In this document: positions 1 through 64,000 of the stretch, piece after piece
Layout of the letters: the number at the start of each line of letters is the position of its first letter
Numbering within the stretch: position 1 is the first letter of the stretch
DNA from: Zygnema circumcarinatum SAG 698-1b
Taxonomy: Eukaryota > Plantae > Zygnematophyceae
Assembly: GCA_037447605.1 (NCBI GenBank)
Contig: CM074805.1
Location: 3,505,361-3,569,360, forward strand
DNA length: 64,000 bases
Reading direction: 5' to 3'
Program-made: the position numbers and the translations under genes
Notes under the pieces: generated by a model
The model's database searches: none
What the model saw: the letters and a program-made list of their open reading frames with translations, nothing else
Told to the model about the DNA's origin: nothing

Positions 1-208
1 ATCCGCTTGAACTCACCTCCACGAGACAAAAAACACATGTCGCACTCTGTTACATTTTGAGGATAGAACGCTTCGAGAGGGACACTGACGAGGATTCATT
101 GTGAACTTGCAAAACTCCGGGCAGTAAAATTCCATTTAACTTCATAATTGAAAACCTGTTCAAGCAAGTTATGGAGATAACCGATATACAGTGGGGAGAA
201 TGGGGTAC

Positions 209-3200
209 CTGGCGGTCTGCAGGCAGCGGTAAAACATCACCGAAAATAGTTACACGAGCATTGGCCAAACCGCTCCATCCTGGGATCTGTACCCTCGTTG
301 CCAACAGAAAGGTACACGTAACTTTTGAGTATGACGAGATGTGAGGTATTACCCTGTAAAAAGGAAGTTGTCAAAGGACAGGATACTGGATGTAAAAGTT
401 ATAGCTGACCTGAACAACTAAGGTCGACCTCGGGTCTGCCAGCAAGTTCCTTGTGTGTATGGCAAGGGGGGAAAGCGAAAAAATAGGATCTGCACCAACA
501 CATCCTAGTTTGAAAACCAAAGCGCAACGTAATTCTCGAGCAGGGACACCAGATTCTCCGTTGGCCAACAAGTCACTGTCTACCTGCGACTGCATAACAT
601 ACTGATAGACCACTGAATTCTTCATTGTGTCGTACAGCACACATGACCCTGCAGACTGCGCTGTGAAGAGGCCACAAAAACTCACGACGAACATTCGTTT
701 CTCAGTAACACTGACTCGTAAACATGTGCTTGACAACATCAACCTAGTAGCCAATGAAAACAATGATACATGAGTTAGATCCGTACACTCGTATAGGCCC
801 ATAAGAAACACGGTGCAAGGCTTATCCCTGTAGGAAGAGGAGTGTTGACTTACGCCCTTGTTCATCAGGAGCAAAATCCACCAGGGACCCAAAGGGATAT
901 CCACGCCTACGATGATGCATTCGCGACATAATGGTACATAAATGTGCATACCTAGCCTGCAGCCGTTGAAAAACAAAATTTTCAGGTATGTGCTCCGAGG
1001 AGTCTAGCTTTTCACCATACACTCATTGCCTACAAGATTTCCAGGCTATAAGTAGCTTCAACTGCCTGATCCATAGCACGAACTGATAGTTTGAAGAAAA
1101 GTACGACTACCTTACTGAGTTCTCAGTTCACGAAACCCACGCAAGGTAAGCCAAACCCTCCAAAGACAGGAGAAAGTGAATGTTTTCAAGTGATTGTAAA
1201 ATTATCTCCTTTTCCGGGTCCAAAGAACCTCACCTGTTCGATCAAGTTCCGAACCGCAACTGCGGGTGCTGGCAATCCATGAGCAGAAGTAGCACTCTGC
1301 ACACCCCCGGAAATGGGGGTCCTATGTAGGCCTGCCCTCTTGCTGCTGGGTGATGACTTGTTAGGGCTTTCACCCTGCAAAGACGCGAATGGCTGAGGAG
1401 GGGAGACAGGGCTGCACTCCCCTTGCAGCAAATCAAGGGAGGATGGGGCAGCCTGCAATCAAGAGAAAGGAGACGCGAAGGTCATGCACATGCAACTCAC
1501 TTGCTCTAGAGATGGCTAGGCGTCTGGTCCAACTTCCAAACGTCAATAATGGAGACAGAAATTGCGTTCAAAGGTTCATCAAATGGCAAAAGACATCGGT
1601 GGCAGACCACAACGTTTCAGTTATTGACATGGTCGATCAAATGCAAAGACTCAGGGCAGCATTGGCATCCTCAAGACTTGCACAATGAGAGCCCTGCAGG
1701 TGACAGAGTATATAATAATGACCTTGAGTGGAGGTGACGGGGTGCTCCCATTCTTAAGATAGGGCTTGGGGCTTTCACTTTTGGAATCAGCCGCGCCATT
1801 TCCACCAACTGCCTCGCTAGGCTGTGCTGCATCTGCAGACGCTCGGACCATTTGCATCGCCAGATGCCATCTGCATGGCTCTGAATGGCCAGAACAGAGT
1901 CGATCTCCTCTGAGTGAGTGCAGCTGTGTAATTCCCCTGATGATACAATAAAAAACTAACCATTCAATAAGCAAGCACACAATACAGTCTCACAAGTGTA
2001 CGAAATTTCAACACCTTTCCATTTCACGAAAGGCGAACATCTTGAGTCACAATTGCTTTGAGCGTTTCCATACGCATAAGGTACTTGTTACTGAAAACAG
2101 TTTACAAACGAAACAACGACATCGTCATGGCATGGAGGAACGTGTCTTGAGAAAGAAATGAAGCCTCTGAGAAAAAAAGTGGTTGGAGATAACTGTAATG
2201 TGTAAATCTGCCGCCGGACAGAAACAAAGTGGTTCGTTCATTTCAATTCAGATAAACAAGAGTTCAAGAAATAATGATACTCCAATAAGTGACCCTCCTA
2301 AACTATGTAGGAGAATTCCCCACATGAAAACGACACTTTCAAAAGAGTGTAAAAGCTAAGATTTTGATGAGGTTAACGATCAAAGGCTGAAGCCTGCTAA
2401 CACTCGCAATCAATGAGGTATGACTAACTTAACCAGCACAAACAATAGTTCCCGAAGGCAACGGAATGGATTTTTCACTGACCACTTCCATGATACAGTA
2501 GACACCACAATAAATCTGCCCACTTCGTGAGAACCACTATGACCTGAGACAAACTTGAGACTCTGCTCTCATTCATTTGCTGAAGCGCAGCGGTATCAGA
2601 AAAGTGTTTGCGTGATAAAAAGTTGTTCTATTGCTACAGCCCTTTTGGCCAAAAAAGGCCCAAAAAGCAGGTCACCGTGACAATTATTGAAAGCCAGCGA
2701 ACAAGAACAGCCGAGTAGACAATGCCTGCTTCGATTTCCAAGGTGCGAAAAACAGCAAACAAAGTAATGCTTGGCATACAGACGGCCATATTTACAATGC
2801 GTTCGGCTAGAAAAAAAAGGGTAAGGGGGACCTGCAATCGCTTCTAAGAAGAGTGACTCTGCATTTCTCTGAAGGAATCCAGCAAAAGCTCACGAAAAAT
2901 GTAAATTTCAAGCATTTACACAAACGCACAAAAAGAATATGTGGGCTTGAATGCACGCCCGCGAAGTCAGCATCCTCCACTAACGGAGGAAAAAGCATGG
3001 AAAAAACGTTACCTAAAGCTGAAACACACCTACGAAAATAATTGACGACCCAAAGCTGACCAAAAATGCCGAGAATTCAAGAGCTCTACTGAACAAACGA
3101 TCCTCCTTCCCCCAACCCTAAGGATCCCGAGCCGAAGCAGACGCACTAAGCGTCACAATAAGACTAGAAAGAGCTACTGCTGTGACCCGCACACGCTTCA

Positions 3201-3390
3201 GGTGCAAGCCTGCATCAGAACACAGGCTTCCAAAAATGCGTGAAAAGAAGCAGCCAGCCGAGTTCTCTTGCCTTGAAAACGCGGCGCTGCTGCATATGCG
3301 AGCTTCAGAGGGGACAAACGAGCCAAGCGAGGGGCCGCAGGCGCAGGAACTGCTCGCAGGGACGAGGTTGAGCGCAGCCGCCATGGCCAT
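209..3390 (-). CDS. Pyridoxamine 5'-phosphate oxidase-family / glutamyl-tRNA reductase-binding-like FMN split-barrel protein, probably plastid-targeted; 3' end lies beyond the left edge
   Basis: Spliced exons (about 3390-3272, 1936-~1723, ~1452-1234, ~955-853, ~488-409, 286-209) give ...GLHRTPISGGVQSATSAHGLPAPAVAVRNLIEQARYAHLCTIMSRMHHRRRGYPFGSLVDFAPDEQGHPIFSLSPLAIHTRNLLADPRSTLVVQIPGWSGLANARVTIFGDVLPLP, which matches the conserved land-plant family. The Ser/Ala-rich N-terminus resembles a transit peptide. Confidence 0.88.
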
Positions 3391-4323
3391 CCTGAACGAA
3401 GCTCTCACTCTCCTCTCCGAGGGCGGTGCAGAAGGCGCCCCTGCAAACTTAGTCGTCACGAACGGTTCTATGTTGACAGTTGAACTAAGTTACATGCAGT
3501 TCGGTCCGATAAAACGGGCCAGCGTGTCAGTGTCCGATGGAGAGGCAGTTCCATCCATCTAACGGTCAGAATTGCATCCGATAATTCTGACCAGTTCGCT
3601 TCACATCCAACGGCTGAAAACTCAGGTACAAGATCTGGAGGCCAACCGCAGCTACATCCGACGGTGCACAGAGCCCGAATCTGACGGCCAGGCGGTGCCC
3701 TCTCTCTTTCACAATTCGACCTCGTCCTTTAGGAGCCGTTTTCTCCAAAGGGAAATGGCCTGATGGGGGATGGTTACAAGTTGGAGTGCTCCACGTTTGT
3801 CATGAAGAGCATCCTTTTTATTTCAAAACTCCTCTAAGAACTGCATCGTGGAATGTTTCCTTGCTGTCCTGGGCGTCAATTCAGCGCCTTGAAACGGCAT
3901 TTATCAAAAAAGCATGCCATCTGAAGGTCTGACTGGTGGACCCGAAGAGAAACCAATCCGCAAAGCATGTTGAGGCACACCTTTCTCCTCTCATCATGTT
4001 TGCGGGACAACAGAGAGTTCAATAAAAGAGAGTTTATTGAGACAGCAATAGCAACAATTTGTACATTGCTTGCCCCAGGGGCCTTACAAAATGGGGACCG
4101 ATCTCTGCCCTCTCGCATCCTTTACATAGAAGCCAACAGCTCCGTCAAAGACTGACTGAGGCAGTACTTGAAATTCAAGTCAAACGGAACAATAAATGTC
4201 GCAAAGGATTTGACAGGCTGCTTTGGTTCGTGGATAACACTTGGATTGCCTCGCATAAGCCTTCCAGTAACTGTACAAGTAAACAAATCAACCGAAGTGG
4301 AATAAGTGGAATAAGTGGAATAA

Positions 4324-7065
4324 TCACAGAACAAGCTCGAGCATTTCGCACGTGCCGCACTGAATCATGAGGACTTGGTGGCCGAATCGATCCTCCATAT
4401 AAAAGCACGGCTGTTTAGCGCATCCTAAGCTGAGATGCTCCTCAAACGCTTCTCCGAGTCGACGTTTGAGACACGCTAAGTCCACCTGGAAGAACAATGA
4501 ACGCGTCGAAGAAAACGGTCGTTCAATGCCAAGCAGCTTGAAAATTGTCAGTGCCGTCAGCATCGTTCACAATAACCACGAGCATTCACACGATTACTCC
4601 GCCAAAATCTCTACAAGCATGCCCCCCTACCTTTCCCTTCTGGCTTACTTCACCTTCCATTCCTGCAAACTCCTACTCGACTATCAGGAGAAAAGCAGAC
4701 GCATGTCAAAAGTATAACTCGACTAAGCAAAATTACCATCCATTTCCTGCGACAATATGACTTTCTGAGGCATCCCCTCACCTGCTCATTTCGAACGTCC
4801 AATTGAAATCTGCCACATTTACAGAACAATAAGTGCCCACTTTGCTGTATGCAGTGCTGTTTGCAGAGAGGACAAAGGATTTGATGTTCACCCTGCACCA
4901 AACGAGCGAGCTTTTGTTTCAAAATTCATCTGGATACACCTCTGGGATTATTGACACCTCTCTTAACATTAATAACACAGTTATCAAGTCAAACCAATGA
5001 CTGTTCGTTCCTTCCACTACAGCAATCACAAAAGCATACCCTCTATCGTCACTCGAACAACGCAGGCGACTGCTGCATGATAAAATCTTCATCTGATTGA
5101 CACAACAAGTGAGATAGACGGAGCGCAATATTGACTGACAGAGCAACATCGCAAACATCGCAAAATCGAGCCATCAACTGTCATCGTGGTACACAAATCC
5201 CTTAGGACCCAGGGCCAACCTCAAGCTCATCTCGATAGTCCGCCAGAGCAGCAAGCTCAGCGCTCTCAAGCGCTCTCACCTGTTCCTCATCCTTCAACAT
5301 TTGTTCCTCTGCTCAATCAACAAAAACGAACAAAAAAAAAACGTAAAGTAAGACACAAAACTCCCAACTTCAAAACGATCCATTAAACATAAAACTCACA
5401 GTGATAAATCGCTAGTATCGGCTGATCTGCAATCTCAAACTTCAAGCTCCGACAATTCACAATCCATCGACCATACTCGCATGAATGCACGAGAATAGGA
5501 GGTCCTACAAGCCATGCGTACATTCACTAGAGCTGTTTAGGCTTTAACTTGTGCATCAGTCCAGCTAAAGGGATGAGATCCTTCCAGCACCAAAACAAGA
5601 CGACTTTCCCGGAGTAAAAATAAATTTAGAAACGAAATTCTACAACAAGTACCGAATGACACAAGATGAGCTGAAGGGTATCTCAAGCAACTCTTCGGGT
5701 TCGAAATACAAAAACTAGCTCGCAAGGTAGGAAAAAGCAATAAGCAAGTACACGTTTTCACAGTGTATGGAGCTCCATAGGAAAAAATCTGATTGGCAAT
5801 GAGAATAGCACCTGCTCTACTCATTGGATTTTCTGCGTCTTCATGAAGAGTCCTTTCCATCTCCAAAAGTAACTCTTGGTATTCCTCCTCTGTCAAGCCC
5901 TCGAGACAGTCATCAACCGCGAGACCCGGCGCTTGACCTGAGTCATAATCCCACAGCATATCTTCGGCGGTGGAAGAAACGGTGACTCGGCCACTTGTGG
6001 AAGTCGAGAAGCCATTAGTTGCTCTAGATAAAATCTCGGTTTGAAGAATTTGTGATGTGTCGATACTCCGAAGCTCCTCCGCTACAATATGTCGCAACGT
6101 GAGGCTAACCGAATCCTGAAGACACATTTCCAACCAGTAAAATATTTACTACAAGCTCTGCTTATAAAATAATATAGTGGAACAATACATTCCAATAGTA
6201 GTCCATATCCATACAGGATAAGAACGATTGAATTTTTCGAGACTCCTCTTCCACTGCGGTGCAGTCATTGCGGATTCCAACTAGTAGTTCGTTCAATTCC
6301 ACTATCTCTAGAACGGGTAGAGAGGCTTTTCCAAAGCCCCAATCATGTAGCAGCACATCACCAAGAAAACAACGTAATTGCACGAACGGAGTGCAATTTC
6401 ACTTGTATGTGAACCATGTCTCGTCGAGTTATTGGTGCCTAAACTGTCCAAATGTCTCATGCCTCTCCTTTTGAAGCCCCTACAGCTTCCTCTATTGGCT
6501 TGATGTACCAAACGAGCAACTATTCAAAAACGATGAATGGTCCATCACGACTGATATGACACCAAACCAGTCCCTGCCAAACAGCCATCCGTGCCACAGA
6601 GCCAATAGAGGTAGAACGGATTCGGACCTTGCTCAAAAGAGACGACTTCGATGCCGCTGAATGAACATGCCTCCGGAATTTCCACAGAAGGGCGCTGCGC
6701 TCTCTTTGGATACGTGCCAAACACTCATTTCTGAGCTGGAACAACAACGTAATGCAAGAATAAACATTACGCAACATCAATGCGCAGAAAAACAAGTGCA
6801 GAAGTCACTAAAAAAAATGCTATGCAATAATGCAACGAAGAATCAGCACGGTAGCTCGGCCAGCTATGGTGCAGCATGTTTCTGGAATAGTCCAAGTGAA
6901 GCGACGAGCACGACCAGTTGGCTCAAGAAATTTCTTCATGCAAACATCCATTTCCTACAGAAGCCGGGAAGGACGCGAACTGACTTTCTCCTTCCAGTGC
7001 GGTCGCCGTGTCGAGGCGGAAACTCTCCGCGTTGACTGCTTCTTGCCACAGCTGTGCGTTTCCAT
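4324..7065 (-). CDS. RPAIN: RPA-interacting protein (RPAIN/RIP)
   Basis: Six GT-AG exons (7065-6985, 6735-6628, 6115-5812, 5308-5220, 4892-4782, 4485-4324) with consistent phases. N-terminal WKEKLRNECLARIQRERSALLWKFR, acidic middle (EEEYQELLLEMERTL) and C-terminal zinc finger CPLC..CKC..H..GC..CGTC. Confidence 0.88.
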
Positions 7066-7477
7066 AGAAAAGCTACATATAATAGCCGGTGTTGCCTCAG
7101 CTTAAACACGCACTTCGAAGAATTAAGGAAGTGAGCTCCACACAACCGCCAGTGGATGCAAACATGGCCGCCTGTAAGTGTAAGGCACCTCCTTGAAGAT
7201 CGTCCTTCCAAACCTAAACCGCCGAGAGCTTTGTAGTTTCGAGTTTCCAGCCACTGCCGTAAAGCAGCGGCAGGAATGCCGTCCGTGCCGTACACGACAG
7301 CAGCCTAGTCAGCATTTCGCCCAATCAGTGTTCGCCACGAGGGATTCGATCGGCGGCTCCCGTGCTTACGTGGCGCGGCTCGTCCCTCGTTGGGCACTCG
7401 CTTGGTCGGTCGCCAAAAGGAGAGTGAAAACAAAACTGGGCATCGATCGACCTAGCGATGGAGGCGATGGGGGGAAA

Positions 7478-7995
7478 CTTGCATTGGTCTCACGATGGTG
7501 GCGGGGAAAACGAAGGAAGTGGCATTGAAATCGGGGCCATCAAAATGTGCATGGATAAAATCAACACGGGGAACCAAAAAAAAGGCCACAAAAGACCGGA
7601 GGACAAAAAAGAAAAAGCCTACCGTATAAACGGAAATCTAATGCCCTCAAACGTGCACGGACAGTCAAAGGCGACATGGGGAACCACGAGGAACCAACCA
7701 CCCGGCCGGCCACAAAGGACCTGAGGGCGAAGCGCAAAGCAATGGTTCCACAAACAAGCGCCAATTTGAATAGAAGCTCCCGCGTGTTGAGTAGCGATGC
7801 GGCGGTCGGCGACCCTCGGCTGGTCGTGGAGCCGCGGTGTTGGGCCCAGAGGCAGAGGTCAATTCCCTGGGACCTTTGTCCTTTGGTCCTTTCGTCTCGG
7901 TTCTCCATGCTGTGTTGGGACCGTGTACATTTGACATTTGTACATTTTTCTCTCTCAGTTGATGGAATCGCCGTTGTGAAATCAATGCCAATTCC
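7478..7995. mobile_element. Degenerate non-autonomous DNA-transposon-like element with long imperfect inverted ends
   Basis: Left end GCATTGGTCTCACGATGG...GCCATCAAAATGTGCATGGA; right end (reverse complement) GGCATTGATTTCACAACGGCGATTCCATCAA...ATGTACACGG. The same motif recurs at 18061, 18550 and 40280-40361. No TSD resolved. Confidence 0.5.
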
Positions 7996-8470
7996 TCCTT
8001 CTACTGTCTCTTTTTTTTCCTTCTTTTCTATTCAATGAAATGTAGGCCAGCGTGCGGACGAAGGACGACGCAGACACGATTTGAAGTAACGAGCGGCCAG
8101 TACAACATGGCTGTGGCAAGAGAACTTTCTTCAGAAGCAGCAAATGTCGCCAGTTCTGAAGCATGGTTCAAGATAAATCATAAATGCTGGGCAATACCCT
8201 CATCAATAACAACGAATTTTATTGTGCGAATGATGACCTTTCTACACCAAACCCTACCAAGGACGAACCACACGCTGAAAAGGCCATCTACAAACTGTTT
8301 GTGCTAACGTTACACACCATTGACTCTGCCAACATCGACGTAACCTAAACACAAAAGGAGCTCCGTACTTAGGACTCTAGTCCTGGAGCCCCTGTGGCTG
8401 TGAACAACGGAACGGAGCGCATTATTGGACAAAATCTACATCTATCACAAGCTTTAAACCTCTTGTCACC

Positions 8471-11400
8471 TCACAAAAGGTCCAGCAGATGCCCCTGATT
8501 CTGAGCCGCACCAGGGCCAGGCTTTCCCTGACTATCCACCTGGCCTCTCCCTCTCCCCCTCCCCAATCCCTGAGGTGGTGCGGATAGCCTCGGGCCCGGC
8601 GGGGGTGGTGCCAGTCTACCAGGTCCAGGTGCCCCTACTCGGAAGCCTTGAGCAGGGGGAGGAGTTCCAGAATATGCAAACCCCCCACTTCCCATACTTC
8701 CAAAGCCACTTTGCTGAGGAGGCGGGGCCGGAGCAGGTGAGGCAAAGAACGTCCCTAAATCCGGCTGCTGGGGTTGATTGAGGCTGAGATTCCCCCCACC
8801 TGAGAGAACACTCCAATCGTTGGCATTGAGCCCTCCGTTCGGAACCCCCATTGCAGGAACTGAGCTCATAGGAGCTCCCATCCCTCCCAGGCCACTGGTT
8901 AACCCGCTGCTGCTCCCTATCCCCAGACCAGCACCACCTCCTGATCGTGCTCCTGGGGCACTGCCATAGCCGGCATTCCCTGTCTGTGAAAAAGTACTTG
9001 TTGAGGCACTGCCCTTCGGCTCCAAGATGCTTCCTGCCGTCGTTCTTGGGGGCCAGTCAGCAAAGGGGTCATCGTTATCAACCTTGGAGGGGACAGGATT
9101 CCTCGGAGAAAGAGAAGATAACTGGGTCAACTCAAAACTGGAATTAGAGTAAGAGCTCATCCCAGCCGATGGCCCTAAGTCTAAACCTGAACCTACACCT
9201 GCGTTATAGCCCAAGTTCATGCTCCTGTTGTTTGTCACACTTGTACCAAGACCTATCCCGCTTCCTCCAACCATGCTCATCCCTGACTCGTTTCCAAACC
9301 CTCCTGAAGCTGCAGGTGAGCTAGGACTTAACGCATACTGGGCTTTGGGAGTCAGTGATGATAAGCTTGGCCCTGCCGGTGGCGATGTTAGAGAAGAAAA
9401 AGGATCTGTGGGTGGTGCAGGCAAGGCGAGCATAGTGTAGCTTTCTGTTGGGGCAGGCGCAGGTAAGGCCCAAGGAGCATAGCTGTCCGTCAGTGCAGGT
9501 GCAGGTAAGGCTAGGGGTGTACTGCTGCCGGTCAATAGCATAGAATCCAAAGGTGATGACATGCTGGGCAGCGCATTTGGAGAGGGCGTGTGCTGCTTGG
9601 AAATAGGTCCCCACTCATCTGTTGCATCCCAAGACGTCGTGGGCCTGAAAAACAAAAAAAGTTGAAGGTGTCAGGAAACAATGAGCCGTACTCTCTCTCT
9701 CTCAGTCCAGGGAGCAAATCACAATTGCCGGGGAAACAGAACTCTGCTTTCTCTCTGAATTGACTATGATCCTGATCGTAATTGCTGGACCGATAATTAA
9801 TGTTATTGGTCAATGTTGCGATTCCGAAACAAGCTGGAACAGGCGAGCCAAACTTGACTCTAACTGAATCTCATCCTAAAAAGGCGAGTAGTGAGAACCC
9901 ACGCATGTTACCTAAACTGTTTCTTTGACTTTATTAGTGGACCAGTCAGCCTAACCTCGACCGCATACTTGAAAAAGCGAGTTCGTTGAGCAAGAACCAA
10001 AAACCAAAATTGACAGCTATGAACATACCCTTTGCCTATACGCTAATGGCAGAAAATGCTCAAAGCCAAATGCTTGCACCAACACCCTAACTTCACCTCT
10101 CCAATAGAGGTTTCCCAGAGCTACAGTGCCCTTACTTGGCAGAGGAATATTTCGGTGGCCCATTGCTCCCGGTTAGGTCGAGAGTGGTCGAGCTCGCACC
10201 AAGACCAGCAAAATCGAGAGACACTGAATCTGCCTCACTCAAATTCACTCCTCGTTTCTCCTCAATTTTGCTGCATTCCTCACAAACAGTACATCATGAC
10301 AAGCACGAGCTTCAGTGAGGATATCTGAGGGAACTTTCCCGGACGATAAAGAAATCAATATTGGTATAAGTACAAGTTGGAAGCACAAGAATATGGAAAC
10401 ATGAAGAACATAAGTGAAATCACTTTGGTTTCTAAAAGGGGACCATGAGAGAAAATGTAAACCTCGACATGGTTGGCATTGATTGACACTTCTCGCAGGT
10501 CTCATGCAATTACAGTTAGTCTGGGAGGGCATAATCCTTCAGAGAATGGTGCTGTAACCATTTCGTAGCCTTTTCGTAACCTTTATTCAAAATCAACTCC
10601 GGCAAGAAAGCCTTTAAAGTCTCACACTGCTTCTGATACTAAAGACTCAGATTTCGAGAGAATCTCGACTTCATTTGCATCAAGGAACTAAGGTTAGGAA
10701 GCTCACTGCAAGATGTCCAGCACGAGACGCAAAAATTTAGCGAACTGTGCGGAGCTGAGCTGTTGGGTCACCAGCAATGGCGTCAACAAAGGCAGCAAAT
10801 GCTCCGCAGCAAACTCCACACCTTGCTGCAAGGAAATCATCGGGAGTAGTTTGGAGTTTGGTTTTGAACTATTCCCCAAGCTTTCTTCCAGAACAATAGA
10901 ACATGACACGGGTAGAAACGGGCAATGGACGACCATTCTCACAAATCGTAGCCAGACCTGGCTTATGAAAGCACCCCTGACTTCTGAACTGCTATTAATC
11001 TGAAAATGAATGATAAAAACCTGGTCTTGAGTCACAACTTACCCCTGTTGGATCTACGATCTCATACACAACTTCTCATTTTGGACAACATTCCAGGCCT
11101 TCATGAAAATGACACACTCACACCTGATGCCTATAAAAACGACAGCAGCCCTCACAGTTGCCAACAGCATTTCGGCCTCGAAGAACATGCGTTCTCTCTG
11201 CTAATTACATTGATGAATGAGTCGACTCCCTCAAATCCCACTGCCACAAGAGTGGCTTGTACCAAGATCATAGATCATGAGTACCTGCTTCTGAATGGTG
11301 TCTGCTACTGCCAGAATGCACATAAGTGTTGGTGGAGAATGGTCCACAGACGCACAACGTGCACAAGTCTGCAAAATGTCCATCACCGCGGCTCTATCCA

Positions 11401-14400
11401 ACCGCTGCACTAAGTCTCCGAGGCAGATGAGCGCGTGGACGCGGACCTGCAGCACCGCGAGCAGAAGAGTAGACAGGCATTAAGGACTCCAAGAGTGCAG
11501 AAAGTCACTCCATTGCCTTATGGTGTTTTCTGGCAGGAGACGGGACTTACCGCTGCAACAGAGGTCTTCAAGGCGAGTGCATGCACTCGCGGAACAATGG
11601 CCGCCTTCACTAAGTCAAAGTCCAGCTTCAAGGCCAGGTCCACAGTTCTACGAAGAGTTTCTTCCTGAATCCGTGGATCACTATCATCATACGCGCGTAC
11701 AAGCATAGGCAAAACGTGTGAACTCATTACTTCCACGGAGGCCTGCAAAAACAGATAAGTAGGTCACCCCCAAGTTCAAGTACTACCAGCGGCCACCAAA
11801 GCAAGAAACAGGATAGAGAAAACCCACCGTAGCAATGTTTACCCTGTACATGCCAATCCCAGGCGCCGCTAAAGAGTAAACAGGACATAGGTTTCCTGTG
11901 CCTTTGCTCTTGCACTTACTTCCTGCTCTATGGACAAAAAAGGATGAATTTAAGGGGGATAGGCGGAAACTTCCTATAGCTCCAGATGGGTGACAAGCTG
12001 TGTTTTGGCACAGGAATTTCGAGAAAGATGAGAAGAAAACGCCTTACCTTAGAAACCAGGGTGGGCAGATGCTTCACAAGGATCAGTAGACTATCCCCAA
12101 CAGCATTTTGCATTACAGGCATCAGAGCAGACTGAGAGTATATCTCAAAGTCTCGTGGATTCTGCCAAAAAAGGAATTTCGAAAAGCAAGAGTGAGAGCT
12201 ATGTCCAAGTCATTACATCGACAAGGAAGCATACAATCACGGCGAAATCTGCTGTTGATGAAAAAACGAGTGTCTCAAAAGTAAACAGACCCACATTGCA
12301 TATGCACTCTTTAACTTCGCCCCTACTTATGAAGCCTAATTCCATTAGCCCCAACAGAAATTGCAGAAATACCCCCTCTGCAGCAGACTTTCTGGCAGGT
12401 TCGAGTTGGGTGCTTACCTGATTCTCCGCGATCAGAAGCACAAGCGGGAGAGTGAAATGTAGAATGGACTCGTTTTTCAGCTCTGCCAGCAAAGGGGGCA
12501 GCACCTGGGCAAAAAACACGAACACAAAACCAAGCTTCATCGTAACTATCTGCATTGCAGAAAGTAGATAAGTAGCTACTGATGCAGGTTATAGCAAGTT
12601 TGTCACCCGTTGAATAGCATTTGCTTTGTCCATGGGCTTAATGAACCACGTCATGTACCTTATAGCGAAGCACACGAGGATCAAAACCTGACCATAGCCC
12701 ACTCAATGCCTTAAAAAACTCTGTCTTTTGCAGGTTATCTCGCTCCTGTAGCAGAAAGTCAAAGACGATCAAATTTAGAGCCTGATTGCTTCAGAGAAAA
12801 AATCCACTGGAATCACTTGAAACTTGCAGTGCTGCAGACAATGCACCATTATTGCACCGACATCCCTGAGAAGGAAAACTATCGTACACATCCAGTCATA
12901 TAAATTAAACAGTGGAAAACCCAAGTGGTGATCAGGAACCTTACCAACATATGGTCCAAAAATCGCAGTGCCCGCAGACGCAGGTCATCTCGATACCAGG
13001 GGGAGCCTGCCAGCAAGGCCAAAGCACTTGCAAGGATTTGTTAGTGTCTGTGGGAAAACACGGAACCCAATACCCTTAGCTGTAATGTCGGAAAGGTTCT
13101 GGTTCAGTCCGGAAAACTTCTCAAAGTGGTCATCTTCTGTGGAGCATGCCTTGGCATGCGATAACTGCATGGAGAAAAAGGGTTGGCATTCATTGGATGA
13201 GCCGGATCTGTGACAATGCATTCATTGTGCATCAATTCACACTCACTGCAAAAGTCATGAGCAGTTGGCCTCGCCATAGCCTCCTGTGATAACATTCTTC
13301 GCAAATCGTTCTCCAGTTCCAAAGGAATTCCTTGGTACGTGCCTCGTTGCAGGTTCATTATCTTGTTGAGGTACTGCATACAGGCCAAAAACCTGCGTCA
13401 GGTATGGGCAGCAAACCTTGGGTTAGCTTCCAAGTTGAAGGTGCATTTTTCGATGACCCATGCGGTCCAGATATGTACAGCTTCATACTTCGGTCCAAAC
13501 TAAAAGCAACGTCTGTGCTCATCAGATAACAAAGACAAATACCAACCTCGAGCAACAGTTTGATCATTCATGACGGCATAATAACCTACTTACTTCTCAT
13601 GCACCTCAAAGGAAATCCTTAGTATACTGCATTTCTGAAAAGAACGCAGCATACTCAGGTATTTTACCAGGCAAAAAAGAAATTTGAAGTCATCTCTTGC
13701 CAGGTAAACCAGAAATAGCCGTCACAGCTCTCCTCTACTGAATAAGCCTCTATGGCTGGATGTTCTGAAATTCACCGATTGCTGATTGTTGTAACAGTGA
13801 AGCAGGGGTTTCTTTGCCACCAAGTGGTAAGTCAGCAGGGCCAAACTGAAAATGTCAGTAGATGTGCGCGTGTCTCCCCCCATCAGGGACTTAATAGGCT
13901 TTCGGATAAGCTCAGGGGCTGAGTAATCAAGAAGAGGCTGCAGAGGTAGGACAGGTGCCTCCACATCAAAGTCCTGCAAAAAAAACATGCAGACTTGTCA
14001 GTGGCGAATCGGCCTCGGCATTACGGAATGCCAAAGGGAGTGCAGGATTCAGCTTGTTAAGTGCACTAGGTATGACAACCTCAATCGATGGTGGCGCTTC
14101 TATCTTAACATAATGGGTATATGGGGCGCCGAACACGAGGTATATATACACAATGACTAGCAATATGCCAAACCCGTGAGAATTTCTCGTTCACTATGAT
14201 GAATAATCCAATGACAAGAGTTCATACACGAATGGCTCCATCAAAAGGAGATCTTCAATTTAATTTAAGTGATCCTGCCCACTCATCGAAAGATATTTCC
14301 TAGCAGATTAGAATCAATGCATTCCGACAACATTGTCTTCACACAGTCTTGAAGGGCAGAATCAAGCGAGCTAGTTTCCCCCGTACACCATCACTCTGGT

Positions 14401-17400
14401 TTTTCCTGTTAATAGCCATGAAATGCTACCAATTGGCACACGACAGCATAAAATAGCAAGCGACGCTGAGCAAAACTGCAGAGGCTCTAACTATTGGCAA
14501 CCTCATAGTACCGGATAGTGGAATGGCGGTTCAGTCTCCGTTCCGACTTGGTCCACCATGACCGAGAAACCGAATCCGCCAAACTTCCAGCCACCGGTTG
14601 TGGTCAAGAACACCGTCTAGTGAAACATATGACAGAAATCAGATCGCACTTGAAGCCGGAGGTTAATAAATCACACAGCTCAATTTTAACACATACCGCA
14701 ATCCCTACAAACTGAGCATTGAGCAAGCCAACAAACATCATCCTTCCATCCTGAAGGACAATAGAATTGGTAAATTCCAAAGAAATTTTGTGTGTGCTTC
14801 CACACCTCAGGAGATATCGATCGATGCACCATTTTTGCATTTTTATGCAAGAAAGACAGAGTCTCTGTCAACTGTAACAGCCCATGTTTCACTTCCAGCT
14901 GACCCAATTCCTGCAAAAGGAGCCAAAAATATGCCACAAAAACTCAAGCACAATGTCAGCATATGAAAAAGTGGCAAGGAAACTTTGATTTGATACGGGA
15001 CTCACTGCGTGTTTGCCAGACTAGTGCGAAATAATCCTGATCCATTCTCACTGCAAATGTGGAAATGACGCTCATGATCACACGAGACCAAGTTTCCTTC
15101 AGAATGTCAACAGGACATGTAAAAGTTTCAAGAGAATACAGTAACATTCATGAACAGCGGACCTCAGAGATGTAGCACTGTCCAGCTCACGGGGAAACTG
15201 AAGCAAACAGGGAACACAGGAAACCAGAGAAATTCAATTACCAGGTGTTTGAGCTCATCAGGAACCTTTGCCATATTCTCGTAATTGCCCAGTGCATTGG
15301 CTACTGACGAAAAGAGTGGCTCTGTGACAATGGTCATCGCGGCTTTATTCTCATCCAGTGCTTCCACCACTCTCACGACTCCAGGATGCCTCAGTCTCTG
15401 CAAGAGCTTGGCATCTGCTCGAAAAATGTCGAACAGAGCCTCCTCCGCAGCCTTGCTGCAAATGACCAACAGAATCCCAACCGGCCCTTTATACATCAAA
15501 AAGCAACTTTTGTGAAACAGGTGCGCAAGAAGACGCGCAGACATTACAAGGTTCTTCATGGTGAGGAGGAGGCAGAGTGATCCCTTTACTTCAAGAATGC
15601 TAACAAAAAGACTTCAAAGCTGCAAAACTTGCCATATTTATAAGGAAGAAAAGAAAGAAGATAACTGGTCAGACGGAACCATTGGTACAACACCAAAATG
15701 ACAACAAGCATAGCCCTTACAATCCTTGCCCTAACGAGTTCTACTGCTCCAAACTCAGTTCTTTAGACAAATCTATTGAACCCAGCTAGTTGAGGTTGAT
15801 CAGAACAAAATGTAGAACCTCACGACTATATCAGGAAAAAGTTAACAATAACAAAAGAAAACTCGGTAAGTCAAGATTGTGAAGCATTGTGAAAATGCAC
15901 TCTTAAGCGGTTAGTTTGTTAAAAAACCAACGAGAGCTACAATTTTATTGCCAAAACGCTGAATATGGAATAAGTCATTTTTTCAGTAACTGGTATCCTA
16001 TTGTCCTTGCTTCCTGAACGTTTTCTCCACAAAAGAGACCAGCACTGCATTTGAAAACTCTTCAATTATGCAAACACAAGGGCGGCTTGGGCGACTTTTA
16101 AAGGTCATTAACTTCATTATTAGCAAGATTCCTACATTTGACCAATGTGGCATGAAATTCTGGAAAAAAAAATAGTAGGCGATAAAAAAACACATGTTTC
16201 AGCTCTCGAACTAATTCTAAAGAACTTTGGCCGATGCCTAGGGAGGACAAAAAGATTCTAGTCGGACATGTCGGCATCCTCGCAAAACCCAACATTGGAT
16301 GCTTCATTGTTCATCCCACCTCGTGCACATTCTGGACCAATGGAAATACGGGCAAAACAAACACGTAAACTCTTGCATGTTGCAGGAGTTCAATAGGGGT
16401 TAAGGTAGAGGTTCATGTTACTGGACATCTCATGTAAAGTCTGTACTTGACCCATACCCTAGCTTCCACATTTCCAGCAAACTATCCGTCGTCCAAATTT
16501 TTCTCTCAAGTTTGGCAAACAACTGCGCATATGAATGTCCTTGAAAAGTCCCGCATGAAAACTGCACCTGGTTCCGCGCTTGTTTCGCTCCTCTGCCAAT
16601 GCCTTCTTATCCAAAACCCACACACAAGCTTCAGCACTAAGCTCCTGCTGAGCTTTGTTCTTGGGCTTTGCTCGGTACAGCTTCCATAAAAGTCCTGGCC
16701 CTCCAGATCCAACCTGGAGATGGAGAAGCGGATGTCCACAAAGAGCTTGTTATATCTTCCAATTTGGACGAATTTATATTCTTTTTTGCATTCGGGCCAG
16801 TTTGGCAAATGCTCCACTAGCAATTTCTATGCAACAAATGAAAAAACGCTTCGAAAAGAAAAATGGCCTTCGCTTAGAAAAAGACATTGTGGGGGTGGAC
16901 TAAGAATCTGGAGGATAGTCATTGATGATGGAAACTGTTAAAAATGTAAAACTTCAAAGCAGCTTACATTGAAATACATGCGGCCTCAAAAAATAGAATG
17001 CGTCGACCTGCAAAAACACAAGTTCATTCATCTCACCTGTTCTCCAATATCATACTCGCTCAAAGCCTTAGGTCCTGTAACTTCCTGCACCGTGCTCTGA
17101 AAACGATAAAAACGAGATATGCTGTTTAGCGACAGCTGGAGAGTGGCCACAAGAAACGGACAGTTGTCTAACAGGCACATGGATGCTAACTACAGTTCCG
17201 GTTTCACATTTGGCTGAGAAGCGGCAAGGGTTGCTCGTAAGTGAGGAATGCAGCTGACCAGTTCGCAAGCAACTATACTAACTGAAAATGTAGCGGTAAA
17301 GGAGAGGCCGCTTTTTGCGCCGTTGCTCAGACAAAGTTTTGAAATGAATCCTTCACAGCGATAGAAATCTCTCACAGGATGCGGATCTGCTAATGGAATA

Positions 17401-17554
17401 CGCGCACTACTATTCCCTCTACGCACGAACCATTCACCTCTTTCAATCGAAAACAAAATGTTCAAGAGGGGCAAAAATCTTGACTTACAGCGACAGCTTT
17501 GTCAATCTGCGCTGCAGTGTTGGCCAGGATCTTCTGAAATCCGGCAAAATTCAT
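8471..17554 (-). CDS. SCYL2: SCY1-like protein 2 (pseudokinase + HEAT repeats, clathrin-associated)
   Basis: Multi-exon gene: [22 protein letters not shown] / [20 protein letters not shown] / [13 protein letters not shown] / [18 protein letters not shown] / LEVKHGLLQ / [12 protein letters not shown] / [19 protein letters not shown] / KIEEKRGV. Ends in GLGRGRGRG...LLDLL*, the plant SCYL2 tail with a clathrin-box-like motif. Confidence 0.93.
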
Positions 17555-17733
17555 TTTGCTATGCCGTGAAGCCGCTCCCACTCTCCAAGCCTCCAAGAGG
17601 GACTTCAGGAAACGAGAAGAAGGCGCATAAGCATCAACAACAGCGAAAAAAACGATGTGTGTTGAAGGGCATGCAGACGACAAAACTCCTGCAACACCCT
17701 TTATTCCTGTCACTAGTCGGCTCAGCCCGAGAG

Positions 17734-17772
17734 CCCCGCCCCTCCCCTCCCCTCCCCTCCCCTCCCCTCCCC
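17734..17772 (-). repeat. (GGGGA)n tract in the SCYL2 5' region
   Basis: About 7 CCCCT units on the + strand, about 180 bp upstream of the SCYL2 ATG. Confidence 0.85.
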
Positions 17773-18060
17773 GGGACTTGGAACGACAGGCTTCAAACGG
17801 GCTGCGCTGCCCCATGGCCATCAACCGCATCGGCCAGTACACCGTATTTGGCAATATCCTCGATACGCCACCGTACGGGTCTGTACCATTTCGTGCCATG
17901 TTGTACAACATGACTGTACAATGTGTTGTCCTACACGTACTATTGATGCTTTGGATATTCAAGTTCAGCTCATAGCTTTTTACTTGCCTTAGGCCTTTGT
18001 GACCGGGTTCGACCGGGATCCATGTAAACTTCTTCATCCTTTGGATTTGCAAAGAGAATT

Positions 18061-18102
18061 AGCATTGGTCTCACGATGGCGATGCCATCAAATGTACATG
18101 GA
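18061..18102 (+). repeat. Copy of the dispersed TIR-like motif GCATTGGTCTCACGATGGCGATGCCATCAAATGTACATGG
   Basis: Direct sequence match to copies at 7480, 7960-7990 (reverse complement), 18550 and 40321-40361 (reverse complement). Confidence 0.7.
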
Positions 18103-18972
18103 AAAAAAGAACATAGAGGACTAGGGGTGACCTAGGAATGAAAGAAAAAGCTGTGAGCGTAACTTTGCTCCTAGGCCCGACGACAAAGCTCTACCAACGC
18201 GGCCCGGCAGCCGCGAAGAAACGCTGGCAATGGCCCGCGGTGAAACGAAGGGTACAAAAGGTCGAGGTAGGCCGCGCGCTGGAACCTCAAGCTTGCAGTC
18301 GACCGCACGCGGCATCGGCAGGGAGAGGGAGAGGGACCCGCAAGAAGGGCAGGGAACCGCGGGCAGCAGCAACCTCCTCCGTCGATGTCGATTGGACACG
18401 CGAGATGAGATGGACTCAACAACAAGAAGGGAAACGAAAAGGGGAACACGAGCTTGGTCCTCGTGGGACGCAAACCGCGGGCACCACGCTAAGGGACCTG
18501 CATCGGAAGGGCACCATCATCATCATCATGAACATGGGCAGCGACATTAGGCGTTGACCTCACGATGGCGAGGCCATCAAATGGCTCAAAAGATTCATGT
18601 GCCATGTGACCATGTCCTGGGGCCATGTGCCCGCCGCTGCTGCGCTGTACGGCCTGTGGATGACGGACGGAGCGTCTGTCGGCTTGCGCGTGGAAACCGT
18701 TGTCACGTCACGGATGGCTCGGGATCCCCACACGTCAGCACAGGACTCCTTTGGAGCCAATCACAGCGTGCCACGTAACACACATGTGTCAAACTTCGGT
18801 GAATCGGTGATCCATCGATTTGGACCTCGGTCCCTCACTCGAGTCTGTACCGTACCATACGGCACCGTAGAGAAGTGAGGCCTAGGGATGGACATTTGTC
18901 CGTACAATCTACTTTTAGAGTTTTAGATTGGAAAATGATACAGCCGCCCCACTTTTTGGATATCCGCCCCCC

Positions 18973-19278
18973 TCAAAAAAACCCTCTAAGAGAATTTAAA
19001 CTATCTAACTGTTTGCAATAATGAAGAATGTCTTCCAATGAAAAGTCTGTCAGACTCTTCTGAAACTCGTCTTTTTCCCATCCAATTACTGAAAATTCTG
19101 CCTCGAAAGTACCAGTGTTTGGAAATGTTGAAGCAAGGTCTCCAAAAAATTCTCGCAACATTGCAAAACTTTCCCCAATGTCTGCACCATTCTACCCAGC
19201 GCAAACGTTTGTGCTTGCATCGTCGCATTCATTCCCTACTCTCCTCAAATGAACATCTTCTCGATATGCTCGAAGAAG
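18973..19278 (-). pseudogene. Decayed C-terminal fragment of a hAT-like transposase
   Basis: Reads LLRAYREDVHLRRVGNECDDASTNVCAG*NGADIGESFAMLREFFGDLASTFPNTGTFEAEFSVIGWEKDEFQKSLTDFSLEDILHYCKQ. It resembles, from recall, the 'FCGGLAxxFPNTAxVESDFSxxxWEKDxxRxSLTDFSLEGILHxKQ' family. In-frame TAG at 19194-19192 where a Trp is expected. An Ac-like TAGGGATG occurs at 18883. Confidence 0.7.
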
Positions 19279-19380
19279 GCCAGCTAGTAAACCAAGCTCG
19301 CAAGCAAACGAGCCGGCCTAAAGGAGGCAAGCGAGCGGGCAAAGAGGTAGCCAAGAGACATGCAAGATGCAGGTAGACGG

Positions 19381-19382
<2 letters not shown>

Positions 19383-19417
<35 letters not shown>

Positions 19418-19418
19418 C
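19383..19418 (+). repeat. (AGGC)9 microsatellite, equivalent to CCTG on the minus strand
   Basis: Nine perfect tetramer units. Confidence 0.95.
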
Positions 19419-19758
19419 GCTCAGCAGAAAGCCGGCGGCTGGTATTACAGCACTTCGTTCGTACATGTACGGCTTCGTCCGTACGTGCCATAATTACGGG
19501 TTTTTTAAACCAATTTAAGGGACAATCCCTTATTATCGTAAGCCGACATCCCGTATTTAAAGCGGCCTTGATAGGCAGGTCGGTACCGTACGGACGAACG
19601 GCAGCACGCAGGGACGCAGGGACGCAGGGACGCAGGGACGCACCCCGGTCCCCGGGCCGGGCAGCTGGAGACTTGCTTGCTCAGCTCAGCGGTTGCCTTA
19701 GTCAAGGGCAGCAAGAGGGAGACCACCCGGGCGAGGCCAGGCGCGGCGCGGGAGGCAG

Positions 19759-19947
19759 CGGAGCAGGGAGCAGGGAGCAGGGAGCAGGGAGCAGGGAGCA
19801 GGGAGCAGGGAGCAGGGAGCAGGGAGCAGGGAGCAGGGAGCAGGGAGCAGGGAGCAGGGAGCAGGAAGAAGGAAGAAGGAAGCAGGGAGCAGGGAGCAGG
19901 GAGCAGGAAGCAGGAAGAAGGAAGCAGGGAGCAGGGAGCAGGGAGGA
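19759..19947 (+). repeat. (GGGAGCA)n heptamer tandem array
   Basis: 14 perfect GGGAGCA units (19766-19863) followed by about 12 more units, some of them GGAAGAA/GGAAGCA variants. This array explains the spurious overlapping ORFs at 19367-20179. Confidence 0.95.
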
Positions 19948-20421
19948 AGGATGCCAGGTAGGCTCTTCGTTTCTCCCTTCTCCACGAGCGCGGTGGCCTT
20001 CGCTGCCATTTTGCCCGGCAGCTCGGGATCCATTTCGGGGACAGCTCGCTGGCACTTGTGCCCGCTTGTGTTTGTTGCTTCTCGAGCGAGCAAATAGCTG
20101 GCAGCAGTCTCCGTTGAGTTAGGACTAGTTTATCAGGGCTGAGCCTCCTGGCATGTTTAATATCAACCCTTTGGTTCATGGAGGCCTTGTCCTCTATGTA
20201 CAGTAGGTTGGGCGTGGCCGTTATGGAGTTTTTGTTGCTGGATTAGGTTGGCCGCTCGTGGTGCTTCAGAGTGGCTCTGCTCTGCAGTGTGTGATGCAGG
20301 AGTAATGTCGACCGTATTTTTTCTAACGAGGTTTTTTGTAAAGCAGTACTAGGATCCCTTGGACAGACCATAAAAAACTCAGGCTCGCTAGGTGAATGTG
20401 TGCGGGGAATCTGCAGAGGAA

Positions 20422-23400
20422 ATGGACCTCAATATACCTTTCGAGGAAGTGCCGGCTGCATGCGACATCGGGAATGAGGTACAGGAGTGTCAGGAGCGGA
20501 CAGAACATGAGGAGGCGGTGACTGTGGAAGAAGGCGGGTTTGGCCATCAAGTGCAAGGTATAGTAGTTGCAGGAATCAAGCAAAGGCTTGGGACGACTTT
20601 AGGAACTGTCAGTTGGGGCAAACACTTTTCAAGACAGTCACCGGGGAGTGAGTGCGTTTTGTGAGATTATTCTTTGATCGAGTTCTTTTTTAAGTTGGCT
20701 GCAAACGAAGCCTTCTGTCTATGATTGCCATGATTATTTAAGTAGGAATTCATTTTATTGTTGAAAGCGTCGCTTACCCTGTTTCCAGTTTGTTGCATTC
20801 TGTCATGTAGATGTATGAATCGCTTAGATTGGTTTTTTGTTAATCCCTGAGTCTGTTAGAAGTATGTGTTAACGACCGCTGGAAGAAGGATTTGCCTAAA
20901 TTCAGGCCGTGTGATTAAATTTACAATTACTGTCTCTTTCACTTACAGACCAACCTGCACAAGTCGAGGTCCGCAGCACTTTCAGTTTCGATATTGAGAC
21001 GATTGAAGATCCAAATGATGAACATGCGACAGAAACTGGTGACATAGCTGATGCTCCAGAAGTTAGGGCTGAAGAGGACAGAGGATTTCGTTTTGAAGCT
21101 GAGGAAAGAGGAGAAGAGGAGGAGCTAGAGCATGGGGATGAGGGAATTGAGGGCTTGGAAGGGGTAGAAGGAGAGGATGGAGGCGATGCTGAAGAGGAAC
21201 ACCGTACTCAAATGCCTGTCAGTGAGAGGAGGAAGAAGAGGCGCCTAGAAGTGTTTGTTGGTGGATTAGACAAGGAAGCCACGGAGGATGATATTCGGGA
21301 GGTGTTTGAGACTGTAGGAGATGTAGCAGAGGTGCGGCTGATGAGAGATCCTGACACTGGTCGAAACAAAGGTTATGCTTTTGTGCGTTACACCACGACA
21401 GCTGCTGCTGCTAGAGCCGCGGTGGAACTGGAATTATCACAGGTGATAGATACTCTTTGAGTTTTGACTGACTATTGCTTAGTGAATGAGGTGGAGAAAT
21501 GGGTGGAGCAATGTCCCTCTCGCACTCACGATTTGGAAGTCACACCTGGAAGTCAATTTTGTTGTTGGTGTATAGTGTCATCTGGAGTGGACTCAACTTG
21601 TTCTAGATTTCAACCTCCCCCTCAACCAGTTCATATGAACTCCATTAATAACTCTGCATTTATACGCCCATTCCCTTTTTTTTAAAGTCTTTAGAAACGG
21701 TTGAATAGTCTTTTTTTATATCAGTTCACAGAGTTGCAGACTTTAGTTCAATCCCTTTGCTCAAGACTTGAGATCTGCTCTACATGGCCTACTGAAATGT
21801 CAAATTCTGGACGCGTTTTTTGGCGCAGGTTAGAGGGAAGAAAGTCGGTGTTTTGCCCAGTGAGGAGAATGACACACTTTTTGTGGGAAATATCAATAAA
21901 TCTTGGGCGAGAGAGGATGTGAGTTTCCCTTCTTTCGCACTTTTGGTTTTTGAGTGCGTTCAGTTTGGGAATTCCTCTTCACTTGTTTTCTATTACCCGG
22001 TAATTGCAATGACTCAATTCCCGGGGTTGCGTAGGGAGGGCGATTTGTAAAAGCTAGAAGCTAGCTTCAGTGTTAATGGCTTTGCTTGCAGACCTGTCTA
22101 CGCGGTCCTTTGAAACTAGAGTATGGATTCTGACGAAAGTCATGTGTCGACGCGCTTGGTGGCATTATACACTATTCCCAACCTCTCTTACCTCTTTTCC
22201 AGCTATCCCTCTTAGAAAATATAACATTCGTTTAGTTCAAGCCAACTTCTGATTTCACAGCTGTTAGGCTTTGTCGTTTATGTTTTGACAGGTATTGGAA
22301 ACGTTGAACAATTATGGGATTGTTGGTGTTGAAGAAGTGACGCTTATGGAGGACCCACAGCATGAGGGCATGAACCGTGGGTTCGCCTTTGTTGAATTTG
22401 GGGAGCATAAAGATGCGTTGAGTGCCTGGCGAAAACTTCAAACTCCTGAGGCCACCTTTGGACTAGATAGATCAGCAAAAGTTGCGTGGGCGCAACCATT
22501 GAATGAACCGGATGAAGAGACTATGGCGCAGGTACGTTACATATAGTTGGGAGATGCAAGGACTTGATAGGCTAGGTTCATGTTGTGTTGGAGCAGTGAT
22601 GTGTGAAGCTTAAACGATTGTCGATTCTCGGTAGTTAGTTCTAAGAGCTCCCCTTTGCTACTTCAAAGAACTAGTGGACAGTTATGATGGTATGTTTATG
22701 GAAGTAAAACTCAATTCTCCTGGGCAAGTGAATGGAACAGCTAAATCAGGTACTCTTCATCGATTTAGACTGCTCTATTGAGTTCACCAGTCATGCTAAC
22801 AGAGTCAAAGGAGGTCACTTTCTTCAGGTGAAGTCGTTGTTCGTAGATGGCATGCCTCCCATGTGGAGTGAGGACCAGGTAGCAGAACATTTCGGGAGAT
22901 TTGGTGAGATTGAAAGAATTGTACTCGCGAAAAATATGCAGTCAGCAAAACGAAAAGACTTTGGATTTGTGAATTTTAAATCTCGAGAATCTGCGCTCAC
23001 CGCAATTGAATCCTTGAACAACACCGAGGTTCTGGAGGATGGAACGAAGGTGTGGAAGCCTGAAGCCTCTATGCTGTGCTTGTGTTTAGAACCTCTATGC
23101 CTTTACAAATTTAATCTCGAAGTTCCATGGACGTTCCTGGCTGCAAGTTGTTTAAATTGCAACCATCCTGTATTGATGTAAACTCTTTCTAACTTGCAGT
23201 TTTAATTTTTTATGCTTGATTGAACGGCTGAAACTGCCACTTGTCGCTGTGCAGATTCGTATGAGGGTGACATTGGCCAAACCACAGACCAAAGCCCGTC
23301 CTGTGAAAGGTGGTGTGCGCGGTGGTTATCCTGTTAGGAGTGGACGAGGTGGTTACGAGTCTCGAGATACTTGGTCTGGTGAACGAGGAGGTAGATATGA

Positions 23401-26400
23401 GAGTCCTAGAGGAAGCAGAGGTACACCACGCAGTGAGCGTTATGAAAACCGTGACAGAGGGAAAGGTAGGCGAGATGCTGAGGATGAGAAGTCCAGTATA
23501 GATTCTCTATTGAGAGTTCTGCGCGAGCAAGCTGAAAAAGAGGAAAAGGCAGCTGGGACAGTTGCAAATGGTGCACCAAAAGAGATTGCAGCAGCTGCCC
23601 TACTGCCAGCTTTGTTGACACCAAAACCTGCTACAACAGCTCCACTCCCTTCAGTAGCTGAAACCTCAGCTTCTGTGGACGGAGAGGCAGAATTATCTAG
23701 TCAGCCCATTTCTGATACTGGCGAGCATGCAGCGGTCGAGGAACCACCTGTCAAATCTATTGGCGAGGCTGAACCTAGAGGAAAGGGTCCTGGAGAGAAG
23801 GTTCCAAGTGACAAATACGAGTGCAATATGTGTGGATTTGGTTCCGACATTGAGGAAGAGTACCATCGGCACCTATCGACCAGAGTTCATAAACTCATTG
23901 CAAACTTGAGGAAAGATGAGAAGCTTGCAAACAAGACCCCTCTAAGTATATTGCATGAGTTTGCCTCGAGAAATCGGGCGGAGGTAGGTCATCCACAGAC
24001 GAGTTTCTCATATCTCGTCTCTTGCGGTTTGTTGATATGTTTTGTGTTATGTCAATGGCGTTGCGTTACATATCCCATGGTTTTTATTGGTTGTTCCAGC
24101 CTTTGCGTAGGAGAAGCCGTGAATCTGCAGATGTTTTCTAGGTTAAGTAATTTCTTCTTGTGGTTCTACAGGTAACATATGAAACGCAGTCAGATAGTAA
24201 TCTTGGGCCATTTGAAATCACGGCAAGGATTTCCCGTGGAAGCAATGGTGTTCCCTCCGTTACCGGTGTTGGCAGAGGAAGGCAGAAAACTAAGGCTAAA
24301 CAAACGGCTGCAGCTGAAGCTTTGGAGGTCCTCATGAAGGACGTGCCAGAATCAGAGTTTACAAAGCCAGGGCAAGCGAGACTGAAGGCAATGGATCGAA
24401 GGGGTGGAGACAAAGGTGATGTAGGTCGAAGGGGTGAAAGAGGTCGTGACCGTGAGCGTGAGCGTGATTATGGAAGGAGGGCAGATGATAGACGGGGTGT
24501 ACGTTATGAACGTGAGGAAAAGAATTATGATAGAGATGCAAGGTCAGGGCATGGAAGCAGGTATGGAAGAGATGATGGTCCAAGGTATCCTGAGAACCGG
24601 TATGGACAAAAAGAGGAGACATATGCTGAAAGGCTTGAACGGATTCAGGGAAGAGGATATGCGATGAGACTCTTGGCAGCAGCAGCTCCACCAACACCTG
24701 CACCAACCATGATGTATCCTATGGATGAAAGGTTGCAAGTCGTTGGTGTCAAAAGGCCATATGTCATGACCTCATCTGGGGTATGTGTCCATTTCTTCAC
24801 CCTACATGCCTCTTTTAAACTATCTGATAACAGCATGTTGTTGTTGGCTTTCTCAGTACAATAGAACCCCTCCGAGTGAACCTCTTGTAAACGGAAATTA
24901 GCTTAGTGAAGTCTTTTCTAAGTTTCATCGATTGGGGTAGAAAATGAAACTGCGGCGTCCCTGGAATTGCAATTTTGCGCTACGGTTGTTCCATGTGGGC
25001 ACCGGTCCAATCGCACTTACAGAGGTTTTACTTTAGCATCTTTTGCTGGGAATTTGTTGATAGTTTTTGTCAGGAAGCATTTCTCTGCTGTCACTTGCGT
25101 TCTTGATGTTTTCACGAATTAGTGAAACGAGCATTCTGGTAAAAAGCACTTCGTTTTTCGTTCATTGGCGGTTTAATATTTCTTACTCTTTTTTTTTGTC
25201 GTCCTTTTTGGTCGCACTGCCCCTGCTTGTAGTTCGATTAGGTCATTGAAAAGGAAAGCGTCGTGGACTGAAACATCCCGCATAATGTTGCTGCAGGATC
25301 TTGGTACAGTCTATGTGGACTCGCGGGGAGTACATAGGGCTCGAATAGATGGGACTGATCCCAACCCTCCGATGGTCTTCGAGTCTAGGTAAAGCTTCAG
25401 CCTTATGAAGAAAATTTTGCTGTTGTATTGGTTTGGTCCTTGTTCACCTTTTAAGTATCCTTTTGAGATGCATTGGGTTTTTTATTCCACAGCGATCATG
25501 CGTTGAAATGACATGGTGCAAGTGGTGACTTGCTGGTTCTTCAGTTGGCTAATTTTGCTGGCCGCATGTGGGTCGACGTGTGATTGCAGAATGCCCTATG
25601 GGGCTTATCAGACAATTGTGACTATTCCTTCTGTATCTCCGGGTTCTTCAGCTCCAGTAGCAGGCACAAGTTTCACGGGTGGTCTCGCTGGTCCTGCTAA
25701 TGCAGTCTATCCCGGCAGTTACGGAGCAACATATGCCAACGCCCATGAATTTGTGAACCACCAATCAGCTGAGGTACATTGCGTTGGCTGCGTCTGATTT
25801 GGCCTTCACCAATATTCTTTCGCAACGCATTAGGCATTCTGTACACATTCAATTTTGTCACCGGCTCTCACCACTGCTCATTGCGCACGGAGCTATTTTG
25901 CATGAAGTGAAAGTCAAAGTCATTGAGCTTGGGTTGATCTAGAGCTTTTGTAACATAAAGCACAAAGAAAGTGCAAAATGCCCGTAGGCCGTAACACAAT
26001 CTTGGTTATGTTGCTCCGCGTTTTGGAGTACGAAAGCACGCATGCAGGAAGTAGAAGTGTTCTATCCGATGTTGGGCGGGTGTTTATCCTATCAGTGTTT
26101 TAAACGGCTGGACAGCTTATGGTTTAGTGAACAGATTGACAAGAACTTAATCATTGAATTTGAACTTGAACGTGACTAAAGCATGTAGATAAGTGCTGTG
26201 TATAGTTATTGTAATGTGGTTCTGGAGTAGTAGGTAGGCATTAGCGGGTCAAAGGTGTTCACTGTTTTCTCGCGCAATGTGCAGCAATTCAATGCATCTG
26301 GAGGGAATGGACAATTCCAACCTAATTCCTCTGCACCGTATAGTACGGTGATGGGGTCAGGGCAGCCTCCAACACATGGCCATACTACATTTGCTCAAGG

Positions 26401-26425
26401 TGGCATTCAACCCTCACAATACTGA
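20422..26425 (+). CDS. hnRNP Q/R-like RNA-binding protein: acidic N-terminus, 3 RRMs, RG-rich region, C2H2 (U1/JAZ-type) zinc finger, dsRBD
   Basis: Exons 20422-20557, 20949-21442, 21829-21918, 22292-22531, 22828-23049, 23255-23983, 24172-24780, 25297-25388, 25590-25773, 26285-26425, all phase-consistent GT-AG. RNP motifs VFVGGL/KGYAFVRY, LFVGNI/RGFAFVEF, LFVDGM/KDFGFVNF. Zinc finger CNMC-X12-H-X5-H. dsRBD KTPLSILHEF...GRGRQKTKAKQTAAAEAL. Confidence 0.9.
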
Positions 26426-29400
26426 CAGGTGAGACAAACCCTCGATGAACAATTCCGATAATCTGTTCATGCCTGGACTTCTTGAAAGCCAGTGGCGTTT
26501 GAGACATACTACCTGGATGAGTATGGAAACCAGATTGGTGCCACTGGTGACAGATTGCAGAGGCTCATAGCATCACAACGCTTTCTAGCTGTGATCTCTA
26601 ATGTATTCAGATGGTGATTTGTTTTCGCTGGCCTGGACCTCTCTACTTACCGAGAGTTCTAGTGCACTAAATTGCTTGGCAGTTTTGGAAGCTGTTGCGC
26701 AATCACTTGCCAGTAAAAGTGAGAAAATAAATGCAGAAGTTCAGGAACGCTAAATCACCCATTAGCTGCATAATTGACTGCATTGCAAGAGCAATGAAAT
26801 TCTTTAGTGACGGACAAGTGAGGGATCTGTGGAGGTACACCAGACCATCTCCCTCACCATCCTATTTTGCGCTGCGAATCACAAAGTCATTGACGCTTCG
26901 GACTTAACAAAAATCGTGATTTAATGGCAACACTTGCAAGTCTCCCTTGCAAGTATATGCGTGGCATTGGCCTACGGCCGTGTATTGACAGCTGACGCTC
27001 CTGATCCAGCTCGTGACCACCAAAACAAACCAGTGGGTTTTTGTATTGCGCTCTGCGACAGATGTGTGAAGAAATATTGGACGTCTGCAGTACATGCGTG
27101 GCATTGCCTCATGCGTGTAGGCCTGCTTTCATGCACCGACAAAGAGTTGAATTTCTCGAAATTGCGGAACTGAAACCCATGAAACTTGGCGTGGGAGAGA
27201 ACTTGGACCATGGACGAATTTTTTGAGAAGACTTCTCGCTGGCATCTGGAAGCTGTTGCTTATCTGAAATTGCGGCGATTTGGAATAATGACCCTCAATT
27301 TTACATTAGCTGCAGCAGGCCCTGTGAAGGAGCCCAAAAAATCCAAGTGCTAGCTGGGGTGACTGATAGTGAGACACAACGTTTCACCTCTTCTAATGAC
27401 AGGCTCCATTCAAGGAACCGTCCTTTGCTGAGCACATTACCTATTTCCTGTGCCATGTGAAGAGAGGGTTCGATGGTGCTGACCACACGAACAGAGGGGA
27501 GTTGCTGGCCCGTCGGAGTGTTGTCTGCTGCTGCAGGCACTGCTCGTCCCTTCCCTTATCCTTTTAAATCCAAATCTGAGACTAGCGGATGGCGCTGAAA
27601 TGAGACCTTGTAATCGCCTGTCAGGTCTCAGAGCATTCAAGATAATGCTCCATCCCTGAAGCAGGCGCATCGTTCCCGATTTCTCTATTGCCCTGTATGT
27701 TAGGGGGCTTTGAATCTCTGAATGGCAGTGGCAGGATTTTTTCTCAATGTATCTAACCTGCGCAGGCCTCGAAAGCACTTCCTCATTCGACAGAGGACCT
27801 TGAGAAAGGGCTTGGCTGTTTGCTGGCTCACCCTTCCCTTTCTTCAGGTTTGAAAGTGGCCCTTGCAGTCTCTGGTTGACTAGGTCATTGAGGAATGGTT
27901 GCGGTTTTCTGCTTTAGTGACTCACGATGTGTGCAGCGGAAGTGGGAGGGCAGCTCTGAACTCAAAATAAAGCACACGTTTAATCTCTGTAAAGCAATTG
28001 TGTTCCGGCTCAGCAAGTTCTGGAGTGTAAGGCGAGCATAGGCGATGTACAAGCTGAGAGGTATGGACCGGGCCTTCTGCAGTCTGAAAGGAGACTTTAG
28101 CGTTTGAGGTACTTTTCGTCCTCCTTTTGTGGTTGGTGGATTTGCTACAATGGCTGGGGTATTTGGTAAGAAACAACATAGGTTCGCATGTGTGAAAAGA
28201 AGTGTGCTACTTAGGGTTTATCTATTATGGGGTTGTCTCGTGAGCAAGGGTGTGTAGAAACAATGTTGTTGTTGTTCATATTTTCCAACATGGGTACTCC
28301 GGGTAAAGTGAGCAAATTTCATACTTCAATCCATTCCCTTTCGATCATGTGCATCTTACAAATCGCTCCTTGTTGAATGGACGCGCTTGCCCTCTGTCCA
28401 AACAGGAGATATCCAAAACCTTTTGCGGTTCTGTACGCTTTGTGCCGAGCTGCCGTTGTAGTCAAACATCCCAAATAACTGCTATACTCCCCTTCACTCT
28501 CAAAATCCACAGTAACAATGTAAATCCTCACGCAAGTAGTAAGTAAATAAGTACGTAAGTAGACATTGACAAGCACGAATTGGAGTGTAGTAACTGTACA
28601 GGACACTAACTTCATCCTAACGCCTCTTAAAACTTTACCAAAGTCTGGTGCGACGCAAAATCTGTATGGCTGCAGTATTGAAATATCCCGGTGGACATGA
28701 TGTGTGCGAAAGCTTGTGCAGCAAAGTTAAATTTGAAATTGTCTTGAGGTATATTTCTATATGTACGTATTTGAATTAATAATTATGCTTTTCGGCTCTT
28801 TTGTGTTCTAATTCCGGACGGAAGGTGGTTTCAGTCTTAGAAAACTGTTCGAAGAAATGGGAATCCGTACTTCGGATCCCTACTTTTCAGTGAAGATTAG
28901 ACGCCCAAACCTGTTTTAAGACCATAACCCTCTAGTAAGGCCCGTTAGGAAGAAAAGTTGCACACTCTTGGAATTTGAAATCAGTACATGCTTTCCCACA
29001 AATGAGTCCGACTAAATACCTCCAAGCAGATTGCATATCGGCTTTTTAAGTCTGCAACCCTCTAATTGGCCAAATGGCCTTCGTGGTGATTGGAATCAGC
29101 CATCACGGGGTGCTCCTTTTTACAAGTAAATAACAGTTTTCATGAAGGCCTTGTCAATACTTGGAAAAAGAAACGTGAGGGGTTTGCCTGGGGAGTTGCC
29201 TCAAAACTAGTGCTCTTTATTCCGCTACTGTAAAGATATCATGTAGGAAATACATTAGTTTCGAAGTAAATTTTTCCTTATTTCTCGACTTCCCATTTTA
29301 AGATAGACAAGCATTATAAGGCTCTTGCATTAGGTGGTACTTGACCTCGAACGGTTTCTGACCAGCGTGACATAGTTTCCGATATTGCCATATCTCATTT

Positions 29401-29664
29401 CTCTACCGGACCTGCCTGGGCTCCCGTTTGACGGCGGTCGTCAGAAGTCGATTTTCGACCCAGATGTCGACTCTATAGCCGTTCGTTCGAGTATACCCAA
29501 GATCCTTCCATGCGCCCCGCCGCGACTGCCGAATACTGCACTTCCTGTTCCTCTTAACGCAGAACAGACCCGTGGCGGTGCCCTGCAATGCCATTCATGT
29601 GCAACAACCCCCCCCCCCCCTTCCCACCGCCCACTCTCGCCGGCGGCCCCTCTTCACAGCCGGG

Positions 29665-29692
29665 CCTGCCTGCCTGCCTGCCTGCCTGCCTG
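29665..29692 (+). repeat. (CCTG)7 microsatellite
   Basis: Seven perfect CCTG units, upstream of the MBNL-like gene. Confidence 0.95.
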
Positions 29693-29766
29693 CGCGGCGG
29701 GGCCCTGCGGGAGCGCCTTCCTCCCCGTGCCCCTTTCCCGTTCCGCGATGTACCACTCCTACAGTA

Positions 29767-30974
29767 CAGTCAACAGTCCTCGTATTTACCGCCCTAAGGA
29801 GTGCGTCCTCAAGAAATTCGCCCCGATTTTGCCGAAACCACCTTTTTGTACGGTAACTTTGTGTTAGCCATGCTGTTCGTACTGTCCGTATTATTCGTAC
29901 TTTCCGTACTATTTGTACTGTCCATACTATTCGTACTGTCCGTACTAGTCGTACTAGCTGTACTACAGTAGGACCCCATCATATTTTCCACCTACATTTG
30001 GCAAAAATCGGGCGAAAATATTGTTTTTGGCAAATATAAGGTCCGTGTTACCAATAGGCGAGCGGAATTATGTTAGAGTTCATGTGTGTCCGTACGTATC
30101 GTATCGTATCGTTTTCTGGCATATCGTACCGCATCGTACCGTATCGTTTAAATTCGAGCGCGTAACGGCTACTACAGCTCGTACGGCTAGTACGGATAGT
30201 ACCGTATCGGGGCGTTTCGTATAGTGTCGTATCGTATCGAAGCCAATGACAAGGGGAGAGTGAGCGCCTCTTACGGCGGCACTTGCGGGGAGATTAGGTG
30301 AGTTTTGCGTAAGCCCGTGACGGCTAGTACAGCTAGTACGGCTAGTACGGCTAGTACGGATTGTAAAAATTGCACGGATTGTACGGCTAACACGAAGTTA
30401 CCGTACAAAAAAGTGGTTTCGGCAAAATTGGTGCGAATTTATTGGTGACGCAAATGTTGAGGTGGAAAATATGATGGGGTCCTACTGTAGCCGTTACGGG
30501 CTTACGCAAAAGTCACCTAATCTCCCCGCACGCGCCGCCGTAAGAGGCGCTCGCTCTTCTCACCTTCTTCTTGGCTTCGATACGATACGATGAGATACAT
30601 TAAGATACGGTACGATACGAAACGCCCCGATATGGTACTATTCGTACTAGCCGTACGAGCTGTTGTAGCCGGTACAGTACGATAGTACGATACGTACGAT
30701 ATGGTACGGTACGATACGAAACGCCCCGATACGGTACTAGCCGTACGAGCTGAGACGAACAACACAGCGGAAAACTACGTCTATGCGTTACGATATGCAC
30801 GATACGATACGACACTAAACGATACAGTACGATATTGTACGGTATGGTACGTACGGTTCAACATGAACTCTAACATAATACCGCCCGTCTATTGGTAACA
30901 CGAACCTTATGTATGCAAAATCAATATTTTCGCCTCATATTGGCCAGGGTGGAAAATATAAGGACCCCCTACTG
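29767..30974. mobile_element. Older Tc1/mariner (pogo-like) MITE interrupted by a second copy of the same family
   Basis: Degenerate 29-bp TIRs CAGTCAACAGTCCTCGTATTTACCGCCCT and (reverse complement) CAGTAGGGGGTCCTTATATTTTCCACCCT. TA flanks at 29765-66 and 30975-76. GTAC/CGTA-rich interior. Confidence 0.75.
29966..30487. mobile_element. 522-bp Tc1/mariner-type MITE, inserted in inverted orientation within the older copy
   Basis: Perfect 28-bp TIR CAGTAGGACCCCATCATATTTTCCACCT. TA target duplication at 29964-65 and 30488-89. No coding capacity. Confidence 0.9.
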
Positions 30975-31968
30975 TACTGCTAATACTGTACTACTGAACG
31001 CGCGCGCTGCGGGACGGAACGGGACTACGGGAGGCGCGCAGGCGGGCGGCCGGGCGGGCGCAGCGAGCGAGCGCGCGCTGCCGCGTGGCGGCCGCAGAGC
31101 GCGCCTCCCCGCCGTGCCGGCACGCTTCGCACGTGCGAGCTCCTCGCTCCCGGCAGCCCCGCGCCAATGGGAGGCCCGCGTCCCGCCACGCTGGCGGTCG
31201 CCGCAGCTCCGGCCAATGGCGGAGCGGGGGCAGGGCGGAGGGGAGGGAGGACCGCGCCTCCGGCCCGCCCTGCCCTGCCCCGCCCTGACACAGGCAGATG
31301 GGGCCATGAGGCCCAGGAGCATGATGACCCGCATGGAGGCCATGGCCCCATGGCATCGGCATGGGGACGAGTAGGGAGGGACCTCATGGCCATGGCAGCC
31401 GGGGAGCTAGGGGGTGGTTGCGGGGAGGCGGCTGAGGCGGGCTGCCATGCCATGATGCCATGCCAGGGCTTGCTGGAGGGAGGGGGGCGGTGGGTCGGTG
31501 AGGAAGGGATGGAAGAAGGAAGCTGGCATGCAGAGGATCGGGACTACTCTGCAGAGATGTAGGAGTTGCTGGAGTTACGATAGTGAAGGAGATGAAGTGG
31601 TTCGCGGAATTGAGTTAGGAGCTGCCGCTGGAGCTTGATTGGGTTGCAGTTTCGGCATCGTACTGTGTGGGAGTGATCCGTAGGAACGTTTCGGATAGGC
31701 ATTGACTAGTTTTTGGATGGTTCATCTCAGAGAGCTGAGAACACCGAGCTAGATTAGACAGATTCATGTTACGTTGAATAGCAAGAATTGGTAGTTGCTA
31801 GTCGATTTTTTCATGATCTGTCATTCTTGAAGTGTGCTTATGGACGGCTGGTGTCACTGCCAGCCGAACAACAGAGGACGAGCCTAGTGTCAGTTATTCA
31901 GTCACTTGGAAAAACTCCTTAGCAAAACCATTCTCCAATCAGCTTGCAGCTGAAGTCCGTACGAAAAA

Positions 31969-34900
31969 ATGGAGAGAGAAAAAAGACCTCCTCTGACAGT
32001 TGCTGTCTGCAAAGACTTCACTCGAGGAAGATGTACTCGCTCTGAGCTCGAATGCCGCTATGTTCATCCAACATCAACTATGAGCACCGAGACGACTGCC
32101 GACGGGTAAGGCAAGCATTTTGAATAGCAGAAGCCATGGATTGCATTGTCCACGACGCTCAGAGACGTGTTCATGCACCCTGCTAACTTGTAAATTGAGC
32201 TTGATTGTTGTGAGCACTGTGGTTCAACGATCAGTACGATCGAGCTGTGAAAATCGACCAGAATACTTTTTGTCAATTGTGTTGCCTGCTGGGCTGCATG
32301 CTGGAACTGCTTGCAGTGAAGTACATCGTTGTGGGACTCTTGCACTCCACTCTGAGAGCGTTGAAACGTTGTTGACAAGCTGAGCCGATCTTTCATGCAA
32401 GGAAATGGCACCCTTGACCGATTTCAAGGTCCATACGTGTACATGATTTTTTTTTTGTTTTTTGTTATGCATCAAGGTTTATATGAGACTTTTGGTCTTG
32501 TTCATTGCTACATTGTTCTTGCACTTGGGAAGTTTGGTGGAAATCACCAATGTTTTTCCCTTCGTACAAGTATCGGCAGCAAAGGAGAAAGTTAGGATAC
32601 GTATGACATGATATTTTGTGGCGGAAATCGTGCTATGTTGATGAGACGGTGGTATTTTCTTGTTTCTGAAGTATTTTTATATTCTCATGCGATCATCGTG
32701 TAGTAGTGAGGGCAGCAGCCAGCTCAAGCTTAGTTTTAAGTTGTTGTGATGACGTGCGAGTACTATCCATACTGACACAAGGAAGCTCCTTCTTGTAATC
32801 AGTGCCGTTGTGAAAGGACAGTTGTGATCAAGCTTGTGCAAAAAACTAGAGGTAGTTCTCCACGAGAAAGGTGGTGGTAGAGATAATGTCATCAGATTGC
32901 TGAATAGCCCTTGCAAATGTCTGTTGGATCGCAGAAATACGCAGGTTAAATTTCAGTGCCTGACACAGCCGAAGTTCTGAATGATGGTTGGTTGGTGTTG
33001 TTCTTTGCCGATGTCAGAATTAACAATCCTGTCCAGGTTCACAAATCACATCTTTGTTTCAGCTCCAGATCACATGCATGTCCGGGTCTGAATTAGAAAT
33101 GCGTTCATCATCATCATGTCCTTCTCTGGATCAGTTCTGGATGCTCACAAACATTGTGCAGTGCAAGAATGATTCTGTGATTTCTTATCCTCGTGCTAGG
33201 TCTGATATCAGAATGGCCTCGTGACAATTTCCTTTTCACCGACTGGCATTGTCAGTCGTTGGATTGCTTAGATGTTTGTGCTTTTGGCTATTTCGGTTGT
33301 TAAGAAGCTGTAGTCATTTGTTGAATTTCCTGAGTTTGAACACCTTTGCTGAGGATTGAGAGAAATTTTGTATGCAGAGATGTGGTCACTGTCTGCTTCG
33401 ATTCGTTGCGCAACCGCTGCACCCGAGGACCGACATGTCGATTTGTTCATCCTCCGCCTCAAATGCTACCGTGAGTCAAATTGTATTCTGTGTTTTAGCA
33501 CAGCAAGCCTGGGCTTTTCTGCATAACATGCTTTGTGGTCATCATCTGCTTCCTGTGTACTTTTGTGCAAAATTTCAACCAGTGTCTATCAGTCACTGCT
33601 AAAAAGTCAAGGTCAACAATGCAGCGGTCATCAGCTACAGTTTTTTTCTCGAGTACTTCATGATGCATATGCGCATACACTATCTGAAGTTGAGGAAGGT
33701 TTGCAATGCTCATGGTCTCTGTGAACTTTCCATCAACCTAAGACTTGGTTTGGCTTGCAATGCCTGACTTGCTTTTCATGTAAGGCGGTGTTTCCACCGG
33801 CAACATTTTTTCTGTGTTCACGTTATGACAAGTATTGAGCAGCATCTGCATCAATAGACTTTCCAGCCAGAGTTAGTGATGAGCAGTTTTTTTTGGTTGC
33901 TTTCGCCCTCCTCAAGTGAGGTGACGGAAGGGAGGGTGAAAATCTGTCGCTATCCTCTTGCTCCTGGAGATGCGTTCACTTGCTTAACTCAAGTTTTTCA
34001 AATTGATCGTTTCCTTCAAAACATGGCGGTACAGATGAAGCTTGCACTCTGAGTTCCACTTCAACTGACAAGAAAACTGGATGGGGTGTTCGCCCGCTTC
34101 TTTTGCAGAGGACTGCTCGAAAAAGCAGGCATTAGTGTGAGCCCGCCTTCGAAAAGTGATGTCAGAATGGTCGAATACTCTCCACCTCAACCCCAATTTC
34201 ACTCTCCATTTGTGGTGAGACTCGGAGATGAAACCTTCCAGTGTTTGGGAAGTCAATTGATTACCATCATTAAGTGAAAAGTAGCTGTCGTTGGTTTTGC
34301 ATACAATGCCGACCTGGAATTGCTTTTCGAGGCATTGCAGGGCATGCCTGGAGCATCGATTGGCCCGCCCCGAACTCCTCCAAGGGACCCACTTGGAATG
34401 CCTGTTCGGAACATATCTCGGCCTGCATTAGAGGTACACCACTCCAATGCTAGGCTTTACCAACAACTTGTGTATTTTGTTGTATTCTTCCTTACATTTC
34501 AAATGCCTCCTTTTTTGTGGGCAGGCCAATATTTAGAATGCAGCCATCGATAGCTTGCATTAGAGCAACTGTCTGTAGTGAATGTGTGATTTGCTTGCTT
34601 GCTTCCATCGGCCTGATAGAGTATGGGAAAGCAGCCTTACAAGCAAGATGTGAGGGGGATAACGTAGCTTGCACAGATTTTCTGAGTAATTGTTTTTTGT
34701 CAAAACCTCTAGTGCTTTCAAAAGGTCTAGTTTTTTCTTTTTGTGTTCGTTTGATGTTAGCCAACAGCATCCTACTGTGTTCTTTCGTTGCTTCCGGCTT
34801 ATTACTCAGGGAATGGCCTTTTGACCATCGAGGAAAAGCTGGAACGTGATGACTAAGTGCGCAGTACTTTGTTCTTGAGGTGGAACACACATGATATTCT

Positions 34901-37751
34901 TTCTCCGTTGTGTTGCCAATCTCAGCTCGCTGATTTCGTCTCAATTTCCACATCGCAGGTTTGCCGTGACTTTGTGAGAGGCCGTTGCTCCCGAGATGCC
35001 AGCGAATGTCGGTATGCACACACACAACCAACAGGTGGCGACACTTCATTGGTCACGGTATGTTATTTTATTTCCAATATTTCCCCCCCATCTCTTTGTT
35101 TCTTGCTAATTGTAGTTTCCCCCCCCCCATTCTGCCTCATTTGTTGTTGGATTTGCTTGCGTCAGGCTTAGGACGACACTCTTAGATTCTGGTTGATCGG
35201 CCACTTCCAGAATACGTAGCTTTTGACAGTAAATAAATAAGCATTGCTTCTGTTACAGTTACCACGCACTCTATACAGTCTGGCCAGTCTTATTCCACTG
35301 ACTAGTAAACAATTCTTGGAAGCAGGTTTGTCAAGATTTTTTGAAAGGCCGCTGTGAACGAGAAATGTGTCGGTACTTTCACCCCCCGGATCATTTAAAG
35401 TCTCGAATTAGAGAGGTGGGCACATTCTTTTCCCTTTATCACATCCCTTGCCACCTCCATTGATGGCTGCTCAATAGAGTTTCAGTATCGTGTCATAACT
35501 CTCAGATCAGTACTTCTGGCCTAATGTTATATCACGTAGCCCCTTCAGAATGCGAAAAGGTCTGGAAAAGCGATTCTCTGCTGTGCTGTGTCTCTCAGAA
35601 GGAAAGCCATATTAATTGAAAAAGACTCTAGAGTTTACCGTGCTGTAAGGATGCGAGGTGGAGAGTGTGCATGCTTGCTGTATGAATGTTCCTGTTCTGA
35701 CATGTTCTGGTTCATCCATCTCCCTCATTCGCAGAAACCGATGTTATTGGTCCGTGCGATTGGTGTTCTGGGTTTTTTGACCCTTCTGTTGGGGCTTGGA
35801 TGCACCATTCAGGTTCTGACAGGCAGCCATGTGCCCGGAACCCCTCCTTTAGTCCCATCAGGGTTGTTGTCGGGAGTCGGAAGTCCCGTCAGAGGGATGG
35901 GGTCTCCCCCAGCCACTTTGCTTCCAGAACGTGAGCGGATGAATGCAGCAGCCTACCAAGCTGCCTACAATGCCTACGCTGCAAGTTTATATGAGCAACA
36001 GGTCAGTAGAATGAGCGGCTGGTGCAAACGAGCAAAGCAATATTGAACTATTTTTGGGGGTGTTGGTTGTTCTGAGGCTGTGCCCCTTTAAGGTTGTAGT
36101 ACAAGGCTGTGGTTTTGTTACTTTCTACAAGGTATGGAAGGATATGAATATTGGAAGGCAATGCTACTTGTGGGCAGGTCGTAGGGAAAGTTGGGTTGTA
36201 AAGGCTTTGTATGCTTTGTCTGTGTTCCCACCTCGGCGTGCTTTTGAATAAACGGTATAACTGGTGACGAATCCGGTGTTGGTTATTCTGGAATTATTTT
36301 ATTGGGGGCACAGCCTGACTCTGTCTGGTATTTTATGCTGATTCAACCAAGTAGTGACTAAATTAGCAATAGCAGACACTGCTCGGAAGGTGTATTCCTC
36401 GTCGACTCATAATGCAGTGCCCTTGAAGGCTGAAACGAAGTCCTGCACCTTTGCCAAGACGTTCAATAATTTAAAACCTGCTTAACGATTTGTTGGAGAT
36501 GCTGCGCGTGCACTGCAGGCGGCGGCAAAACGGATCCGTTTGGAAGAAGAGCGAGCGGCTGCTGCTGGAAGTCTCCTCGGCTTCGATTTTGTTGTCGATC
36601 GCTTTCGGAAGACGCCGGATGTGGGTCTCGCAGCGTTTGGTGTAGGAAATGGTTTGGGAGCGTTGGGGAATGTTTATATGAGGGACCATTTATCGCCACA
36701 TCTTTCTTCTCCGGGTCTCAGCTCTCCACCTCCTGCAGGGAAAGCAGCTGGTACGGCCAGTCAACTAACAACTTCAATTCTTTGTGCCCACCCGACTAGA
36801 TAATTCACATCATCTGGGCATAGTGCTTTATGTACACTCTCCACTCTTGGTTAAGGCATTCTTCAGTGTGGCTTGGATGGAGGCTGCCTCGTATGCCAGG
36901 CATATTTATAAGAAGGTGTTTCCTCGTCTGAATGCGTTGTAAGTAGAAATTTGGAATTTTGATTGCTGTAAACCATAACCATCTTTGAGCTTCTTTGTGT
37001 TGCGGATTTTCTTTGGTATTCTGAAACATCTCATCCACACAAGTGACCAGATTTGAATGTAGGTTTGGCATTGATCAATATCCTATTTTGCAGCTGGCCT
37101 TTGTATCTCCTTTCAATAGTAACACCATGCAAAATGACCATTATGGACGACCTTGCTTCTTTCAATTGAACTCGTGCTGTCTCCTGGCCATCGTGATGGT
37201 TGTATGCCGTAATTGCAGACCTTCGCAAATGCTGTCTTTCTTATTGCGTGGTGCTTGCAACGGTGGGATGTAGATGCGGACAAGTTGTTGGTGTGCCGCG
37301 ACTTCCTCCGAGGAAAATGTGCTCGCATTCCATGCCGCTTCATCCACCCTCCGCCCCATGTGCTTGTGAGTGTAAGCCTGGCCCGTCGTTGTCCTTGTTC
37401 TCCTCGATCAGCCTCTGGGAATATTTTTGGTGACTCTTGTTTTATCTTCATTGACATAACAGCATGTCTCAGCAAAGAAAAAAGTGTATTCCTTTTGTCA
37501 GAGGGGTGAGGTGTCACGAGTGTCGATCTATTGAGGTATTGCAGTTACGTATTGAGTCTTTCTACCAGGAATTCGTTTTTTGGCTACACTTAAATAAAAA
37601 AATCTGCTGTCTTTCTGTGTATCTCATGTGGTTACAGGTGGCGGATAATCATGTGACAGTTTGTCGTGATGCTTTACATGGACGATGTGTGCGTGATCTT
37701 TGTCGCTTCTATCATCCTCCCAATCGGGCTTCGACTGGGCTTCCATTCTAA
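31969..37751 (+). CDS. Muscleblind-like (MBNL-type) CCCH RNA-binding protein with three tandem zinc-finger pairs, about 388 aa
   Basis: Ten phase-consistent GT-AG exons: 31969-32105, 33378-33470, 34109-34136, 34341-34433, 34959-35057, 35326-35415, 35813-36001, 36519-36750, 37274-37365, 37638-37751. In-frame TGA at 31951 upstream of the ATG. Finger pairs: [144 protein letters not shown]. Confidence 0.88.
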
Positions 37752-38529
37752 AAAGGTACTTCACTTCACATTTTAGCCCGAACAACTGTGAACTTTAAAA
37801 AAACTAACTGAGGTGAACATAGTAAATCTCCAAGGTCATGAGCAGATTCTGGAGATAATTTGAATTCAGGTAGACTGCTAAGCCCGCAATGAAGGTGTCC
37901 CTGCCAATGCATTCTTGGGACACCTGCTCTCAATGGTACTGAAGTGGTATTGCTTCTCAGAATTCCTCTCGAGGTGATCCTCTGAATCTTGAGCATATCC
38001 CTCCTTCGCCGCTTTTCCAATAATGCTCGTATAGAGAGGGTGATGAGCACCTTTTGCGCTCACCAGCCCCTCAGTATTGTCCTTCGTTGCATTGTTTGGA
38101 AGGACGGGTTTTTATCAATACTACTTCCTTCCAAACTCCCAAACTTACTAGGGCCTGACTTTCTGTTTGTGATACGATTGAGCCTCCGTGCAGCCTACCG
38201 GTGCCCAGGAAAGCATGAGACTGGCAGTGAGTCAGAGTCAATAAGAATTCTTAGCATGGCCCATTCCAGCGGTCTCAGAATTTCGTCTTGATGGATGACT
38301 TCTTTCAGAGAATTGTCGGCCTTCGACACTTCTTCCCATGCAGCGTCTGTGGGCATTAGAGCTCGAAAGCATTACTGCTGCAGCAGAGTACTATAGTGGA
38401 GATGTAGAGGAAGAGAGCAGCGCGTGCAAGCTCTGCAGAGTGTTCGCTGCTGGGGTCTGATGCGAGGATACCCTAGGGAGGCAGCCACAGCGCCGAAGAC
38501 ATTGTTCAGCAGACTGGTTGCAATGTTCA

Positions 38530-38690
38530 CGCCCCACAGGGCTGCTTCTGGCACAGGGACCGCGTTCACGCTTCTCCGCTGCTGCTCGCTGCTCGAGCTT
38601 AAAAGTATGCCTGCAAAGCAGTCCCTGCCAGCCTTCAAGTCGCCCCATTCTGCTGCCTTCTTGCTGTTGCTGCCTGCCAGGTGCTGCCAG
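38530..38690 (+). promoter_or_regulatory. YGCY-dense cluster in the probable 3' UTR of the MBNL-like gene
   Basis: I counted 19 TGCT/TGCC/CGCT/CGCC tetramers in about 160 nt, against roughly 2-3 expected at uniform base composition. Confidence 0.5.
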
Positions 38691-40254
38691 CTGGCTCACT
38701 TTCCCCCTATCAGCTGGCAGTCTTCCGCAGCCGAGCAGGTGATGCGCCTGCTCTCCATCATGTCGCGCGTCTGGTGGCATAGCGCAGCCCACTGCTTCAG
38801 TGCAGTTTCACGCAGCCTTCTTGCTTTTGACCTATTTGAGGGATGTCTAGTATTGATGACGAAACTTATTGCAGAGTGGGGATTGAGAGGCCCTTATTGG
38901 GTATTGGAGGCAGTAGTCTAGTCAAGAACGGGTACAGAGAAAAGTAGATGCTTTGTGCTCGCGCTTGCCTCTACTGTAGATGGGACCAACAACCGTTTCC
39001 TTTTTGTTCTATGTTGCATGCTTTGCAACACATGATGATTGCACCTTGTAAGAGTGATTGGACTGCCCATGTTCTTGAGGGTTTGTGCTCCATGTGGCCC
39101 AAGGTAGCAAGTTGAAAGGAAACTAGAAATCGAGCGTAGCCACTCGGAATGACTGTCCTTAGCAAGTCCTTTTTTTTCCATGACAAGTAATAAAAGACCC
39201 CGCATTGGGTGAAAAGTCTCCAGTTGTGTGAAGTCATCTTGTGGACGATGTTCTTTGGAGGAGCTGGGCGGGAAGGAGGGGGGGGGTGTGGTGGTGTTGG
39301 TTTTGTGGGGGGTGCAGTTGGTGCTGAATTCCTGAACTTGATATCTCCAGCATTCCATGGGTTCCATGGTTTTCCTTCCAGAGGGATAGGCAGCAGGATG
39401 GCGTTTAGAGGATGTGTTCAGGACATGGGCGCAATGGTGCTCCAGGAAGGCCCCCGAGAAAGGGTGGGGGGAGGGGAGGGGAGAGAGGTAAAGTCTTAAG
39501 GACGACAGGCTAAAGGAAGGTGTGAGTGGAAATGGAGACATAGGTATGGTATTTGTAAAGCTGACGAGGTTATTGTCCTTAAATTGATGTAGCCTGAAGG
39601 TAGAATCGATTTGCTAAATGAATGATGCGACCGGCCTTCTCTTGGTGAATTCGATTTTCTCATACCAACTGTGCAAAAATTCTTACCAGCAAGTATGTCT
39701 TCTTGAGTATTGGTCACCTATTGTTGCATGCGTTGTCCATTTGCTGCACCTTTCTCTCGGATTCTCGTCCATGGAAAATGGAGTAAGATGTTTTAGCTGC
39801 AGGCAACGAGCGATCTTTATCGACATGGTGCAACATGAATCGCATGGATCGCTTGAAGCAGCAACTCCAAGGGACTCGCATGTCTGAGCTATAACGTCGT
39901 TGGCATGGGAAAGAACTTCCAAACAGCAAGTTGTCGACGAGTCAAATCTCTTCGCCTCTGGAAACGATCGTGCCTAAAAGAACAGAGGGCACTTCAACTT
40001 AAGAACACTTGGCTCTCATGATCCAGGGGACGTTTGGTGCAAGTGAGCGTTTGGGTACTCCTTGACATTCCACCCCAAGCATTAGCTATTTATTTCATCC
40101 CCAAAAATACAGCCAATCATCTTCCAATAGTGATTTGCTGCGTACACTAAAGAAGTCGCATTGTAAGATGCTCCACTGCAGTCCACAATATGAAGAAGGG
40201 CCCTAATTGTCGATGAGGTCGTGATCTACAAGGAACCACGAGATGCTAGCTCCC

Positions 40255-40365
40255 AGCTTCTTTCTTTTGGCCCGAAGTTCTTTGTGGCCGGTTCCTCGTG
40301 ATTCCCCATGGTGTCCTTGTCCATGTACACTTTGCGGCATCGCCATCTTGAGACCAATGCCAAGT
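40255..40365 (-). repeat. Copy of the dispersed TIR-like repeat
   Basis: Reverse complement reads GGCATTGGTCTCAAGATGGCGATGCCGCAAAGTGTACATGGACAAGGACACCATGGGGAATCACGAGGAACCGGCCACAAAG, matching 7480-7720 and 18061. Confidence 0.75.
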
Positions 40366-40979
40366 TCATTCTCCCACGAGATGGCAGCGAGCCCTCCAGA
40401 CCCTCCACGAGGTACATCAAAAGCAAAGCTCAGGCCACTCAGGTGCCATGACGATATACGGCACCAGTTGCGTTGAACCCCGTTCTGACGCTGTTCAGTT
40501 GCCGTCCGCTTCGACAGGCGCGACGTGACGTGATAGTTGTAACACGGCCAACGGCTCACGCGGGCTCGCGCCGCATTCAAATTTTCAAAAATGCGGGTGA
40601 CCTCCAACGGCTCTCTCCTCTCCGCCCTCGCCCGCTCGCCCTCTCTTCATATCGCCGCCCTCTCCCGCCCTCCCTCGCCTCTTCGCTATCCATCCCTCCA
40701 GCGTCTCACTTACCTTTCCTCTCTTGTTTATCTTGTTCTTTTTCCATTTTTTTCTTTTCTTAAGGCTTGCATTTGCTAGAGAGGAGAGGAGAGGCTGCTG
40801 TCAAATCGGCACTGCTGCATTACCGAACCCAAAAGTGCTAAGGAACGTGTCTGTATCACGAAAAAAAAAAGGAATATTTCAGTTTAAACTAAGGTTCGCT
40901 ACCGGTGGTTTAGAGTCTTGAGGAGACGGATTAGGCAAAGCTTTTGAAGCACCTCTGGAAGTGAGTGAAGTAAGAAGTC

Positions 40980-42827
40980 ATGGGTATGGGGACTGCTGTT
41001 TTCTCTATCGATGGAGAGGACGATGGGAGAGAAGAAATGTCGCCAAAGAAGCCAACCGCTCATATCTACGGGCTTCAGAGTCCCGGCCCTAATCCTTTGG
41101 CGAGCTTCCTCATCCGTATTTCTCAATTTCTTCTCAAGTAAGTTGAGCCAAGAGACCCTAGCGAACAAGGCCTGCGTAATGTGTCTTTCTTCAACGAACA
41201 TTTCTTTGCTGTTTTTACTCCTTACTGTAATTTGGTGTAACAATAAAACAATCACGTCTGCTACTTGTATCGCATTACAAACATGACTGCGCTCCGATAT
41301 AAATTTTGTTGTCAGTTGGAGGGGATTTACAAACTCACAAAACTGCAGTCTTGATCCGTCTTGAAAGTCGCCCTGAAGTAAACATAGCAAAAAGGAGGAT
41401 GATCTGCTCCTCTTCATCTATCATTTCCAACACTGTTTGTGCTGTCCTCGAATGCAGCATGCTGGCGATGGGATTCATTTGTGCTACAGAGCAATATAAG
41501 GACGCACTCACTGGAGGGACTGATGCAAAATTTGGCGAGGTAAGGAACCTTGCTTGGCCTTGAATAAAATTACGCCACTCAGCTATCCTCGCTGAAGCAA
41601 AACTCTGCATCATCGTGCTGAGTAGAGAGCATGAAGTGATTGTTTCTGAGAACGAGGGAGCTCAACTGTCTGCTAAGTCAGCAGCCGAACCTGCTTAAAC
41701 GTGACTTTCAGGAGCAACCATGTAGAGAAAAAACGTCCGTAAAAAATTCAGTAGGTGATGCCAGCCAACTTGCTTTAGTCGGGGGGTGTATGATGAATGT
41801 GCTTTTTTTGTACCAAAAAAAAAGAATCTGGCGTTAAGTGTCAGAATTTCTTTGCATAGAGCATCCTCCTTCCATTCCATGTTGGTAAGGAGGTCTCTAT
41901 GACATAGGCTTTGTGGGACAGAATGGCGTAACAGGTAGGTCGTTATCAGAGTTAAAGATGGTTGAGATGGCTGCATTAACCTTATCTATTGGATCCCAGC
42001 TTCATTCCTCGCGCTACACGCAAATAAGAAAGGATTCTATCTTGGCGCTGATGACGCTGCAGCCTGTAGTTAACCTTCTTCCGCTCTGCTTCTATAAACT
42101 AAATCCCAAACCTCGTTCCATTGTTTTGGAATTGGTCTTGCTTGACTTCGCCGGTCATATGCGATTGTGGAGCGTCCTCCTCCAGCAGAGCCCTCATAAA
42201 ATAATTGCGTGCAGATTTCTTTCGCCAACTTTCTATCGTTTCGGTTCTTAATCGCTTCCTGCTTCATCGCCGCTTTGTACGAGCTGTCCCTTTCGCTGGT
42301 TTCCGTGCTGAAGATGTGTGATCTTCTCGGAGGCCGGAAGTGGAGCAATGCTTCTCTCTGGCTGCAAGTTGCAGGAGATACTGTAAGTGCTCTATGCTCT
42401 TTCCCTTTATAAGTAGCGAGACCCATGAATTGTGTGAAATTCTGCACTAGTTGCTCTTTGGGAATGTTTGTGTAAGACACAAGGTTCGTCTTTATACAAA
42501 ACTGTAATTACAGATTGAGACCCGGTAGCTGTAAAAGGCACAGCACTCACTTTCCTTCCTAACATTCACTTCTCCCCTTTCCTCGTCTTTTGGCAGATTG
42601 TAGGGCAGCTTGTGTTTGCAGGGGCGTCAGCCGGCGCCATGCAAGCACTGTACAATGAAGGGGGGCTGCTCGGCATTGAGTACGGACAGTTCTGCAGCTT
42701 GGGCTACAACGATTTCTGTGTGCTCATGGAAGTGAGTGTGCCCCTAGCTTTCCTGGTGGCGCTAGCGCACTTGGGCTCCTTCTGGGTCTTCGCGCGAGCT
42801 GCCTACAAGACATATTTTGAGAATTAG
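40980..42827 (+). CDS. CASP-like (CASPL, DUF588/MARVEL-related) four-TM protein
   Basis: Exons 40980-41137, 41458-41539, 42215-42382, 42597-42827. TM1 with the conserved Arg (FLIRISQFLLNMLAMGFI), FRFLIASCFIAALY, the TM3 Asp (AGDTIVGQLVFAGASAG), and loop C..xxxFC (FCSLGYNDFC). Confidence 0.8.
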
Positions 42828-44865
42828 AATCGGCATTGGAATTAGTGTTTTGACAGGAGTGGCGAACAAGATGTTTGCCAGTACTTTGTACAATGTATGA
42901 TATATGATCCAGCTATAGCCTGCCGAGTAGACTGAACAGCAAAAGATCAGAATTGTTATTATTATTCCTTTTTTTCTTGGTTTTGAGGGTGCGTCGTAGC
43001 TCATGACTTGTGTTCATGACATCAGGGGAGGATGAGGCAAAGTCAGAGTAGAAGTAGCCATGGCGCCTTGCCATCGAGTTGGGGCGCAGCCCAGTGGAGG
43101 GATGTCCGCCTATTGTGATGGCTTCACTCTCAAGGCTTGTTTTGCAATGAAAAATGGATTTTAAATTCCCAATGTCCGTTCCATTTGTCCGGAAGCTCTG
43201 AACTTCTAAGGCCGTTGATGACTTCCTTTGCCGTCCCCCACTCCATTACGGCATGTCGTATTTTATAATGACAGCGTACTGAAGGAAAAACTGCCATAAA
43301 TGTGATGTCAGAACGATACTCGGGGGGACATCGCGACCCACTTGCAGAATAGTACCACTGAATGAAATGTCTTTAATAACTGATGGCATCGCCATGTGAG
43401 ACCAGTGCCATAACTTCCCCTTTAGTAACACAGAAGTAACACCTTCCGTTCGATTCTGTGGTCTGCCATGCCCTGTTGTGGGCTGCGGGCGCCAACCCGT
43501 ATGCCTTAGTCTCACGGGTACAGCAGAAGGGTTTTCTTTCCAACAACTTGAAAGCAGCATATGCGCACTCGGACGAGGCACCCGTATTTTTTCACCAACA
43601 TCTGTGAGACCCAACCGGCTCGTCCATCGTTGAGACGCAAATACCGCATGCATCTTTGCTCACCGATAAGGATATGCTTCCTTATCCTTGTGTGGCGACT
43701 GCTTCCTCTCGAGAACACGCGTGGACCAGCCGCTGTCCCTATTCGTTATGACAGAGCGCTTCCAAAGTTGCAGATCTTTTGATGGTAAATGCGTGACACG
43801 CAGACAGACAGATACAGACATGCAACCTCTGCCATCGTAGCATGATGCGGACTGTTCCAATACTTGATGTCTCTGTATTTACGGCCTTGCTGGGAGGTAG
43901 ATTTGCCGCCTGTATCGCTTGCCGAAAAGCAGTCCTCAAGAGCGCACCCCCATGAACAAAGGAATTCCTTTCCTTTCCTTTCCTTTCCTTTTTCGTTACC
44001 GACCACTTCAGCGGAAATTTTCCTCTTGTGCCAAGCCCAGTTCCGCGTGTCGACTCGAGGAAGCTATGTGACTGACTTCACAATGAAAGCCGTTGTAAGG
44101 ATGGTCCGCTGAAACAAGACCTCCCTCGCAGACCGACTACGACCTTGACAGCGCATAACGCAAAATGGCGATCAGAAGCTGCTGGCGTCTGAATCGTCTG
44201 ACTACCACTGAAGGATTCACATTCCATGCAGTTACCTGCTCTCCCGTTCCTGGTTAAACAGCTCCAAATATTCAATCCGTCATACTATCCGAGCCATTAA
44301 ATGAACTGGATATACGTAACCCCTTTGACTTGGACGCCCCTTCCTGGAGGCATCCATCGCTGATCAGCAGCAGCGAAGCCGCAACACTCCACAAACTCCG
44401 TATTCAAAGGAAGCATGGAGCAGACTGGGAAGGGAATCCACACCAGCGCATGGCACAGCACAGCAGTCCTCCCTACAGCCCGGCCGTACAGAGCACTCTC
44501 AAAAGCCGGCACTACTTCTTGCATAACTTACTTCCCAACTATTAACAAAACTTATGCCTGTTCTTTCAATTTGATAACCAATAAATAAGGCACCATGATT
44601 TAGTTCGTTAGTGTAAAAGAATTATAACCAATGGGCCAATGCGACCAATTTCATCTCTGCTTGCACAGCAAAGAAGTGACCAGTTATTAGAGATCCTACA
44701 TAGACATCTACGTACCGACCTGAAGGCATCGAAGCAGGAAAGAATCGATATACACACGTAATCAACAAACCCGCAATAAGACCGGAAATTAGACAGGTCT
44801 ACATGTATTGATTGGAGACCACCCTCAAATCGAGTTAGACCAGAATGGAATCCAACCGCTCCTCT

Positions 44866-50478
<5,613 letters not shown>

Positions 50479-50790
50479 GGCTGCCTGTTCTCCCTCACAG
50501 CATCAACGCCTTACTGGAGCTCCCTCTGACGAGTTCTCTGGCACCTCCGCCAGAGGCCTCTTTCACCGCAGCGAGACTCGAACTCGCGTTGCCAACCGAG
50601 CAAGAGATCCTGTCGGACCCCGGCGGAGGAGAGGTGAAAAACTAGCAAACCCAAGTTTCGGTCTGGTTTTTGGTTTGCAGTTTGCATTTTGCAGTTTGCA
50701 GTTTGCATTAAATTGGATGTTTCTGGCGGAAAAAGACAGAACCAAATTCCATTTTTTGGAAGATGCAGGCGTTTAGGCGAATCCTGTAAT

Positions 50791-50947
50791 GCCACGTAGA
50801 TTCAAACTTTAGCTGAATCATATGGCGCCACGTTGACAAGGATTTTACGAATCACGTGGCGCCACGTGGGAGAGGAAGGGGAGCCGCAGTGACCCGGCGC
50901 AAAGGCGGCCAATGGGAGCTGAGCGCGCTGCCGCCTGCACGCGTGGC
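50791..50947. promoter_or_regulatory. ABRE/G-box cluster in the divergent SQE / CRTAC1-like promoter
   Basis: GCCACGT at 50791 and 50827; palindrome CACGTGGCGCCACGTG at 50853-50868; CCAAT near 50909; CE3-like ACGCGTGGC at 50939. Confidence 0.6.
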
Positions 50948-50995
50948 AGCGGCCACAGCGGCCACTTGGCGTACCGGGAGTCGCTCGTTCCGCCC

Positions 50996-51067
50996 GGGAG
51001 GGAGGGAGGGAGAGAGGGAGAGGGAGAGGGAGAGGGAGAGGGAGAGGGAGAGACGGGGAGAGGGAGA
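50996..51067 (+). repeat. (GGGAGA)n / GA-rich repeat in the CRTAC1-like 5' region
   Basis: Tandem GGGA and GGGAGA units about 250-320 bp upstream of ATG 51316. Confidence 0.85.
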
Positions 51068-51315
51068 TGGGTCTGAACGAGGGCCAAAGGGTAATGGGAC
51101 AGGTGCGGAAACTGAAGAGAATGGAGGGAGAGCTGGAAAGAGAGGGACCCTGAGCAGGGAGCGGGGAGCTACTGACAAGGTTTGGGGGGAAAGTGAGAAA
51201 GTTGGAGATAGTTTGTACAGTGAAGACGGTCTGAAGGTTCAAGTACCGCTAAACGCGACAGCTTGTCACTCAACTGCTGGCTCCACGCAGTGGTGATCAG
51301 TCAAACTTACGAGCT

Positions 51316-53937
51316 ATGGCTTCTTCTCCGAAGAAATCGCACTCCTCCCAATTCTTCTGCTGCTCTCCTCCCGCATACGCATGCACTGCAGCAAGTATTC
51401 CCATGCTATTTTTTCTCGTTGTTTTCAGTCTGTCTAACGATTCCCTTCGACGGACTGAAAGCTACGGGGAAGCCAGGTCCGTAGCATCATTCGAGGAAAA
51501 AGTCGACCATGAATCTCTCGTTCGGCCGCCTATGTTCCAAGATGTTTCCCACCTGATAGTTGACAACAGTCCTGACTTAAGATACGGCGTCTGTGCTCTA
51601 GATGCCGACTCGGATGGTCACATGGAATTTTTCGTGTGCGGATTTGGAAACCCTAACTTGGTCCTTAAATGGAAGAACGGCCGCCTTGAAAATATTGCCA
51701 TGGGTGAACGATTTCTGTTGGCAGACACTGGCAGACATGCGATAGGTAAGGTTCTTCCTTCTACACTTTCAACCTTGTCGTTAATAATCTGGCCAGCCTG
51801 GAGTTAAAGTATAGTATCTGAACCTTGTAACCAGGTTCGTCCTTATCTTCGTCATTCGCTTCAGCGGCTTCACTGACCCTGCAAGCACTGACCAGTGACT
51901 ACCCTACCACACACAATTCACAACATATATATGGAAACTAAGAAGATGCAGAACTTGCAGGAAAAAAATAGCAATTGTCTGTGTGTTACGCATTCGGAAT
52001 GAAAGTGTAAACACGAACCATGTAATGAGTTTAAAGGAGCAAGGCAGCTTTTCTAAGCTCCGCGGATGCTTAGATTAGTGCTCATATGATGCAAGCATGC
52101 TTTGCTATGCAGGAGTCGCTGCTGGAGACGCAGATGGAGATGGCATCGAAGAAATTTATGTCCTTAACACTGACACTTTCATGGGAAAAAAGAGATTTGG
52201 AGATCGCTTGTTTCACTTAGGAGTTGACAAGGCTGGACTAGAGTCATGGACGGATCTTTTCGATCTTCCGCAAAACATGTACAGTTCTTGCTCTCATACC
52301 ACTCTTTGTGTCAAGATGCTTGATTTCATGGCAGTCAAAATTTACGTCATGCCGTGGTACAGGAGGCTAAGGAGGGCTTCCTGCATCAATCTTCCTATTT
52401 TGCTGCTTGTGATGTTCAAAGTACTCGAATCATCCACTAGTTTCTTATCTTCAGAAACCCCTGTTTTTACGATCAGTCGAGTTGAAGTGAAACTGTTGAG
52501 CCCCAACGTTGTCCTCCCAGCTAGTAATGGCTTGCCAGCCTTTCACGTTCCTCAGACTTCTCAAGGAATAAGTAAATAGTTGAAGCCTGAACCTGCCGCA
52601 GTGATGCAGCCAACCAATGTGCGGGACGCTCTGTCTGCACTATTGATCGCCAGGGTTCCGGAAAGTACGGTTTTTTTGTCGCAAACTATGGCTGTCCCAT
52701 GAAGTTCTATGAGATCAGCTCTCCAAACGAATCCCGTGAAGAAGACTTTCGTATGGTGGATGTGGCGGAGGAGGCCGGAGTGGTTCGAGCTCCCACGGGA
52801 GGGCGGTCATGTCTCACAGGCCCTATCGTCTCAAGAACTGCAGGAGATATCTTTGTAGGAAATGAGAATGGCCCCAATTTCCTCTTCGTCAACCAGTGAG
52901 TATTCAGAGCAAGGCCACTATCACTCTTGCCAGCATTGAGTTTTGATAGTCTGAATCCAGAGTCAGGATGCCTTAAAATTTGGAAAACTTTTCCCTTGCT
53001 ATTACGGCGGGTTTCTCTGTAAGGTTCGGTTACTGGTCAGGCAGCAGAGATTTGAACAGAATGCGTGTACCAAGCTTGTGGGCTACTGTCATTGTCAAGT
53101 GTCGTTACTGACTGCTGTTTTCTGCTCTGCTTTTGCTTTAGGGGCAATGGTTTGTATGAGGAGAAAGCCGGCCGGTTCGGAGTTGAGGATAGGTATGAAC
53201 ATGCGAGGGGGGCAGCCCTGACTGATGTACGCGGCACTGCTCAACTTGGCCTTGCAATAGGCAACTGGGAGGGGCCGCACCGCCTGTTCGCAGCCGCTTC
53301 AGCGGACCTTCTTTCCGATAACGTAGGGGATGTGCAGGTTGCGTCGTTTGTGGCCAATGAAACCCTGGAACTCTCTGTGCCTTCAAGGATTAGGACCGTC
53401 ATCGCTGCCGATTTTGACAATGATGGCTTGGATGAGCTCTTCTACAACAATATAGGAGAACCAAATCGCTTGTTTTGCCAAGGCTTACCCGGCGAGTGGT
53501 CACCCTGCGACATAGGAGATGCTCTCGAGAGCGATGGTTATGGTACTGGAGCATCGATAGCAGATATTGACTCCGATGGGAGGTTAGAACTCCTCCTGTC
53601 CCATGGAGAGAGTGTGCCCCAACCCTTGTCCTTGTATAAGGGTCCACTGAATGGGAACTCATGGCTGCGGGTGCGTCCCCTTACAGCCATGGGCGCCCCA
53701 GCACGCGGAGCAGTGGTAGAGATATTTCGTGACGGGATTAGACGGCAGAGGAGAGTGATAGACGGAGGGAGCGGGTACTTGTGCTGCATGGAACCCGTTG
53801 CGCACTTTGGGCTGGGCCAGGCACAAGGCATAGAACATGTAGAGGTCTCGGTCACGTGGCCGGATGGCCAGACGGCGACCGTACGGAGTGCCATCAACCG
53901 AGAACTGACACTGCAGCACCCTTCAAAGAGTAATTAG
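51316..53937 (+). CDS. CRTAC1-like protein (FG-GAP/VCBS beta-propeller + ASPIC/UnbV domain)
   Basis: Exons 51316-51745, 52113-52278, 52602-52895, 53142-53937. Ca-binding DxDxDG repeats (DADSDG, DADGDG, DFDNDG, DIDSDG); AGRSVCTIDRQGSGKYGFFVANYG; RTVIAADFDNDG; GAPARGA..RVIDGGSGYLCCMEPVAHFGLG..VTWPDG. Confidence 0.88.
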
Positions 53938-54169
53938 TTGGTGAAAGTTGAATGCAACGTGCAAATAAGCACGCGCTTTATCGAACTGGTTTCAAGAGTT
54001 TGGAATATGCATATCTGTTTATCTTGTTTTCGAAAGAAGACGTACATTGACAGACTTTAGTCGCCAGGGCACCCCGTAAAGTATACTAGCGTATCCTCAT
54101 CTCTCACGAGTGCCGAAGGAATTTCATTGACTGACGACTCCTTTCGTTAATCTGATTTATTCTTCGCGA

Positions 54170-54282
54170 TCATGTGTGGCTCGCCTCATGACCCGCTTTC
54201 TTAGATATGAACGCACTTGACCCACACATTCTCGAACGCGTTTATATCTAAGATAGAGGGTCATGAGGCGAACCACACATGA
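54170..54282. other. Long imperfect hairpin (pre-miRNA-like or tiny inverted-repeat element)
   Basis: 45-bp arms TCATGTGTGGCTCGCCTCATGACCCGCTTTCTTAGATATGAACGC and GCGTTTATATCTAAGATAGAGGGTCATGAGGCGAACCACACATGA, with four non-Watson-Crick positions (one is G:U on the + strand) and a 23-nt loop. Confidence 0.75.
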
Positions 54283-54929
54283 CCACGACGAATGAATCAG
54301 CCTCCCACAAGGGTGGCTGTCGAGGTGTTGGCGGACAGTGAAGGCTGTTGGAGCACCGCCCTCCCTCTTGCAAGCTCACCACTTTGCATTTCACATCTCA
54401 TTGCATCGAAGCTCGACGGCACCTTCCAAGTGTGGTCCATCGCAACTTCCACACGAGCGCCCGACCAGGCAGACGCGGACTCCCCTGCAACGGACAGCGA
54501 ACCCCGTTACAGTTCAATTGGTCGTTTGTGAAACAGGGGAACAGTCCTGAAATTGCAAAAGGATCGAGGGTTTCCGTGAATGTCTGCAAGGCGTTGAGTT
54601 GACCAATCTGTTCTTTTACGGGACTGAGAGCTGTGACAGTTGCATGGAGCCCCATTGGAAAGGATCCGCCTGCCTGCGTCGATTATGGCCTGCCATGGCT
54701 GAGCCTGTCCATCAGGAAGGGCCGGTTCCCCTTCACGAGGTGGAGGAGGATGAGGACGAGGCGTGGTTCAAGGATATCGGGACGACTCACGTCTATATGT
54801 AGAGGACGGTGATAGCGGGGAAATCACAGGAGTCGTATTGAGTTACTTTTCTGCGTTGACAGGTGTAAGCGCAGGCTCAGAGCTCGTAGACCTTTTCCCT
54901 TCCGTCTTCCTTCTTTAGACGGAATTACT

Positions 54930-57900
54930 ATGACTGAAGAGATGGATGAGCGCGCCAGAAGAGTGAAGAGCCTTTTGAGTTCCTACTATGGCACTGGTCT
55001 CCCTGACGGCGACGACGCCAGCGATGGAGCAGCATCAGAAGTGTCGTATGGGAGCCATGGATGGAGCCGGAGTTCTCCCATGCGCTCACCCGTGCGCTCT
55101 GATATCAATGGCAGGGGCTTCGACCACGAGCGCCATGTTTCACATTTGGTAAGCCATTTCAGAAGGTTAAATAGTTGATTTAAACGCAGGAAGATCATGC
55201 GTAGTGCCCGCATTAGGCATATCTATGCACATTTAATCGATTTTTCCTAAGTATTTGAAAATTGAAGGTGCTCTGGAAATTTTACGGTAAAATCTTATTG
55301 GAAAGGGATATTTAAAATGGACGAGATTTGATTAGCAATGGCCACACCTGAACAAAGAGCAACAAAACCAAACGAAGGGACGTCTTGTCTTTAATCCAAT
55401 ACCAAAAAGTGTCCTTGGTCCAATGTGCATCGGTGACCATGGCTCCAAATAGATTGACCCCGGGAAAAGCTGCAGCGGTGTACGTAGAGAAAGTGTTAAA
55501 GCCGGCATTATAGCGTGAAGTATGTTCTGATACCACATCGATGCCACACTTCTCGATTGCTAGAAAGTTGTACCCGATCAGAATCTTGAGAGGAGGTCAC
55601 AAATTATAGAACTGATTTATTTGAGATATTCTGGAATTCAAAGAAATGAAAAAGGAAGGGGGTGGAGAATGATCTGCGAATGAAGCTCCATATGAGACCT
55701 TTTGTTAGTTTCAAATGTCCATTTCATTTAACCGTCTTCGTTAAGACGGATGATCAAGAATGGATCTGTCACATTAAGGAGACTTTTTCTAATTCACCGA
55801 TTGTCAACATAACTTTGTAGCCTTCAAGCAACGGAATGTTCTCTTATGCATTTCGTATGTTTGGTGTAGCGGAATTCGAGTACTGTCTTTTGACTCTGGC
55901 TTTATGTATATACAGTTTTATTGGATTTTAAATTCACAAACACATCTTTTCACTCGTTTGTCGAGCTTGATCCAGAAAAGTTTATATCAAACGAGCGAAT
56001 TTCAAGTGATAAACGTGGTGGCATTTCTTGTTTGAGCGCCATTATGCAAGAGCTGTTTTTGTTCATTGAAGTGTTTTTCTTTCTATGGCTTTTGGTGCCT
56101 GTTTAGCATGAATATTTGATCACTGCGGATTGTCAAGGTATTGCTCTGGCTCAAATTTTATTTATTCAGATTACGGATGTATTGAACTTTTTTAAACGTG
56201 TGGCGGTGATTGGTGCTAAGGTGACCATCCCACACATTACGGCTTGATGCTATCTGAGACATAACCGGCATTTCCTGACCAATTGAAAGTGTTGAGCGTT
56301 GATCAGAGAATGATGTATGCTAAGGCATGCTACTTAACTGCTGCTTTCTTCGTCGTCTGCATTTGCAGATTCAGGAGTCTCGCATGGAGGACCTCCTGCA
56401 ACAGCACGTTGGATGGTCTGCAGAAATAAAGAACTTGGACAGCGATATGCAGATGCTGGTATACGAGAATTACAACAAGTTCATCAGTGCGACTGATACT
56501 ATCCGAAGGTAAGTCGGCTCTAGGAGGATGAAGAGAATGGCCTGAGATGTTTCCTTATGTTCATGAAGTTGATTGCTGAGTTAAATTCCAAAATTGCGTA
56601 TGTAATCATTCTATCCTGCCTAATGTAAACCAACTTGGGAGGCTTAGGGCTTACAAAAGTTAACTCACAAAGCACGAGCATCGAGTCCATAGGCACAGCC
56701 AGTTGATGATATACACGAATGTTCAACGTAGATATTACATGCCGGCATTTTGAAAAAGGAATGTGTCGATGTTCTGATAGTAATGCCTTCCCCTCTTCTT
56801 CTATCTGGGTGAAACTTTTAAGGATCGTTGCAAGAGGACAAGGGACAAGGGACCATGCAAAGTCCCGTGACTTTTTTAACTCGAGCAGTGCAAAATCTAT
56901 TTTTTGCTGGACTTCAGTGATCAATGCGAGAAACGTTGTTCTGCATATAGTCAGTTCTCGCATGCGAAATCTCATTATTCGCGCTGAATACGGCATGCAG
57001 GATGAAGGACAATGTTGCAGGCATGGAAGCCAGCATGGAAAAACTGCTTGAGACTGTGAGTATTCGCATTTCCTTCTCAGCTCAGGCCTACCCTCCCTTC
57101 CAGCAGATATTTTTTCCTTGGGTGTTCCTTTATAACTTGATAAATTGATCATTCAAAATATGTCTTCGTACCGTTTAGAGACATGCTGACTGCAAAAGAC
57201 GCTGTGGTCCTGGCACTTTTAACTTTTTTTGGAACATTGAGATGCATGTTCTGCACTTGAACATATTTTGGACATTTGGAAATGTTCTCTCAATGTCTTC
57301 TGCAGACTTGTGAGGATGGTAATTTCATGGCGTCAACATTGCCAAGCAGGGTCGAAGATGTGCCTCCAAAAAAGTATTTGGGGAGTGGAGCCGGGGCAGG
57401 TGACAGCTGTTCAAGCCAAAAGCGATGGTGTGAATGCATCACTCGGAGAAAGAAGGGAGCGCATTGAGCAGCTCAATGGCACTCGCAGCTTGCTGCGGAA
57501 AGTACAGGTAAGGCTCCGATTCCCCCTAAGGGATTGATGTGAGAAAGAACAGAACTGACCATGGAAGTAGTTTCATGTTTTCCATTTGGCGTACTCAACA
57601 GCAACGTTGTCCATTCTCTCCTACGCCATTAGACGCAATAAGCATATAAAGGGGCTGGATAAACACATGCTCTAGAAATTCTATCTCTGTCCTATGAGAT
57701 ATTGTAGGTCTAGGGTCTGTAAGGACCACTACTTGCGGACAATTTTTAGTGAGGTTGCTTGGATCAGCTATATCCCATGTCGTTGGGGATCTTTTAAAGA
57801 TAATGCTTGACATTCATACAGACATCTTTCTGTGCAGTTCATATTCGACCTTCCAAAGCGCCTGCGCAAGTTCGCAAAGGAACTCGACTATGGGGCAGCT

Positions 57901-60900
57901 GTGAAAGCCTACACTGGAGCACTGCCCATATTAGAGGTGAGTCTCTGTTGCATTCTTCAGTTTTTGGCATAGCATTATTGTAGTGGCTCTTTACTAAGGG
58001 TCAGAAGACGTCTTTTCGTGGTAGGTCCTAAGAGTGCTTAAGAAAGAAGAAAAGAGGAGATCGAATCAATGTTAAACATTGCCCATCTGAGGGAAAACCA
58101 AGTCAGCTCAGGTTTACCCACTCTATGACTAGTATTTTCTTCATCTATGGAATGCTGAAGGAGGCTAAGGCAGTTGCCATTTCAAACCCTGAACGCAGGC
58201 TTATGGAGATTCCTCCTTTCGCAATTGCAAAGAGGAGGCGGAGGAGGTGATTGATGGAATCACTCACAAGCTGCAGGTCTGTTCTTCCGATAGTCACCTC
58301 CAACCAGCATCATGAGGGATAATAGTTTTTGGCGATGAGCGGAAATGAAAACAAACAGCCTTTGTGGATTTTGTTTATACTCCCTAGACTGCAGCCCCAA
58401 TTTCCCTTTTTTTTTGGTTTTTGGAATGGGAGCAGGAGAGAGTGATGGCTGACAATGCGACGGCGGAGGAGCGATCAGAGGCTGCTGTGCTGCTGCAGGA
58501 GCTCAACGAGCCGGTAGGGGCAGGGCTCAGCTCAAATACTCTGTTGCTATGCCAAATAGTCTGAAATCCTGAAACGCCTGAAAGACATTTTAGGGTTTCA
58601 CAGACTTCAATGGTTTTACCATTTTGTAGACCAGAAAGAAGTGAACCCGGTCTGTGTTTTGCAGTTCGTTGTTCCGTGTCGGCTGTCATTCATCTGCTAT
58701 CACTGTTATATGCAGATCAGACACCGGATCTTTGGAAAGATAAGTTGGTGTAAGGGGTGAGGGTGGCAGGTGGAGAAGCTTATGGATGAGTATCTGGCAG
58801 CTCGCTGGGATCGACTGCTTGAAGCCTTACGAAAAGATACGGTGTGTGTCCTGCTCCATGTCCTATTGAGACCGAAAAGGCCTCTGCAAACCCTGGAGAT
58901 GGTCAATCCTTGTCACCAGACCGCTTTCATACTTTGAAAAGGTGGAGGAGTCTGACTGAGCTGGGTCAGGTTCTGTTTGTGAAACTTGTGTGTTGTTGAC
59001 AGGAATTCATAGGGGAGTTTGAGCGCACTGCGAGCACGTTTCGAAGAATATTTCCAATGGGCGAGCAACGATTGGTTGACGCCACGCAGGAGATCTTTAA
59101 CGAGTGCGCATTTACATAAAAGCCAAACAAAAACCCACAATCTGCCGAGGATCTTTGCAATTTTGTTGAATGCAAATTCAGCAACAACACACGTGAGCTT
59201 AGTATGCATGTTCAGACATGGCTGGGTTATGAGTGGTGCGATGGGAGGGTCTACGTGCAGATACTTCCCTTCAGTCCGTAGCGCCTTCATGAGAGAGGAT
59301 GGGAGTGGTCCGGCCGCAGCGGACCTTATTGTGGCCCTCAGTACGCACTCATGCACTGCATTAACTTATACACTAATCCAAATCAGTTTTTGACTTATTG
59401 AACTTACTGTTCCGCTTGGTGGAAGAAGGTAGGAAGGTTCCGCTTGGTAGGTTGACATTTTTGGGTCTGTCAATTCTGCAATTGACTTTTTGTGGATCTG
59501 TGGCAGGCTCATGCATTGTAAATGCATTTCTGACTAAATGCATCCGATGCATTTGATGAGTGAAATGAATGCTTCTGAGAGACATAGAAAGGAAATGGAA
59601 TGCAGAAAGGCTATCGCGGGATGTGGTTAGCATGGACCAGTTGGTGCCTGAAGCGAAGTTGCCAGAGAGGGCAACACAGGTGATTTGCTTTTATTTATCT
59701 GATTTCCCTGAAGCTTACTGAGTTGAAATCGAAACTCTAGACAAGCTGATTTTCTTTTCGTTGGAGTTAAACTATCCGTTTACCTTGCTGCACGATGTAG
59801 CCCATAGAAGTCTGGATGAATTTCAGAGTCGCACCGGTTATCCCTCTTCTCTGTTCAGATGCAAACAAATATTGCAAAGCAGTTTTTAGAGGTGGAGACC
59901 CCTTTTCACTTTCCACTTTCTTTTTCACCCATCTCCAAAAGAAACAAATAGTATTTTAGTCTGGGCAGGTAACTGTTAGGAGAGATACTCCGGCTTCGTC
60001 TTCCATGCTGATTGCCATAGCTGTGCTCCAATTGTTGGGCCTACAAACAGGCAGTTGAGACTGCGATGAGTGAACACGTGATCCACGCCTTCAACCACCT
60101 CGGCTCAAAGGTGATGGGTATGTAACCTTTCTTATTCTTCACCTTTTGACATACGTCGACTTGGATAGAAAGAAAGCTAGGTTTGAATCTTGATGTTCCT
60201 CCTAGACATAAGCTTGTCCTCAAGCGTTTACGTTTACTCTTTCTAAATTATATGCAGGAGTTTGCATGTAGAGTTGTGATGAACCACTGGGATTGAACTG
60301 GAGGGTGGAGCAGGGGCTTTGACAGCCATTGCAAGGCCCACCGGACGAGGAGGGAAGCTCACATCCATGGGCCCTAAACCCTTGCAGGCAGTCCTCGAAG
60401 CTGCCCATAGAAGCTTGTTGCAGGGAAGCCTGCACCTCCTGCAGGTGAACACTCTCTTTCATTTGTCACCAAAGAAAGGAGCAAGACCCCCATATATGTG
60501 GCAGCTGGAAACTGGATGGTTTCAACCCACTGGCCAGAATGACTCTTGCCGCCTATTTAAGCTTGAATCTCTCACTGGAGAAATCACCTGAAGCCTCTTA
60601 TCAAGAGCTCATATGCTGCATAGTTATCGTGAACCTTCAGTGTGGGAGATTGGAACTCAGTTAATCAATTTCGATGTTTTGGTCCGAATTTGCTGTCCGT
60701 TTCTTCCTCACTTTTCCACTTTTTTCTTTCCTGGTTAAGAGCGTCTAGTGTCTCGAAAGTTAGTAAGGTTCTTGGTGAAAATGCATACAACTTGGCTTCA
60801 ACGAAGATGACGTGTCTCTCCAAGGAAGTAGCGACGAGACACGTGAGACGACATTTGTTATGTGCTGCTTTAATCTTTGTACTTCAGAATGGCACCTTCA

Positions 60901-63665
60901 CGTGGAGATGTGAAGTCAACCCCTCCGCTATTTCATCATCTTCAGCTGATTCTCCCCACTTGCGCATGTGATGTGTAGGACTTGGCAGAGCTGCTTGATG
61001 ATTCAGTGGCTGTCCTGCGAGAGTGGCGAGCCGACTTTGTAGACCTCGTTCACTCGGAATTCAGCTCCCTCTTTCACTCCCTCAACGACCACTTCCTCTC
61101 CCTCTCTGACTCCCGTCCGGGTTCCGCCATCACCCCCTCCGCCATGGACTCGGGGGGTGTCGAACGCAGCCATGGCGGATCACAGAGCCCATTACCAGGA
61201 TTAGTGCTGCTTTTGGCTCGACTGGCCCAGAACATAGAGCAGACAGCTGTTCCTCGCGTCGCAGAGGTTAGTAATTCTGTCGAAAGCAGCAGGGGGACGT
61301 AGTGCATTTGAACTTCTTTCGGCTCATCTCATCAAACGGAACTGGTTTGTTCCCTAATTTGCAGGTTCTTGCACGCAAGTTCTATGGAGGGATGCCGCGA
61401 GGTACAGGATCGGAGGCAGCATTTGACCCGAAAGTCATTTGCAGGCAGCTGCGCGCTACAGCTGAGCTCCTGCTTCAGCAGGTGGGTGGGAAGTGATTCA
61501 GAGGGCCATGGCTCGTTGCAGTTGAAATGGAAATTCATTTACCTTGGAAATGGTGGGTTGAGTTGCTTGGTGAAAGCTTTACGAAGGAAGTATACCCCTG
61601 TTGAAACAACGGAGCTGAGTGCCTCTGTTACAAAGAGAAAAACAGAGATTCATGCTGGACTAGTTTGTTGAGGTAGCCTTCCTTGTGCTGACTCACGATG
61701 GGCTGCCTCGCCATGCAGTACGTTGACCTGCAAGCCCGGAAGCTGTCCCTTATGGTTGTCAAGAGCATCTCTACTCCAAACTGGTTAAAGGTGGCTGCAC
61801 TGCCCTTGCCCTTCCATAGAGCTCGGTCCTCACAACCTTGCATTTTCAGTGACTTAAGAGTTAAAGGAACGAACTGATTGCTGGGTTGCATGGCTTCTTG
61901 CAGCACAAGGAACCGAGGGATGTTCGCATGGTGGCCGACCTGTTGCTGCAAGAGGTACTTTGAAGGGCTCACGTCATACATATGGCAACAGATAATTTCT
62001 TCACTGTTTTAACATTCTGAAAATATTTTCAGGAATGCAGACGGCAGCTAGATGATAAGACCTGGAGACTCATCTGTGACTGGTTTGTGTCCCTAGGGAG
62101 TACAGAAATCCTATCGTCCAAATGTACATGCTGTATGAGCATCCATTCCTAGGCCGCAGTGTGCTTGTAGAATGATGAACATTGCTGTTCTTGGCAGGTG
62201 GACGCAATGGAAGATGCTGTAGAGCAGCTGCTTCCTCCCGGAGCCGATCGTTCCCTTTCATATAGACAGTCTAAGCATTCAAAGGAACCTGGAGGAGCAT
62301 ATGGGAGAGGACCTGCAGGAAAGGACGGAGGCCGCGCAGGAGAGACTAAGGCCAGCGGTCGAGCTCGCAGTCGCCTTTTGGAGAGGGATGTTGCAAAGCT
62401 GTTCACGCAGAGAGTGGAGCTTTTCACAAAGCTTGAGTTTACACAGGTCAGTGCAACTGCTGAACATGGATATGATGTCTGGGCTAGCAATAGCTGGGAT
62501 TGTTTACAGAGAATGTGAATCGAACATAAGAAAGAGCTGCTAGAGCTTTGTTTCTTGAACAGTCATCTCGATCTGCATCTGCATTCTGTTTTGTGTTATG
62601 TAAAGTTGAGTTGTGACTATCACGAATCAATAAGCATTGCTAACTTCTGAGGGAGTGTCCTGCTTTGGTCCTTCCTTCTACTATACATTTAGGTGGCAGT
62701 CCCAGGTCTTGCATAGGGACCTGGATGGGCTTGCACACCTGATTGAGATTCTACCATTCTGAATTTTGAGGAGTTCTGATGCAAATGCCCCTGAATTGTT
62801 ATCACGTTCATGTATGCTTACCGAAGTGCTTTTGGGGTTTTGCTCTCCGCTGTGCTGCAGACATGGGTTGTTTCCACAGTGGTGAAGATGTGCCTGAAGA
62901 CATTTCAGGAGTGCGTGAGGCTTCAGACATTTGGCAGAAGCGGGTTTCAACAGATCCAACTGGATATGCAGTACTTGAGAGACCCACTAAGGAGCTTTGT
63001 GGATAATGAATCCATAATTGACTCTCTGCTTGACGAGGTGACTCTCTGAACCCCCTCTTCATCTTTAGAGCTGAAGGTACCTCTGCTATCGGAGGTCTAT
63101 TTTTGGACTCTCCACTACTGTGAAGAATGTGCAATTCACGCCTTCGGAATAGCACTGAGCAGGACAGGACTTGAAGGAATTTCACTGTATATATTTCACT
63201 GGGTATGTCATCGTATTTAGAGTGGGCCACGCTAGTTGCGAACTCGTTTTTTGTTTTCTTTCCTGTTTACCTCCAATAGTGTGGGCCACACTAAATATGC
63301 ACTCTTGCAATTCGCACCATAGATATTTTGACCTTTCAGCAATTAGGGTGGGCCACTTTGATTATGTGCCGGCACAATTGTGTACCTACACTAATTGCGA
63401 CGAACGGTGCAGGAGTTAGAGGCTTGATTGGAGGTCTTGTGTGCTTCAGCAGAGAATTGAGGCATGAGCACTGTATGTACATGTTTGTCAGTTGTCAGTT
63501 TTCTGCACGTCAGTTTCCAGTTTTCAGTTTTTTTCATCGGGTCTGGTGCTGTCCCCATTGCAGGTGTGTGTGGCGGCTGCAGAGAGGTGCTTGGACCCGG
63601 TGCCTCTAGAGCCCGCCGTGATCGATAGGATAATTCAGGTTAAGCTGGTTAAGGGTACTTCCTAG
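54930..63665 (+). CDS. VPS51: Vacuolar protein sorting-associated protein 51 (GARP/EARP subunit)
   Basis: [116 protein letters not shown], with TAG ending at 63665. Confidence 0.95.
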
Positions 63666-64000
63666 GGAAGCTTCTGTACATCCCACATTGTTCTCGTTTC
63701 TAAATTTTGCCAAATCTGCTTCGTCCGATTGTGGCGGTCATTTCGCCTCATATTCAGATCGCATCTGATTCCCGATCAAGAGCCCTCCTTCCGCCGCTCC
63801 ACTTTAAATCATTCAGAATGAGAGTTCTTACATCTCATGTTGAAAAGATTTGGATGGAGCATAGTATACCTATTTTGTTTCTAGTTTATCATACGATAAT
63901 ATGATATGTCATATCATATAATACGATTCAAATGGTGTTAGCTTTTCAAGATTTTTGCATTTTAGTTTTTCTATTTTTTTTCTACGTTGAAAATAAAACA

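What the first reader, a model, noticed from the sequence alone, without database searches (positions are those of the whole stretch)
31969..37751. Muscleblind-like protein with six CCCH fingers (three tandem pairs) in a plant-lineage genome
Seen in sequence: a 10-exon, about 388-aa gene with finger spacings CX7CX6CX3H + CX7CX5CX3H, CX7CX6CX3H + CX7CX4CX3H, and CX7CX4CX3H twice. Linkers within pairs are 13-18 aa and end in VTVC; there is an LEVCRDF lead-in, HPPxHL exits, an Ala-rich linker and a KRIR basic motif. Established: the CX7CX6CX3H/CX7CX4CX3H pair, LEVCRE, CFDSL, DNTVTVC and HPPxHL are hallmarks of animal MBNL/muscleblind splicing regulators, which carry one or two pairs and are generally described as metazoan. 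Inference: this is a true MBNL-type regulator in a streptophyte with an unusual third pair, implying an ancient eukaryotic origin followed by losses, or gene transfer. It is intron-rich and flanked by typical plant genes, which argues against contamination. The first finger pair does not appear in the ORF track.
Basis: partly seen in the sequence, partly recalled or inferred. Interest (0 to 1): 0.9.

Follow-up and report, generated by a model that had tools for sequence, protein, structure and literature searches.

The report
Six-finger muscleblind gene in green plants
This alga carries a real, expressed counterpart of muscleblind, the RNA-binding splicing regulator behind myotonic dystrophy that papers describe as animal-only; its three finger pairs appear to be the ancestral form, kept in many plants and invertebrates and cut to two pairs in jawed vertebrates.

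Summary
Real, spliced and expressed. RNA-like contigs from three studies confirm all nine coding introns; exon 3 is longer than first read, so the protein has 414 aa, not 388. All six fingers score better against animal MBNL than ZC3H10, and a 413-aa close relative folds like the MBNL1 tandem finger domain (Z 11.4). The gene is not an isolate. Six-finger orthologues run from Mesostigma through liverworts, ferns, Ginkgo, Magnolia and monocots (rice OsC3H28), roughly following the species tree; no eudicot was found. The third pair is not a plant oddity: corals, molluscs, insects, hemichordates, tunicates and lamprey have it, and plant and animal third pairs are reciprocal best matches (15/15, 17/17). 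All 58 jawed-vertebrate records have four fingers. Papers of 2016 and 2025 say plants lack MBNL; databases already auto-label some plant copies 'muscleblind'. A YGCY cluster behind the stop codon is conserved in a relative's 3' UTR, and exon 2 (finger 2) is skipped in one study, both suggesting self-regulation. RNA binding and splicing activity are inferred, not shown. The scan had noted that YGCY cluster; my look-up found no other MBNL note in this genome.

The parts
31460..31968 (+). 5' leader of exon 1 (approximate start; several upstream ATGs)
   Evidence: contig ends extrapolated from runs X7, X8, X14; ATG count
31969..32105 (+). coding exon 1, finger 1 (CX7CX6CX3H)
32106..32428 (+). alternative extension of exon 1 to a donor at 32428; stop codon directly after the normal donor, so unproductive (likely NMD)
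   Evidence: joint in run X7, depth 24 vs 103; frame
33378..33470 (+). exon 2, finger 2 (CX7CX5CX3H); 93 nt, skipped in frame in run X8
34109..34214 (+). exon 3, Pro-rich linker (corrected 3' end)
34341..34433 (+). exon 4, linker ending in ALE; the phase-0 intron after it (LE|VC) is shared with the coral, Selaginella and Klebsormidium genes
34959..35057 (+). exon 5, finger 3 (CX7CX6CX3H)
35326..35415 (+). exon 6, finger 4 (CX7CX4CX3H, HPPDHL exit)
35813..36001 (+). exon 7, linker and start of the Ala/Tyr-rich predicted helix
36519..36750 (+). exon 8, KRIR basic motif (aa 273; candidate nuclear localisation signal) and disordered linker
37274..37365 (+). exon 9, finger 5
37638..37755 (+). exon 10, finger 6, stop codon at 37749-37751, donor after 37755
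38194..38309 (+). two alternative acceptors (38194, 38309) of the 3' UTR intron
   Evidence: loose contig ends mapped
38576..38690 (+). YGCY cluster (14 per 100 nt, densest on the + strand of the window). It contains a 27-nt element at 38578-38604 that is 26/27 identical to a relative's 3' UTR and forms a small hairpin with YGCY in its loop
   Evidence: that the mRNA reaches this far in this species is inferred from the relative's cDNA

Best explanation
The gene is the streptophyte orthologue of animal muscleblind/MBNL, inherited vertically from an early eukaryote whose gene already had three tandem zinc-finger (TZF) pairs. Streptophytes and many invertebrates kept all three; jawed vertebrates lost the third; eudicots probably lost the gene. 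Mechanism: each pair folds into the compact MBNL TZF domain (predicted). Each finger keeps the acidic +2 residue, the Arg two after Cys2, and the basic-aromatic pair after Cys3, the positions that read the GC step of YGCY in MBNL1 (sequence shown; role from my knowledge of the MBNL1-RNA structure). Three domains on long flexible linkers would bind clusters of YGCY with high avidity (inferred), and the KR motif would take the protein to the nucleus (inferred). There it would steer splice-site and 3'-end choice, and it would limit its own level through the YGCY cluster in its 3' UTR and through non-productive splicing of the finger-1/2 region (isoforms shown; causal link inferred). Step likelihoods: orthology ~0.93, ancestral third pair ~0.85, YGCY binding ~0.8, splicing regulation ~0.6, self-regulation through the UTR ~0.55.
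For: Per-exon HMM scores favour MBNL over ZC3H10 by about 14-30 bits for all six fingers. The model of relative P0001 matches only MBNL1/2 structures at Foldseek E<=1e-4, with Z 8.7-11.4 against <=2.7 for other CCCH proteins. Pair-by-pair cross-scoring is colinear: pair 3 15/15 and 17/17; pair 1 11/15 and 17/17; pair 2 13/15 and 7/17. Independent triplication in plants is rejected (AU p=0.016), and third pairs fall on one side of a branch (91/83). The concatenated tree splits plants from animals 100/99 and is roughly species-like within plants. An LE|VC intron is shared with the coral gene. The KR motif aligns with the animal KR. The UTR YGCY cluster is conserved, poorly structured, and ranks 1 of 64 comparable motifs. 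Exon-2 skipping and a stop-containing donor are seen. Animal MBNL1 limits itself by dropping a finger exon and binds its own 3' UTR (PMC5786016).
Against: There are no binding or splicing data for any plant copy. The trees rest on only 66-198 columns. The MBNL versus ZC3H10 split has SH-aLRT 98 in one tree but 59/90 in another, and pairs 1 and 2 are not stably resolved. The shared intron sits at an AG|GT-type site where parallel gain is possible. Introns 1 and 2, around the skipped exon, show no YGCY excess. YGCY excess in other plant UTRs is modest: cluster test 1/200 in three, but count z only 0.5-2.2, and nothing in Klebsormidium. No named fungal, chlorophyte, red-algal or amoebozoan six-finger copy was found, so many losses must be assumed. 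The animal WLxLEV and NGR motifs of pair 1 are not conserved.
Confidence: 0.7

Rival explanations
1. Same orthology and YGCY binding, but in plants the protein acts mainly on mature mRNA (stability, localisation, polyadenylation) rather than on splicing.
For: The only conserved YGCY cluster in its own gene lies in the 3' UTR, and the introns flanking the skipped exon have none. Only one KR motif is present, whereas the animal nuclear signal is a double KR (PMC10773944). Animal MBNL also has these roles.
Against: The single KRxR motif is kept from Closterium to Selaginella. Splicing activity is conserved in animal homologues as distant as Trichoplax (PMC5041496). The gene's own finger exon is alternatively spliced.
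Confidence: 0.25
2. The six-finger gene arose in one lineage and crossed by gene transfer between stem animals and stem streptophytes, before Mesostigma split off.
For: Named full six-finger copies were found only in animals and streptophytes; no named fungal, chlorophyte or choanoflagellate copy appeared.
Against: Plants and animals are reciprocally separate (100/99), neither nested in the other in an unrooted tree. MBNL-type pairs also occur in the euglenid Eutreptiella and in unidentified environmental transcripts. One intron is shared. The searched databases are unevenly named.
Confidence: 0.12
3. It is a ZC3H10-like or plant-specific CCCH protein that only resembles MBNL.
For: PF22628 also covers ZC3H10-type fingers, and support for the split from ZC3H10 is weak in one tree. 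Seed-plant copies are named 'zinc finger CCCH domain-containing protein 28'.
Against: All six fingers score higher on MBNL than on ZC3H10 profiles (the ZC3H10 profiles come from sharks and rays only). The three pairs are colinear with animal MBNL, the fold matches the MBNL TZF, and all listed Atlas neighbours are MBNL-type clusters.
Confidence: 0.03
4. Animal contamination or an assembly artefact.
For: None beyond the literature's claim that plants lack the family.
Against: The stretch lies whole in one DNA contig, and runs labelled as the same organism from eight studies hold it or part of it. It is spliced in three studies. Its closest relatives are an algal cDNA and Closterium, and it shares most of its intron sites with Selaginella and Klebsormidium.
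Confidence: 0.01

Closest known systems
Vertebrate MBNL1/2/3 (PDB 3d2n, 3d2q, 3d2s)
   Same: TZF pair fold, finger spacing, RNA-facing residue pattern, LEVC lead-in, VTVC linker end, HPPxHL exit, KR motif, alternative loss of a finger exon.
   Different: Three pairs instead of two; finger 2 is CX7CX5; Asp instead of Glu at +2 of fingers 1 and 3; no WL before finger 1 and no NGR motif; one KR motif rather than two; linkers unrelated.
Invertebrate and lamprey muscleblind (coral XP_022791213, Ptychodera, Biomphalaria, Drosophila long isoforms, Lampetra)
   Same: Six fingers in three colinear pairs with KR between pairs 2 and 3; LE|VC intron in the coral gene.
   Different: Separate branch (100/99). 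The papers I read describe only one or two TZF motifs in animals (PMC3315501, PMC10773944), so their third pair appears undescribed.
Rice OsC3H28 (LOC_Os04g35800) and the plant 'zinc finger CCCH domain-containing protein 28' group
   Same: Same orthologous group: six fingers, three pairs.
   Different: Monocot copies have shortened linkers, a divergent pair 2 and an SR-like N-terminus, and lack the KR stretch between pairs 2 and 3. They are listed only in genome surveys, not linked to MBNL.
ZC3H10
   Same: CX7C-type fingers of the same Pfam family.
   Different: Different finger arrangement and linkers; lower scores for all six fingers; outside the MBNL group in both pair trees.

Membership tests
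Muscleblind/MBNL family | Tandem CCCH pairs of type CX7CX6CX3H + CX7CX4CX3H with a short linker | tested here: met
   Pair 2 exact; pair 1 is 7-6/7-5 (animals vary 7-4 to 7-6 here); pair 3 is 7-4/7-4 as in animal third pairs
Muscleblind/MBNL family | Compact TZF fold like MBNL1 ZnF1/2 and ZnF3/4 | tested here: met
   AlphaFold model of relative P0001 (most residues identical in every exon): Z 11.4, rmsd 2.2 over 76 residues to 3d2n; the rows shown cover mainly pair 1
Muscleblind/MBNL family | Conserved RNA-facing residues (acidic +2, Arg after Cys2, basic + aromatic after Cys3) | tested here: met
   All six fingers, same pattern as the animal fingers. Their role is from my own knowledge; the structure paper was not held
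Muscleblind/MBNL family | Groups with animal MBNL rather than with other CCCH families | tested here: met
   HMM scores; trees; support for the ZC3H10 split varies (98; 59/90)
Muscleblind/MBNL family | Binds YGCY RNA | not testable with these tools
   Indirect only: conserved YGCY cluster behind its own stop codon
Muscleblind/MBNL family | Regulates alternative splicing | not testable with these tools
   Its own isoforms are seen but their cause is unknown
Vertebrate-type MBNL1-3 in the narrow sense (not filed here) | Exactly two TZF pairs | tested here: not met
   Three pairs; the count is not family-defining, since coral, insect and lamprey MBNL also have three
Vertebrate-type MBNL1-3 in the narrow sense (not filed here) | WLxLEV and NGR motifs around finger 1; double KR nuclear signal | tested here: not met
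   Alignment A2; NGR also varies among animals (NGK, DGK)
ZC3H10 | Fingers closest to ZC3H10, in the ZC3H10 arrangement | tested here: not met
   outgroup limited to cartilaginous-fish sequences

The most novel reading that the evidence does not exclude
MBNL is an ancient eukaryotic YGCY-reading splicing regulator whose ancestral form has three TZF domains and controls itself through its own 3' UTR. It still works this way in algae, mosses' relatives, ferns, gymnosperms and cereals such as rice and maize, was missed because eudicots such as Arabidopsis lost it, and carries a third RNA-binding domain that has also gone unnoticed in Drosophila and other invertebrates.
Probability: 0.5. Interest if true: 0.82.

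Novelty: new variant of a known kind. Interest (0 to 1): 0.7.

Why it matters
It overturns two statements still made in the MBNL literature: that the family is absent from plants (PMC5041496, PMC11837677) and that it has one or two TZF motifs (PMC10773944, PMC3315501). It gives a probable function to an uncharacterised cereal gene (rice OsC3H28 and its maize orthologue) and to an apparently low-copy gene in Marchantia, where knock-outs are routine. That makes it directly testable what MBNL did before muscles and nerves existed. It also points to a third RNA-binding domain in fly, mollusc and lamprey muscleblind, which matters for invertebrate models of myotonic dystrophy. The surprise is tempered because automatic annotation already labels some plant copies 'muscleblind' and no function has been shown.

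Tried and rejected
Short exon 3 (388 aa): rejected by RNA joints. Third pair as a plant-specific duplication: rejected. ZC3H10 and contamination: rejected. YGCY cluster as the antisense of a coding Ala/Gln run: rejected, since the homologous UTR differs by indels that are not multiples of three and tblastx shows no conserved frame. YGCY enrichment around the skipped exon: not found. Nine successful paper searches found no paper on plant MBNL; the library lacks most subscription journals, and two key structure/mutagenesis papers were not held. The stored EuPRI supplement text, which is truncated, showed no plant protein with these finger motifs. Unnamed four-finger MBNL-like transcripts (P0030, P0035, P0060, P0089 and kin) could not be assigned to a taxon. 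Genomic loci for Marchantia, Closterium, rice and lamprey were not retrievable. As the operators asked, no search used a joined model: searches were exon by exon, by an alignment of the finger exons, or with database protein P0001 as stand-in. Exons were translated in order only inside local scripts, to check frame and length.
Full report
OBSERVATION. I laid three RNA-like runs from three studies and one DNA run on the locus. All nine coding introns appear as GT-AG joints in the RNA-like runs and none in the DNA run, which covers the stretch in one contig (that DNA run may be the source of the assembly). Exon 3 ends at 34214, so the protein is 414 aa. A further intron opens 4 nt after the stop and has two acceptors, 38194 and 38309. 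Two alternative events are seen, each in one run. Run X8 skips exon 2 (contig depth 35 against 40 for inclusion), which removes finger 2 in frame. Run X7 uses a donor at 32428, which leaves a stop directly after finger 1. Contig depth is only a rough guide to abundance.

HOST. Not given. The nearest proteins are an algal cDNA product (P0001, 413 aa) and Closterium. The scan counts 1177 windows of 64 kb, which fits the 71-Mb Zygnema circumcarinatum genome (PMC9915684). Zygnematophyceae is well supported; the species is a guess.

FAMILY. Each finger exon passes the PF22628 cut-off. The two exons searched in the PDB hit MBNL1/2 at E ~1e-9, far ahead of CPSF30 or RBM22. Against profiles built here, all six exons score about 14-30 bits higher on animal MBNL fingers than on ZC3H10 fingers. 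The AlphaFold model of P0001 has three confident finger domains, disordered linkers and one long helix carrying the KR motif. It matches only MBNL1/2 structures well (Z 8.7-11.4; next 2.7). The acidic +2 residue, the Arg after Cys2 and the basic-aromatic pair after Cys3 are kept in all six fingers and across 17 plant and 10 animal proteins; from my knowledge of the MBNL1-RNA complex these read the GC step.

DISTRIBUTION. A profile of the gene's own fingers, and three homologue searches, found orthologues (mostly six-finger) in Mesostigma, Klebsormidium, Closterium, liverworts, Selaginella, Diphasiastrum, ferns, Ginkgo, Cryptomeria, Magnolia and many monocots, including the rice OsC3H28 group. 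No named eudicot or moss orthologue appeared, even with a Magnolia query whose 323 candidates were all scored. This suggests loss in eudicots but does not prove it. The concatenated three-pair tree separates plants from animals at 100/99 and roughly follows the plant species tree; Klebsormidium is a long, unplaced branch. Selaginella and Klebsormidium share most intron sites with this gene, and one phase-0 intron just before finger 3 (LE|VC) is also in the coral gene. MBNL-type pairs also occur in the euglenid Eutreptiella and in unassigned environmental transcripts; the euglenid has a green plastid, so it is not clean evidence of deep origin.

THE THIRD PAIR. Corals, a calcareous sponge, molluscs, arthropods including drosophilids and mosquitoes, hemichordates, tunicates and lamprey all have isoforms with three pairs. 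Plant third pairs score best on the animal third-pair profile in 15 of 15 cases, and the reverse holds in 17 of 17. Pair 1 gives 11/15 and 17/17; pair 2 gives 13/15 and 7/17, with near ties. Third pairs of both kingdoms fall on one side of a branch (91/83), and forcing all plant pairs together is rejected (AU p 0.016). All 58 jawed-vertebrate records have four fingers, and mammalian sequences stop or diverge just after the ANQ/GNQ motif that leads into pair 3 in lamprey. So three pairs are most simply ancestral, and the familiar two-pair form is a truncation. Pairs 1 and 2 are not stably resolved in the trees.

MECHANISM. Shown: architecture, predicted fold, residue pattern, isoforms. Inferred: multivalent binding of YGCY clusters, nuclear import through KRIR, and control of splicing and 3' ends. 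The best indirect evidence for specificity is the gene's own 3' end. The densest YGCY cluster on the + strand of the 64 kb (14 per 100 nt) starts at 38576. The relative's cDNA has an equally dense cluster in its 3' UTR, and the two share a 27-nt element with one difference, the only conserved non-coding block between them (alignment score 60.5 against a shuffled maximum of 40.5). The element is less structured than shuffles and shows a small hairpin whose loop is YGCY in both species. YGCY ranks 1 and 2 of 64 comparable motifs in these two UTRs and first in a seed-plant UTR. It is weak in Selaginella and one other plant and absent in Klebsormidium. That this species' mRNA reaches the cluster is inferred from the relative; my read lay-out ended at 37810. 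Animal MBNL1 limits itself by dropping a finger-coding exon and binds its own 3' UTR (PMC5786016), so a parallel is plausible. Against it, the introns around exon 2 show no YGCY excess.

WHAT IS KNOWN. Oddo et al. [quoted passage not shown] Verbeeren et al. 2023 and Irion 2012 describe one or two TZF motifs. Rice OsC3H28 is listed with six CCCH motifs but not linked to MBNL (PMC2267713). NCBI, however, names the Marchantia protein 'muscleblind' and a Selaginella isoform 'muscleblind-like protein 3', so the relationship is latent in databases. I found no paper that states it; my library lacks most subscription journals.

METHOD NOTE.

VERDICT. A genuine MBNL-family gene in a streptophyte alga, one member of a broad plant orthologous group. 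It is a three-pair variant that appears ancestral and undescribed. Orthology is strong and function is inferred. Novelty: new variant of a known kind. Interest 0.7.

Noticed in passing
window 38576-38690; L002 1824-1930: Conserved YGCY-rich 3' UTR element with a small hairpin presenting YGCY in its loop; candidate self-regulation site.
   Followed up: yes
proteins P0019, P0198, P0238 (dipterans), P0184 (lamprey), P0008 (coral): Long muscleblind isoforms of flies, mosquitoes, lamprey and corals carry a third finger pair not mentioned in the papers read; some Drosophila isoforms combine pair 1 with pair 3.
   Followed up: partly
proteins P0005, P0006, P0015, P0333 (orchid, Iris, Asparagus): Monocot orthologues have expanded to 7-8 fingers by internal duplication; grasses have an SR-like N-terminus and lack the KR linker.
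   Followed up: no
proteins P0030, P0035, P0060, P0089, P0230-P0246; L007: A family of ~260-aa four-finger MBNL-like proteins known only from environmental transcripts, with no taxon; may be a protist branch.
   Followed up: partly
proteins P0065 (Eutreptiella), P0027, P0023, P0032; L008: Proteins with three or more MBNL-type pairs in a euglenid and in unassigned plankton transcripts.
   Followed up: partly
window 31460-31968: The long 5' leader holds about nine upstream ATGs; the relative's leaders hold 3-5. Possible translational control.
   Followed up: no
window 53065-53937 (+) and upstream exons from ~51316: Gene for an FG-GAP repeat plus ASPIC/UnbV protein (CRTAC1-like), a family mostly known from bacteria and animals (range from my own knowledge).
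   Followed up: no
window 22732-24864 (+): RRM protein resembling hnRNP Q/R, with what looks by eye like a C2H2 finger and a dsRNA-binding-like segment; unusual mix.
   Followed up: no
window ~45554-50478 (-): Squalene epoxidase gene (PF08491).
   Followed up: no
window ~19400-19900: Short tandem repeats (9-nt GGGAGCAGG-type and 4-nt units) that give the highest YGCY density on the minus strand; simple repeat.
   Followed up: no
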